Below, piece after piece: positions 1 through 59,693 of a DNA stretch of 59,693 nucleotides. Origin of the DNA: Arcobacteraceae bacterium (GTDB lineage: Bacteria; Campylobacterota; Campylobacteria; Campylobacterales; Arcobacteraceae); the NCBI GenBank assembly GCA_048268245.1, contig JBLWVX010000015.1, positions 1 through 59,693 on the forward strand, written 5' to 3'. A model generated the notes under the pieces. That model did no database searches, was not told the DNA's origin, and saw nothing but the letters and a program-made list of their open reading frames with translations. The first letter of the stretch is position 1; every line of letters starts with the position of its first letter. Both the position numbers and the translations under genes were made by a program.

Positions 1-2
1 CA

Positions 3-46
3 ACTTAGTATATTTTTCAGTGAGATTATGGAAAAATATACTAAGT
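3..46. repeat. Perfect 16-bp inverted repeat, possible terminator downstream of the SelW-like gene
   Basis: ACTTAGTATATTTTTC (3-18) is the reverse complement of GAAAAATATACTAAGT (31-46); 12-nt loop. Confidence 0.6.
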
Positions 47-78
47 GATTAAAAAGTAACTGGTGGGTTTACACAGTC

Positions 79-306
79 TCAATCAATACTTTTGATGATA
101 TTTGTAACTTCAAAAATCTTTGGAAAGGTGTTTGTCTCACTTTTATCATAAATAGTTTTTTCATCTACAATAACTCTAAAGTCACCGCCATTACTTTCAA
201 CTAACTTTATATTTGCACTTGGGAAGCTTTCCCTTATTTCCTCTTCTACCCTAGAAGCTCTTGGCAAATAGTTTCAAGCTGTACAATAAAAAATCTTTAC
301 TTTCAT
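79..306 (-). CDS. SelT/SelW/SelH (Rdx) family selenoprotein, 75 aa, CxxU motif
   Basis: ATG at 306 after an AAAGGA RBS reads MKVKIFYCTA-U(TGA 276-274)-NYLPRASRVEEEI; G-F-x-V-x-VD motif downstream; hairpin CTTCTA-GGG-TAGAAG follows the UGA. Confidence 0.9.
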
Positions 307-353
307 AAATAAATCCTTTTAATACTGATACTATCGTACTAAAGTATATATTA

Positions 354-704
354 TTAAAGCTTTCTAAGAGCTTTCCATGCTCCTGCATTGTGAACATTAT
401 TAAAGCCTTTAGCCTTTAAAGAAACTTTTGCTAAAGCACTCCTACTTCCACTTGCACAACAAAGAATTATTGGTTTACTTTTATCAAACTTTTCAACTTT
501 ACCTTCTAGTTTATTTATAGGAATATTTATACTTTCATCTTTATGAGCCAAATTAAACTCATCTTCTGTTCTAACATCTATAATAACCCCACCCTCTTTA
601 AGTAAAGTTGGTACAAGTTTTAATACTTTATATTGCATATATTTTTTATAAGCAAAGTAAGCTATAAATAAAATAAGAATGTAAATCATATTTTCATTCA
701 TCAA
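354..704 (-). CDS. Rhodanese-like protein with N-terminal membrane anchor
   Basis: IIDVRT..EF...H motif and CCASGSRS active-site loop; hydrophobic N-terminus. Confidence 0.85.
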   Translation of the reverse strand: MMNENMIYILILFIAYFAYKKYMQYKVLKLVPTLLKEGGVIIDVRTEDEFNLAHKDESINIPINKLEGKVEKFDKSKPIILCCASGSRSALAKVSLKAKGFNNVHNAGAWKALRKL

Positions 705-746
705 AATCCTTTAGTATTATATATTTATTATTATACTAATAAAGGA

Positions 747-909
747 TTAACATCCACAAGAAACACTACTAGACTTTCTAGCATTTAATCTTCTGTTTAG
801 TACCCATCTCTAATCCATCAATTACTACAATATTTTGCTCTTCTTTTAATGCAACACTTAAGTCCCATGAATCTATTTCATACTTTAATTTGTCTCCATA
901 AAATTGATA
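747..909 (-). pseudogene. Internally deleted rhodanese-family remnant
   Basis: Minus strand reads FYGDKLKYEIDSWDLSVALKEEQNIVVID, then in shifted frames RDGY*TE and SSVSCGC* (stop 749-747); no start codon and no catalytic core. Confidence 0.55.
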
Positions 910-926
910 AAGAGTAAAGCTATTTA

Positions 927-1955
927 CTAAATCCAACAAACCTTAGCAGTATCAATATTTACATTTATTTTATCCCCCGGAAGGAAAGTTTGTTCTTGCA
1001 TTAGTTTTCTAGTAATTTTACAATTAAAACTAATCCCTGAAATATTAAACTCTATTAATAAATCTTCTATACTGTTAAGTTGTTGTATAGAACTTACTTC
1101 AGCAATTAATGTATTTTCATCTTTCATATCTTTACAATCAACTCTACATATATTTATTGCTTCACAATTTATCATGGCAACAGAATCTCTTTTTTTACTT
1201 ACGCTGTTTTTTATTTCCAATCTTTGTCCATCTATAAACTGTTTTACTAAGTTACCTTCATCATTTTTTTGCCAAGGTGAAAAAAGAAGATTAACTCCTC
1301 CTGCTTCAACTAAACTTCCATTAAATAAAGCAACTTTTCTATCACAAATGTGATTAAGCCAGTTATGGTCATGACTTGAGATTAAAATTGTAGTATTATA
1401 TTCTTGTTTAGCAGTTAATATAGCCTCTTTTATTAATTGAGCTGAGTTTGTATCAACTCCTGTAGTTGGCTCATCAAGTATCAAAACTTTTGGTTTTAGT
1501 ATAAGTCGTGCAGCAAGAGCCACTCTTTGAGATTCCCCACCTGAAAGTTGACTCCATTTTCTTTTTGAAAATGAACTATCAAGTCCTACTAAGCTCAAAG
1601 CTTCTAAAACCTTTTCTTCTAAATTATTTGTTCTTTTTCTAAGTTTTAAACCATAAGCTATATTTTCATAAACTGTTCTTTTTAAAAGATATGGATTTTG
1701 AGGTACCATTACTACACTTTGTCTTGTTTCAAAATCAAGTTTTGTATTACATAGTCCATTAAAAGAAACATTTCCTAATGTTGGTTTATCGATAAAAGAT
1801 AAAAGTGAAAAAAGTGTTGATTTTCCACTTCCATTTGGACCAAAAAATCCTATTATTTGATTCTCTTCTAATATAAGATTATCAATTGATAAAACTCTTC
1901 TTCCATCATAGTATTGTTCAACATTATTTAACTTATATAAACTCATTGTGTCCAT
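927..1955 (-). CDS. tupC: Tungstate ABC transporter ATP-binding protein (start may be 1946)
   Basis: Walker A GPNGSGKS, LSGGE signature, ILDEPT; follows tupB and tupA. Confidence 0.88.
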   Translation of the reverse strand: MDTMSLYKLNNVEQYYDGRRVLSIDNLILEENQIIGFFGPNGSGKSTLFSLLSFIDKPTLGNVSFNGLCNTKLDFETRQSVVMVPQNPYLLKRTVYENIAYGLKLRKRTNNLEEKVLEALSLVGLDSSFSKRKWSQLSGGESQRVALAARLILKPKVLILDEPTTGVDTNSAQLIKEAILTAKQEYNTTILISSHDHNWLNHICDRKVALFNGSLVEAGGVNLLFSPWQKNDEGNLVKQFIDGQRLEIKNSVSKKRDSVAMINCEAINICRVDCKDMKDENTLIAEVSSIQQLNSIEDLLIEFNISGISFNCKITRKLMQEQTFLPGDKINVNIDTAKVCWI

Positions 1956-2638
1956 TTCCTTTTCAGCATTGATAATGCAATATTCACCATAAGTGCAACA
2001 GCAAAAAGCACAAGTCCTAATGCAATTCCAGTTACAAACTCACCTTTCCCAGTTTCAAGTGCAATTGCAGTTGTAACTGTTCTAGTGTGATACTTGATAT
2101 TTCCTCCAACCATCATAGAAATACCAATTTCTGTTACAATTCTTCCGTATGCAGTAACAGCTGCTGTCATAATTCCAAATCTTGCTTCTACCAAAGTTGC
2201 ATTTAATATCTGAAAAGATTTTGCACCTAATCCTTTCAAAGAGGTGTAAAGTCTTTTATCAACTGCTTCGACTTGTGTGGCTGTTAAAGCAATAATAATA
2301 GGCAAACCTAAAACTATTTGACCTATAATTATAGCTTTTTGAGAAAAAAGTAAATCATACTCACCAAATAGCCCAACACGAGATAACATTGTATAAGCCA
2401 CTAAACCAATAACAACTGTTGGTAGAGCAAGTAATGTATCAACTATAGTTCTAACCACTGGTTTGCCGGGGAAGTTATAATATCCCAATGCAAACCCTAA
2501 AGGAAGACCTATTAGTAGACTTATTAGTAAAGACCAAGAAGATACAGTAACTGTCGTAATAATCGCAGAATAAACACTCTCATTCCCAGATACAAGTAAT
2601 TCTATAGCCTCATTAAAGCCATCAGTAAAAAGATTCAT
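1943..2638 (-). CDS. tupB: Tungstate ABC transporter permease
   Basis: LALPTVVIGL and EIGISMMVGGNIKYHTRTVTTAIALET motifs; hydrophobic. Confidence 0.9.
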   Translation of the reverse strand: MNLFTDGFNEAIELLVSGNESVYSAIITTVTVSSWSLLISLLIGLPLGFALGYYNFPGKPVVRTIVDTLLALPTVVIGLVAYTMLSRVGLFGEYDLLFSQKAIIIGQIVLGLPIIIALTATQVEAVDKRLYTSLKGLGAKSFQILNATLVEARFGIMTAAVTAYGRIVTEIGISMMVGGNIKYHTRTVTTAIALETGKGEFVTGIALGLVLFAVALMVNIALSMLKRKWTQ

Positions 2639-2667
2639 CCAGTTCTAACCCTAAGTTTAATTTTTAT

Positions 2668-3483
2668 TTATTTACCAGCATTAGGAATAAATAAAGCTTT
2701 TCCTAATAATCTAAAGTCAGCAATTGTTTGTTGAGTTTCAGGTTTAACAATCCAGTTTGTAAACTGTTCTGCTAATTCTGGCTTAACGTTCGAACATTTT
2801 TCTTTATTTATTGATACAACAGAGTATTGGTTAAATAATGTTTTATCACCTTCAACTACAATTTTCATTGTATTTTTATCACCTTTTTGTGATTGATATT
2901 TAATCCAAGTTCCTCTATCAGTCATAGTATATCCACCCTTTTCAGCAGCCATATTAATAGTTCTTAACATACCTTGACCAGTTTGAACATACCAAGATGC
3001 CCTTTCAGGAGCTTTAGTTAAAGCTTCTTTCCAAAGTTTGATCTCTTTTTTATTTGTACCAGAGTTGTCACCTCTTGAGAAGAATTTAGCTTCTTTATCA
3101 TTGATTTTTTTAAGTGCTGCTGCTGTTGCCATACCTGTTACCATTGCAGGGTCTGCTTTTGGTCCAATAACAACAAAGTCGTTATACATAACTTGAGTTC
3201 TATTTACACCATATCCTGTTTCAACAAATTTCTTTTCAGCACCAGGTGCATGAACAAATAGAATATCTACATCACAATTTCCACCCATTTTTAAAGCTTT
3301 TCCAGTTCCTGTTGCAACCCATTTTAAAGTTATACCTGTTTCTTTTTCAAATTTTGGTGCTAAATAGTCTAATAATCCAGTATTATCTGTACTTGTAGTT
3401 GTAGCCATCATTAAATCTTTAGCGTTTAATCCAGATACTAGTACTGCACTTAATCCTAATGTTAATAAAGTTTTTTTCATCAT
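2668..3483 (-). CDS. tupA: Tungstate-binding periplasmic protein
   Basis: Signal peptide, TTTS motif (MATTTSTDNTGLL), SRGDNSGT. Confidence 0.92.
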   Translation of the reverse strand: MMKKTLLTLGLSAVLVSGLNAKDLMMATTTSTDNTGLLDYLAPKFEKETGITLKWVATGTGKALKMGGNCDVDILFVHAPGAEKKFVETGYGVNRTQVMYNDFVVIGPKADPAMVTGMATAAALKKINDKEAKFFSRGDNSGTNKKEIKLWKEALTKAPERASWYVQTGQGMLRTINMAAEKGGYTMTDRGTWIKYQSQKGDKNTMKIVVEGDKTLFNQYSVVSINKEKCSNVKPELAEQFTNWIVKPETQQTIADFRLLGKALFIPNAGK

Positions 3484-3506
3484 TTTTTGCTTCCTTTTTG
3501 TTTTAA

Positions 3507-4754
3507 CTAATTAAATATATTTGTTTGATTTTTTACTAATTTGTTATTAAATTTAATAACATAAACCTCGTGACCTACATCTATACCTGATATCTCTTCC
3601 CTAGTCACAAGTATAGAATTACTCTCATACAGTGCAGTTATCATTCCTGAACCATATTTATTATTTCTTGTTACCTTAAAACCTCCATTTTCACAAGTTC
3701 CAAGTACTACATTTACTCTTCCTTGTTTTGTTTTGAAATCTTGATGATTCATAGCAAAATTCACATCATGATAAAAACTACTACTTCCTTGTAATTTATG
3801 TAAAACAGGTACTGCAAATAAGTGCATATTTACCATAGCAGTAAGTGGGTTACCTGGTAAACACATTACAACAGTATTTTCCATTTTTCCCATCATAATT
3901 GGTCTTCCTGGTTTTACATTTACTCCATGAAATGCCGTTTGTAAACCATTATCTAAAAAAGCTTGCCCTACAAAATCAGCATCACCCATTGAAATTCCAC
4001 CAGTTGTAATAATTACATCATAGTTTTTCATATTTGAAATAAACTCTTTTGAAGCATCTAAACTATCAGGTATTACTCCACTGTAAGTTGCATCAAACCC
4101 ATTCTCTGTTAATAGTGATACTAAAGCATAAGAGTTACAGTTATAAATCTCTTCTTCATCACTACTTTCCCATGGCTCTTTTAATTCATTTCCAGTTGAT
4201 ACAACAGCAATTGAGATTTTTTTGAAAACCTTAATCATTGTAAGACCTTGTGATGCTAAAAGTGTCACATGAGAAGAAGTGATAATCTCACCTTTTTCAA
4301 ATAATATATTTCCTTCTTTTTGCTCCTCACCTTTTAATCTTAAGTTTGCACCCTCTTTTACATTTTCAGGAATTCTAACCGTTTTATCTGTTACATCAAA
4401 ACAGTTCTCAATTGGAATAATTGTATCAACATCACTTGGAACCTTGGCTCCTGTCATAATCTTGTAACATTCATTATCCCAAAGTGACTCTTTTACAGCT
4501 TCACCTTTGTCTCCTGCATAAATCACTTTATTTATGTTTAGAGTTTTACCTGCATCTTTTGCTTTTATTGCAAAACCATCCATAGCAGAGTTATTAAAAG
4601 CAGGAAGATTTTTTACACAAATTACATCTTCACTAACAACTCTTCCAATTGCATTTGCTAAAGGAATAATCTCAGTAAAACTTGTAGATTTTGCTAAATC
4701 TAAACTTCTTTTTACTGCTTCTTCAAAATCTAAATATGTTAATTTATTGCTCAT
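3507..4754 (-). CDS. moeA: Molybdopterin molybdo/tungstotransferase
   Basis: SAMDGFA, IMTGA, STGNEL, TGGISMGDADFV, KPGRP and LPGNP motifs. Confidence 0.93.
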   Translation of the reverse strand: MSNKLTYLDFEEAVKRSLDLAKSTSFTEIIPLANAIGRVVSEDVICVKNLPAFNNSAMDGFAIKAKDAGKTLNINKVIYAGDKGEAVKESLWDNECYKIMTGAKVPSDVDTIIPIENCFDVTDKTVRIPENVKEGANLRLKGEEQKEGNILFEKGEIITSSHVTLLASQGLTMIKVFKKISIAVVSTGNELKEPWESSDEEEIYNCNSYALVSLLTENGFDATYSGVIPDSLDASKEFISNMKNYDVIITTGGISMGDADFVGQAFLDNGLQTAFHGVNVKPGRPIMMGKMENTVVMCLPGNPLTAMVNMHLFAVPVLHKLQGSSSFYHDVNFAMNHQDFKTKQGRVNVVLGTCENGGFKVTRNNKYGSGMITALYESNSILVTREEISGIDVGHEVYVIKFNNKLVKNQTNIFN

Positions 4755-5742
4755 TTAAAACCTTTATTTGTCTATATTTTTTAGCAATTATTTTTGCTAC
4801 TTTTTCAATAATATTTGCATCTAACTTTTCACAAAAAGTAAGAGATATTGCATTTCTACTTGTAGTCTCATCATATCCCATAGATTGGATAATTCTTGAA
4901 GGTTTAGATAAACCTAAGCTACATCCTTCACCATTTGTAATATGTATTTCATCTAAACTAAGAGTTCTTATAAGTTCTCTTGCTTTTATATCTTTTAATG
5001 CAAAATGAAGTGAATAATCCAATGTATCATTAGAGTCAACAAAATAGTATAAGTTATCACCAAGTGCAAGTTCAAGTTGATTTTTAAAACTCTGTTTTAT
5101 TGAACTTTCAAAACTTTGAGTTTTTAAAGCTTCAAATATTGTATTTACAGCAATACTATCTATAAAACCAAAAGGCTTTTCCTCAAATAGTTCCCCATCA
5201 AAAAGTAAAACACCAGATGTTGTAAATCCAGTTAATTTGTAAGCATCAAAATATACAGCATCACTATATTTGCTAAAATTTGCACTTGCATTTGATATAA
5301 TTTTCGCACTTGTAATTTTTTTTATTTCTTCTACATTTGTTTTTACAAAAGTGTCCATTACATAAGATGAAAGAAATAAAAAGTCGATATTTTCACTTTC
5401 TATTTTTTGAGTATCTACTTTTCCATTTTTTAATAACTCAAGCCATAAAAGCTCAAAACCTAAAGACTCAAATGTCTTTGCTGCTTCATAAACACTGTGA
5501 GTTTCACCTTTACAAACTGATATCTTTCCTTTTTTTGAAAGTTCTAAAAACAATCCTAGGAAACCATCTTTATCAAAACTAAAAGTTGTTAAATTAGTTT
5601 TAGAATATTTAGATACAAACTCTTTTTTTAAATCTAAATAGCTTTCATTATTACTTAATATATTTAATGACAATTCATTGTTTATATGCAAGTTTTGCAT
5701 ATTTTTATACTGCAAAGAGTTAAGCTTTATCACAACACTCAC
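4744..5742 (-). CDS. Divergent class V aminotransferase / cysteine desulfurase-like protein
   Basis: DAYKLTG (PLP-lysine-like), ITNGEGCSLG and AISLTF resemble the IscS/NifS C-terminal region. Confidence 0.65.
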   Translation of the reverse strand: MSVVIKLNSLQYKNMQNLHINNELSLNILSNNESYLDLKKEFVSKYSKTNLTTFSFDKDGFLGLFLELSKKGKISVCKGETHSVYEAAKTFESLGFELLWLELLKNGKVDTQKIESENIDFLFLSSYVMDTFVKTNVEEIKKITSAKIISNASANFSKYSDAVYFDAYKLTGFTTSGVLLFDGELFEEKPFGFIDSIAVNTIFEALKTQSFESSIKQSFKNQLELALGDNLYYFVDSNDTLDYSLHFALKDIKARELIRTLSLDEIHITNGEGCSLGLSKPSRIIQSMGYDETTSRNAISLTFCEKLDANIIEKVAKIIAKKYRQIKVLNEQ

Positions 5743-6103
5743 CTTTTACTTTTATAATCTCTTTATTATCTTTCAAAAACAGCTCATCAAATCTTTTTTT
5801 TGCATACTCTTTTATATCTTGAGATAAGACTTCATAAGTATCTATTATTTCCCTTGCTTTAGGAGTAAGTGAACTTCCACTATCTTCACCTCTTCCTTTT
5901 TTTGTATGAACTAAATCATCTTCTATATGCTCTTCTAGAATCTTTATATGTGTCCAAGCTTTTTTATAATTCATACCTACAATTTTAGCTGCTTTAGAAA
6001 TAGAACCCGTTTGATCTATATATTTTAAAACTTCTGTTTTGCCACCACCAAAAACCAAGTTGTTTTCATCGTCATCAATCCATACTTTAACTTTTACTTC
6101 CAT
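5720..6103 (-). CDS. ModE-like winged-HTH regulator (N-terminal domain only)
   Basis: GSISKAAKIVGMNYKKAW and GSSLTPKA; no molybdate-binding TOBE domains. Confidence 0.85.
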   Translation of the reverse strand: MEVKVKVWIDDDENNLVFGGGKTEVLKYIDQTGSISKAAKIVGMNYKKAWTHIKILEEHIEDDLVHTKKGRGEDSGSSLTPKAREIIDTYEVLSQDIKEYAKKRFDELFLKDNKEIIKVKGECCDKA

Positions 6104-6446
6104 GGTTTCCTCTTCTTTCTCTAAATATACCTAGCTGACAATGTGTCACTTGAATATCTGAATTTTTAACAGTTGAACCTACCGTATTAAGTGTTGACTT
6201 TTGTGCTTCATCCCATAAAACTTTACACTCTAATCTTTTATGCCCCATATAGTTCTCTTTTAGTCTATTGTAAACCTTTTCACTGGAATTTTCAAATCTT
6301 AGTTTTCCAAAAACACCTAACTCACAATTAGTAATCTTAATACCAAACTCACTTGTAATTTTTGCCATTTGCTTAGGATGCTTTCCATCTTCATCTAAAT
6401 TTGTAAATAGAAGCTCTTTTTGAACTTCATCTAAACTACACATCAA
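6087..6446 (-). CDS. Small hypothetical protein with two IxxxxC(E/Q)LGxF repeats
   Basis: IKITNCELGVF and IQVTHCQLGIF; overlaps both neighbours in the operon. Confidence 0.7.
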   Translation of the reverse strand: MMCSLDEVQKELLFTNLDEDGKHPKQMAKITSEFGIKITNCELGVFGKLRFENSSEKVYNRLKENYMGHKRLECKVLWDEAQKSTLNTVGSTVKNSDIQVTHCQLGIFRERRGNHGSKS

Positions 6447-7224
6447 TTCTTCCTTGATGTGTATAAAGATTCATTTTCTTACCTCTTGCAAAACCAATAA
6501 GTGTTATTCCATGTTTATGAGCTGTTTGTACTCCCAGATAAGTAGGAGCTGTTCTTGAAACAACGATAGGAATTCTATGCATTACAGCTTTTGTAACCAT
6601 TTCAGAACTTAATCTTCCAGATACAAATAAAACAGATTTAGTTGTATCTAATCCTTTTAACTTACACTTACCAATTGCTTTATCTATAGCATTGTGTCTT
6701 CCAATATCCTCAGCTGTTATTGTTGTTCCATCAAGTAAATAAATCATTGCTTTATGAACACAACCTGTTAAATTATAAAGTTCACTCTCTCTGTAAAATA
6801 TTCTAATTTCATCTGAAATTGTTTGGGGTTTTATTTTAAATGCTGTTTGATTAAAAGGAATTACAAGCTGACTACTATCAGTTCCAGTAACTCCTCCTCC
6901 ACAACCAGAAGTAAGTGTTTTTTCTTTATATAAATTTTGAAGTGACTCTTCATTGATTTTCGCTTTTACATCAACTCTTAATCCTTCTTCACTAATTTGT
7001 ATATCTTCAATATCATCAATAGAAGAAATAACATTCTCACTCATCAAGAAGCCAATGGCATGAGCATCTTGATCTTTGGGAATTGTCATCATAGATATAG
7101 TTTTTTCTCCATTTAAATATAAGTTTAATCGTGACTCGTCTATTGTCACATCTTCAATTTCAGTTGCTTCATTTTCTATAAGTTTGTCTATTACTACTGT
7201 TTTTAAATATTTAGTGTTGTCCAT
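6436..7224 (-). CDS. fdhD: Formate dehydrogenase accessory sulfurtransferase
   Basis: TSGCGGG, TGCVH, EDIGRHNAIDKAIG and SGRLSSEMV motifs. Confidence 0.95.
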   Translation of the reverse strand: MDNTKYLKTVVIDKLIENEATEIEDVTIDESRLNLYLNGEKTISMMTIPKDQDAHAIGFLMSENVISSIDDIEDIQISEEGLRVDVKAKINEESLQNLYKEKTLTSGCGGGVTGTDSSQLVIPFNQTAFKIKPQTISDEIRIFYRESELYNLTGCVHKAMIYLLDGTTITAEDIGRHNAIDKAIGKCKLKGLDTTKSVLFVSGRLSSEMVTKAVMHRIPIVVSRTAPTYLGVQTAHKHGITLIGFARGKKMNLYTHQGRIDV

Positions 7225-7238
7225 ATCTCTTCTTTCTT

Positions 7239-7300
7239 AATATGCTAATTTAGCATATTTGATAATATCAAAATTCTAATATGCTAGTTTTGCACATTAG
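7239..7300. promoter_or_regulatory. Tandem palindromic operator-like sites (AATATGC-N7-GCAYATT, two copies) upstream of the fdhD...tup operon
   Basis: AATATGCTAA-T-TTAGCATATT at 7239-7259 (perfect) and AATATGCTAGTTTTGCACATT at 7278-7298. Confidence 0.55.
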
Positions 7301-7305
7301 TAAAT

Positions 7306-7360
7306 AAATAGAAAAAGCAAATCAGTTTCCCAAAAGGGAAACATGATAGCTTTTCTATTT
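7306..7360 (-). terminator. Hairpin after fdhC, likely terminator
   Basis: GTTTCCC-AAAA-GGGAAAC core (7325-7342) extended by AAATAGAAAA/TTTTCTATTT. Confidence 0.65.
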
Positions 7361-8314
7361 TCTTAAATTCTCTTCTTCTAGAACATCAGGTCTTAACTGT
7401 TCTAGATACTCAACTGGTAATTTTCCTGTAATTACTCCAGGGATGTATCCTTTTACAGATACAAAGTATGAATATACTGTTTCAAATGTAAAGAACGAAA
7501 TAATCGCACTTCCCATAAAGTGAATAAATAGAATAAATCTTTTGAATTGAATAGTTTCTGCGTGAGTTTGATAATCTGGGAATAAATACCAAATAATAAA
7601 TCCACTAATAACTAATTTAAATCCAAAAGCAACATACATATAGTAGTTAATTCTATCCATATGCTTATATTTTCCTCTTAAGAAAATTTTATTCCAAATT
7701 TTAACACTTGGTCTTATGAAAAACTTATGATCTTTAAATGCAATGATTGTCATTAAGAACCAAACTGGAATCCAACCAACACCAACTATTTCATGTGTTG
7801 CTCTCATAAATCTTGCAATCTCTCCACCACCTGTCCAGTTTCCAAATGTAATTGAGAAACCTGTGATAAAAAGATAAATCATAATAATTATATTTAATAA
7901 AATTACAATTCTTTGAAATAAAGAGTACACTTGTACTTTGTCATCATGTCTTGTAATCTTAGCTTGCTTTCTACCTTTTGCAATAATAAACATTATTAAA
8001 AATAAGAAAAACTCCACAGTAAAAACTATTGGTAATAAATGTTGTCTTTCTTCAAATGCTCTTACTACTTCAGGAGCTATAGCATCATACTCTGGACCAA
8101 ATAGTGTAACTTCCATTTGTTCATATTTAGTTAATGACTCGTATGGAATTACTTGACCAGTAAAATTACCCTGTGCCATTTGCAACAAGAAGTTATAAAC
8201 ATAGTTTATATCTGCAATTGTTGCTAACCAAAAATACCAATAAGTAAGAACTACGAATAGTAGGCCTATAATTAAATAGGCTTTATATTCGCTAAGAAAA
8301 CTCTTATTTTCCAT
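7355..8314 (-). CDS. fdhC: Formate dehydrogenase membrane (cytochrome b) subunit, atypical
   Basis: Follows fdhB; several TM helices; YSLFQRI..ITG, RATHEIVG and FIHFMG segments; start moved to ATG 8314, which overlaps the end of fdhB. Confidence 0.8.
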   Translation of the reverse strand: MENKSFLSEYKAYLIIGLLFVVLTYWYFWLATIADINYVYNFLLQMAQGNFTGQVIPYESLTKYEQMEVTLFGPEYDAIAPEVVRAFEERQHLLPIVFTVEFFLFLIMFIIAKGRKQAKITRHDDKVQVYSLFQRIVILLNIIIMIYLFITGFSITFGNWTGGGEIARFMRATHEIVGVGWIPVWFLMTIIAFKDHKFFIRPSVKIWNKIFLRGKYKHMDRINYYMYVAFGFKLVISGFIIWYLFPDYQTHAETIQFKRFILFIHFMGSAIISFFTFETVYSYFVSVKGYIPGVITGKLPVEYLEQLRPDVLEEENLRK

Positions 8315-8930
8315 ATGCTTTGTCCCATCCGTACGGTTTAGGAGCAGATTGAACGCCATGTCCGAAAGACAGAACTCTTTCTCTATAAATATTAGAGATA
8401 GATTCAGCATCACCAACTAGTAAAGCTTTTGTTGAACACATTGCTGCACAAACTGGTACTTTACCTTCAGAGATTCTGTTTTGTCCGTATAAATGTCTTT
8501 CATGCTCTGAGTTAGTCTCATCTGGACCACCAGCACACATTGTACATTTATCCATTACTCCTTTTGTACCAAATGCACCATTTTTAGGGAACTGAGGAGC
8601 TCCAAATGGACAAGCGTATAGACAATAAGAACATCCAATACACTTATCTTTATCATGTAATACAATTCCATCCTCTCTGATATAGAAACAATCAACAGGA
8701 CATACTTGTTCACATGGTGCATCAGTACAATGCATACAAGCAACAGATAAAGAGAACTCCATCCCTTGCTTTCCTTCATTTACTGTAATTACTTTTCTTC
8801 TCGAAATTTCTACTGGTAATTCGTGAGCTTCAGCACAAGCAACAGAACAACCATCACAGTGGATACATCTGTTCTCATCGCAGTAAAATCTCATACTTGC
8901 AAAATTTACATTTAAATTATTACTACTCAT
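8304..8930 (-). CDS. fdhB: Formate dehydrogenase iron-sulfur subunit
   Basis: CIHCDGCSVAC, CMHC..APC..VCP, CIGCSYCLYACPFGAPQF and KCTMC motifs. Confidence 0.95.
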   Translation of the reverse strand: MSSNNLNVNFASMRFYCDENRCIHCDGCSVACAEAHELPVEISRRKVITVNEGKQGMEFSLSVACMHCTDAPCEQVCPVDCFYIREDGIVLHDKDKCIGCSYCLYACPFGAPQFPKNGAFGTKGVMDKCTMCAGGPDETNSEHERHLYGQNRISEGKVPVCAAMCSTKALLVGDAESISNIYRERVLSFGHGVQSAPKPYGWDKAYGK

Positions 8931-8939
8931 TTGCTTCTC

Positions 8940-11771
8940 CTACGCTCTTTCAATTCTACATAAACCACCTTTTGTTTCAGGAATCTGCGTAACAATATCA
9001 TAACCATAGTTAGTTACAATATTTGCATTATCACCGATTGCAAATGGTAGTGTACCTTCAGGATATTTATGAGATAGATCTTCACCTTGCATTACACCAG
9101 AGAAGTGGAATGGCAAGAATACTCTATCATCAGCTACACTGTGGCTGTATTTTGCTTTAACTTTAATCTTAGTACCATTTGGTGAGTGAACCCACATCAT
9201 AGCACCATCTCTAATACCGTGTCTTCCAGCTAAGTCAGGATTAATATCACAGAACATTTCTGGTGTTAATTTAGCTAAATATTTAGATGCTCTATTTTCA
9301 ATACCAGCACCATTCATATTTACAAGTCTTCCCGTAACTAAGTTAATAGGGAATTCTTTTGCCCACTCTTTTGCAGTTTGCTCAGAAACATATCTAGTAT
9401 CAACTCTATAGTGATTCTTTTTATCTGCAAATGATGGATATTTCTTAACTAAATCTTGTCTTGGAGAGTGTAATGGCTCTCTATGTAAAGGAATTGGATC
9501 TGCAAATGTCCATACTTTTGCTCTTGCTTTTGCATTTCCATAAGGAGCAATTCCTCTTTCCATACATTTTTCAGCAATAATATTAGAAGTATCAACTTTC
9601 CAGTTTTTACCAATTTTCTTTTTCTCTTCTGCAGTTAATTTAATACCTAGAACTTCTTCAATGTTATCTCTAGTAATTTCAGGATAACCATTAGGATTAG
9701 CTGAACCTTTAGGAGCAGAACCTTTTCCTGCTAATAAATCTTCACCATCATGCTCAAGTCCAAATCTATTTCTGAATCCCATACCACCATCTTTAACACT
9801 TCTGTTAATGTTGTATAGTAATGGAGAACCACAATGATCTTCTGTCCAACAAGGCCATGGTAATCCATAGTATTCACCAGCCATTTCTCCGTATCCTCTT
9901 AAAGATACTTCATCAAACATGTGCCAGTTCTTTTGATGCTTTTTAAGTCTTTCAGCCGTCCAACCAGTTAAACCAATTGTTTTGATTGTTCTAGCAATTT
10001 CATCTGTACAATCTTCAGGCCATTTGAACTCTTTTTTGTTCTCTTTTACTAACATACCTGCTGTTAATTCATCATAGAATCCAAGTCTCTTAGCTAATTC
10101 GAACATAATGTCGTGGTCAGTTTTTGACTCATACATTGGTTCAATAATCTTATCTCTCCACTGTGCTGATCTATTTGTAGCAGTTACAGAACCACTAGTT
10201 TCAAATTGAGTAGCAGCAGGTAAGATATAAACATCATCTTGTTTATCAGTAATAATTGCACCCTCATTTACAAATGGGTCAACAAATACTGCGATATCTA
10301 AATTATCTAAGGCTTCTTTTACTTTTACTTGTTGTGCAGTTGATGTAATACCATTTGCCATAACAAATAAAGCTTTTAAGTTTGTTCCTGCATTATGAAT
10401 AGCATCTTCTCCTGGCTTACCACCAAGAACTCCAGCCCACCATCTAGCAAGTGTGAAACCCTTTTTATTCATCCATGAAGGATCTTTAAATCTTCCTTTT
10501 AACCATTCATAATCAACATTCCACATTTTTGCGAAATATTTCCATGAACCATCACTTAATCCATAGTATCCTGGTAATGTGTGTGATAAACAACACATAT
10601 CAGTAGCACCTTGAACGTTATCGTGACCTCTTAAGATGTTTGTTCCACCACCTTCAATACCCATGTTACCAAGAGCTAATTGAACGATTGGAGCAATTCT
10701 TGTATTAGAAGAACCGTTATTATGTTGCGTTAAACCCATAGCCCATACTAATGTACCAGGAGAGTTTTGAGCATATAACTTAGTGATTTGCATAATTAAA
10801 TCAGCATCAACACCAGTTACATCAGCAACTCTTTCAAGTGGCCAGTTTTTAGCTTCTTTTTTAATATCTTCCATACCGTAAACTCTATCTTTGATAAAGT
10901 TTTCATCATGCCATCCATTTTCAAAGATGATATTTAACATACCATACATAAATGGAATATCTGTACCAGGTCTTAAACCTGCATATAAATCTGCTTTTGC
11001 AGCAGTTTTAGTAAATCTTGGATCAACAACAATAATTTTTGCGTTGTTTCTCTCTTTTGCTTTTAAAAAGTGCTGGAAACCAACTGGGTGATTAACCGCT
11101 GGATTTGCTCCAAAAATAATGATCGCCTTAGAGTTTTGAATATCCCCTAAAGAATTTGTCATAGCACCATAACCCCATGTGTTTGCCACCCCGGCAACTG
11201 TTGAGCTATGTCAAATTCTAGCTTGGTGATCTATATTATTAGTTCCAAACATTGCAGCGAATTTTCTAAAGTAATATGATTGCTCAGTATTAAATTTCGC
11301 TGATCCTAAAAACATTGTTGAATCTGGCCCATCTGTTTGTCTTAAAGATTCAAGCTTATTAGCGATATTGTCTAATGCTTCATCCCAAGAAATTCTTTGC
11401 CATTTTCCACCTCTTTTAACCATTGGGTGTTTAACTCTAACTTCTGATCTAACCATATCAATCATATCGGCACCTTTACAACAGTGACCTCCAAGTGATA
11501 CAGGGTGATCTTGAGCTACTTCTTGTCTTACCCATACACCATTTTGTACTTCCGCTTCTACACCACAACCAACTGAACAAGCTGTACAGATAGATCTAAC
11601 CATCTTTGAACCAGGGAATGGATTTTTAATCTCTTCCTCAGTAGCTTTTCTAGTTGCAGTTGTACTAGCAAAAGACGATGTAACACCGAATGCAGTAGCT
11701 ACTGCAGCCATTTTCATAAATGACCTTCTACCTACTTTTGCATTCAGAGTTTCATATGTATTTGCTGACAT
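8940..11771 (-). CDS. fdhA: Selenocysteine-containing formate dehydrogenase alpha subunit, 943 aa, Tat-exported
   Basis: Two in-frame ORFs joined at TGA 11213-11211: DHQARI-U-HSSTVAGVANTWGYGAMTN; GRRSFMK Tat signal; CTACSVGC; LRGHDNVQG; hairpin TTGCC-GGGGT-GGCAA. Confidence 0.96.
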
Positions 11772-11799
11772 ACGCCTCTCCTACTCTTTTAAATTATTG

Positions 11800-12012
11800 T
11801 TACTTTGCAGTTTTGTAGAATTGCTCCCACGCTGCAGTTTTTCTGTAAAGAATCTCTTTCTTTCTAGAAGACCCTTTAACAACACCATTATTCGCATCAT
11901 CTTGAACTGATGAATTACCAGTAGCAGCCAATACACTAGTTCCCGCAGCAACTGCAGCACCAGCTGTAACAATTGCAGTTTTCTTAGCGAAATCTCTTCT
12001 GCTTTGTTCCAT
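11800..12012 (-). CDS. Small Tat-signal protein associated with fdh operons
   Basis: SRRDFAKK twin-arginine motif, KKEILY...WEQFY C-terminus; AAGGAGG RBS. Confidence 0.85.
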   Translation of the reverse strand: MEQSRRDFAKKTAIVTAGAAVAAGTSVLAATGNSSVQDDANNGVVKGSSRKKEILYRKTAAWEQFYKTAK

Positions 12013-12044
12013 GACTGACCTCCTTATAGAAAAATAAGCCCCCG

Positions 12045-12153
12045 AAAAGTGCTTTTTTTAAACCTACGTTAAAAAAAACACTTTTATTTAGAGACTTTAT
12101 AAAAAAAGCTTTGCTTTCTTTATAAAATCCCTAAAAGAGAAACTCTCTTTTAG
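12045..12153 (-). promoter_or_regulatory. Three consecutive hairpins between the TorD-type gene and the fdh structural genes
   Basis: Stems at 12045-12085, 12087-12135 and 12131-12153; all four internal mismatches become G-U pairs on the minus strand. Confidence 0.6.
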
Positions 12154-12923
12154 ATATCCTCCTCAACATCATAATGAATGTCTTTTGGTGTTTCCTCTTT
12201 TGGTCCTAAAGCTTTTAATGCTTTATTTCTTGCTCTTCTTTGCTTCTCTTCTTCAGATATTTCTTCCACAGCACAAGAAGCCTCTTCTTTTGCTTGCTTT
12301 GGTTTAGGTGCAGGTTTTGAAACCTCTAAATAAAGTCTTTCAAACTCTATAAAAGAGTTTAAAACAACCATTAAATCTCTATAAATATCCGCATTTTCAT
12401 GCTCATAAATCTCTTTTCCTATTTCATCAATAAATTCATTTAGAATTTGTGCAAAAATACAATGAACAGTATTTTCATATATTTTTTCACCTTGAGAAAT
12501 CTCATCAGTTAATTGAGCCATTAATGAAAAAATAAATCCAATTGAATCTTCATACTCATAATAGTTCTTTTCATCTCTTCTTAATTTTGTTTTTGCAACA
12601 AAATTAATCATTTCAACTCTTTTTTTACCAGATTCTATTCCCTCATCATAAAATGATGCTGTTGTTCTAATAGTTGTACTTGTTGGATTATGAAATAGTT
12701 CATCAAACTCTTGTAGTAAAGCAACATTCGAGCTTGGATCTAATTTTGAAGAAATAGATTCTAAAGCTTTTCCTGATGAGGGTTCTAAAGGATTTTCTTT
12801 TAGTACATTCACTAGTCTTACTAACTCTAAGTATGTTGCAGTATCAGGTGAGGCTACAAAAAAATTTGCAAAAAGATTGTAGTAAAGTGCTCTTGCTTTG
12901 TTTATTGCTTGATTATCTTGCAT
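12150..12923 (-). CDS. TorD/DmsD family chaperone
   Basis: ASFY and EYEDSIG (E.xDH-like) motifs; located in the fdh operon; likely start ATG 12923. Confidence 0.85.
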   Translation of the reverse strand: MQDNQAINKARALYYNLFANFFVASPDTATYLELVRLVNVLKENPLEPSSGKALESISSKLDPSSNVALLQEFDELFHNPTSTTIRTTASFYDEGIESGKKRVEMINFVAKTKLRRDEKNYYEYEDSIGFIFSLMAQLTDEISQGEKIYENTVHCIFAQILNEFIDEIGKEIYEHENADIYRDLMVVLNSFIEFERLYLEVSKPAPKPKQAKEEASCAVEEISEEEKQRRARNKALKALGPKEETPKDIHYDVEEDI

Positions 12924-14610
12924 TTGGCATTCCTTGCTTTTTTTGATCATAATAGTTTTGCATCATAATTTTTGGTTTACAGTCTGCACAACAGTATAAA
13001 GATTTCTCTTTTACTGGATCATTTGCAAATACAGGCCCCATGATAGCTGCTATTTTTTCAACTGACTTTTTAGTTGCAAACTCTACTCCACACTCTACAC
13101 ATGCAAAAAGTTCATCTTGAGCTAATACATTCTCTTTAAACCACATTGGTTGAAGTTTAATAACGTCTCTTTCAATCTCTAAACAATCACTCTCAGGACA
13201 TGAAACTTCACAATATCCACATGATGTACATAAAGATGGATTTAATCTAAGTGTATTATCTCTTGCATCTGCTTGAAGAGCATCTACATTACAAGCTCCA
13301 ACACAAACTAGACATAAAGTACATTTATCTTCATTTACTTTTACAAGACCATAATGAACATGTTCACCTGTTTTAACTTCACCTAAATCTTCATCACCAA
13401 CTAGCTTTTGTAATCTGTGAGAAAAAATCTCTCTTTTTTTAAGCCCTTCTTGATTAAAGTTAAAATTTGAACCTTCAATAAATGAAACTTCACTTAAAGC
13501 CTCTTTTAACTCTTCTTCATTCATTGCTACTAAAATTGCATCTTTTCCATACTTTTTTTGATAAATATCATTTACAATTCTAATAGCATCTCCACTTCCT
13601 TTTGAAATAAAGTCTGTATAAAATACAAGTTGAGAACCAGATATTTGAGCAAGTGTTAAAAATGCAGTTTCATCTAAAAACTTTTCACCCTCAATTGCAA
13701 AAGGTAAAACACCTTCTTTTAATTCAACTTCTAAAGAAGAGATGTTCATTTTCTGTGGAGTGATTAAAGGATGAGTATTTGCAAAAGCTTTACTCATTTC
13801 AAAAAGAGATTCTCTATTTGATGGTGCATAATCAAGTGCACCACTTGGACAAACAGAAATACATCCACCACACCCATGACAATCTATTTGAGAGAAAGAT
13901 AATACTTTTGTTTCATCATCTTTTGTTATTGCAACACTAGGACAAACCTCTTCACATTTTGAACAAATAACTTCTCTTCTTTCATTGTATTGACAGATTG
14001 TTTTATCATATGTAGTGAATTTCTTGTAAGAGTAAGAGTTTATATTCTCTTTTAGTAAAGATACAACTTCTTCTTCACTTGATTCATTTGGATCAAAACA
14101 TCCACTTTGCTTGATTCCTTCTTCTTTAGCATCGTACCAAACAATTTGAGAAACATTTAAAGTTACGTCCTTACCTTCATCATCAACAATAACAGTTAAA
14201 TTTCCAATATGTCCTGAAATTGATTTGATAATATTTTCTTGTACAAAAAATAGTTCAAAGTCTTCAGGCTTAATACATGCTACAAATTTTTCATAATCTT
14301 CTTTAGTATTTGCAACTAAAAGTAACTGATTTGTAATTTCTTGTGAGTATGATATATCTTGTGCAAAGTCATATTTATTAGCAGCTATTTCATATAATTT
14401 ATAAACATTTTCAATTCGAGCTGCTATTGAATCTTTTGTATTTTTGATATAAAAATCTATTTCATCAGCTTTTACTTCTGTATTTACTTCAGAAGTGTTA
14501 GAGATTAAAAAACTTTTTTCTTTTATTTCATCTAAGTTAGTAGATACTAGTATCTCTTCGCTAACAGGGAAATCTAAACCCTTTGGGTTGTAATATATAA
14601 ATTCTTGCAT
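12913..14610 (-). CDS. Multi-4Fe-4S ferredoxin-domain protein
   Basis: CSKCEEVCP, CHGCGGCISVCP, CTLCLVCVGAC, CTSCGYCEVSCP. Confidence 0.9.
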   Translation of the reverse strand: MQEFIYYNPKGLDFPVSEEILVSTNLDEIKEKSFLISNTSEVNTEVKADEIDFYIKNTKDSIAARIENVYKLYEIAANKYDFAQDISYSQEITNQLLLVANTKEDYEKFVACIKPEDFELFFVQENIIKSISGHIGNLTVIVDDEGKDVTLNVSQIVWYDAKEEGIKQSGCFDPNESSEEEVVSLLKENINSYSYKKFTTYDKTICQYNERREVICSKCEEVCPSVAITKDDETKVLSFSQIDCHGCGGCISVCPSGALDYAPSNRESLFEMSKAFANTHPLITPQKMNISSLEVELKEGVLPFAIEGEKFLDETAFLTLAQISGSQLVFYTDFISKGSGDAIRIVNDIYQKKYGKDAILVAMNEEELKEALSEVSFIEGSNFNFNQEGLKKREIFSHRLQKLVGDEDLGEVKTGEHVHYGLVKVNEDKCTLCLVCVGACNVDALQADARDNTLRLNPSLCTSCGYCEVSCPESDCLEIERDVIKLQPMWFKENVLAQDELFACVECGVEFATKKSVEKIAAIMGPVFANDPVKEKSLYCCADCKPKIMMQNYYDQKKQGMPNAR

Positions 14611-14813
14611 AACCTATGCCCTTATCAATGGTAAAAAATATTTTACCTAATTTTAATAGTATATTTTTAAATGAACCTTAAATATTAAAAAACTTTTTAC
14701 CTATTTTTTGAAGGGTGTTACTATTAAGGACTATGTATTTTTACAAAAGATATAAAACTTTTATATTTAATGTATTAAAGCTATATTTTGCACATATTTT
14801 TGTAAACTAAAGT

Positions 14814-15962
14814 ATGATTAAAAGATTACCAATACTACTATTCATATTCATCATTTTTTATATATATTTTAAAGATGAAATTTTTCCAAGTAACACTATA
14901 AAAATAGGTATGTCTGTTCCTAAAAGCGGAATTATTAAAACATGGGGAGAGTCAGTTGACAATGGAGTAAATGCTTACTTTAAACATGTTAATGAAAACA
15001 ACATTCTAGGAAACAAAAAAATAGAACTTTTGATGTATGATGATAAATATGAGCCAGAACTTACAATAGAAAATGTAAATAAGTTAATATATACAGATAA
15101 TGTTTATGCCCTTTTTGGATTTGTTGGGACACCAACAGTTAAAAATATCTTACCAATTATACATGATGAAGATATACCATTTTTTGGTGCATTTACAGGG
15201 GCTTCATTTTTAAGAGACACAAAAGATGATAATTTTATTAATTTTAGAAGTTCATACCAACAAGAAATAGAAAAGATTGTTGAGTATTTACATAGGCAAA
15301 AAAAATTAAATAGAATTGCTGTTTTTTATCAAAATGATGATTATGGAGAAGAAGGATATATTTCACTACTTCAGGCATTAGAAAAAAGAAAATTACCTTT
15401 AGTGGCTGAGGGTTCTTACAAAAGAAACACTCTATCCATAAATCATGCATTTAATGAAATAAAAGATGCACAACCTCAAGCTATTGTAATGGTTGGAGCT
15501 TATAAAACAAATGCTTTATTTATTAAAAAAGCTAAACAAAATCCAAATTTAAAAGATGTAATTTTTTGTAACATCTCTTTTGGTGATGCAAATGCTATGG
15601 TAAAAAAACTTGATGAGCTAAAAATAAGCTCAAAAAATCTAATCTTTTCACAAGTAGTTCCGAACTATATGGATAATAAAATACCCATTATAAATGAGTA
15701 TCAAACACTAATGAGGCGATACTATCCAAATGAAGAGTTTGGCTTTATTTCACTTGAAGCATTTATGGCTTCTAAGATTTTAGTAAATGCGATTTCTAGA
15801 ATAAAAGGTGATAGAACAAGAGAAAAGTTAATTCATATGCTTAAAACTACACCACCTGATTTATTAAAAGGCTTACATTTAAAGTATAGTAATTCTCAAT
15901 TATTTAATAAAACATATTTATTTAAGTATGAAAACAATAAATTCAAAGAGATAAAATGGTAG
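14814..15962 (+). CDS. Periplasmic binding protein (LivJ-like), probably a sensor partner
   Basis: YDDKYEP, GFVGTPT and FYQNDDYG motifs; overlaps the histidine kinase start; no permease nearby. Confidence 0.85.
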   Translation: MIKRLPILLFIFIIFYIYFKDEIFPSNTIKIGMSVPKSGIIKTWGESVDNGVNAYFKHVNENNILGNKKIELLMYDDKYEPELTIENVNKLIYTDNVYALFGFVGTPTVKNILPIIHDEDIPFFGAFTGASFLRDTKDDNFINFRSSYQQEIEKIVEYLHRQKKLNRIAVFYQNDDYGEEGYISLLQALEKRKLPLVAEGSYKRNTLSINHAFNEIKDAQPQAIVMVGAYKTNALFIKKAKQNPNLKDVIFCNISFGDANAMVKKLDELKISSKNLIFSQVVPNYMDNKIPIINEYQTLMRRYYPNEEFGFISLEAFMASKILVNAISRIKGDRTREKLIHMLKTTPPDLLKGLHLKYSNSQLFNKTYLFKYENNKFKEIKW

Positions 15963-17554
15963 TAAGTAAATTAAAAAAGATAATTGCATATTTTGATGAT
16001 TTAAGTTTTAAATACAAAACTTCCTTTTTAGTTTTTATTATTGCAGGTGGTATGATTTGTATAGTTATTTTATCTCAGATTTCAACTTTTACTATCAAAC
16101 AAGACTTTGATGTACTTTTTGATAAAAGAACAAAAAGTTTAATCAAACTAGAAAACATTAAAGACACCTATAATGTAAATATTCAAGCTACAATCAAAGA
16201 CTTAGAGAATGATGAACTTACATTAGCTCAAGCAAAAGATGTTTTGCTTTTAGCCCAACAACTTATAAATAAAAACTGGAATTCATATAAAGAAGAGTTA
16301 GAAAAAAAAGGTGATAGATTTTATATAATCTCGTTTATAAAAAAGTTCTTTATAAATGAAGAAAACTATTTTGAAAATGAAGTTCTAAAAAAAAATATTA
16401 TGAGAAATGTTGATAAAAAGATGTTTCAAATAAAATATGATTTAAACTATATGATTGAAAATAAAATAGACTATGATTATACTAATCTAAACTTAGAAAT
16501 AAATGCTATTTCTATTTATATTACAAGTTTAATTAACTATGATTTATCACTTGCTATAAATGAAAAGAGAAATACCCAAAAGATTTTTAATATTATTATG
16601 ATTTTCTCAATTATATCTATTATTTTAGTGTTTTTATTTTCGATTATCTTGTCAGTTTATATAATCAATAATTTTAAAACACTACATGATACCTTAGAGC
16701 AAAAAGTAGAAGAAAAGACAAAAGAGCTAACAGAGTTAAATGCTTATCTAGAAATAAAAGTATCAAAAGAAGTAGCCCAAAATAGGAAAAAAGATATAAT
16801 CATGTTCCAACAAGCAAGACTTGCAAGTTTAGGTGAAATGTTAAATAATATAGCACACCAATGGAGACAACCTCTAGGTTCAATCACGATGATTATTCAA
16901 AGTTTCCAAACTAAAATGCTAATGGGAAAACTAACTGATGAATTTGTTGATGAAAAAGTAAATGACGCTTTACTTCTAGCAAATAACATGTCTCAAACCT
17001 TAGATGATTTTAAAAACTTTTTTAGTCCAAATAAACAAAGAAGTAAGTTTCTAATCAAAGATTGTATTGAACACTCTATTGAACTTTCAAAATACTCTTT
17101 AGAGAAACAAAGCATTCAAATAAAACTTGAAATCAAGCAAAATGTAGAGCTTCATACTTTCTATAATGAGCTATCTCATGTATTTTTAAATATCATTTCT
17201 AACTCAAAAGATGCTTTATGTAGTACTATTGATAAAAATGATAGAATTATAAAAATAATTGTAAATAAATATAAGCATAATGTTGTAGTAAACCTAATAG
17301 ATAATGGTGGTGGAATCAATGAAGAGATTCTTCCAAAAATATTTGAACCATACTATACTACAAAATACAAAAGTGCAGGAACTGGTATTGGTTTATATAT
17401 GTCCAAGCAAATAATTGAAAAGCATATGAATGGCTCAATCTCATATAAAAATATTGTACATAAAATAAAACCAAATGATGACACAAACTTTAAATGTTCC
17501 TTATTTACAATAAAAATCCCAATTTCAAATAATAAAGAGGCTACAAATGAATAA
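15956..17554 (+). CDS. Membrane sensor histidine kinase
   Basis: Two TM segments, NIAHQWRQPL H-box, DNGGG, FEPYYTTK, GTGIGLY. Confidence 0.92.
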   Translation: MVVSKLKKIIAYFDDLSFKYKTSFLVFIIAGGMICIVILSQISTFTIKQDFDVLFDKRTKSLIKLENIKDTYNVNIQATIKDLENDELTLAQAKDVLLLAQQLINKNWNSYKEELEKKGDRFYIISFIKKFFINEENYFENEVLKKNIMRNVDKKMFQIKYDLNYMIENKIDYDYTNLNLEINAISIYITSLINYDLSLAINEKRNTQKIFNIIMIFSIISIILVFLFSIILSVYIINNFKTLHDTLEQKVEEKTKELTELNAYLEIKVSKEVAQNRKKDIIMFQQARLASLGEMLNNIAHQWRQPLGSITMIIQSFQTKMLMGKLTDEFVDEKVNDALLLANNMSQTLDDFKNFFSPNKQRSKFLIKDCIEHSIELSKYSLEKQSIQIKLEIKQNVELHTFYNELSHVFLNIISNSKDALCSTIDKNDRIIKIIVNKYKHNVVVNLIDNGGGINEEILPKIFEPYYTTKYKSAGTGIGLYMSKQIIEKHMNGSISYKNIVHKIKPNDDTNFKCSLFTIKIPISNNKEATNE

Positions 17555-18209
17555 CAGAGATTTAAATATCTTACAGCAATTTAATATTTTATACTTAGAA
17601 GATGATGTAAGTCTATTAAAACATACAAAAGATGTATTAGAAGACTTTGTAAACAATATCTACGCAGTAAAAACTTCTAATGAAGCTATGGATATTTTAT
17701 TAAATAAAAAAGTTGATATTATTATCTCTGATATACTACTTGAAGATGAAAATGGAATTGATTTTTTAAAGCATATAAAACAAAAAAATATCACTATTCC
17801 TACTATTTTAACAACAGCTCATACTGATACAAAATATTTACTTGAAGCAATAAAATTAAAAGTGGAAAACTACATAGTGAAACCTATAAATATAAAAGAG
17901 TTACTAAATAGTTTACATGATGTATTACTTCCAATAGTTCAAAAAAAAGAGATTCAAAAAAACTCAAATGTAATTAGAACAATTTCAGCTATTACAGATA
18001 GTAAACAAGTTGATATTGTAAAGTTTATTATCAATAATCTAGATAATGAAAATCAATTTACAGCTTCATATAGTGATATTATGGAAGAGTTTTCTATATC
18101 TAAACCAACACTTATAAAACTTTTTAAAGAACTAGCAGAAAAAAATATTTTAGTTAAAGTTCAACATAAAACATATAGGTTTAATGAGTCTGCACTAGAG
18201 CATATCTAA
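17547..18209 (+). CDS. Response regulator (REC plus C-terminal HTH)
   Basis: LEDD, ISDI..D.NG and KP motifs; wHTH-like C-terminus. Confidence 0.9.
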   Translation: MNNRDLNILQQFNILYLEDDVSLLKHTKDVLEDFVNNIYAVKTSNEAMDILLNKKVDIIISDILLEDENGIDFLKHIKQKNITIPTILTTAHTDTKYLLEAIKLKVENYIVKPINIKELLNSLHDVLLPIVQKKEIQKNSNVIRTISAITDSKQVDIVKFIINNLDNENQFTASYSDIMEEFSISKPTLIKLFKELAEKNILVKVQHKTYRFNESALEHI

Positions 18210-18892
18210 TGCAAAAATATGATTTGAAAAATACCTATGTAATCTCTGATATACATGGGTGTTATTATACAATGCTAGCTTTAATAAAAAAGCTTCCATC
18301 AAATGCAAACTTGATTTTTGTAGGAGACTTATGTGATAGAGGTCTTTATTCAAAAAAAGTAATTGAGTTTGTAAAAAACAATAATTATCCATGTATTTTA
18401 GGAAATCATGACTCTTATCTTTTAGATAATATAGAAGCTTGTTTAAATGGTGCTAAGGTTAGATGGAATACAAAAGAGTATATGGGTGGACTTGTAACTA
18501 TAGATAACTATAAAAACGATTTGAGTACTCTAGAAGAGCATCTAACTTGGATTAAAACTCTGCCACAATATCTAATAGTAGAAAACTATTTCATAACTCA
18601 TGCTTTTTGTATGCCCTACTTTAAAAGAAGAAATGATAAATCAAAAGCCCATGCCATGATGACAAATCGAGTTTCAGATAAAGATGAGTGGGAATGGGAT
18701 TGGGAAAAAGACTGGAAAAGCCATAAGTATATAAATATATACGGTCATGAATCTTCAAGAAATGTAGTAAGAAAACACAACTATATTTGTATTGATACAG
18801 CTTGTGTTTATGGTGGAAAACTTACTGCTTTAAATTTAGATAGTTTAGAAGTTATACAACAAGACTTAATAAAAAAGGATGTGCTACTTTAA
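18209..18892 (+). CDS. Metallophosphoesterase (PPP/PrpA-like)
   Basis: SDIHG, GDLCDRG, GNHD, GH and IDTACVYGG motifs. Confidence 0.9.
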   Translation: MQKYDLKNTYVISDIHGCYYTMLALIKKLPSNANLIFVGDLCDRGLYSKKVIEFVKNNNYPCILGNHDSYLLDNIEACLNGAKVRWNTKEYMGGLVTIDNYKNDLSTLEEHLTWIKTLPQYLIVENYFITHAFCMPYFKRRNDKSKAHAMMTNRVSDKDEWEWDWEKDWKSHKYINIYGHESSRNVVRKHNYICIDTACVYGGKLTALNLDSLEVIQQDLIKKDVLL

Positions 18893-20380
18893 ATCGCAGC
18901 CACATCCTATTAGTTTTTCATCTGTTCTTAAATAATCTCTAACTTTTTTTGAAATCAAATCAATAGAAATATTTAAAAGTGCAGTAAAAAATAGCAGTAT
19001 TACAACTTTGTCTAGTCTTATATCTGCTATGGCTGAATCTATATAAAAACCTAAAGTAGCAATTCCTAAAATACCTAGAATTGCTGATTCTCTCATAATA
19101 ACTTCCCATCTATAAAATAAAAAAGCTAAAAAAGAACTATAGAGTTTTGGTAGAACTTCATAAGCATAAAGATTTAGGTGTGTTGACTTATCTAGTACAT
19201 ACTCAATTTCATTTGATTGTTTACCAATTATAAATGCAATAATTGCTCCATTATGAAGCATTAAAGCTAAAACCGCAGGAAGCATAGAAGCTCCAAAAAT
19301 AGATAAAAATAAGAAAGCTAAAATATACTCAGGTGTTGATCTTAACACTACTAAAAATATATGCGAAAAAAACCTTCCTACGTTTCCTACAAATTTATAT
19401 GAAATCAAAGGAAATAAAACTAAAGCTAATATAGCAGTTGCCACAAGAGAAATTTGTGTTAAAACTATAGTATTAAAAATACCTGGAACTATTTCGTTTA
19501 TAAAGATTTTGTAAAACCAGTTTATTCCTTCAATAAAACTATACTCATTTCTTATTGGACTTGGAATAATATCACTTGTAAAAAATCTAATAAAATTATC
19601 ATAAGAAAATGAAGATACAGACATTGGCATTTTTATAAGTGAAAATATAAATAATGGAATTATTGTAAATTTATTAAACCAAAATTTGATAGTTGCAATT
19701 AGAATATAAAAGATTATAAGCATCAGCCAAACTTCATTATAATAACCTTGGTTAAATGAAGAACTTAAATAATAACCTAAAGTTGTAATACCTACAAAAC
19801 CTAAAATTGCTGAAGATTTCATAGCACACTCAAATCTATATAAAGTATATGAGATTAGATGTGGCATGGCATTGGGAAGCTTTGTATAAAAAAACAAACA
19901 AACCTTTGATACTTTACTTGAAATAGTTCTTTTATCAAAACTATCATACTCTTCAAGTATTTCAAAATAGACTTTTGTAAGTATTGCACTATAGGGTAAA
20001 ACAATTGCTAAAATAGCTGTAATAGTATTTAATCCAAAGATTTGTAAAAATATCAGTGCCCAAAAAATTTCATGAATAGCTCTTATATATGATAAAAAAA
20101 TTCTAACAATTAGAAACTTAAAATAAAAACTTAAAACAAATCCAATTACTGCTGATAAAACTATTGAAATCGTTGCAATATATATTGTTTGTAGTGAAGC
20201 ATCTAAAAGCAAATCATATGATGAAAAATTTATATCTTTAATAGCAATAACAAACTTTGAAAGTTCTAAAAAAGGTTCATATGCACTTATTTCTAAATCA
20301 GCAAAAAATAGGGAGATAAAAAAGATACTAAAGAAGATTAAACTTACATTTAGTTCTTTTGAAAGTTTATTGGGCAACAT
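18884..20380 (-). CDS. PhnE/PtxC-family ABC permease (double domain)
   Basis: RAIHEIFWAL, YRFECAMKSSAILGFVG and RSTPEY, YRWEVIMRESAILG; likely start ATG 20380. Confidence 0.85.
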   Translation of the reverse strand: MLPNKLSKELNVSLIFFSIFFISLFFADLEISAYEPFLELSKFVIAIKDINFSSYDLLLDASLQTIYIATISIVLSAVIGFVLSFYFKFLIVRIFLSYIRAIHEIFWALIFLQIFGLNTITAILAIVLPYSAILTKVYFEILEEYDSFDKRTISSKVSKVCLFFYTKLPNAMPHLISYTLYRFECAMKSSAILGFVGITTLGYYLSSSFNQGYYNEVWLMLIIFYILIATIKFWFNKFTIIPLFIFSLIKMPMSVSSFSYDNFIRFFTSDIIPSPIRNEYSFIEGINWFYKIFINEIVPGIFNTIVLTQISLVATAILALVLFPLISYKFVGNVGRFFSHIFLVVLRSTPEYILAFLFLSIFGASMLPAVLALMLHNGAIIAFIIGKQSNEIEYVLDKSTHLNLYAYEVLPKLYSSFLAFLFYRWEVIMRESAILGILGIATLGFYIDSAIADIRLDKVVILLFFTALLNISIDLISKKVRDYLRTDEKLIGCGCDLK

Positions 20381-21026
20381 AATATAATTTTTTTGTATCT
20401 TCACTATCTATGTCAACTGATAGTTTATCTAAAACAATTTGACCATTTTTTATGCCAATTACCCTATCAAATGATTCAATAGCTATCTTTACATCATGAA
20501 TAGCACAGACTATTGTTTCAAAAGATTTATGAAGTAATGCAATAGATTTTTTACAAATATATTCATCTAAAGCAGAAATAGGTTCATCAGCAAGTAAAAC
20601 TTTCTTTTGAGAGTAAATTGATTTTGCGATTGCAACTCTTTGTTTTTGTCCACCTGATAAATTTAAAGACTTAATTAAAAGCTTATCTTCTGTTTCAAGC
20701 TCTTTCAAAATCTTAGTTATTTCATCCATGTTTTTCTTAAAAGGTCTAATAAGATTAACTAAATTATAAATAGTTGATTTCTGCTCTAACCTTGCTGTAT
20801 AAATATTGTGGTAAGCACTTAGGTTATTTACAAGTCCTAAATCTTGTGGTAAATAAGAAACTTCATCACTTTTTAATTCATACAATCTTTTTAAAAGTGT
20901 AGATTTACCACTTCCACTTTTACCAAGAAGAGCTATTTTTTCACCCTTCTTAATTGATAAATTAATAGAATCTAAAACTTTTTTATTCTCGTAAGAGATT
21001 GTCTCATTTTCTAAATTGAAAATCAT
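20367..21026 (-). CDS. ABC transporter ATP-binding protein (PhnC-like)
   Basis: GKSGSGKS, LSGGQKQR, LADEP. Confidence 0.9.
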   Translation of the reverse strand: MIFNLENETISYENKKVLDSINLSIKKGEKIALLGKSGSGKSTLLKRLYELKSDEVSYLPQDLGLVNNLSAYHNIYTARLEQKSTIYNLVNLIRPFKKNMDEITKILKELETEDKLLIKSLNLSGGQKQRVAIAKSIYSQKKVLLADEPISALDEYICKKSIALLHKSFETIVCAIHDVKIAIESFDRVIGIKNGQIVLDKLSVDIDSEDTKKLYYVAQ

Positions 21027-21871
21027 TAGTCGATTAACCCAATTTGTCTTGCTGTTTTTAATACTGGGTCAAAATCTCTATTTTCAGCTTTGATAAAACT
21101 AGCTCTTGGAAATGCACTTAAAATAGTTTTATCTTCTAACTTGATTAAAGCATCTTGAACTTTCTTTGTAAATCCAGCTCCATAGTTTTTATCAACATCT
21201 GCTCTGATTGTAAAATTATAATCAGGATATGCAGGAGTTTTATAAATAACTTTTACTTTTGAAGTATCAATATTACCAGCTTTTAGCTCTCTATCCCATA
21301 CTTTAAAGTTTACAGCACCTACTTCATAAGCACCACTTTGAACTAATGAAATAGTTTTAGAGTGATTTCCTGAAAAACCAACTTTTTTAAATACATCTTT
21401 TGGTGCTTTATTAAAAGTCTCTCTAATAAAATACTCTGGCATTAATCTTCCAGAAGTTGAACCTTTTGAACCAAAAGTAAAAGTTTTACCAGCAATATCT
21501 TTACTTAAGTTATCAGATTTTTCTAAACCCGTACTTTTATGAGCAATAATATAAGAGTGGAAATTTGGATCTTCAACACCTTGTGCGATTGCTTGTGAAT
21601 CTTTTACTAAAAGTCTAGCTTTTACACCTGATAAACCACCAAACCATGCTAATTGAACTTGATTATTTCTAAAAGCTGCGATTGAAGCTGCATAAGACTT
21701 AACTGGAATAAATTTTACATCAACATTAAGTTCTTTACTTAAGTATGTTGCTAGCTTAGAGAATCTCTCTTTTAGCTTTGTTTCATCCTGATCAGGAATA
21801 GCTGTAAATGTAAATGTTTGTGAGAATACTGTAGTTGCTAATAGTGCAACTAAAACAAGAATTTTTTTCAT
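21026..21871 (-). CDS. PhnD-like substrate-binding protein, putative selenium-oxyanion transporter
   Basis: AIPDQD, LAWFGGLSGV and STSGRLMP motifs; divergent from selD; start ATG 21871 after a GAGG RBS. Confidence 0.8.
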   Translation of the reverse strand: MKKILVLVALLATTVFSQTFTFTAIPDQDETKLKERFSKLATYLSKELNVDVKFIPVKSYAASIAAFRNNQVQLAWFGGLSGVKARLLVKDSQAIAQGVEDPNFHSYIIAHKSTGLEKSDNLSKDIAGKTFTFGSKGSTSGRLMPEYFIRETFNKAPKDVFKKVGFSGNHSKTISLVQSGAYEVGAVNFKVWDRELKAGNIDTSKVKVIYKTPAYPDYNFTIRADVDKNYGAGFTKKVQDALIKLEDKTILSAFPRASFIKAENRDFDPVLKTARQIGLID

Positions 21872-22121
21872 AAAAAAAACCTCAAATATTTGAAGCATTA
21901 ATGAAGAAATAAAGATAGAAAATTATACTTTATGTCCAACCTAAACCTTAGGTCTATATGCTAATTTATGTCGAAATACTATAATATCTTGTATAAAATA
22001 AAACTTAATATAACACATAAAAGTAAAATTGTCTTTACTTTTTAAGCTTTTTAAAAATGAAAAATCTGTATTATAAAAGATATAAATTATAGTAGAATAT
22101 TATCTTAAAATAAGGAGTTTT

Positions 22122-23159
22122 ATGAACAATGAATATAAATTAACTAAGTTCGTTAAAGCTGCTGGCTGAGCTGCAAAGATGGGTCCGGGGGATCTTAAAC
22201 AAACAATTTGCAATTTAAAACCAAATGACAGCAGAATTTTAGTGGGCTTTGATACAAGTGAGGATGCTAGTGTTTATCAAATAAATGATGATCAAGCTAT
22301 AGTTCAAACACTAGATTTTATTACTCCTGTAATTGATGATCCATATATTTATGGACAAATAGCAGCTGCTAACTCTCTATCAGATGTATTTGCTATGGGA
22401 GCAGAAGTTAAAACTGCTTTAAATATAGTAGGATTTGATAAAGCTAATCTATCTTATGAAGCTTTAGGAGAGATTCTAAATGGTGGAAATGAGAAGATTA
22501 AAGAGTGTGGTGGACTTTTATTAGGTGGTCATACTATTGAGTCACCTGAGATGTATTATGGTTTATCTGTTACAGGTATGATACATCCAAATGAAATAGT
22601 AAGAAACAATACAGGAAGAATTGGTGATGTTTTAGTTCTTACAAAACCAATAGGAATGGGTATTTTAACAACAGCTATTAAAAGAGATTTATTAGAACCT
22701 GCACTAATTAGAAAATGTGCAGATATTATGGCTAGCTTAAATTATCTTCCTTCAAAAATTATGAGGAAGTATAAAGTTAGCTCTTGTACTGATATTACTG
22801 GTTTTGGACTTTTAGGTCATGCTTTAGAGTCTGTAAATGAAACTACATCATTTATGATAGAGTGCTCAAACGTACCTGTAGTTGAAGAAGCTATTGCTTT
22901 AGCAAATGATGGAGTAGTTCCAGGTGGTACTAAGAAAAATATGAAATACTTAGAAGATAAAGTATCTTACATGAGTGGTTTATCACAACACTGTAAAACA
23001 CTACTTTGTGATGCACAAACATCAGGTGGTTTACTAGTAGCAATGCCAAAAGAAGACGCAGTTGAGTATATAAAAGAGCTTGAAGAATTAAGCTTTGGTT
23101 ATGCTTCGATTATTGGGGAAGTTATTCCTAAAGGTGTTAAAGATATTATAGTTCACTAA
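22122..23159 (+). CDS. selD: Selenide, water dikinase, selenocysteine-containing, 345 aa
   Basis: AAGGAG RBS, ATG 22122: MNNEYKLTKFVKAAG-U(TGA 22167-69)-AAKMGPGDL; DFITP, AANSLSDVFAMG, DITGFGLLGH, DAQTSGGLL. Confidence 0.96.
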
Positions 23160-23169
23160 CTATAATATC

Positions 23170-23571
23170 TTAATACATACTACTTATAAGCTCATCCTTT
23201 TTTTCATGAGCTATCTCAAAATCACAAGCATATAAAGAGTTTGATTTTAGAAATACAATTGAGTCATTTATAGTTTTCATAGCGTCATTTGTAAGAAGAA
23301 AATACTGCATAACTCCCTCATGAATATCAACAGCAACTAATTTCAAGCTATCACTTTCTTCTAAAGCTTTTAAGTGATTTTGTTCAAATGCAGTAAAAAA
23401 AGCCAAACAAGCAGGATCAGGAAACATAATATCATCACTTGCATGATACTTATGCTTTATAGTTACTAAATGACTATAACTTTCTAAAGTATTTTTTATA
23501 TTTATATCATTTCTGATTCTTAACATCTGATTTAAACTATCAGTTACTTTTAGTTGCCAAATCTCTTCCAT
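23170..23571 (-). CDS. Hypothetical protein (DUF695-like)
   Basis: 133-aa ORF with GAGGA RBS; weak resemblance only. Confidence 0.6.
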   Translation of the reverse strand: MEEIWQLKVTDSLNQMLRIRNDINIKNTLESYSHLVTIKHKYHASDDIMFPDPACLAFFTAFEQNHLKALEESDSLKLVAVDIHEGVMQYFLLTNDAMKTINDSIVFLKSNSLYACDFEIAHEKKDELISSMY

Positions 23572-23594
23572 TTATTTTCCTCGTAAAACTTATT

Positions 23595-24770
23595 TTATTT
23601 ATTTAGTCTATTTGTAAAGTTTTCTCCAAAAGCCTGCTCTATATAAGGTGAGATTTGCCATTGGTTTTTAAACTCTATGTATTCATTTACTACTTTGCTT
23701 ATATTTTTTGTGTCTTCAAAAAAGGCTCTAATCATTATATTTTTTGGAGTATGTTCCATATCTATGAACTCTAAAACTTGAGTTCTATATCCCATAATCT
23801 CTAAAACATTTGCTCTTAAGCTATCAGTAAGTAGTGATGCAAGTTTTTCTTTGATGATTCCGTATTTCATCATAGGAGCCATTTTTTCATTTTTGATTTT
23901 CTTTAACAGCTCATGTTGACAACAAGGCACTGCTAAAATAACCTTTGCACCCCATCTTACTGCTTGAGATAAAGCCTCATCTGTTGCAGTATTACAAGCA
24001 TGAAGTGAAATAACCATATCAACCTCACCATACTGCTTAAAACCTTTAATATCCCCTTGTTCAAACCTTAAGTCATCATAGTTTAGTTTTTTTGCTAGGT
24101 TTGAACAAAACTTGATTACATTTTCTTTTAAGTCAAGTCCTACAATCTCTACATTGTAACCCATCTTTAACACTAGATAATCATAAAGAGCAAAAGTTAA
24201 ATATGCCTTTCCACAACCAAAATCAATAATTCTAATAGTTTTGTTTTTATCTAAATAAGGAATACAATCAGAAACCAACTCTAAATAACGATTTATTTGT
24301 TTAAACTTATCGTATTTTGATTTAATAACCTTTCCTTCTTTTGTCATAATTCCAAGCTCTATTAAAAAGGCTGATTTTTCACCCTCATTTATAATATACT
24401 TTTTCTTTCTATTATGACTTATCTCTTCAAACTTTCTTGTGGCTTGCTTTTTGTTTATCTTTGCTTCACCTTTTTTGTTTACTAAAATATGATAATCCCA
24501 AGAACTTGTATGAATAAGAGCTTGTTTAAAATATGTTTCAATAAGCTTAGATAACTCTTCTTTTGTTTCGTCATTGTTTAAGTTTTTATGTTCTACATTT
24601 TTGTCATAAAAGTATTCAAATTGGTATTTTTCTTCATTTTGAATGATTACTTTTTTTATTGTTACTTTGTTGAAGGTTTTTTCTACATTTTTTTGTATAC
24701 CACTTAAAACTGAGTGTATTATGGCTTCTTCATCTACTATATTTTGTATTGCTTGAGTTATGCTTTGCAT
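23595..24770 (-). CDS. Class I SAM-dependent methyltransferase
   Basis: IIDFGCGKAYLTF, LHACNTATD, PCCQHE and HTPKN motifs. Confidence 0.88.
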   Translation of the reverse strand: MQSITQAIQNIVDEEAIIHSVLSGIQKNVEKTFNKVTIKKVIIQNEEKYQFEYFYDKNVEHKNLNNDETKEELSKLIETYFKQALIHTSSWDYHILVNKKGEAKINKKQATRKFEEISHNRKKKYIINEGEKSAFLIELGIMTKEGKVIKSKYDKFKQINRYLELVSDCIPYLDKNKTIRIIDFGCGKAYLTFALYDYLVLKMGYNVEIVGLDLKENVIKFCSNLAKKLNYDDLRFEQGDIKGFKQYGEVDMVISLHACNTATDEALSQAVRWGAKVILAVPCCQHELLKKIKNEKMAPMMKYGIIKEKLASLLTDSLRANVLEIMGYRTQVLEFIDMEHTPKNIMIRAFFEDTKNISKVVNEYIEFKNQWQISPYIEQAFGENFTNRLNK

Positions 24771-24852
24771 AGTGTTTTAAACTCCTGTTAACTTACTGCT
24801 AATTTATAAGACTATTTTTTCGTATAATATCTAAAGTGAGTTCATTTATATA

Positions 24853-25587
24853 TTAATCAATGAACTCATTTTTGTTGCCTTGGATTTTTTCTATTAGTTT
24901 GTTTCTTTGTCTTTCCCACTTATCTACTGGATCTAGTTTATTCCAAGCTTCTAATATCTTTTTATCTTTTGGTGAGATTTTCATGTCATAAGTCTTTTCA
25001 AAATAAAAATATGTTCTTGCGATATTTCCTTTTATCTCATCTCTTGGCTCTACTACTCTTCTTTTGAAATCCACTTCAAAATCCACATCTTTTCCATACC
25101 ATCTTCTCTCACCTTCGATTTGCGAAAATCTAAAGTTTGATCTATCAGCATTTAACTCACCAATGGCTGGAACTAAATTGTGTAAATCAGCTTGCATAAA
25201 TCTATACTTTTGATTTACTTTAGTACAGCACTTTCTTCCTTTGTAAGACTTGCCATTTTGTTTTACACACTGCGAATCACCCTCATACCAACATGAAAAC
25301 TGTCTACCAAAGTTTTGTGCAGGTATTACGTGTTCCCACTCTATTCTTCTAGCTCTTTTATTTTGCTTGCCTTTTTTTGTGTACTCATTTCTTGGTGTAT
25401 AACCACATGAACTTCTATCAATCATATTTGATTTATCTTTATAGTTGTATTTACAACCTGCATAAAAAGTAATCTGATTACCTTTGTAGACTTTCTTTAA
25501 AAGCTTTTTTGACTTACTAAAAGAATCAATAGTAGAATTTGCATACAGAAATGCAAAAGATAGAATAAAAATAAAAACTAAACGCAT
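24853..25587 (-). CDS. Endonuclease I family secreted DNase (EndA/Dns-like)
   Basis: Signal peptide, RIEWEHVIPA, ADLHNLVPAIGELNADRSNF, KGNIAR, QGNKN. Confidence 0.92.
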   Translation of the reverse strand: MRLVFIFILSFAFLYANSTIDSFSKSKKLLKKVYKGNQITFYAGCKYNYKDKSNMIDRSSCGYTPRNEYTKKGKQNKRARRIEWEHVIPAQNFGRQFSCWYEGDSQCVKQNGKSYKGRKCCTKVNQKYRFMQADLHNLVPAIGELNADRSNFRFSQIEGERRWYGKDVDFEVDFKRRVVEPRDEIKGNIARTYFYFEKTYDMKISPKDKKILEAWNKLDPVDKWERQRNKLIEKIQGNKNEFID

Positions 25588-25779
25588 AAACTCTCCAAAA
25601 TTTTTGAAGAAGTATAACGTATAAATAATTTCTATAGATTTATAAAAATGGGAAGTTTTAAAATAAATAATATTTTAATATGTTTTATATTTATATAGTT
25701 ATTTATTAAAAATATATCTATTTATAAGTTAAGGAAATAAAGACTAAAATCAAACAACTATATCAATTTTAGGATTAAC

Positions 25780-26001
25780 ATGAATAGTAATTATGAAAAA
25801 CGAGCTTTGATAAATACAAACAATCTAGAATGGCAAGTTCATGCTCAAAATGTATTTAAAAAAGTTTTATCAACAAAAGATGAAGAAGAAACATACATAA
25901 ACAAATATGGAAAATTTCCTAAATTACTTATCTCAAACCTAGTAGAGAAAATGAATTTTTAGTAAAAACAGATGATAACTGTGTATTTTTTAGAATATGA
26001 T
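25780..26001 (+). pseudogene. Truncated ChrR-like cupin remnant
   Basis: MNSNYEKRALINTNNLEW..VFKKVL resembles ChrR-cupin N-termini; ends early, with an out-of-frame VKTDDNCVFFR tail. Confidence 0.5.
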
Positions 26002-26039
26002 AAAAGTAAAAAATAAATTTGACTATTTACCCTCTAAAG

Positions 26040-26470
26040 TTTTAGAAAATTTAGAAAATGTAGAAAGAAGTAATATCTCAATTAGCTAATTTTTTGAAAA
26101 GGATCCTAAACCTTTTTTTACAAATACACAAGTATCAGAAGTTAGTGAAAAAGTATATTCATAAAATATGATAAAACTAAATTCTCTTAAATTAAAATTT
26201 GATTAAGAAGGATGTAAAGATTATCTTCAATCTCATTTAAATTCTATATCTACTTCTCATACAGCAACAGGATAATCTTTTAATAAAATTGGTTAAACAG
26301 ATATTATTATTCAAAATAAAAATGTTGAAAATACTTTTATTTGTGAATGAAAGATGTTAAGGAAAATAGCATTTCTAAAACCTGTAGACAAATTACTTGA
26401 AAGATAAGAGATGAATATACTTCATTAATCATATTCAATAAAAATAATCAAAACTTCTCATAAGTAATCA
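26040..26470 (+). pseudogene. Decayed PD-(D/E)xK nuclease-domain gene
   Basis: Frame from 26198 reads FD*EGCKDYLQSHLN...ATG*SFNKIG*TDIII...FICE*K, then frameshifted RDEYTSLIIFNKNNQNFS; stops at 26204, 26273, 26294, 26348. Confidence 0.65.
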
Positions 26471-26672
26471 AAATAACAAAGGAATCTTAAAATTTTTTTA
26501 CTTTTAATATCTATAAGTTTTTTACAAACTTCAAAATTTCACACTCTCAAATTCAAATTAAATATACTAATTATTAGACTCACTAGCAGTCAATAAAGCT
26601 AATAATTTTTCATAAGAACGAATCTCGTTATAAACTTACAAGAGTGAAAATAAAATTATTTTAATATTTTTT

Positions 26673-26681
26673 TGATAAAAT
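26673..26681 (+). promoter_or_regulatory. Candidate extended -10 box for the nuclease-retron operon
   Basis: TGATAAAAT about 20 nt upstream of the AAGGA RBS (26703-07). Confidence 0.35.
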
Positions 26682-26713
26682 AATAATACTTTATATTAAC
26701 AAAAGGATAAATT

Positions 26714-27718
26714 ATAATAAACTTACCATCTTATACTCACTTCAATTTAGGTTTTGGTTTTAAATACCAATATTTATTATCTATGCTACTTCATTATTTT
26801 CTTACAAATGAATTAAAACTTGAAGATTTACAAAAAGAATTGAATAAGATAATTATTAAACACAATAAAAAAAATAAAAAAAATAAAATCCATGTAAATA
26901 CATATATTTTTTTTAATCAGTTATCACAAATTTTAAATAATATAAAGAAATTAAAGTATAAAAACAATTGCTTACTAATGTTAGAAGGAGAAAATTCTTA
27001 CTTTGAAGATATAAATTTATTTGAAAAGAACTCTCAAAAATCAAAAATTTCATTTATTCAAGTTAAAGGTTCAATGGCTAATAATTCAATTGGTAGTTTG
27101 GATAATGCTATTATTTCAACAATTGCCAAATTTATTAAGAACCCTAACAGAGAATTGGAAAGTGAATTAATTTTAATGATTAATAAATCAAGTTCTAGTT
27201 ATTTAAAACTAAATTCAGACTCTGACAAAAAAGAAGCTATTATTAAAATACTTAGAAATTTAAAAGTCATCCCTTACAGTCGAAGTAAGGCAAAGTATGA
27301 AGGACTTTTTAGAATTATAGATGACTATATTGATAATAAATACTTTAATAAAAATGATATTACTATTGCAGATTACTATGTAAAACAAACTAATATTAGT
27401 TTGTACAATTTTTATAAAGATATTTTTAATGAATTAAATTTAATGAAACTAATTAATGAAATCAATAAAACTTTAAAAAAAACAAAAGTTATTGAAAATT
27501 TAGATCATAGACTAATTTACGTAATTTTAGTTAATTACTATGGAAAAAATAAATTTCACAAAATACTTTGGAATATTGAAATGAAATGTATTGATGCAAA
27601 AAAAACGAATATTAGTTTATATATAAATTACTTAACAAATATTAATTTTGACAAAAATACTATTTTTAAAATTAAATTTACAGAGAATAAAAAGGTTTCA
27701 ATTGGTAAAATTCTATAA
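26714..27718 (+). CDS. Putative retron effector: PD-(D/E)xK nuclease (Cap4/DUF4297-like), probable ATA start
   Basis: Frame open from 26711; AAGGA-N6-ATA(26714); the extension adds GFGFKYQ; later E-x6-EDI-x14-QVK (about 26984-27067). Confidence 0.6.
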   Translation: MINLPSYTHFNLGFGFKYQYLLSMLLHYFLTNELKLEDLQKELNKIIIKHNKKNKKNKIHVNTYIFFNQLSQILNNIKKLKYKNNCLLMLEGENSYFEDINLFEKNSQKSKISFIQVKGSMANNSIGSLDNAIISTIAKFIKNPNRELESELILMINKSSSSYLKLNSDSDKKEAIIKILRNLKVIPYSRSKAKYEGLFRIIDDYIDNKYFNKNDITIADYYVKQTNISLYNFYKDIFNELNLMKLINEINKTLKKTKVIENLDHRLIYVILVNYYGKNKFHKILWNIEMKCIDAKKTNISLYINYLTNINFDKNTIFKIKFTENKKVSIGKIL

Positions 27719-27836
27719 TATAGGTTTTGGTGATAAGTATAATGGTATTTTATACGGGAAAAAACATTTTGATAATGCATGTACTTTACTGAGTTCACAT
27801 TCGTTCACTTCAGTAAAGAACACGCATTATAAATTT
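27708..27836 (+). ncRNA. Putative retron msr-msd ncRNA (boundaries approximate)
   Basis: 21-bp stem 27772-92/27810-30 with 2 mismatches; small hairpin GTATAA/TTATAC (27737-55); directly upstream of the retron RT. Confidence 0.6.
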
Positions 27837-27846
27837 AGGATATTAA

Positions 27847-28914
27847 ATGTCTAATAGCAAAACCTATATTTTTGAATACAAAAAAGTAATTGATCAAATA
27901 AATTTGAAAGTTGAAAACTTCTCTTATACTATTGATGGTTGTTTTTTTATACCTCCTAAATATGATTATTATGATAAAATTATAATTAGTCACAAGTCCC
28001 TATACAAAAAGATAATTGTTAATCAAAAAAATAAAAAAAGAATTTTATTTGAGCCTTTTAGTACTTTAAAAGTAATACAGCAATATATTTTACATGAGAT
28101 CCTTTACAAAAACTCTCTAATATACAATTTAGATGAATGTGTTACAGGGTTTGTTCCAAATATTACGATTATTGATAATGCTAGGCCTCATTTAAATAAA
28201 AAAGTTTTAATAAAAATGGATATAAAAAATTTCTTCCCTTCAATCACAAGAAAAAGAGTATATGATATATTTAGAAAACAAAATAAATTTCCCTACGAAT
28301 ATTCATATTTACTTTCAAAGTTAGTAACTTTTGAAGATAAACTACCTCAAGGTTCACCTACAAGTCCTTTTCTTGCAAATATTTGTGCAAAAGGTATTGA
28401 TGCAAAAGTTAACACATTAATAAAAAAAATTATGAAAACAAAGAATATTAAAATAAACTATACAAGATATGCAGATGACTTAACAATTTCACTTGATTCT
28501 AAAATGAACTATGACTATATTATATCAGCTATTATTAATATAATTGAATCAGAAGGCTTTACTCCAAATTATAAAAAAATTAAAGTCATAAAAAATTCAC
28601 AATGTCAACTTGTAACAGGAATTGTTGTAAATAGCGATAAACCAAAAATTCAAAAAAAAGAATTAAATAAAGTTAAATTTATATTACATATCTGGGAAAA
28701 ATATTCACTTTCAGAAGCTGTTAAACTGTGGAATAAACACAAATTAGGAAAAGTATTTTTAAATAGTGAAAATGCAGAAGAACAATTAATTGATATCATT
28801 CAAGGGAAAATTAGTTTCTATGTAAAAGTAAATAAAAATCAATCAGCTTTTCTGCTAGATAAATATAAAGAATTAAATAAAAAACAATATGAAATAAATT
28901 TTTTAAATAATTAA
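27847..28914 (+). CDS. Retron-type reverse transcriptase, 355 aa
   Basis: NARPH (NAxxH, region X), MDIKNFFPSI, LPQGSPTSP, YTRYADDLTIS, QLVTGIVVN (VTG, region Y). Confidence 0.93.
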   Translation: MSNSKTYIFEYKKVIDQINLKVENFSYTIDGCFFIPPKYDYYDKIIISHKSLYKKIIVNQKNKKRILFEPFSTLKVIQQYILHEILYKNSLIYNLDECVTGFVPNITIIDNARPHLNKKVLIKMDIKNFFPSITRKRVYDIFRKQNKFPYEYSYLLSKLVTFEDKLPQGSPTSPFLANICAKGIDAKVNTLIKKIMKTKNIKINYTRYADDLTISLDSKMNYDYIISAIINIIESEGFTPNYKKIKVIKNSQCQLVTGIVVNSDKPKIQKKELNKVKFILHIWEKYSLSEAVKLWNKHKLGKVFLNSENAEEQLIDIIQGKISFYVKVNKNQSAFLLDKYKELNKKQYEINFLNN

Positions 28915-29172
28915 GTTTAATAAGTTCTTAATATAGAAAATACTTCATACATTTTTAGAGATATTGAATACTTTTAATAAAAAACAACTTAAATCCCAAC
29001 TTTTATGATAAAAGTTGATGAAAAGTGATAAGAATTAATAAAATTTGGTCATACATAATAGTAAAATAAAATTTACCATTTTATTAAGTTAAAATGAATT
29101 ATATATTAGATAAAATCTCTGAATTATTTTGTAAGAAAATATGATTTTAAGGGGAGTTTAGCCATTTTTAAA

Positions 29173-29271
29173 TGGCGAGAAGGTGTAGGAATCGAACCTA
29201 CCGAGGCGCGTACACACGAACCTCCGATCAGGGTTGAAGCCTGCGGTGTCCACCAGGATCACATACCCCCC
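29173..29271 (-). tRNA. selC: tRNA-Sec (anticodon TCA)
   Basis: CAGG-CT-TCA-AC-CCTG anticodon arm, long variable arm, GTAGG-TTCGATT-CCTAC T arm, GCCA end; divergent from selA. Confidence 0.93.
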
Positions 29272-29329
29272 GCTTAAAAGAATTGAAATCTTACACCATT
29301 TTATTTTAAAACTATCTGAAAGGGTAAAT

Positions 29330-30676
29330 ATGGGTTTACTTAAGAACCTTCCAAAGGTTGACAAGTTTGTCAACAACAAAGCTTTTGAAGAGCTTTCAAA
29401 ACAGTTGATTACAAGTATTTCTAAAGATACTATAAATCAGTACAGAAAAGACATCTTAGATGAAAAAATCCAAGATTTTACACAAGATGACATCATAAAT
29501 GATGTACTTAAAAAGTACAAAAACATCACAAAACCTTCACTTCAAAAAGTTATAAATGCTACAGGTATTATCGTGCACACAAACTTAGGTAGGTCTTTGA
29601 TAAATCCTGATAGTTTTGATAGAGCAAAAGAAGTTGCTACTTCATACAATAACTTAGAGTATTCTCTTCAAGAAGGAAAAAGAGGTGAAAGATATGAGCA
29701 TATTGTATCTACTCTTCAAGCTCTTACAGGTTGTGAAGATGCTATTGTTGTAAACAACAACGCAAGTGCTGTATTTTTGATACTAAATACTTTTGCTAAA
29801 AACAAAGATGTAGTTGTTAGTCGTGGTGAACTTGTGGAGATTGGTGGAAGTTTTAGAGTTCCTGAGGTTATGAGCCAAAGTGGTGCAAAACTAAAAGAGA
29901 TAGGTACGACAAATAAAACTCATCTTAGAGATTATGAAAATGCCATTGATGAAAACACATCTATGCTTATGAAAGTTCACAAATCAAACTACTCTATTGA
30001 AGGTTTTACATCAGAAGTTTCTTATGAAGATATCATAAAAGTAGCTCAAGAACGAAATGTTATAGACTACTATGATATGGGAAGTGGTCACATGATAGAC
30101 TTACCTTACAATCTTGACTTAAGTGAACCTTCACTTATAAAATATATGAAACACAAACCAAGTTTGCTATCTTTCTCAGGGGATAAGCTTCTTGGTTCAG
30201 TTCAAGCAGGTATTATAGTTGGTAAAAAAGATTTAATAGCAAAAATCAAAAAAAACCAACTTCTAAGAATGCTAAGAGTTGATAAAATCACTTTAGCAAT
30301 ACTTGAAGATAATCTTACTTCATATCTAAAAGGTCAAACACAAGATATCCCTACTTTAAAGATGTTACATGAAGATGTTAAAACCTTAGAGCAAAGAGCA
30401 AACACTCTAAAACAAAGCATTGAAGATATTTGTAAATGTGAAGTTATAAAAACTCAATCTTTAATAGGTGGAGGAACTACTCCAAACAAAAAGATACCAA
30501 CAATCGCCCTTACTTTAGAGTACAAAGACTACAAAGCAAACAAAATAGAAAAACTTCTTAGAAAACAAAATTTGATAGTTAGAATTGAGAATGAAAAAGT
30601 TCTAATAGACTTCAGAAGTATTCAAGAGCATGAAGTAAAAGAAATACAAGAGATTATAAAAGGAGTTTTTAACTAA
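29330..30676 (+). CDS. selA: L-seryl-tRNA(Sec) selenium transferase
   Basis: VINATGIIVHTNLGRS, VNNNASAV, SRGELVEIGGSFR, FSGDKLLG; start moved to ATG 29330 because the longer ORF overlaps selC. Confidence 0.96.
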   Translation: MGLLKNLPKVDKFVNNKAFEELSKQLITSISKDTINQYRKDILDEKIQDFTQDDIINDVLKKYKNITKPSLQKVINATGIIVHTNLGRSLINPDSFDRAKEVATSYNNLEYSLQEGKRGERYEHIVSTLQALTGCEDAIVVNNNASAVFLILNTFAKNKDVVVSRGELVEIGGSFRVPEVMSQSGAKLKEIGTTNKTHLRDYENAIDENTSMLMKVHKSNYSIEGFTSEVSYEDIIKVAQERNVIDYYDMGSGHMIDLPYNLDLSEPSLIKYMKHKPSLLSFSGDKLLGSVQAGIIVGKKDLIAKIKKNQLLRMLRVDKITLAILEDNLTSYLKGQTQDIPTLKMLHEDVKTLEQRANTLKQSIEDICKCEVIKTQSLIGGGTTPNKKIPTIALTLEYKDYKANKIEKLLRKQNLIVRIENEKVLIDFRSIQEHEVKEIQEIIKGVFN

Positions 30677-32505
30677 TGTCAAATATTATTATAGGAACAG
30701 CAGGACATATTGACCATGGGAAAACTGCTTTAATCAAAGCTTTAAACGGTTATGAAGGTGACTCTACAAAAGAGGAACAACAAAGAGGGATAACTATTGA
30801 CTTATCTTTTTCTAACCTTACAAGAGGTCAACAAAACATAGCTTTTATTGATGTACCAGGGCATGAAAAACTTATCAAAAACATGATTGCAGGTGCTTTT
30901 GGATTTAACTGTGTTATGTTTGCTATTAGTGCCCAAGAAGGTATCATGCCTCAAACTGTTGAGCATATTGAGATTATCAATCTTTTAGGTATCAAAGATA
31001 TTGTTATTGTTATAACGAAAAAAGATTTAGTATCACAAGATGAGTTAAAAAACCAAGAAAAAAGAATCCAAGAGTTTTTTGAAGAGTATGATTTTGATAT
31101 AAACTTCATACAAGCTGTATCAGTTTATGACCAAGACTCTATTGAGTCTCTAAAAGAAAAACTATTTAGTATAAAAAACAAAGCTAAAAAAGAAGAAAAC
31201 TTCTTTAGATACTATATAGATAGAGTATTTTCTCCAAAAGGTATTGGTACTGTTGTAACAGGTACAGTTTTAGGGAAGCCTTGCGAATTAAATGAAAAAG
31301 TTTTTTTATGTCAAGGTGAAAAGCAAATCAAAATCAAAAACATCCAAGTGCACAATGAAAATGCCCTAGAAGCAAACATCTCAAATAGAGCTGCTTTAAA
31401 TCTACAAGGTATAAATGCAAATGCAATTCAAAAAGGTGACTTACTTAGTAAAAAAGGTTTCTTAAGAGGCTTTGATATGATAGATGTTTCTTTTAACACT
31501 TTAAAGCAAAAAGAGTTAAAACACAATCAAAAATATACACTTTTCATAGGTTCAAAAAAACTTGAAGTTAGAGTTTTACTTTTTGATTCAACAACAAGTC
31601 TAAAAGAAGGCTTTGCTACTATAAAAGCTGATGAAAAACTATATACTATTTTTGGTGAAAAAATCATCTTAAGATTAGGAAATGACACTATTGCAGGTGG
31701 AAAAGTTCTAAATCCTATAGCAGACCCTATGAAAAAAAATCAAAAAAGAGAACTTTTAGAAGCTCTAAAAGAAGAGAACTTTACTTATGCTTACAAAAAG
31801 CTTCTTGAAGCTCACAAAAAAGGTTTAGGTCTTATTTCATCTTCACAAAGATTTGCTTTAAGTCACGAAGAGGCTATCGAGTTTGCTAATAATTTAGAAG
31901 ATGTATATATTGATGAAAAAGAGCTTACGATTTATCCTATTGAAACAAAACAAGTTATTATTGACTTTATCAAAGAGATTTATACAAAAAACAAATATGC
32001 CCTACTCTCACCAGCTTCTATAAATCTTAGAATCAAATGGGCAAGTGAAAGCTTCATTGAAGATGCTTTAACTCACTTAGTTGATGAAGGATTTTTAGTT
32101 AAGAACAATAAACTTTATAAAAGTAAAGATATTGAAGAAGATTATGAAGACAAACTAAAAAACATAGTTTTAGAAAGACTTAAAAAAGAGCATATCACAC
32201 CAACAGCACCTTATAATATCTATGATGATTTAGACTTAGATAGAAAACTTGGAGATAATATACTTAAATTTTTAACTTCAAAAAAACTTGTTATTAGACT
32301 TCAACATAATCTATTTATTCATAGTGAAAGTTTAGATAGTATCGTAAGACAAATGAAAGCTATCATTCAAGAAGATGGATTTATTGAGATTTCAAACTTC
32401 AAAGAAAGACACCCTTTAAGTAGAAAATATCTTATTACTTATCTTGATTATTTAGACAACTTCTCAAATATTAAAAAAGATGGAAACAAAAGAGTATTAG
32501 CCTAG
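30676..32505 (+). CDS. selB: Selenocysteine-specific elongation factor
   Basis: GTAGHIDHGKT, RGITIDL, DVPGHE; C-terminal SRKY..YLDYLD winged helix. Confidence 0.96.
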   Translation: MSNIIIGTAGHIDHGKTALIKALNGYEGDSTKEEQQRGITIDLSFSNLTRGQQNIAFIDVPGHEKLIKNMIAGAFGFNCVMFAISAQEGIMPQTVEHIEIINLLGIKDIVIVITKKDLVSQDELKNQEKRIQEFFEEYDFDINFIQAVSVYDQDSIESLKEKLFSIKNKAKKEENFFRYYIDRVFSPKGIGTVVTGTVLGKPCELNEKVFLCQGEKQIKIKNIQVHNENALEANISNRAALNLQGINANAIQKGDLLSKKGFLRGFDMIDVSFNTLKQKELKHNQKYTLFIGSKKLEVRVLLFDSTTSLKEGFATIKADEKLYTIFGEKIILRLGNDTIAGGKVLNPIADPMKKNQKRELLEALKEENFTYAYKKLLEAHKKGLGLISSSQRFALSHEEAIEFANNLEDVYIDEKELTIYPIETKQVIIDFIKEIYTKNKYALLSPASINLRIKWASESFIEDALTHLVDEGFLVKNNKLYKSKDIEEDYEDKLKNIVLERLKKEHITPTAPYNIYDDLDLDRKLGDNILKFLTSKKLVIRLQHNLFIHSESLDSIVRQMKAIIQEDGFIEISNFKERHPLSRKYLITYLDYLDNFSNIKKDGNKRVLA

Positions 32506-32567
32506 CTAACACTGCTTTAATTATAAAATAAGTACAATTCCAATCTTATAAAAATTTAGGATAAAAA

Positions 32568-33113
32568 ATGGAACTTGTACTTATTGCAATTGCATTAGCT
32601 ATGGATAGTGTTGCAGTATCTATAGCTAGTGGAAGTAAATATAAAAATATAAACTTTTCAAACACAATAAAAATAGCAGCTTTTTTTGGTATAGCTCAAG
32701 GTTTGATGCCTCTAATTGGATACTATTTAGGTGCTTTATTTGCAGATTTTGTGGATAGTATAGATCACTATATAGCCTTTGTAATTTTAGTATTTTTAGG
32801 TTATAAGATGATACAAGAAGCAAGGCAAGATGACTTTGAAGATGAAGTAAAAGATTTAAAAACCAAAACACTTTTTATTTTAGCAATTGCCACATCAATT
32901 GATGCACTTGCTGTTGGTGTTACTTTCTCTTTTTCAAATACTGATATTTTTTATGCAGTAAGCCTAATCACACTTATAACTTTTGTTTTATGTATAGTTG
33001 CTGTTTATATAGGTAAATATCTAGGTGGTTATTTAGAAGATAAAGCTGAGTATCTTGGTGGGTTTATTTTAATAGCTTTAGGATTTAAAATACTAATAGA
33101 AGGATTAGCTTAA
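32568..33113 (+). CDS. mntP: Manganese efflux pump MntP family
   Basis: ALAMDSVAVS and AIATSIDALAVG repeats. Confidence 0.88.
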   Translation: MELVLIAIALAMDSVAVSIASGSKYKNINFSNTIKIAAFFGIAQGLMPLIGYYLGALFADFVDSIDHYIAFVILVFLGYKMIQEARQDDFEDEVKDLKTKTLFILAIATSIDALAVGVTFSFSNTDIFYAVSLITLITFVLCIVAVYIGKYLGGYLEDKAEYLGGFILIALGFKILIEGLA

Positions 33114-33118
33114 TATAA

Positions 33119-34744
33119 ATGAACTATACAAAAGAACAAGAAGAGATTATCTACTCAAAAGAACCATCTTTTAAAATAAATGCTGTAGCAGGAAGTGGTA
33201 AAACTACTACTCTTTTAGAGTATGCAAAGCAAAACAACCATCTAAAAATTTTATATCTAGCATACAATAAATCTCTTCAACAATCAATCCAAAAAAAGCT
33301 AAGTGAATATAACTTATCAAACATGAGTATTAGTACTATTCACTCTCTTGCTTATAATAAAATAGAAGCATATAGATATACTCTTGCCCATGATTTAAAA
33401 GTACAAGTAATTGAGAGAGTTTTATGCTCTTTTGAACAAACAGTAAATCAAAGAAACAACTACTACCCTATTCCTGAATATATTGCACTTATGAAAGACT
33501 TAGTAAACTTTTACTGCAACAGTTCACTAATAGCTCTTGATTTAAAACTAATAGAAAACTACAAAAAACAATCAGACTTAAGTGCAAAGATTTTAGAGCT
33601 TATAAACAAAGATACTTCAAGGGTTTTAGCCCATCTAAAACATATCTTATCATCTATGAAAAACAAACAAATAGATGCAACCCATGACTTTTATCTAAAG
33701 ATGTTTTACCTAAATAAAAAAATCAGTTCAAACCTTGGCTATGATTTGATTTTAGTGGATGAGGCACAAGATATTTCAGATGTGATGATAGGAATAGTTG
33801 AATCACAAAACTGTAGAAGGGTTTATGTAGGAGATTCTTTTCAACAAATCTACTCTTTTAGATATGCAATAAATGCTTTAAATAAAATAGACTTGCCAAG
33901 CTATAACCTTACAAAAAGTTTTAGATTTTCAAATGAATATGCAAAAGACTTACAAAGAAAAATAAATAGTCTATATGAAAAAAATAGTACTAAACCACTA
34001 AATATTTCAGGTATTGACTCAAAGACTTCTTTTCATAAAAACTGTATTGATGAAGATAAACAATATACTATTATTTCAAGGTCAACTTTTGGTTTAATTC
34101 AAGAGTTGGTTCATCATATTCACTCAGATAAAAAGTTTTATTTTGAAGGTGGATATAACTCTTATTCATTTATGAATCAAACTGTTTACTCTATTTTTTA
34201 TTTAAAAGAGAAAAAAAACGACAAGGTTACACTAGATGAAATCAAAGACTTTGAATCAATCTATGAATTAGAACAGTTTGCAAAAGACACAAAAAATCAA
34301 GACTATTTAAATATCATAAAGTTTATCAATACTTACGGAGATAATATCTTTGATATAAACAAAAAAATCAAGGATAGACTTACGACAAATAAAGAAGAAG
34401 CCGATATTATTTTCACAACAACTCATAAATCAAAGGGTTTAGAGTATGACCAAGTTTTAATGACAAATGATTTTATTACAAAAAAAGAGATAAGCAATCC
34501 AAAAAGTAAACTATCTCACATGCGAATAAACGAAGAGTTAAATATCTACTATGTTGCAGCTACAAGGGTTAAAAAAGCTATTGATTTAGCCTCTTTAAAT
34601 CTTGATTATACTTACAAAGAAGGTGATGCAGTAAGCTCAATTGCAAAACCTAGATATGCTAAAAAAACAAGCGATAAAAAGATGAAAGATTTACAAGAAG
34701 AGTGGCTTAAAAAAAATAGAGTAAAAAAAGTCGATGCGTTTTAA
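33119..34744 (+). CDS. UvrD/SF1 helicase-like protein
   Basis: AVAGSGKTT, DEAQD, VGDSFQQIY, SFRF, THKSKGLEY, YVAATR. Confidence 0.9.
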   Translation: MNYTKEQEEIIYSKEPSFKINAVAGSGKTTTLLEYAKQNNHLKILYLAYNKSLQQSIQKKLSEYNLSNMSISTIHSLAYNKIEAYRYTLAHDLKVQVIERVLCSFEQTVNQRNNYYPIPEYIALMKDLVNFYCNSSLIALDLKLIENYKKQSDLSAKILELINKDTSRVLAHLKHILSSMKNKQIDATHDFYLKMFYLNKKISSNLGYDLILVDEAQDISDVMIGIVESQNCRRVYVGDSFQQIYSFRYAINALNKIDLPSYNLTKSFRFSNEYAKDLQRKINSLYEKNSTKPLNISGIDSKTSFHKNCIDEDKQYTIISRSTFGLIQELVHHIHSDKKFYFEGGYNSYSFMNQTVYSIFYLKEKKNDKVTLDEIKDFESIYELEQFAKDTKNQDYLNIIKFINTYGDNIFDINKKIKDRLTTNKEEADIIFTTTHKSKGLEYDQVLMTNDFITKKEISNPKSKLSHMRINEELNIYYVAATRVKKAIDLASLNLDYTYKEGDAVSSIAKPRYAKKTSDKKMKDLQEEWLKKNRVKKVDAF

Positions 34745-35672
34745 AGTACTGATTATAATAGCAGTTTTTATAGCTATTATAAGTTCATATTTTATATTCA
34801 TTCAAAAGCCAAAAATAGAAGTGTCTTTTTATCATTGGAAAAATAGCTTCAAAGAAGAGAATATAAAAGAAAAACTTTATATAAAAGTTTTAGATATTTC
34901 ATACTCAAAAAAATTAGAGTTTGAAAAAACAAGATTTATAAATAAACCACCAAAAAACTTCATACCTACAGTTTATATCACAAATGAAGCAATGAAAAAT
35001 ATAAACTACAAAAACATAAGTAAGCTTATATTGGAGCAAACAAAAGCTTATAACTTTAATGAGCTTCAAATAGATTGTGACTGGTCACTTTTAAGTAAAG
35101 CAAACTATTTTGATTTATTAAAAGAGCTTAAAAATAAATCTCAAAAAAAAATAAGTGCAACAATAAGACTTCATCAAATAAAATACTACGCAAAAACAGG
35201 AGTACCACCTGTTGATTATGGAGTTTTGATGTACTACAATATGTCAAATATTACAGATATAAACACTAAAAACTCTATTTTAGATAATAGTATTGCAAAA
35301 AAGTACCACTACAATTTTGATGAGTATCCTTTAAGATTAAAACTTGCACTTCCTTTGTATAATCAAGCAGTTAGGTTTAGAAAAAATATGCCTTTAGATA
35401 TATTTGAAGGATTAAAAGAAGAGGATTTTAAAAAGCACTTTCTCAAAGTTGATACAAATATGTATAGAGCTAAAAAAAGTACCTATTTTCAAAAAAAGTA
35501 CATTTATAAAGGTGATATCTTTAGGTTTGAGCAAAGCTTAGAAAAAGACTTAGCTGTAGCTATAAATGACTTTTTTTCATTAGCCAAAAACCCTTTTAAT
35601 GAAATCATTTTTTATAGATACTCTTATAAAAATAGATATAATTTAAATCACATAATCAAGGATAACTTATGA
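34734..35672 (+). CDS. Membrane-anchored hypothetical protein with GH18-like barrel motifs
   Basis: N-terminal TM, ELQIDCDW, SATIRLHQ, PPVD.GVLMYYNM. Confidence 0.65.
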   Translation: MRFKVLIIIAVFIAIISSYFIFIQKPKIEVSFYHWKNSFKEENIKEKLYIKVLDISYSKKLEFEKTRFINKPPKNFIPTVYITNEAMKNINYKNISKLILEQTKAYNFNELQIDCDWSLLSKANYFDLLKELKNKSQKKISATIRLHQIKYYAKTGVPPVDYGVLMYYNMSNITDINTKNSILDNSIAKKYHYNFDEYPLRLKLALPLYNQAVRFRKNMPLDIFEGLKEEDFKKHFLKVDTNMYRAKKSTYFQKKYIYKGDIFRFEQSLEKDLAVAINDFFSLAKNPFNEIIFYRYSYKNRYNLNHIIKDNL

Positions 35673-37822
35673 TTTTAAAGATACTTTCTTTTGTTTTGTT
35701 TTTTACAATAAGTCTTTTTGCTTGTGCTTCTGGCTGGAATTTTCATGATAAACAATTTGTGTTTTTAGAGCAAAGAGAACTTCCTTTTTCTAATCACTCA
35801 GGAAACCTAAAAGACTCAGCTATTTACAATCAATTACATAGAGATTATGAAAAAAGAAATAAAGAAGCCAACTTAAAAGAGTGGCAAAAACAGTTTAAAA
35901 ACAAGCTTACTTTAGAGCAAATTGAAAAAATAGTTTATAAAAGAGAAAACTTAAATCTTATTAAAAACCAAGAGGTTTTAGGGTATCTAAAGTTTATAGA
36001 AAAACAAGAATCTTTAGTAGTGCCTCACTACTATTACTATAAAAAGAAAGAAGAAAAACTAGACCCTCAAACTTTAATAAATCAAGCTTTAACAAAAGTA
36101 GAAGAAATAGACTCCAACTATTTAAAACTAAGATACTTTTATTTAGCTCTTAGACTAGCCCACTACAAAAATAAAAATGCTTTAGAAATATATGAAAACT
36201 ATAAATATCTTTTAGGCAGTAACTCTAAAACTATTGTAAAAGACTGGATTGAAGCACTATATGCAGGAGTTTTAATCAAAAACAAACAAATAGCCTTAGG
36301 AGTTTATAACTTTTCAAAGCTTTTTGATAAATCAAAAGTAAACTGGCAATTAAGTTTTTATAACTTCTATCATATAAATACAAATGAACTTTGGGAAGAA
36401 CTACAAACTTTAGCAAAATCAAAAGAAGAAAAAGAGAAGTTTATAACTCTAAGAGCTTTAAATACAAATGCAAATACTCTAATAGAACTTCAAAATCTAT
36501 ATGAACTAAATCCTAATTCTAAATGGTTTGACTTTTTACTTTACAGACAGCTTTTAGATACTCAACACTTCTTTGATGAACATACTTTATACGAAAGGGA
36601 TTTTCAAATAAAAGAGTATATTAACTTTTTAGAATCTATTTCAAAAGATGATATGTATTTGATTGATTTATCACTTGCATATTTTTATTTATATGATGGA
36701 AACATCAAAAAAGCCAAAGAGTTCTCAGATAAACTACTAAAAATAAATAGTAATCATGAAACAAAAACTTTAAGTTATTTAATATATTTAAATAAGCTAA
36801 AAGAAATAAACTTAGAAGATGAAAACAGTATCTATGAAAGAATGTCTCAACTTTTAAAAGAGCATAAAGAAAAATGCCAAAACTCTGATTCTATTCATAA
36901 CTATACTTTCAAAAAACTAGAAAAGCTTTATAAAGCTCAAAATGATGAGTTAAAAATGATTTTAAGTGCAAGCGTAAACTACTTAAATTCTACTATATTT
37001 GATTTAAAAAGTATAGAAGAGTTTAAAACTTTTATAAATAAAAAGCCTCAATCAAAACTTGAAGAGTACTTAATAAAACAATATAAAAAAAGAGCTTATA
37101 TTTTAGAAGAAAAAGAGAGTTTTATCTTATCAGAAAACCTAAAAAACACAAATACAAAGCTACTTATAAATAATCTACAATTTAAAAAAGCTCTTGACAT
37201 AAATGCAAAGCTTTTAAGTGAAAAAATCAGGTTTAATCCTTTTAATGTAAATATCAAAGGAAACAATAGAGAAGGTAAACAATATACTTACACAACTAAG
37301 CAGTTTTTAGAAAAAATTCTAGAAATCAAAAAACAAATAGCTTTAAACCCAAAAAGTGTAATAGATAACTATTTATATGCAAATGCTTTATATAACTTAA
37401 GTTATTTTGGAAACTCAAATAGTTTAACTACTGTATATAGAAGTGTTTACTCTTTTAAAGATAAAGACCTAGAAAAGCAAAAAATAGACTTATCAATAAA
37501 ACACTATAAGCAAGCACTAAAATACGCAAAAAATAAAGAGTTTAAAGCAAAAATAGTTTATATGTTAGCAAAATCTGAACTAGCTTCTTTTGATATAAAA
37601 TTTTCACAAAAAAGAGAACCTTATTATATAACAGACAAAGAAAGCTATGAGCCTGGGAGATTTTGGGTATACTCAAAATCAAAAGTCTATAAAAAATACT
37701 TAGAAAATGGCTATGGCGAGTTTTTTAAAGAATTAGACAAAGAGTATTCTAATACAAAATACTATGAGGAACTAATCAAAGAGTGTACTAACCTAAGAAT
37801 ATATAAAAAAGAAATTAGATAA
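35669..37822 (+). CDS. Large secreted helical (TPR-like) hypothetical protein
   Basis: Signal peptide ending FAC; helical repeats; overlaps the upstream gene. Confidence 0.7.
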   Translation: MILKILSFVLFFTISLFACASGWNFHDKQFVFLEQRELPFSNHSGNLKDSAIYNQLHRDYEKRNKEANLKEWQKQFKNKLTLEQIEKIVYKRENLNLIKNQEVLGYLKFIEKQESLVVPHYYYYKKKEEKLDPQTLINQALTKVEEIDSNYLKLRYFYLALRLAHYKNKNALEIYENYKYLLGSNSKTIVKDWIEALYAGVLIKNKQIALGVYNFSKLFDKSKVNWQLSFYNFYHINTNELWEELQTLAKSKEEKEKFITLRALNTNANTLIELQNLYELNPNSKWFDFLLYRQLLDTQHFFDEHTLYERDFQIKEYINFLESISKDDMYLIDLSLAYFYLYDGNIKKAKEFSDKLLKINSNHETKTLSYLIYLNKLKEINLEDENSIYERMSQLLKEHKEKCQNSDSIHNYTFKKLEKLYKAQNDELKMILSASVNYLNSTIFDLKSIEEFKTFINKKPQSKLEEYLIKQYKKRAYILEEKESFILSENLKNTNTKLLINNLQFKKALDINAKLLSEKIRFNPFNVNIKGNNREGKQYTYTTKQFLEKILEIKKQIALNPKSVIDNYLYANALYNLSYFGNSNSLTTVYRSVYSFKDKDLEKQKIDLSIKHYKQALKYAKNKEFKAKIVYMLAKSELASFDIKFSQKREPYYITDKESYEPGRFWVYSKSKVYKKYLENGYGEFFKELDKEYSNTKYYEELIKECTNLRIYKKEIR

Positions 37823-37851
37823 CATTCAAACATAAATATACAAGGAAAAAA

Positions 37852-38601
37852 ATGCAATATTTTGGAACATTTGAGACTAAATATGAAGAAGTTTTTTTAA
37901 CTTCAAGTTATATGTATTTCAACTATGATGAAGATGACGTAATAACAGCAAAAGATTTAAAACAAAAAATCAAAACAAATAAAGATAGAAAGAAAAACAT
38001 TATAGGTACAGTTTACTTATACAATCCAGTTGTAACTCCTGTAGGTTATGATTCAAATACTTTTCTTTTAGATCAAGACTTTGATCAATGGGGTGATTTT
38101 GTAGAAATTAAAGGTGAAAACTATATCACTATTTTTAAACAAGCTATGAAAGAGCAATGTAAAGGTAAAATTGTAGAGTTTAAAAATCTATTTAATCTTG
38201 TGGAGCAAAATATTGATGCTTCTTCACTTCTTATGAAGTTCAACTCAGACTTAGAAAAATACAACTCTTTCCAAAACACAGAATTTGATAGAGATATTAT
38301 GTATTTAGATGCAGCAAACTTAATACCAAATGGAAAGTTTGTATTTTTTGCATGGGGTGATAAGATTAGAGAAAAAGAATTTCCTTATATCAATGACTAT
38401 GCAAAGCTATTATATGAAAATGTTTTAAAACTTGGAAAGAAAGAAGCTTTTGTTTTTAAAGAAGAAAAAACAAAAGAAGGTGCTATTGAGTACTTACAAT
38501 TCTCAAATCCAATGCAAAATATAAAAAACAAGAACTCAATAAGCGAAGCAATTAAGAAATCATTCGAACAATTTCCACCTGTTCCGACACCTTATAAGTA
38601 A
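37852..38601 (+). CDS. Hypothetical protein
   Basis: 249-aa ORF with AAGGA RBS. Confidence 0.75.
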   Translation: MQYFGTFETKYEEVFLTSSYMYFNYDEDDVITAKDLKQKIKTNKDRKKNIIGTVYLYNPVVTPVGYDSNTFLLDQDFDQWGDFVEIKGENYITIFKQAMKEQCKGKIVEFKNLFNLVEQNIDASSLLMKFNSDLEKYNSFQNTEFDRDIMYLDAANLIPNGKFVFFAWGDKIREKEFPYINDYAKLLYENVLKLGKKEAFVFKEEKTKEGAIEYLQFSNPMQNIKNKNSISEAIKKSFEQFPPVPTPYK

Positions 38602-38716
38602 AAAAGATTATATAAAAATAGTCTTTTTTGCTTATTTTGAAAAAAAATAAATTTAGACAGAAATTTCAGGTTACTTTAATAAACAACCTATTATAATTTC
38701 ACCCACTTAAACGGAA

Positions 38717-38791
38717 TGGGGTATCGCCAAGCGGTAAGGCAACGGTTTTTGGTATCGTTATTCGGGGGTTCGAATCCCTCTACCCCATCCA
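38717..38791 (+). tRNA. tRNA-Gln(TTG)
   Basis: TGGGGTA/TACCCCA acceptor, TT-TTG-GT loop, TTCGAAT, CCA end. Confidence 0.95.
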
Positions 38792-38817
38792 CTAAGTACG
38801 TTATTTTATATCTCAAT

Positions 38818-38902
38818 GGTGAGGTTGGAGAGTGGTCAAATCCTGCGGATTGTAAATCCGCCGCCTACGGCTTCGAAGGTTCAAATCCTTCCCTCACCAC
38901 CA
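38818..38902 (+). tRNA. tRNA-Tyr(GTA)
   Basis: GGTGAGG/CCTCACC acceptor, GCGGA-TT-GTA-AA-TCCGC arm, long variable arm, CCA end. Confidence 0.95.
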
Positions 38903-38912
38903 CTTAAGTAAT

Positions 38913-38988
38913 GGTTCGATAGCTCAGTCGGTAGAGCAAAGGATTGAAAATCCTTGTGTCGGCAGTTCGATTCTGCCTCGAACCACCA
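38913..38988 (+). tRNA. tRNA-Phe(GAA)
   Basis: GGTTCGA/TCGAACC acceptor, AAGGA-TT-GAA-AA-TCCTT arm, CCA end. Confidence 0.95.
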
Positions 38989-39010
38989 CTTAAAAAATTA
39001 TACACTGTGT

Positions 39011-39097
39011 GCGAGTGTGGCGGAATAGGTAGACGCGTGGGACTTAAAATCCCATTCCGGTTTCGGAGTGTGAGTTCGATTCTCACCATTCGCACCA
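39011..39097 (+). tRNA. tRNA-Leu(TAA)
   Basis: GCGAGTG/CATTCGC acceptor, TGGGA-CT-TAA-AA-TCCCA arm, long variable arm, CCA end. Confidence 0.95.
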
Positions 39098-39232
39098 CCT
39101 TTTAAATAAACAAAAATCAAACATTCAAAACCTACTTGATAAACTCAATAATCATTAAATACTTAAATATATTTTTATTAAACTATGATAAAATATAATA
39201 TCAAAATAATTTATTATAAAGTGAACTTTACT

Positions 39233-41422
39233 ATGACTTCGTCTGATAACATTGATAGCATAATTGAAAGCCAATTCTTTAACAGCTGCCCTACTTCAGC
39301 TATCATATATAAAGATAAAGAGTTAAAAAAAATAGTTAATGTATCTAGGAATATAAAAGCATTAACTTCTTATGAAAAAAATGAATTTCTATCAAATAAT
39401 ATTTTAGTTGAAAATCTTATCAATAAAAATGAGTTTAAATTAATTTTAAAAGAAATCTCAACAAATACAAACAAAGAGTTTGAACTTCCAATCTTTTCAA
39501 TAACAGATAAAAACAATAAAAACAAATATATAAAAGCAAGTATAAATATTAAAAATGGCTTTTATATTATGTTTTTAAATGATATTACGAAAGAGTATCA
39601 ACAATCAAAAAAAGTAAATGATTTAGACTCAATACTTCATCTTCTTCCTGATTTACTTTGGATGAAAGATAAAGATGGAGTTTATCTAACATGTAATAAA
39701 AGGTTTGAAGAGTTCTTTGGAGCAAAAAAAGAACAGATTATTGGAAAAACTGATTATGACTTTGTAGATAAAAAGCTAGGTGATTTTTTTAGAAAACATG
39801 ATTTAGAAACTATGAATAGTAATACTCCTGTATCAAACTTTGAAGAACTTACATTTTCAAATGATAATCATAAAGAGTATTGTCTTACTATCAAAACAAA
39901 AATATTAGATAAGAACCAAGAATTATCCGGTATTTTAGGAATAGCTAGAGACATAAGTGAAATAAAACAACTACAAGATACACTAAAAGCAGAGAAAATA
40001 AAATATAAAAAACTCTTAGAACAATCTTCTGATGCTATTTTTATAGTTGATGAAAATGCAAAAATCATAGACACAAGTAAAGAGTTCTGTAAAATATTAG
40101 GTTATTCAAAAGAAGAAGCTTTAAACCTTTATGTTTGGGACTTTGAAACTCTTCACAAAAAAGAATTAATAAAAAATAATGTAAAAAAAGTATTAAAAGT
40201 TCCTATGGCATTTAAATCAAAATATTCTAAAAAAGATGGCTCAAAAATTGATGTTTCTATTAGAATTACAAGTATTGAAATTAATCATAAGACATATATT
40301 TATAGTTCATTTAGAGATATTACAAAAGAAAAAGAACTTCAAGACAAACTATTAAAACAAAAAGATGAATTTGAGTCAATCTTTAATTACTCACAAGATA
40401 GTATTGTAATTATTGATTCTAACTTTAAAATTTTGAATTTTAATGACGCTTTTATAAAACTAACTGAATATGAAAAAGAAACACTGCAAAATCTATCTTA
40501 TAAAAATTTGATTATAAAGGAAAATAAATCTAAATTTTTAAATGCAATCAATGATGCTTCAAAACTTGGACATAGTGAATACTTTGAAAAAAGTATTCAA
40601 TTAAAAAACAATAAGAGAGTATTAGTTAGTATTTGTATTTCTTCCTTACCAAATAAAGATAAGTTTTTATTAACTATAAAAGACATAACAAGCAAAAGAA
40701 CTTTAGAAAAACAATCAAAGTTAGCTTCTATGGGAGAAATGATAGGTAACATAGCTCATCAATGGAGACAACCTTTAAGTGTTATTACTATGCATGCAAG
40801 TGGGCTAAAACTTCAATCTCAATTAAATACTTTAGAGCAAAAAGATATTGATATTTGTGTTGAGAGTATTATGAAACAAGCAAAATATCTTTCAGATACT
40901 ATTGATAACTTTAGAAACTTTATCAAAGGAAACAAAGATGAAATATCACAAATTTCTATTAAACAAGTTATTGAAGATACTATAATCCTAGTTCAAGCAT
41001 CTCTTCAAAATAACTATATTCAACTTATTTTAGATGTTGAAGATTATGAGATTTATGGAAATAAAAATGAACTAATAGAGGCTTTTATAAATATAATTAA
41101 CAACAGTAAAGATGCTCTTAAACAAAATATAGAAAAAGAAAGTGATAGATTTATTTTTATAAAAACTATTAAACATAAAAATGAACTTGAACTTTTAATT
41201 TATGATAGTGCTAAAGGAATTCCTGAAAATATCATAGATAAAATATTTGAACCATACTTTACTACAAAACATAAATTAAATGGAACAGGATTAGGACTTG
41301 CTATAGTTGACAGGGTCTTAAGACAAAGACATAAAGCACAAATTAATGTATTTAATAAAGAATTTACATATAATAATATAGCGTATAAAGGCTGCTGTTT
41401 TAGTATTATTTTTAAAGATTAA
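39233..41422 (+). CDS. Cytoplasmic multi-PAS histidine kinase (start uncertain, 39185 or 39233)
   Basis: PAS repeats (WMKDKDG..CN; SDAIFIVD), NIAHQWRQPL, FEPYFTTK, GTGLGL. Confidence 0.88.
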   Translation: MTSSDNIDSIIESQFFNSCPTSAIIYKDKELKKIVNVSRNIKALTSYEKNEFLSNNILVENLINKNEFKLILKEISTNTNKEFELPIFSITDKNNKNKYIKASINIKNGFYIMFLNDITKEYQQSKKVNDLDSILHLLPDLLWMKDKDGVYLTCNKRFEEFFGAKKEQIIGKTDYDFVDKKLGDFFRKHDLETMNSNTPVSNFEELTFSNDNHKEYCLTIKTKILDKNQELSGILGIARDISEIKQLQDTLKAEKIKYKKLLEQSSDAIFIVDENAKIIDTSKEFCKILGYSKEEALNLYVWDFETLHKKELIKNNVKKVLKVPMAFKSKYSKKDGSKIDVSIRITSIEINHKTYIYSSFRDITKEKELQDKLLKQKDEFESIFNYSQDSIVIIDSNFKILNFNDAFIKLTEYEKETLQNLSYKNLIIKENKSKFLNAINDASKLGHSEYFEKSIQLKNNKRVLVSICISSLPNKDKFLLTIKDITSKRTLEKQSKLASMGEMIGNIAHQWRQPLSVITMHASGLKLQSQLNTLEQKDIDICVESIMKQAKYLSDTIDNFRNFIKGNKDEISQISIKQVIEDTIILVQASLQNNYIQLILDVEDYEIYGNKNELIEAFINIINNSKDALKQNIEKESDRFIFIKTIKHKNELELLIYDSAKGIPENIIDKIFEPYFTTKHKLNGTGLGLAIVDRVLRQRHKAQINVFNKEFTYNNIAYKGCCFSIIFKD

Positions 41423-41484
41423 AAACTTGATACCATTAAAATACTTTTTTTATATATAATTTTAGAATAGATAAAAGGATTAAC

Positions 41485-42528
41485 TTGAAACTAGAAGATA
41501 TGAATATTATTTCCATTGATGATAATGAAAACAATTTATTTTTAATTGAAGCTTTTTGTAATGATATGGGTCTGAATGTAAAGAGCTTCAATGAGCCTTT
41601 AGATGCACTTTTACATGTCTTAAATAACCCTGTGGATATGATATTAATAGATTATATGATGCCTCAACTAAATGGCCTTGAATTTATCAAGGAATTTAGA
41701 AAAAACAATACTAAAACACCTATTATTATGATTACAGCAGCAAATGATCAAGATATTCATAGTGAAGCCTTTCTTGCAGGAGCTAATGACTTTTTAAATA
41801 AACCTGTAAATTCAACCTTATTTAAAGCAAGAGTTTTAAACTTACTAAATCTATATAAAAATACTCTTTTAATAGAAGATAAAGCAAAACTTCTTGAGGA
41901 GGAAGTAAAAATCGCAACAAAAGAGTTAATAAACAGAGAACATGAAACACTAAATATTTTAGGAAAAACAGCAGAATATAAAGACCCCGAAACAGCTTCA
42001 CATGTATCAAGAGTTGCTCACTATTCTAAAATGTTAGCAAGAGAGTATAAACTTGATGAAAAAGAGCAAGACATTATATATTTTGCTTCACCTTTTCATG
42101 ATTTAGGAAAAGTTGGAATTGAAGATAGTATTTTATTAAAACCTGGAAGATTAGATAAAGAAGAGTTTGAAGTAATAAAAACACATGCTCAAATTGGTTA
42201 TGAAATACTAAAAGACTCTAAAAGTGAATATCTTCAAGCAGGCGCTATAATTGCTATTAATCATCATGAAAAATATGATGGTTCTGGTTATCCTAAAGGT
42301 TTAAAAGGTGAGGATATTCACATTTATGGAAGAATAGTTGCAGTTGTTGATGTATTTGATGCTTTAACCTCTCATAGACCATATAAAAAAGCATGGACTT
42401 TTGAAGATGCTTTAAATCTTTTAATTGAAGAAAAAGGCAAACACTTTGACCCGAAAATTGTTGAGCTTTTTATTAAAAATATTGATGAAGTAAAAAGTAT
42501 TTATAATTCATTTCAAGAGGAAAACTAA
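41485..42528 (+). CDS. REC plus HD-GYP response regulator (c-di-GMP phosphodiesterase)
   Basis: DYMMP, HDLGK, HHEKYDGSGYP. Confidence 0.92.
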   Translation: MKLEDMNIISIDDNENNLFLIEAFCNDMGLNVKSFNEPLDALLHVLNNPVDMILIDYMMPQLNGLEFIKEFRKNNTKTPIIMITAANDQDIHSEAFLAGANDFLNKPVNSTLFKARVLNLLNLYKNTLLIEDKAKLLEEEVKIATKELINREHETLNILGKTAEYKDPETASHVSRVAHYSKMLAREYKLDEKEQDIIYFASPFHDLGKVGIEDSILLKPGRLDKEEFEVIKTHAQIGYEILKDSKSEYLQAGAIIAINHHEKYDGSGYPKGLKGEDIHIYGRIVAVVDVFDALTSHRPYKKAWTFEDALNLLIEEKGKHFDPKIVELFIKNIDEVKSIYNSFQEEN

Positions 42529-45500
42529 TGAATTTATTAAAAAGAATTTTAGGCCCTTTTTTTAATCCTTTTACAGGTCCAATTTTTGTAATTACGATAA
42601 TACTTACTATATCTATAATTTTTATAATCCCAAAATATACTGATCAAAACAACAAAGAACAAATGACGCAAAAAGCTGAAGAGCTAATTGATAATTTAAA
42701 AAAGACAAGAGCATACTATACTAAAAATGTTATAAACAAAATCAAAGGACATGAAGGTATAGACATAAATTATGACCATGAAACAAATGCAAAAACGGTT
42801 CCCTTGCCTGCTACATTTCTACATGACTTAAGTTTAATTTTGCCCCAAAATGAAATTGAAATAAAGATATATAGTAATTATCCTTTTCCTAACAGACAAG
42901 ATAGAGTTTTAAAAGATCATGAAAAGATGACACTTAGTTATCTTATAAATAATCCCACGAAAATTTATACTCAAAAAGTTGAATTTAATAATATTAAAAA
43001 ATATAAAGTTGCTATTGCTGATACATTTACTGATGTGTCTTGTGTAAATTGTCATAATACAAGACCAGACACACCAAGAAACGATTGGAAAATTGGTGAT
43101 GTAAGAGGTGTTATTGAAGTTAGTATGCCATATAAAAATGAGTTTATTTTAACAACTCAACAAACTTTAATAATGGTATCTATTTTAATATTCTTTATTC
43201 TCATTTTAGCTATTCACTATAATATTATTTCGGAAAGAAATGAAAAAGAACATAAAAAAGCAAAAGAAACACTTGAATCAGAAGTAGAAAATAGAACTCA
43301 AGATTTAAAAAATGCCAATAAACTTTTAAGTCAATATAAAAAAGCTGTTGACTTAAGTGCTATAGTATCAAAAACAGATAAAAATGGAAAAATCACTTTA
43401 GTAAATGATGAATTTGTTAGAACTTCTAAATATGAAAGAAATGAGTTAATTGGCGAAGACCATAATATCGTAAGACATCCTGATATGCCAAAAAGTTTAT
43501 TTGAAGAGTTATGGAATACAATTTTAAATAAACAAATTTGGAAAGGACAGATAAAAAACAAAGCTAAAGATGGCAGTGCTTATTACGTAAATACTACTAT
43601 TGTTCCTATTTTAAACTATGAAAATGAAATAGAAGAGTTTTTAGCTATTAGGCTTGATATTACTGACGTAATAAATTCTCAAATTAAAGCCCAAAAAGCG
43701 GATGAGGCGAAGTCTATATTCTTAGCAAATATGAGTCATGAAATTAGAACACCTTTAAATGCTATTATTGGTTTCTCTGATATCCTTTGTAAATCTAAAT
43801 CTTTGGATATTCATGGGCTTAAACAAGCTAGAATCATTCAGTCTAGTGCCAACTCACTACTATCTATTATTAATGATATATTAGATATTTCTAAAATTGA
43901 AAGTGGCAACTTTGATATTACTATTGACACTACTGATTTATATTTTATCTCTGAGCATGTTATTGAGCTTTTTTCTAAAAATGCTATTGAAAAAAATCTT
44001 AAACTTATTTTTAATATTGACCATAAAATCCCTCTGTGTATTTTAACTGATGGTGTTAGAATCAGACAAGTTCTTTCTAATCTTTTATCTAATGCTATTA
44101 AGTTTACTCCTCATCATGGTAAAGTTGAACTTAACATATTTCTTAAAAATATGATTAATAACAAAGCTACTATTAACTTTGAAGTTAAAGATACTGGTAT
44201 TGGTATCCCTGGTGACAAACTTGACAATGTATTCAAACCTTTCATTCAAGTTGACCATAAATCAACAAGAGAGTTTGAAGGTACTGGTTTAGGTTTAAGT
44301 ATTTGTTCTCATATTATTCAAGCTTTAGGCTCTAAAATTGGTATTGAAAGTTCTATTGGTTTAGGAACTAGATTCTTCTTTGATTTAACATTTGATATTT
44401 GTGATGATTCTATTCATACAAACAAAGACTATTTACATCATTTAAATTTCAAAGTGGAAAATACTGACAATGATTTATATCATTATATTAAAAGGTATTT
44501 ATCTATCTTTGGAACTATCAATATTAACAAGTCTTCATCTAAAGATATTTATATCTTTAATTATGATAAAGATGGCAATTTAGATGAGTTTAGAAATGTT
44601 AATAAGGACAATCCTATTTTAATTTTATTTGAGTATGAAGAGGATTTATCGAAACTTATTTTAAATGAAAATGAACAAGCTTTATCTTTACCTTTTTATG
44701 CTTCTAAGGTTAATGATGCTCTACAAGATCTTCAGAAAAAAGCTGTTGACTCTATACCTTCTCTTAGGGAAGATACTTTAGCACAATCTTTTAATGGAAA
44801 CATTTTAGTTGCTGAGGATAACCTTGCTAATCAGGAACTAATCTCTTATATTTTAGAAAGTTTCGGTCTTAATTATACTATTAAACCTAATGGCAAAGAA
44901 ACTCTAGATGAGTTTATCTCTAATCCTGAGGCTTATGATTTAGTTTTAATGGATATTAATATGCCTATTATGGATGGTATTGAGGCATTTAATGCCATTA
45001 GAGAACATGAAAAGCAAAATGCCTTAGGTACTATTCCTATTATTGCTTTAACTGCTAATGCCATTAAAGGTGATAGGGAAAAATTCTTAAATATTGGTAT
45101 GAATGAGTATTTATCTAAGCCTGTTAATACTAATGATTTAAAGTTTATATTTGACAAGTTTTTAAATATTCAAAAAGATATCTCTTCTAATATATCTAAA
45201 GAAGATATTATTACAAACAATGATGAAGTATTTAGAATTGATATTAATAAGGTTATTAATAAGCTTGGTGTTTCTGAGAATATAGCTTTAATGATTATTA
45301 ACAAGTTTAAAAAAGAAATTCACAAGGATTTAGATGAACTTCAATCTTTTATTGAGGATAATGACTTTGAAAACATATCATCAAAAGCTCATTATATTAA
45401 AAACTCTTGTTTAAATCTTGCTTTAGATGATATCTGTGAAAAACTTCAATTACTTGAAAGCTCTTCTAATTTATCTACCTCTGAAATCAATGATTCTTTC

Positions 45501-45539
45501 AACTATTTAAAAAAAATTCTATCTAACATAAAGGACTAA
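42528..45539 (+). CDS. Hybrid histidine kinase with periplasmic heme-c sensor, PAS, REC and Hpt domains
   Basis: PLPATF, YSNYPF, CVNCH and GDVRG (DUF3365-like); MSHEIRTPLN; GTGLGL; MDINMP; AHYIKNS. Confidence 0.9.
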   Translation: MNLLKRILGPFFNPFTGPIFVITIILTISIIFIIPKYTDQNNKEQMTQKAEELIDNLKKTRAYYTKNVINKIKGHEGIDINYDHETNAKTVPLPATFLHDLSLILPQNEIEIKIYSNYPFPNRQDRVLKDHEKMTLSYLINNPTKIYTQKVEFNNIKKYKVAIADTFTDVSCVNCHNTRPDTPRNDWKIGDVRGVIEVSMPYKNEFILTTQQTLIMVSILIFFILILAIHYNIISERNEKEHKKAKETLESEVENRTQDLKNANKLLSQYKKAVDLSAIVSKTDKNGKITLVNDEFVRTSKYERNELIGEDHNIVRHPDMPKSLFEELWNTILNKQIWKGQIKNKAKDGSAYYVNTTIVPILNYENEIEEFLAIRLDITDVINSQIKAQKADEAKSIFLANMSHEIRTPLNAIIGFSDILCKSKSLDIHGLKQARIIQSSANSLLSIINDILDISKIESGNFDITIDTTDLYFISEHVIELFSKNAIEKNLKLIFNIDHKIPLCILTDGVRIRQVLSNLLSNAIKFTPHHGKVELNIFLKNMINNKATINFEVKDTGIGIPGDKLDNVFKPFIQVDHKSTREFEGTGLGLSICSHIIQALGSKIGIESSIGLGTRFFFDLTFDICDDSIHTNKDYLHHLNFKVENTDNDLYHYIKRYLSIFGTININKSSSKDIYIFNYDKDGNLDEFRNVNKDNPILILFEYEEDLSKLILNENEQALSLPFYASKVNDALQDLQKKAVDSIPSLREDTLAQSFNGNILVAEDNLANQELISYILESFGLNYTIKPNGKETLDEFISNPEAYDLVLMDINMPIMDGIEAFNAIREHEKQNALGTIPIIALTANAIKGDREKFLNIGMNEYLSKPVNTNDLKFIFDKFLNIQKDISSNISKEDIITNNDEVFRIDINKVINKLGVSENIALMIINKFKKEIHKDLDELQSFIEDNDFENISSKAHYIKNSCLNLALDDICEKLQLLESSSNLSTSEINDSFNYLKKILSNIKD

Positions 45540-45710
45540 AATGATAGAAAAAGTGATGTGTATTTTATAATATAAAGGATATTTTTTATAATTACTTTTT
45601 ATTGTGTATCTATTTTATTATAATTTAATTAAAATCATATAACAATTCCACTTTATTAGTAATAAATAAGATATACTTTTAAAAATATTATAAATTATAA
45701 GGAATTAAAT

Positions 45711-46220
45711 ATGTCAAAAATTGGTATATTAGTTGCAAGTGCAAATAACAATAGAAAATTAGGTGATAAATTAAAAGAGCTTGCTATAAAATCAGGTTAT
45801 GAAGTTGAACTAATCAATTTAGTTGATTTAGATTTACCATTATATAGTACAGTAGAAGAAGAAAGAAATGGAATACCAGAAACTGCTTTAGATTTAGCAA
45901 ATACAATTTTAAGTTTAAAAGCATTTATTGTAATTGCTCCTGAGTATAATGGAGTAATGCCTCCTGTATTAAACAATGCTATGGCATGGACTTCAAGATC
46001 AACAAAAGATTGGAGAGATGCTTTCAATGAGAAAGTTGTAGGATTAGCAACTCACAGTGGTGGAGGTGGAGCAAAAGGTCTTCAAGCTATGAGAATCATG
46101 TTCCAACACTTAGGTGCAAATATCTTAGCTAGAGAACTTTTAACAACTTATGAAAAACAGTTAAATGAAGATAGTGCTAAAAATATGATTGAACAGTTAG
46201 TAAAACTTTCAAAAGTTTAA
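45711..46220 (+). CDS. NADPH-dependent FMN reductase family protein
   Basis: LPLY, PEYNG..P..LNNAMAW.SR. Confidence 0.88.
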   Translation: MSKIGILVASANNNRKLGDKLKELAIKSGYEVELINLVDLDLPLYSTVEEERNGIPETALDLANTILSLKAFIVIAPEYNGVMPPVLNNAMAWTSRSTKDWRDAFNEKVVGLATHSGGGGAKGLQAMRIMFQHLGANILARELLTTYEKQLNEDSAKNMIEQLVKLSKV

Positions 46221-46246
46221 AATATAGGCATTTTGCCTATATTTTA
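46218..46246. terminator. Intrinsic terminator, possibly bidirectional
   Basis: TAAAATATAGGCA-TTT-TGCCTATATTTTA. Confidence 0.75.
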
Positions 46247-46483
46247 TAAAACGGGAGTTTTAACTATTAATGTCTTCTATAATATCAGGGAAATTACTTA
46301 AAAAATAGAGTGCTATTAACTCTTATATAAAAAAATTATCTAAATTTTAGTCAAACCTTTTCAACCTCCTTACCGTAATAAAAAAGTATACTTTAGTGTT
46401 TGTGACTAAAGTTACTGTAATTATAAATACATATAACTTAAATTTCAATAAAATTTAGCACTCAATAGACAATAGTGCCAATA

Positions 46484-48052
46484 TTATTTTTTTGGTAATC
46501 TTAATATAAATTGTGCACCTATATACTTTTCATCTTCAAACATAAACTCTTTATTCTCAACCTCAATTAGTCCTTGCATATGTTTTTTTACTATAGTTTC
46601 ACACATATAAAGCCCTACTCCAGTACCTTGTGATTTATGTTTCGTAGTAAAATATGGATCAAAAACTCTATTTATTATAGATTTTTTAATTCCTCCTGCA
46701 TTATCTAAGACTTTTATAAATAAATGTTCATCATTTTCATAAGTTTCAATCATTATTAGTTTTCTTTTTTTATCACCTTTACAAAGCTCATCACCAGCAT
46801 TATTTAGGATATTTAAAAGCACTTGAATAAGTTCATTTTTAAAAGTGAAAACCTCTAAATCTATAATATTCTCAACTATTTTTATGTTTTGAGATTTAAA
46901 ATTTGTTTTAGTAAGATTTATTGTATATTCAATAACTTCATTGATATTAAATGTTGTTTTTTTATAACTTGGTTTAAAAAAATTACTAAAATCATCAATT
47001 GTTTTAGAAAGATACTGAGAACTTGTATTTATATCATTTAATCCATTTGTTAAAGTTTGTTTATCAAGTGTTCCCGTATCATTTTGTATTTTCATTCCTG
47101 TTGATAAAACTGAAATGATTGATAAGGGCTGTCTCCACTGATGTGCTATATTTTCTAACATCTCACCCATTGCTGCCATTTTAGCTTGTCTTTGCATGAT
47201 ATTTTCATACTCTGTAAGCTCACTTTTTATTTTTGCAACTTCTTCTTTTAGTGTATTATTATAGTTTTCAAGTTTTCTATTTAAAGCTTCTCTTTGTTTC
47301 TCAATCTCTAATCTTTCACTAATATTTCTAGAAATTGCCATAATATAATCTTTACCATGATAACTTTTTAAACTTAACGAAGTCTCAACAAAAACACTGT
47401 TATTATTTTTGCCAATATATTTACCATATGTAATCATACTTTTCTTATTTTTTATATCTTTAAAAATTTCTGGTATTTCTGCTGAGTCTAGAATACCTTC
47501 TCTTAACTGGGAAATCCTCATAGTTTTTAACTCTTCTAAACTATAGTCTAAAACTTTGCAAACTTTCTCATTTGCAAACTCTATTTTTTGACTTTGAAAG
47601 TCAACTAAAAAAATCATATCACTTGATTCTTTAATAAATTCAAAATAAAGCTTTAATTCCTCATCTTGTTTAACCCTATGGGAAATATCCAATACATATG
47701 ATATTAGATGTTCTTTACCATCAATTTCAATTAGTCTTGAACTTATCTCTACGGGGAAGGTACTTCCATCTTTTCTTCTATGTATGGATTCTATTACTGA
47801 AGCACTAGCTGGATTATTTTGCTTAAATAATTCAAACTTTTCTTTATACTCTTCTTTAGTTTTGACTAATACATCCACATCAAAAACATTTAAAGTTGAT
47901 ACTTCTTTTTTATCATACCCTAAAGCTTGACAAGCTGTTGTATTAGCTAAAAGGATTTTACCATTTGAGTCTATTAAATAAATTGCTTCATTTGCAAGAT
48001 CCAATGAAGTTTTTAGAAGATTTTTAATATTGTTTCTCTTAAATTTTGTCAC
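46484..48052 (-). CDS. PAS-PAS histidine kinase
   Basis: HRRKDGSTFPVEIS, NIAHQWRQPL, DNAGG, GTGVGLY. Confidence 0.9.
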   Translation of the reverse strand: MTKFKRNNIKNLLKTSLDLANEAIYLIDSNGKILLANTTACQALGYDKKEVSTLNVFDVDVLVKTKEEYKEKFELFKQNNPASASVIESIHRRKDGSTFPVEISSRLIEIDGKEHLISYVLDISHRVKQDEELKLYFEFIKESSDMIFLVDFQSQKIEFANEKVCKVLDYSLEELKTMRISQLREGILDSAEIPEIFKDIKNKKSMITYGKYIGKNNNSVFVETSLSLKSYHGKDYIMAISRNISERLEIEKQREALNRKLENYNNTLKEEVAKIKSELTEYENIMQRQAKMAAMGEMLENIAHQWRQPLSIISVLSTGMKIQNDTGTLDKQTLTNGLNDINTSSQYLSKTIDDFSNFFKPSYKKTTFNINEVIEYTINLTKTNFKSQNIKIVENIIDLEVFTFKNELIQVLLNILNNAGDELCKGDKKRKLIMIETYENDEHLFIKVLDNAGGIKKSIINRVFDPYFTTKHKSQGTGVGLYMCETIVKKHMQGLIEVENKEFMFEDEKYIGAQFILRLPKK

Positions 48053-48173
48053 AAGAAAACCTATAATTATTTATTTTTTAATAGTTATTTTTAATGAAAA
48101 TTATTATAGCCAAAGTATAGTTTTAATGCAAGACTGTTATTATTTTGTAACTTATATGTGCTAGACTTTTTTT

Positions 48174-49553
48174 ATGAAAGATAAAATATATGTATTAGAC
48201 ACAAATATCATTTTACAAAACGTTCAAAATCTTTATAAAATATCTGACAATAAAACCAACCATATTGTAATCCCAGAAACCGTTTTACTAGAACTTGAAG
48301 ATAAGAAGAAATTGACAAATGAATTAGGTTTTTACTCAAGAGAGTTTGCTAGATTATTAGCCAAAATGAAAATAAAAGAAGTTGATTATAAAATAGGCTT
48401 TAAAGTAGTAAAATTTTTTAATAATGAATTAAATTTACATATCATTTCAAAAGATGTCTATGACACACAAATAGAGCAAATTCATATAAGTGAAAGTAAT
48501 GACAAAAGAATCATTGAAGTTGCATCTATTGCTCAAGAATACTATAAAGGGTTACAGACTGTTTTTCTATCTCTTGATGTTTATGCTAGAACCTTTGCTT
48601 TATTTAAAGGTTTAAAAACAGAGACTTTACATGATGATAAATCAACAGTTCCAAGCTTTGAGTTTGTTAAAAAGCTTGACTTTGATTCAAGTAATTTTAA
48701 TAGTTTAGATAAAAAGAATATATTTAATGTAGACGAACACTACTTATATGAAAACTTTTCATATAGTTTTGAAAGTCCAGATGGAAACTCTACTTATGGT
48801 ATTGTTTATAATGGTAAACTTGATGTTTTAAAAGAGAGTGACTTTAAATCACTAAACGTAAAGCCTGTAAACTTAAAACAAAAACTATTTACAAAAGCTA
48901 TTTTATCAAATATGTATGATTTACTTGTAATTGATGCAAAAGCAGGAAGTGGTAAAACACTTATGTCAATAGTAAGTGCAATTAGACTTATAGATTTAGG
49001 TTTATATGATAAAATAGTATATGTAAGAAATTCAATAGAATCTCTTGATAAAGGTGCTGATATTGGTTATCTTGCAGGGAATGATGAAAAGTTTAGAATA
49101 TATAATATGGCCTTGCATGATACTTTAGAATTTATAGCAAAAAAACAGCTGAAAAAAAGTGAAAATACAGATAATAAAGAATCAATTGAATCAAAAATAA
49201 GTGAAATACAATCTAAATATTGTATTGAAACTTTATGGCCAGGAGAAGCTAGAGGAAGAACTCTATCCGGAGCAATTGTTATTATGGATGAGTGGCAAAA
49301 TTCAAGTGAAAAAACAACTCAACTAATTTTATCAAGACTAGATGAATCTTGTATGGCAATTGTTATTGGGTCAAACCGACAAATTGATAATTTATATTTA
49401 AATAAATACAATAACGGTCTTACAACTTTATTAAAACAAACAAGTAGTAAACATGATGAATTAAATATGTTTGCAATTGAACTTGATAAAGCAGTAAGAG
49501 GTAAATTTGCACAGTTTACTGAGCGAATTTTTGAAAAGAAAAAAGAGAATTAA
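48174..49553 (+). CDS. PIN-PhoH fusion protein (PhoH2-like)
   Basis: YVLDTN..VLLELE PIN motifs; AGSGKT, IGYLAG, RGRTL, DEWQN. Confidence 0.88.
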   Translation: MKDKIYVLDTNIILQNVQNLYKISDNKTNHIVIPETVLLELEDKKKLTNELGFYSREFARLLAKMKIKEVDYKIGFKVVKFFNNELNLHIISKDVYDTQIEQIHISESNDKRIIEVASIAQEYYKGLQTVFLSLDVYARTFALFKGLKTETLHDDKSTVPSFEFVKKLDFDSSNFNSLDKKNIFNVDEHYLYENFSYSFESPDGNSTYGIVYNGKLDVLKESDFKSLNVKPVNLKQKLFTKAILSNMYDLLVIDAKAGSGKTLMSIVSAIRLIDLGLYDKIVYVRNSIESLDKGADIGYLAGNDEKFRIYNMALHDTLEFIAKKQLKKSENTDNKESIESKISEIQSKYCIETLWPGEARGRTLSGAIVIMDEWQNSSEKTTQLILSRLDESCMAIVIGSNRQIDNLYLNKYNNGLTTLLKQTSSKHDELNMFAIELDKAVRGKFAQFTERIFEKKKEN

Positions 49554-49565
49554 TAAGGATTTAAA

Positions 49566-51248
49566 ATACAAAATAGATTAATAAATGATACTATCTATAA
49601 TCATATAGAGTACACAAAATTAGAAGATAAGTTATTACAGACAAAAATAGTAAATAGATTACAATTTATCACACAAAATGCATTAGCATATTTTTCTTAC
49701 CCGTCTATTACAACAAAGAGGTTTATACATTCACTTGGGACTATGCATTTAGCTTCATTTATGTTTAAAAACTCTCTTTTAAATGCAAATAAAAAAACAA
49801 AAAACGATTTTTTAGATTCACTAAAAGATGTAATACTAAAAATCATTGAAGAAGAAGCTTTAAAACTTGATTTAAAAGATATGGAGTATTTTGATAACAA
49901 AGCTTTGTATCAATTTAATATTCCTACAAAATCAAAAGCTCATAGAGTTTCATACTGTATTGTTTTACAGACTATTAGAATAGTAGGACTTTTACATGAT
50001 GTAGGACATCTTCCTTTCTCTCATCAAATAGAGTATGCCTTAAAAAAGGTTTATAGAAAGATTATAGAAAAAGAAGTGAATAAAGAGAGCTTACTTAAAA
50101 AAGAGCTTGAATTTAAAGCTAAATATGAGGAAATAACTCAAGACTCACAAGAAGTACTTCATGAAGCAATAGGAAAAAACCTTTTAACACTTCTTTTTGA
50201 TTATGAAGTAGAAGATTTACTTAAAAAAAGTATAGATAAAGAGTATATAAAACTAATAAAAAAACTATGTCTACTAATACTAGAAGAAAAAGTTTATAAT
50301 GGTTTTGACTTTAAAGTTTTACATAATTATATAGATAGTACTGTTGATGCTGATAGACTTGATTATGTAAATAGAGATATGCTTGCAAGTGGATATATTA
50401 CAGGACCAAGTGATCATATTAGAATCACAAAACAAGCTGTGTTAGTTGAACAAAACAATAAATTCTATTTAAGTTTCTTTGATATGTCACTAATTGACAT
50501 AGAACATATGTTAGAAATGAGATTTAATTTATATAAAAAAGTAATTTATAATCATGGTATTGCAAAAACAGATGCTCTTTTAGAAAATGTAGTTTTATAT
50601 TTATCAAACAACTATTTTAATGACAAAATTAAATCTGCAAATAATGAAGATAACATATCAATGCTTTGGAACTTTAATGAAGATAAAGATGTAGAAAAAC
50701 AACTAGATACTATTTCAATGCTTGATGAAAACTGGTTAATTTCACTATTCAAGAAAGAGTATTTTTATATCAAAGATAAAAAAATATTAACAGCACAAGA
50801 CAAGAAATATCTTTGCTGTTTTGAAGAAGTACTTTTTGGAAAAAGAAGATTTAAATCACACTGGAAAAATCTAAATGAGTTTTATAAAGAGCTAGGTTTT
50901 GAAACAGTTCAAAGATATAAATTTAGAGAGAGTTTTGGATATATAACTGAAAATAGAGCTAAAACACTACAAAAAGAGTTAGATGCATTCACTAAAAGAT
51001 GGGAAAATAAAAAAGATGAACTATTTTTTACTTACCAAATAGTATCATTTAAAATTGGTATTCAAAAAGATTTCTGCTTATATGATGGTGAATCTTTAAT
51101 TGATATAGATGAAATTTCAACTCTTAGAAAAAGACTTAAACACTCTATGTTAAATACTGTACCTTTTTATATTTACTCAAATAAAAAAACACTAAATGAA
51201 ACTATGAAAAAAGAGCTAAAAGAGATTATCCTTAAGATTTTCGCTTAA
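49566..51248 (+). CDS. HD-domain phosphohydrolase (dNTPase-like), probable ATA start
   Basis: Frame open from 49557; AAGGA-N6-ATA; the extension encodes NRLQFITQ..YPS...RFIHSLGTMH; LLHDVGHLPFSH, DADRLDY..RD. Confidence 0.85.
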   Translation: MQNRLINDTIYNHIEYTKLEDKLLQTKIVNRLQFITQNALAYFSYPSITTKRFIHSLGTMHLASFMFKNSLLNANKKTKNDFLDSLKDVILKIIEEEALKLDLKDMEYFDNKALYQFNIPTKSKAHRVSYCIVLQTIRIVGLLHDVGHLPFSHQIEYALKKVYRKIIEKEVNKESLLKKELEFKAKYEEITQDSQEVLHEAIGKNLLTLLFDYEVEDLLKKSIDKEYIKLIKKLCLLILEEKVYNGFDFKVLHNYIDSTVDADRLDYVNRDMLASGYITGPSDHIRITKQAVLVEQNNKFYLSFFDMSLIDIEHMLEMRFNLYKKVIYNHGIAKTDALLENVVLYLSNNYFNDKIKSANNEDNISMLWNFNEDKDVEKQLDTISMLDENWLISLFKKEYFYIKDKKILTAQDKKYLCCFEEVLFGKRRFKSHWKNLNEFYKELGFETVQRYKFRESFGYITENRAKTLQKELDAFTKRWENKKDELFFTYQIVSFKIGIQKDFCLYDGESLIDIDEISTLRKRLKHSMLNTVPFYIYSNKKTLNETMKKELKEIILKIFA

Positions 51249-51334
51249 GCTCTTAAATCTATATTTCAATCTGTAATACTTTATACAAAAATAAACTTTT
51301 TTTGTTAAAATTCCATCAAAAAATAGGATATTAG

Positions 51335-51700
51335 ATGATATTAGGAGAGTGCCCTTACTGCAAAGGAATTGTAAGCTCAAGAAATATTACAGCACAAGGT
51401 AAAAAAATAAAACTTTACTCATGTGAAAATGCAAAGAAAGAGTATGATGAAAGTGAACAGTACGTATTTACTGCTGATTCTACATGTAGATTTAGAGTTT
51501 ACTCAAATGCTTTTTTAAGATGGAATAAAAGAAGTTTTAGTGAAAGAGAAATGAAAAAATTATTACAAGATGGTCAAACTATTATACGACTTCATGGAAG
51601 AAAAGGATCAGGAGAGTATTTTAAATATGTAATTCCTGATGAAGAGTATGGAGTATCTATTTTATGGGATGAAGAAGTAGAGAATAAAGATACTTATTAA
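51335..51700 (+). CDS. Small zinc-ribbon-like hypothetical protein
   Basis: LGECPYC...YSCEN...CRF. Confidence 0.7.
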   Translation: MILGECPYCKGIVSSRNITAQGKKIKLYSCENAKKEYDESEQYVFTADSTCRFRVYSNAFLRWNKRSFSEREMKKLLQDGQTIIRLHGRKGSGEYFKYVIPDEEYGVSILWDEEVENKDTY

Positions 51701-51770
51701 TTATATAAAACATATTTTATCAAGTCTATTTTATAGCAACAATGTTATAATCTTCATTATATTTAAATAT

Positions 51771-52256
51771 ATGGAGTCTATATTGAAGTACTTATTATTT
51801 TTTACACTATTATTTTGCTCACTTTTTGCTAAAGATGACATGTCAAAAAAAACTATTAAATTTACAGGAGAAGTAAAAGAGCATATAAAAAAAAGAGTTT
51901 CTATAAAAGAGATTGAAAAATTAGGACTTCAAACATATAATGTTTTAGACCCATACACAAAGAAAAAAACAAACTACTCAGGTGTTGATTTAAAAGTATT
52001 TGCAAACTACTTTGGGAAAAATAGTGTAAAAAACATTGATTTTAAAGCACTAGATGGATATCAAATTACAATAACAAAAAAAGAGTGGGAAAAATATAAT
52101 ATCCTTTTAGTAACAAGAATTAAAAATAAAATTGTTGGATATGATAAAAAAGGTCCTCTAAGAATAGTCTTTCCTAAATACCAAGTTGCTGATGAAAACT
52201 TTGCAAAAAATCTACCCAAATGGATTTGGATGATAAAAAGCATTAAATTTAAGTAG
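51771..52256 (+). CDS. Secreted molybdopterin-oxidoreductase-fold (PruR-like) protein
   Basis: Signal peptide, ALDGY, GPLRIVFP, WIWMIKSI; 4 nt before a histidine kinase. Confidence 0.65.
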   Translation: MESILKYLLFFTLLFCSLFAKDDMSKKTIKFTGEVKEHIKKRVSIKEIEKLGLQTYNVLDPYTKKKTNYSGVDLKVFANYFGKNSVKNIDFKALDGYQITITKKEWEKYNILLVTRIKNKIVGYDKKGPLRIVFPKYQVADENFAKNLPKWIWMIKSIKFK

Positions 52257-52260
52257 TTAT

Positions 52261-53598
52261 ATGAAAAGCAAGTTTTTATATATTTTATTTTTTATACTTT
52301 TTTTAGCAATTAGTGCTTCTTACTTTTGGTATGGATATACAAAATACGTACCTATGAAAGTAAATGAAGTAGGGAAATTTTTCATTACCAATGAATCAGT
52401 AAGACATATTTTAAAAGTATCTATCTTAAATGAAAAAGCTTATAATCTCGCAATTAAAGGCTTTTTGAAAAATGATGAAGATTTAATTTATGATAGTTTA
52501 GACTATCTTGAAGCCTCGCTTGGTTTTTTATATGCCTTTGAATTAAAAAATTATAAAGATATAGATAAATTAAAAAATCATATTTTAAATTCAATTTCAA
52601 TATTAGAAAAAAACTTACTTAAATTAACTTCAAATAATAGAAAAACTCTTTTTCAAAATAAACAAGAAGTAAATAAGATAGTTGAACATATTGAAAAAAT
52701 TAAATGGAATCAACTTCATAAACAAGTAGTTGTAGATGAAACTAAAAAATTTAAGATTATAGTTCTTTTAATATATACACTTGTTTCTATAATAATATTA
52801 CTTATTATATTAATATATATTTTTAAGAAGAAATCTAAACTAGAACAAGAAAGAATAAGAGACCAAAAGCTTCTATTAAATCAATCAAAAATTGCAGCTA
52901 TTGGGGAGATGCTTGGAAACATTGCACATCAATGGAGACAACCTTTATCTGTGATTACAACACTTGCTAGTGGTACAAAATTTTCATTAGAAATAAATAA
53001 TGAACTAAAAAAAGATGAGCTCATCCAAGCCTCTGATAATATCATAAAACAAGCAAACTACTTATCTAAGACTATTGATGATTTTAGAAGCTTTTTTATG
53101 GCTGATAGTGAATCTATGAATATTATAAGCATTAAAAAAGTGATTAATGATTTAGAATCTTTAACTAAAAATGTTTTCGAAAACAACTTCATAAAAACTC
53201 AGATTACAATCGATAAAAATCATGATTTATACTCAAATGAGAGTATCTTAATTCAAGCCTTTATAAATATTTGTAATAATGCAAAAGATGCCTTTAAACA
53301 AAAAGAGATAAAAACAGAAGACAGATACTTTTTTATTGATATTAAACAAAAAGACAAATACTTACAAATTGAGTTTTTAGATAGTGCAAAGGGAATAAAA
53401 GAAGAAGTTCTAAATAAAGTCTTTGAACCATACTTTACAACAAAGCACAAATCATTGGGTACAGGAATAGGCCTTTACATGTCTCATGAGCTTATCTCAA
53501 AATATTGTAAAGGCACTATTAGTGTTTGTAATCATCTTTATACACATGAAAACAAAAAGCTAAAAGGTGCAAAATTTACTATAGTAATTCCCCTATAG
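52261..53598 (+). CDS. Membrane sensor histidine kinase
   Basis: Two TM segments, NIAHQWRQPL, FEPYFTTK, GTGIGLY. Confidence 0.9.
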   Translation: MKSKFLYILFFILFLAISASYFWYGYTKYVPMKVNEVGKFFITNESVRHILKVSILNEKAYNLAIKGFLKNDEDLIYDSLDYLEASLGFLYAFELKNYKDIDKLKNHILNSISILEKNLLKLTSNNRKTLFQNKQEVNKIVEHIEKIKWNQLHKQVVVDETKKFKIIVLLIYTLVSIIILLIILIYIFKKKSKLEQERIRDQKLLLNQSKIAAIGEMLGNIAHQWRQPLSVITTLASGTKFSLEINNELKKDELIQASDNIIKQANYLSKTIDDFRSFFMADSESMNIISIKKVINDLESLTKNVFENNFIKTQITIDKNHDLYSNESILIQAFINICNNAKDAFKQKEIKTEDRYFFIDIKQKDKYLQIEFLDSAKGIKEEVLNKVFEPYFTTKHKSLGTGIGLYMSHELISKYCKGTISVCNHLYTHENKKLKGAKFTIVIPL

Positions 53599-54168
53599 CA
53601 TATGCCCAAAATGTTCTTTCTTAGTATTTAAATAGTTTTTATTAAACTCATTTACCTCTGTGATAGCAGGAATTCTTTCAACTATTTTTACACCTAAAGA
53701 GTTTATATATTCTATTTTCTTTGGGTTGTTTGTAATAAGCTTAATACTACTTATATCTAAGTCTTCAAAAATAAACTTAACTACACTATAATCTCTTTCA
53801 TCTTCTGCAAATCCAAGTTCTAAATTAGCCTCTACAGTATTTCTTCCCTTATCTTGAAGAGCATAAGCATTTATTTTATTTAATAAACCTATATTTCGTC
53901 CTTCTTGTCTGTGATATATCACTAAACCACCTTGCTTTGAAATGAAATTTAATGCTAAGTCTAATTGATTTTGACAATCGCATTTTAAACTTCCTAATGC
54001 ATCACCTGTTAGACATTCGCTATGTACTCGTACATAAGGATTTTCTATTTGAGTAAAATTTTCACTCATAATCGCTAAATGTTCTTGATTATCTTGCTTA
54101 TAAGCTTTAATAAAAAACTTTCCATGTTTAGATGGAAGTTTTGCAATATTTGATTTTATAATTTCCAT
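53593..54168 (-). CDS. ribA: GTP cyclohydrolase II
   Basis: RVHSECLTGDALGSLKCDC, QEGRNIGL, ITNNP. Confidence 0.95.
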   Translation of the reverse strand: MEIIKSNIAKLPSKHGKFFIKAYKQDNQEHLAIMSENFTQIENPYVRVHSECLTGDALGSLKCDCQNQLDLALNFISKQGGLVIYHRQEGRNIGLLNKINAYALQDKGRNTVEANLELGFAEDERDYSVVKFIFEDLDISSIKLITNNPKKIEYINSLGVKIVERIPAITEVNEFNKNYLNTKKEHFGHML

Positions 54169-54190
54169 AATTTATTCTTATTTATTTTTT

Positions 54191-54205
54191 TGCAACTAAG
54201 TTGCA
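54191..54205. promoter_or_regulatory. 7-1-7 palindrome upstream of ribA
   Basis: TGCAACT-A-AGTTGCA. Confidence 0.4.
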
Positions 54206-54263
54206 TAAATATATTATAATAAGTTTTTCTTAAAGAGGAGTAAATCTATCTTGTTTTGAAGTA

Positions 54264-54288
54264 TAAAAGAGAGTTAAACTCTCTTTTA
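54264..54288 (-). terminator. Terminator after ppiC
   Basis: TAAAAGAGAGTT-A-AACTCTCTTTTA. Confidence 0.7.
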
Positions 54289-54289
54289 A

Positions 54290-54571
54290 TTAGTCGTTTC
54301 TAGCAGTTGTTTCTAATAAGTGGTATCCAAATTGTGTTTGAACTGGTCCGTGAACTACATTTAATTCATCATTAAATACTACTTTATCAAATTCTGGAAC
54401 CATTTGACCTTGGAAAAATGTACCTAAATCTCCACCTTGTGCACCTGATGGACATTTTGAATACTCTTTTGCAACATCTTCAAACTTTTCACCATTTGCA
54501 ATTCTTTGTTTTAATTCATTACATAATTCTTCTGATTCTACTAATAAGTGTCTTGCACTTGCTGATTTCAT
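54290..54571 (-). CDS. ppiC: Parvulin-type peptidyl-prolyl isomerase
   Basis: ARHLLV, SKCPSGAQGGDLG, QMVPEFD, TQFGYH. Confidence 0.93.
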   Translation of the reverse strand: MKSASARHLLVESEELCNELKQRIANGEKFEDVAKEYSKCPSGAQGGDLGTFFQGQMVPEFDKVVFNDELNVVHGPVQTQFGYHLLETTARND

Positions 54572-54613
54572 TTTAATTCCTTTTATTTTTTAAAAGCAAA
54601 ATTCTAGCATAAA

Positions 54614-57058
54614 TCAATTAAAAAACTCTACTGAGTTTTTACCTTGTTTTTTAGCTGCATACATTGCTGTATCTGCCTGTTTTATAATATCTCTTGCTGT
54701 TACAGAAGAGTCTTTAAATAAAGTAACCCCAATACTTGGAGTTGATATATTTTTATGTCCATGTATATACTCGATACTATTTAAAGACTCTTTTATTTTT
54801 TGAGCTAAGATAGCCAAATTCTCTTTTGCTTCATCACTATTTGATCCAATACAATCAACTAATACTATAAATTCATCTCCACCAATTCTAGCAATTGTAT
54901 CTTCTTGACGTATACTTTCTTTTAACTTTTGAGCTACAGCAAATAAAAGTTTATCCCCTATATCATGTCCTAAAGTATCATTTATTTGTTTGAAGTTATC
55001 AAGATCAATAAAAATAAGACCCCCAACAATATCATGTCTTATAGTTTTTGTAATTGCATGTTCAATTCTATCTAGCAATAATAATCTATTTGGTAATCCA
55101 GTAAGATTATCATGAGTAGCTTGATATTCTAATACTTTTTGTTTATCTATTTGTTCACTAATATCAATATACTGCCCTAAATAGTGAGTTACTAGTCCTT
55201 CATTGTCTTTTATTGCTGTAATTGTTGATCTTAAAGGTATCTTTTTCTTATCTTTTTTTGTATTGTAAATTTCACCAGACCATGACCCATTTTTTGTTAA
55301 ATCATACCAAAGTTTATTATAAAACTCTTTATCTTGATGCTTTGATTTAAACATACTAGGACGTCTTCCAATTACATCTTTTTTACTATATCCCATTACC
55401 TTACAAAAAGCATTATTTGCATTAATTATAAACGAGTCTTTATCTGTAATAATCATAGGTTCATTTGACTCAAAAGCATAAGATGCAAGTCTTAATTCAG
55501 CTTCTTGATCTTTTCTTGTTTTTTCATACTCAATTCTTTCTAAAGTATGACTCATGTCATTTATCATTTTTCCAAAAAGAATTTCTATTTCTTCATCAAA
55601 AAACTCTTTTTCATTTGAGTATAAAACTAAAACCGAATCAATTTTTTCAAATTTTTTAATAGGAAAAGCTGCAGAAGATTTTATATCATATGTTCCAGCA
55701 ACATCAGTTAATACTGAAATATTATCTTCTTCATAATCATTAACAATTATATTATTGTTTGATTCTAATACTTTTTTAATTAAGTTGTCTCTTTTTTCTT
55801 CACGTCTAAGTTTCTCATTTAAAAGATCTTTAAGTTCACCCTCTTGAGCAATAACTTTAAAATTATTATGTCTTTTTATCTTATAAATAAACCCAAATGA
55901 CATATTTCTATTCTCATAAATTAATTTACATATTTCAGAAAACAACTCTTTTTCATTATTGATTTTTATTAAAAACTTATTTGTTTTATTTAGAAGTTTA
56001 TATACTTCTTGTTGTTTTTTAATTTTATTAAAACTCTTTTGTTCATTTGAAACAATATTTCTTAAAACAAAGAAAAGACTAATTAATGTTAAAAAAGACA
56101 CTAATAGGAATGCTAAGCTAAATATCTGTGCCATATAAGCTTCTGTTTGTAAATCTTTTGAATATTTAGAAGTTTCTAGTACTACAAAGTCATAAATATC
56201 GTTTAGTACTTCAATTTTAACACTTGCTATTTCCCACCATTGAGTTAAAGTGATATCTGTAGGAATTTTATTATTTAATAAAGAATTTTTTACTTCATTT
56301 ACTTTTTTTACTTCATCTAATTGTAAAAGAGAGTTTAACTTCTCTACTTCTTTTTTACTTGCTTTAATAAAAAATTGTTTTATGTTCTCTTGTTCTAAAA
56401 CAATATTTTTTTGTAATTCATTTATTGTTTGTTGTTCTATATTATTAGAAGCAAAAGCCATAGCTATAATTCCTCTTTGAATAGCCATGTTCTCTTTTAA
56501 GACTAGTAGATTTACTAAATATGAGAATCTATTATTAAAATCTGTAGCCGAATTTACTGGTTTTATAGTTGTTAAACTATTTATTAAATAATTTATTATG
56601 TTTGTATAATCTCGAAAAATAGAACTTTTACTATTTTTATTAGCACTCAGTACACTTTGTCTTATTGGTTCAAGCTTATATAGTTTAAGTTTAATATCGT
56701 TTATGTTCTCAATTGTTTTATTATTTAACTCTAAGTTTAAAGTTCTATTCAAATAGTTTTCATAAGCACTATTTGTAAGTGCTTTTTGTTGGTTTAATTG
56801 TTCTAGATTTTTTTTCGAATGTATATAAATAGCACTTATTCCTCTTTCGCGCTGTAAAGAATGAATCAATTTTTGAGAGATTAATGTATACTGAATATTT
56901 TTTTGTACATTTTTTACTTCATTTAAAGTTTGTACTTTTTCATAAACTAAAACTGTACTAAAATAAAGCATACCTATTGCAGGTAAAGTAAAAACTAAAA
57001 TAATTTTAAGGAAAAGTGTATTTTTAAGTAGAAAATAGTTTAAAATTTTATTTATCAT
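54614..57058 (-). CDS. NIT-GAF-PAS-GGDEF diguanylate cyclase
   Basis: HSLQRERG (NIT), PAS, DNLTGLPNR, RIGGDEF. Confidence 0.9.
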   Translation of the reverse strand: MINKILNYFLLKNTLFLKIILVFTLPAIGMLYFSTVLVYEKVQTLNEVKNVQKNIQYTLISQKLIHSLQRERGISAIYIHSKKNLEQLNQQKALTNSAYENYLNRTLNLELNNKTIENINDIKLKLYKLEPIRQSVLSANKNSKSSIFRDYTNIINYLINSLTTIKPVNSATDFNNRFSYLVNLLVLKENMAIQRGIIAMAFASNNIEQQTINELQKNIVLEQENIKQFFIKASKKEVEKLNSLLQLDEVKKVNEVKNSLLNNKIPTDITLTQWWEIASVKIEVLNDIYDFVVLETSKYSKDLQTEAYMAQIFSLAFLLVSFLTLISLFFVLRNIVSNEQKSFNKIKKQQEVYKLLNKTNKFLIKINNEKELFSEICKLIYENRNMSFGFIYKIKRHNNFKVIAQEGELKDLLNEKLRREEKRDNLIKKVLESNNNIIVNDYEEDNISVLTDVAGTYDIKSSAAFPIKKFEKIDSVLVLYSNEKEFFDEEIEILFGKMINDMSHTLERIEYEKTRKDQEAELRLASYAFESNEPMIITDKDSFIINANNAFCKVMGYSKKDVIGRRPSMFKSKHQDKEFYNKLWYDLTKNGSWSGEIYNTKKDKKKIPLRSTITAIKDNEGLVTHYLGQYIDISEQIDKQKVLEYQATHDNLTGLPNRLLLLDRIEHAITKTIRHDIVGGLIFIDLDNFKQINDTLGHDIGDKLLFAVAQKLKESIRQEDTIARIGGDEFIVLVDCIGSNSDEAKENLAILAQKIKESLNSIEYIHGHKNISTPSIGVTLFKDSSVTARDIIKQADTAMYAAKKQGKNSVEFFN

Positions 57059-57168
57059 ATGTATTATATTTCTCCCAATTATTTAATTATATTAAAAAAG
57101 TTCTAAAAGTGAAGAATGAAAATACTCTCATCAACACTTTTAAAAACTTGGTTACTTTTCGAAATATA

Positions 57169-58536
57169 TTACTTTATAAAAACTCTAAAATATTTTCCTT
57201 TAATTCTTTTATTACTTAAGCCATCATGTGCTTTTTTTATATCTTCTTTTTTTATTGCTACATATGAACAAAAATCATAAGATGTGATTTTACCAACACT
57301 TGTTTTATCAAGACCAAGACCTGCTGTTAAAGCACCTAAAATATCCCCTGCTCTTAATTTTTGTTTTTTTCCACCATTTATAAATAGTGTTCTGTATTCA
57401 CTATCAATTTTAAAAGATGAGTTCTCTTTAATATTTGAGATTTCATTAAATTTAATATCATCAAAAAACTCTTTTAAATCCTCTATTTTTTCTTCTTCCC
57501 AAGTTTCATATAAAGATATTGCCATACCACCTTTACCAGCTCTTGCTGTTCTTCCAATTCTATGGGTATGAACTTTTTCATCTCTTGCTAAATCATAATT
57601 TATTACTAAATCAATATCATCAATATGTAAACCTCTTGAAGCTACATCTGTTGCAATCAAGATAGGATATGACTTACTTGCAAATAAAGTTATCACTTCA
57701 TCTCTATCTCTTTGCTCTAAATCAGAATGTAGTGTTAAAACATCTAAATCTAACTCATATAATTCATCAGCTAACTCTTCACATTTAACTTTTGTATTAC
57801 AAAATATTAGAGTTGTATTTGCTTCATTTGAACTAATTAATGATGGAATTATTGAAGTCTTTATAGCTTCATCTGCCTTATATACAATCTGTTTGATATT
57901 TACTTTTTCTTCATCTTCAACTTCTACTTTTACAGGTTCATTTAAAACAAATGAAGCTAAACTTTCAATTCCTTCTTCATAAGTTGCTGAAAATAGCATA
58001 GATTGTTTTTGTTTTGGAAGCTCATCAATAATTAACTTGATATCATCAAAAAATCCCATATCAAGCATTTTATCTGCTTCATCCAAAACAAATGTATTTA
58101 ATGATTCAAAATTTATATTCTCTTCATTTATATGTTGCAGTACTCTTCCTGGAGTTCCTACAATTATGTGTGCCCCATGAAAAAGTGAAGCCACTTGTGG
58201 TTTAAAGGGAACTCCACCTGTTAAAGTTAAAACTTTTACATTATGAATATGACGTGATAACTTTCTTATTTCTTGCGCTATTTGATTTGCTAACTCTCTT
58301 GTAGGAGCCAAAACTAAGGACTGTATTTTAAATTTTTTAACATCTAACTTATTTACTATAGGTATTGAAAAAGCTACTGTTTTTCCTGAACCTGTTTTTG
58401 CTTTTGCAATAATATCTTTATTACTTAAAGTATGAGGCAAAGACAACTCTTGTATCTTTGTCATCTGTTTATACTCTAAAGAGTCTAAGTTCTTTACAAA
58501 CTCATCTTTTAAATTTAATTGATTAAATGTAGAAAT
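57169..58536 (-). CDS. dbpA: ATP-dependent RNA helicase DbpA, probable ATT start
   Basis: AKTGSGKT, PTRELA, DEAD, SAT, HRIGRTAR, C-terminal GGKKQKLRAGDILGAL; Q-motif region STFNQLNL...YKQMT lies upstream of ATG 58464. Confidence 0.9.
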   Translation of the reverse strand: MSTFNQLNLKDEFVKNLDSLEYKQMTKIQELSLPHTLSNKDIIAKAKTGSGKTVAFSIPIVNKLDVKKFKIQSLVLAPTRELANQIAQEIRKLSRHIHNVKVLTLTGGVPFKPQVASLFHGAHIIVGTPGRVLQHINEENINFESLNTFVLDEADKMLDMGFFDDIKLIIDELPKQKQSMLFSATYEEGIESLASFVLNEPVKVEVEDEEKVNIKQIVYKADEAIKTSIIPSLISSNEANTTLIFCNTKVKCEELADELYELDLDVLTLHSDLEQRDRDEVITLFASKSYPILIATDVASRGLHIDDIDLVINYDLARDEKVHTHRIGRTARAGKGGMAISLYETWEEEKIEDLKEFFDDIKFNEISNIKENSSFKIDSEYRTLFINGGKKQKLRAGDILGALTAGLGLDKTSVGKITSYDFCSYVAIKKEDIKKAHDGLSNKRIKGKYFRVFIK

Positions 58537-58546
58537 TTCATAGCCT

Positions 58547-59077
58547 TTATATTTTTTTGAAATAGTAAGAAACTGTAAGAAGTATTACTGCTACAATTCC
58601 TAAACCAACATATTTAAATTCATCTGCTGAACTTAAAATAACTTCACCTGCAGCATAAGAAGCATAACCTACTACACATGCCCAAAGAGCAGTTGCAAAT
58701 ATATTTAAAATAGAAAACTTAACACCTGAGTACTTTGTAAGTCCCATTGCAAGAGGTATTAATGTTTTTATACCATAGATATATTTTTGGAAAAACACTA
58801 CAAATGAGCCATACTTTCTCATAAGTAAATGAGCCATTGCAATTTTTCTACCATATTTTTTCATCATATCTTTAGCATATGATTTATTTTTTCTAGCTAA
58901 AAAGAAAAGAAACTGATCTCCCAAAAAGTTTGATACACCTGCTACTAAGATACAAATATATAAGTTTAAATCACCTGCATAAGATAAAATCCCTGCAAAT
59001 ACTAAACCAACAAAGCCCCCACCAAATGAGTATGCAAAAAGGGCTAAATATCCCCAGTCTCTAATCAATTCTTCCAT
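58547..59077 (-). CDS. DedA family membrane protein
   Basis: LGDQFLFFLAR, KYIYGIKT, hydrophobic helices. Confidence 0.85.
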   Translation of the reverse strand: MEELIRDWGYLALFAYSFGGGFVGLVFAGILSYAGDLNLYICILVAGVSNFLGDQFLFFLARKNKSYAKDMMKKYGRKIAMAHLLMRKYGSFVVFFQKYIYGIKTLIPLAMGLTKYSGVKFSILNIFATALWACVVGYASYAAGEVILSSADEFKYVGLGIVAVILLTVSYYFKKI

Positions 59078-59078
59078 T

Positions 59079-59693
59079 TTATTCCTCTATACCAAAAAAC
59101 TCACAAGCTTCTTGAGCATCTTCATCATCTAAATCAACAACACCAGTTTCAATATTTTTTTTAGCTTCTTTTATAATAAACTGTTTTGCTGAAACTCTTA
59201 ATTCTTCTATATTATCTTCTATTGCAAAGCCACTAAATTGTATCTCATTATCATAACACACTAAAACACCTTCACAGTTTTCTTCTATGAAGTCACTAAT
59301 TTGTCTATAATTAACCTCTAAAGCACTTGCATGCCAACCATAATCCTCTAAAATTGAATCTTCAAAGATTTCAACTCCATCACTTTGATGGTCAAAATAA
59401 AGCATTGTTTTTCTATTTAAATCAATAATCTCTTGCCAGTTATTTAAAGGCTTTATTTTACATGTTGTACCTGAGATTACAGGTTTATACTTTTCAAAAA
59501 GCTTTGTTCCTAATAATTTTAAATCACTTACATCTTTTAATTCATCAAGGTTTGATGCTTCAAATACTATAGCTTCTTTATTGTCATTTGTAGATAATAA
59601 ATTACCTTTATAGTCAATAATTATTGTTTTATTTCCTTTTATAAATTCACTTAGTTGTATTAAATCAATATCAATATATAAATCTTTTATATT
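59079..59693 (-). CDS. Hypothetical protein, 5' end beyond the window
   Basis: Reading frame stays open from ATG 59405 up to the window edge. Confidence 0.75.
   Translation of the reverse strand, partial: NIKDLYIDIDLIQLSEFIKGNKTIIIDYKGNLLSTNDNKEAIVFEASNLDELKDVSDLKLLGTKLFEKYKPVISGTTCKIKPLNNWQEIIDLNRKTMLYFDHQSDGVEIFEDSILEDYGWHASALEVNYRQISDFIEENCEGVLVCYDNEIQFSGFAIEDNIEELRVSAKQFIIKEAKKNIETGVVDLDDEDAQEACEFFGIEE

Follow-up and report, generated by a model that had tools for sequence, protein, structure and literature searches.

A probable two-gene retron of Arcobacteraceae with an unlisted candidate effector and a predicted msr-msd RNA overlapping both reading frames

Background

Retrons are anti-phage systems built around a reverse transcriptase (RT), and they are also a source of genome-editing tools. 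How a retron behaves depends on the pair formed by its RT and an RNA that is non-coding (ncRNA), as well as on the effector that accompanies them.

In the IA/IIA1 consensus of Mestre et al. 2020 (PMC7736814), which represents the canonical msr-msd RNA, terminal inverted repeats (a1 and a2) bound the molecule, a short conserved msr hairpin is combined with a long and variable msd stem-loop, and "two opposing G residues" lie atop the a1/a2 stem (Figure 2 legend). The ncRNA is encoded on the RT strand, immediately 5′ of the RT gene. The scheme of RT priming and of msr and msd that we apply here is the one given in the introduction of the same paper, which also names the NAXXH motif (region X) and the VTG motif (region Y) as hallmarks of retron RTs (section 15). 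The partners in its Table 1 are ATPase, HNH, Toprim, NDT, PRTase, 2TM, CSD and HTH, and further DUF3800, DUF626, HEPN, IHF/VHL, protease, TIR and SWIM/ARM; type III is characterized by a partner that resembles PRTase, to which a winged-helix protein may be added. Meanwhile, the available text on Retron-Vpa2, of type VI, describes a hybrid RNA that combines template and translation signals in one structured transcript, and indicates that a retron RNA need not give msDNA constitutively (10.1101/2025.10.22.683967).

The locus described here shares with canonical retrons the terminal inverted repeats, the two opposing Gs at their inner end, the short conserved msr hairpin followed by a long variable msd stem-loop, and the placement of the ncRNA on the RT strand directly 5′ of the RT gene. 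It differs from them in that no described family was matched, either by sequence or in Rfam, and in that the ncRNA is placed between effector gene and RT gene and overlaps both. We propose, with a probability of roughly 80%, that positions 27717-27870 encode the msr-msd ncRNA of a two-gene retron arranged as orfA, ncRNA and RT.

Results

The putative retron forms a cassette of about 3.06 kb at positions 25996-29056 (+ strand) of the window, by which we mean the whole 59,693-nt stretch of DNA that was analysed. Its bounds come from a blastn comparison of the window with locus L023, in which the matches at 25885-25995 and 29057-30500 lie 329 bp apart in G001, a complete genome of the same genus that carries about 330 bp in place of the cassette. 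An endonuclease I gene flanks the cassette on one side and tRNA-Sec (29177-29273, minus strand) on the other, in a neighbourhood that reads selD ... tRNA-Sec-selA-selB. When positions 25500-29700 were compared with Rfam 15 at E ≤ 10, this tRNA was the sole match, and no retron RNA family was recovered. Upstream of orfA lie 720 nt of AT-rich, non-coding DNA that hold two imperfect inverted repeats. A promoter scan returned 40 sites; chance alone would give 31 ± 6 in DNA this rich in A+T, and the scan is therefore uninformative.

The gene at 27847-28914 (+ strand) is, judged by its profiles and motifs, a retron-type RT of 355 aa that is not fused to another protein. It was recognized by PADLOC, NCBIfam and Pfam (RVT_1). 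The PADLOC retron RT profiles scored between 137 and 220 bits, with RT_III-A as the best (220 bits) and types XII, XIII and XI nearly as good (202-207 bits), while the NCBIfam model retron_St85_RT gave 183.7 bits, under its cut-off of 235. The protein displays NARPH (111-115), YADD and VTG (256-258). Among eight RT homologues, N111, A112 and H115, the ADD of YADD (A209, D210 and D211), and V256, T257 and G258 are invariant. Among five other genomes of the same genus, an RT was found in one, solely as a distant paralogue of 34% identity.

Immediately upstream lies orfA (26717-27718, + strand), which encodes a protein of about 333 aa. The open reading frame listing gives this gene as 26783-27718, and the consensus of its family begins about 22 residues earlier. 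Translation in frame from 26717 agrees with that consensus, and positions 1-332 of the 332 in the family profile align to 26717-27715. The start codon would be a non-ATG one, either ATA or ATT at 26711-26719, where homologues have ATG. By this comparison with its family, the true start of orfA is near 26717. All 24 homologues of OrfA are unnamed. Of 401 genomes sampled from the phylum, one has the gene, namely that of the window itself, and the species genomes scanned gave five loci. This rarity may be why the family went unlisted.

Sequence searches did not place OrfA in a named family. There was no match in Pfam or PADLOC at E ≤ 0.01; NCBIfam gave a single sub-threshold row at chance level (HetP at 14.8 bits, where the cut-off is 45), and the OrfA profile gave two rows of that kind against PDB sequences (E 0.31 and 0.45). 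At modest scores, the predicted fold resembles that of Cap4, LmuA, the Avs3 N-terminus and HamA, nuclease modules found in the defence systems CBASS, Lamassu, Avs and Hachiman. The AlphaFold2 model, built from a 25-sequence alignment, reached a pLDDT of 85.5 and a pTM of 0.85, and its best Foldseek match was LmuA (E 2.3e-3 and 8.9e-3). A structural search independent of Foldseek returned the Avs3 N-terminus, LmuA, HamA and two Cap4 proteins as its top five rows, over 149-164 residues and with Z of 6.6-7.4, a range below 8 in which, as the tool warns, a match may reflect merely a common arrangement. The Atlas gave no more than a lead, a cluster with 19% of members carrying PF14130 (Cap4_nuclease). 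OrfA also has acidic residues and a Q-x-K motif that are invariant (E68, E70, E75, D76, Q93 and K95 in 311-aa numbering), and its C-terminal ~130 residues form a helical domain with no clear structural match. Because Z stays below 8 and no sequence method lends support, we grade OrfA as a candidate Cap4-like (or LmuA-like) PD-(D/E)xK nuclease effector.

In twelve loci, drawn from genomes and metagenomes of Campylobacterota, an orfA-like gene is followed by a structured RNA of 113-180 nt and then by an RT. Scans with the OrfA alignment yielded five genome loci, from metagenome-assembled genomes of Campylobacterota (Sulfurovum, Sulfurimonas, Arcobacteraceae and Campylobacteraceae), and nine metagenome loci. 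orfA is followed by the RT gene in all 11 loci with enough downstream sequence, the window included, and a third conserved gene, sought in the same 11, was not found. The twelfth locus, L016, holds only the start of the RT gene. Set aside from the stem counts were L011, which ends after msr within the spacer, and L008 and L018, partial orfA-like matches that lack the spacer. The spacer between the two genes is 279 nt long in L010, and in ten loci it ranges over 119-162 nt. These loci are related, and L006/L012 and L014/L015 are near-duplicates. Upstream of orfA, no conservation was observed across loci beyond close pairs.

The 5′ half of the spacer is conserved among these loci and reads TTTTGG(C/T)GATAAG, then GTATGA-N7-TCATAC, then GGGAA. 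We assign to it the putative msr (27731-27771, + strand), which comprises the conserved linker TGATAA, a hairpin, the conserved GGGAA and a weakly conserved tail. The hairpin pairs 27737-27742 with 27750-27755 (6 bp, 7-nt loop), as the earlier note on this DNA had seen, and it is kept in all ten aligned loci, with 100% of its alignment cells paired. It contains one compensatory change, an A-U pair in the window where the nine other loci have G-C. A second small hairpin in msr (alignment columns 72-91) was paired in just 56.7% of cells and was rejected as a conserved feature; a single hairpin agrees with the one to three short ones of a retron msr. Searching viral contigs for the msr motif pattern gave 0 matches. 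The 3′ half of the spacer, meanwhile, varies among loci in both sequence and length and consists mostly of long hairpins. A conserved msr joined to a variable msd is the pattern expected of a retron RNA.

The long hairpin of the putative msd (27772-27830, + strand) is formed by 27772-27792 and 27810-27830, which pair at 19 of 21 positions and leave the mismatches A27779/C27823 and A27783/A27819. Its 17-nt loop (27793-27809) carries GTTCAC at 27793-27798 and again at 27803-27808. All of this agrees with the earlier description, as does the point, evident from the sequence, that the A/C mismatch becomes G-T in a DNA copy; the A/A mismatch would likewise become T/T. A scan for stems of 21 bp with at most two mismatches and loops of 3-30 nt found this hairpin as the only one of its class in the window, and found one in total in ten first-order Markov random sequences. 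The RNA fold of 27700-27860 has a z of -2.77, and the DNA strand in the sense of the msDNA (27765-27858) folds at -16.8 kcal/mol with a z of -5.02 (0 of 200 shuffles as good). Its uniqueness in the window and the z of the DNA strand indicate that the hairpin is not due to chance. At the homologous position, other loci display hairpins of differing sequence and length. Long ones are also present in L010, L013, L014, L015 and L019, and those of L006, L007, L009, L012 and L016 are weaker or broken into fragments; the inner region is weakly folded in L006, L012 and L009, where z ranges from -0.77 to +0.04. On the 3′ side of the hairpin, the remainder of the predicted msd template (27831-27857, + strand; its role as template follows from retron geometry) includes a Shine-Dalgarno-like AGGA of the RT gene at 27836-27839, the RT start codon ATG at 27847-27849, and G27857.

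A hairpin that comes after a stop codon might instead be a terminator or attenuator of orfA, the actual ncRNA then possibly residing upstream of orfA (26000-26700) in the AT-rich stretch with its two imperfect inverted repeats. The long stem is itself A+T-rich and is followed by AAATTTAGG, with no U-run, and a scan of 25900-29300 showed nothing resembling a terminator on the + strand, which argues against a stem that acts solely as a terminator. The earlier note had named 26500-26700 as a place where msDNA might map instead. With nothing conserved upstream of the partner gene, and with neither a covariance-model nor an Rfam match there, that site is unsupported. We regard both forms of this explanation as very improbable, and the spacer itself as the better candidate for the ncRNA.

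The two halves of the spacer are enclosed by a closing stem. The a1 arm (AATATAGGTTTTG, 27717-27729, + strand) overlaps the orfA stop codon (27716-27718) and forms 13 perfect pairs with the a2 arm (CAAAACCTATATT, 27858-27870, + strand), which lies inside the RT reading frame in codons 4-8. The window contains five distinct perfect inverted repeats of at least 13 nt within 200 nt, a1/a2 among them. Folding of 27712-27876 gave -44 kcal/mol with a z of -6.35 (0 of 200 shuffles as good), and the minimum-energy structure, identical to the centroid structure, consists of a1/a2, the msr hairpin and the long msd hairpin. At the inner end of the closing stem, G27730 (+ strand) stands opposite G27857. 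Both are invariant, neither is paired in the minimum-energy fold or in the centroid fold, and G27730 belongs to a GG that is invariant in the alignments. They correspond to the two opposing G residues of the canonical RNA, which occupy the same place at the inner end of a1/a2. G27730 is thus the likely branch point.

Duplex folding of the 5′ and 3′ flanks supports the same arms in other loci. In nine of nine loci the best duplex joined an a1 ending at the invariant GG to an a2 located 5-38 nt inside the RT reading frame. When L016, L010 and L019 are included, cognate a1/a2 stems of 14-17 pairs were found in 12 of 12 loci, with a mean of -16.3 kcal/mol against -9.2 for non-cognate combinations, and the cognate partner ranked first in seven of the 12, the exceptions being near-identical relatives. 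In the 10-locus alignment, pairing holds for 86.5% of a1/a2 cells and drops to 35-43% if the partner is shifted by 1-3 columns. Ten loci enter these pair counts because MAFFT, applied to all 12, aligned the msr of L010 and L019 wrongly. The overall covariation score is 0.144, a value that none of 500 shuffles reached; the shuffles average 0.087. Changes on both sides are confined to one a1/a2 column pair (UA in five loci, GC in four, AU in one) and the one hairpin pair, and with an effective sequence number of 3.1 and near-duplicate loci, the covariation rests on few independent events. Since a1 is non-coding, its match to a2 is not explained by protein constraint. The coding nature of a2 limits how this arm can vary.

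A covariance model with 198 positions and 24 pairs was built from the same ten loci, whose effective sequence number is 3.1. It gave one strong match per locus and retrieved the incomplete L011, absent from the training set, at 82 bits. At E ≤ 0.01 nothing else in the window was matched, and nothing at four other RT loci either. The model misses L010 and L019, the most divergent of the set, whose stems were recognized by eye and by duplex folding.

These results revise the boundaries of the element. The earlier note had divided the spacer into an msr with the short hairpin and an msd with the long one, a division that we retain, and had placed a1 at 27708-27719 (AAATTCTATAAT), a2 at 27826-27836 and the branching G at G27723 or G27724, an assignment that the note itself called speculative and that we replace. 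The complementarity of those arms is present in the sequence, with one bulged C and with TAGG following, yet their best duplex reaches -1.6 kcal/mol, where the revised arms attain -11.7 or better; they also compete with the base of the long stem, and the 3′ arm falls in a region that is not conserved. G27723 and G27724 are themselves paired, to C27864 and C27863, within the conserved a1/a2 stem, and the unpaired invariant G is G27730. Likewise, the element does not end at 27846, since a2 lies beyond it inside the RT frame. There is hardly any chance that the original arms and branch point are the right ones. Folding and covariation across homologous loci, the means of checking that had been suggested, did reveal a conserved and covarying closing stem, albeit one with different arms.

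Discussion

Taken with what is known of retrons, the structure suggests how this RNA would be used. The a1 arm, starting from the orfA stop codon, would pair with a2 in RT codons 4-8 and enclose the msr and msd hairpins. If the locus follows retron biology, the RT would bind msr, and the 2′-OH of the unpaired G27730 would act as the primer. Copying would proceed leftward from about G27857, through the ribosome-binding site and the start codon of the RT gene itself and then through the long hairpin, and would halt before the msr hairpin, at about 27760-27771. The predicted product is a branched msDNA of about 85-100 nt, its stem bearing a G-T pair and a T/T mismatch. Purely by analogy, the complex of RT and msDNA may restrain the nuclease-like OrfA until a phage perturbs the complex.

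In every locus the ncRNA overlaps both the orfA stop codon (through a1) and RT codons (through a2), and the Shine-Dalgarno-like site and AUG of the RT gene fall inside the predicted template. Because the ncRNA sits between the genes and a2 lies in RT codons 4-8, the predicted template holds the translation start of the very RT that would copy it. This suggests that translation and reverse transcription compete on one transcript. A search of the full-text literature found no description of an ncRNA that overlaps a start codon in this way.

The same overlap invites other explanations. The a1/a2 stem links the stop codon of orfA with the opening codons of the RT gene, and a ribosome terminating on orfA would melt it, as expected of a structure for translational coupling or mRNA stability that yields no msDNA. 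Such a structure would leave unexplained the two invariant Gs that face each other, the msr hairpin, which is conserved along with its flanks, and the variable long hairpin. Moreover, a retron-type RT needs an ncRNA, and the vicinity of the genes offers no other conserved candidate. We therefore consider a role in coupling alone improbable.

More weight is due to a non-canonical retron RNA comparable to the type VI hybrid RNA, which would serve mainly as a translational switch, with msDNA made solely upon a trigger, or with reverse transcription and RNase H together shutting off translation of the RT from the transcript concerned. The position of a2 within RT codons 4-8, the translation signals inside the template of every locus and the overlap of a1 with the orfA stop codon are all in keeping with a switch, and there is a precedent for template and coding sequence in one retron RNA in Retron-Vpa2. 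As the available text on Retron-Vpa2 presents it (10.1101/2025.10.22.683967), the coding sequence enclosed there is that of the effector, a toxin, and not the RT start as it is here, and the RT type and partner genes differ as well. The architecture of our element is otherwise canonical, with opposing Gs, an msr hairpin and a long msd hairpin. We deem a switch of this kind unlikely, if the most credible of the alternatives, and favour a canonical msr-msd RNA in an unusual position.

As regards classification, the RT is closest to that of type III-A (RT_III-A). The resemblance does not extend to the partner: OrfA has no PRTase match in Pfam, in PADLOC or among the structural matches listed, its predicted fold is another one, and no other conserved gene of the cassette could serve as the PRTase partner. 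Comparison of OrfA with the effector classes of the 13 published retron types (Table 1 of PMC7736814 and PADLOC profiles) likewise yielded no match. Judged by titles and abstracts, the literature on "retron" and "DUF4297" holds no retron with such an effector. In the available text of the SPIRE retron survey (PMC13712802), neither "Campylobacterota" nor "nuclease" occurs; the supplementary tables of these papers may list the lineage.

Conclusions

Based on these findings, we report what is very likely a retron, as read from its sequence, and one that appears new in three respects: a two-gene composition, an effector family that has not been listed, and an ncRNA overlapping both reading frames. 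Much more tentatively, it could represent a fourteenth retron kind, a 3-kb two-gene cassette with a Cap4-like nuclease effector in which reverse transcription and RNase H would end the supply of RT from each transcript. If that were true, a built-in negative feedback would set the ratio of RT, msDNA and nuclease, and the msDNA would bear the antisense of the RT translation start.

The family adds a compact RT of 355 aa and a short ncRNA with defined arms and a candidate priming G. Its candidate effector class lies outside the 13-type scheme and would tie retrons to the Cap4-type modules of CBASS, Lamassu, Avs and Hachiman. Finally, the ncRNA's overlap with the two frames is conserved and makes a competition between msDNA synthesis and RT translation testable.

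Retron cassette and its partner gene

At the position where the window carries the whole retron cassette (25996-29056, comprising the partner gene orfA, the ncRNA and the reverse transcriptase (RT)), a genome of the same genus has only about 330 bp. On this sequence comparison, the cassette is an insertion relative to that genome. It is flanked by an endonuclease I gene on one side and by tRNA-Sec on the other, within a selenocysteine gene neighbourhood made up of a selD-like gene (22179-23159), tRNA-Sec, selA and selB. The cassette showed neither an integrase nor a flanking repeat.

The inserted DNA includes 720 nt of A+T-rich, non-coding sequence 5′ of orfA (25996-26716). This stretch has no conserved counterpart in the other loci, and just two imperfect inverted repeats (25973-26137 and 26647-26692) were seen there. 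In the 5′ region of orfA (26711-26785), the conserved start position holds no ATG in the window: homologues read ATG AAT ATA at that position, and the window reads ATT ATA ATA AAC, preceded by AAGGA. The frame obtained by mechanical ORF calling from the ATG at 26783 misses about 22 conserved residues. As read from the sequence, orfA would either use a rare ATA or ATT start or possess a weakened or inactivated start codon.

The msd loop and other RT genes

We confirmed the tandem GTTCAC that the earlier note had described in the msd loop (27793-27809). No equivalent repeat occurs at the homologous loci, where the msd sequences bear no relation to that of the window, and any meaning the repeat might have would be specific to the window's copy. 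The top promoter-like match of the region (27853-27826, minus strand; TAGACA, 16 nt, TATAAT; 11/12) is antisense and spans the RT start and the msd 3′ end. In this A+T-rich DNA such matches occur near the chance rate (40 found versus 31 expected).

Away from the cassette, the same genome encodes a second, distantly related retron-type RT (G000:C12:72302-72961, minus strand; 34% identity, 315-aa frame), a counterpart of which occurs in genome G004. At this second locus (L005), searching with the covariance model gave no ncRNA match. Among homologues of the cassette, the RT frame of L007 (5059-5892) ends early, at 277 aa, and in L010 (4972-5891) the RT N-terminus and the remainder lie in different frames. 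Both RT genes may be damaged, through real decay or assembly error.

In another genome of the genus, a stretch spanning the tRNA-Sec 3′ end is present twice, 24 kb apart (G002:C2:18958-19687 and 44069-44121). This duplication resembles an element integrated at tRNA-Sec; if so, the cassette site would be a hotspot.
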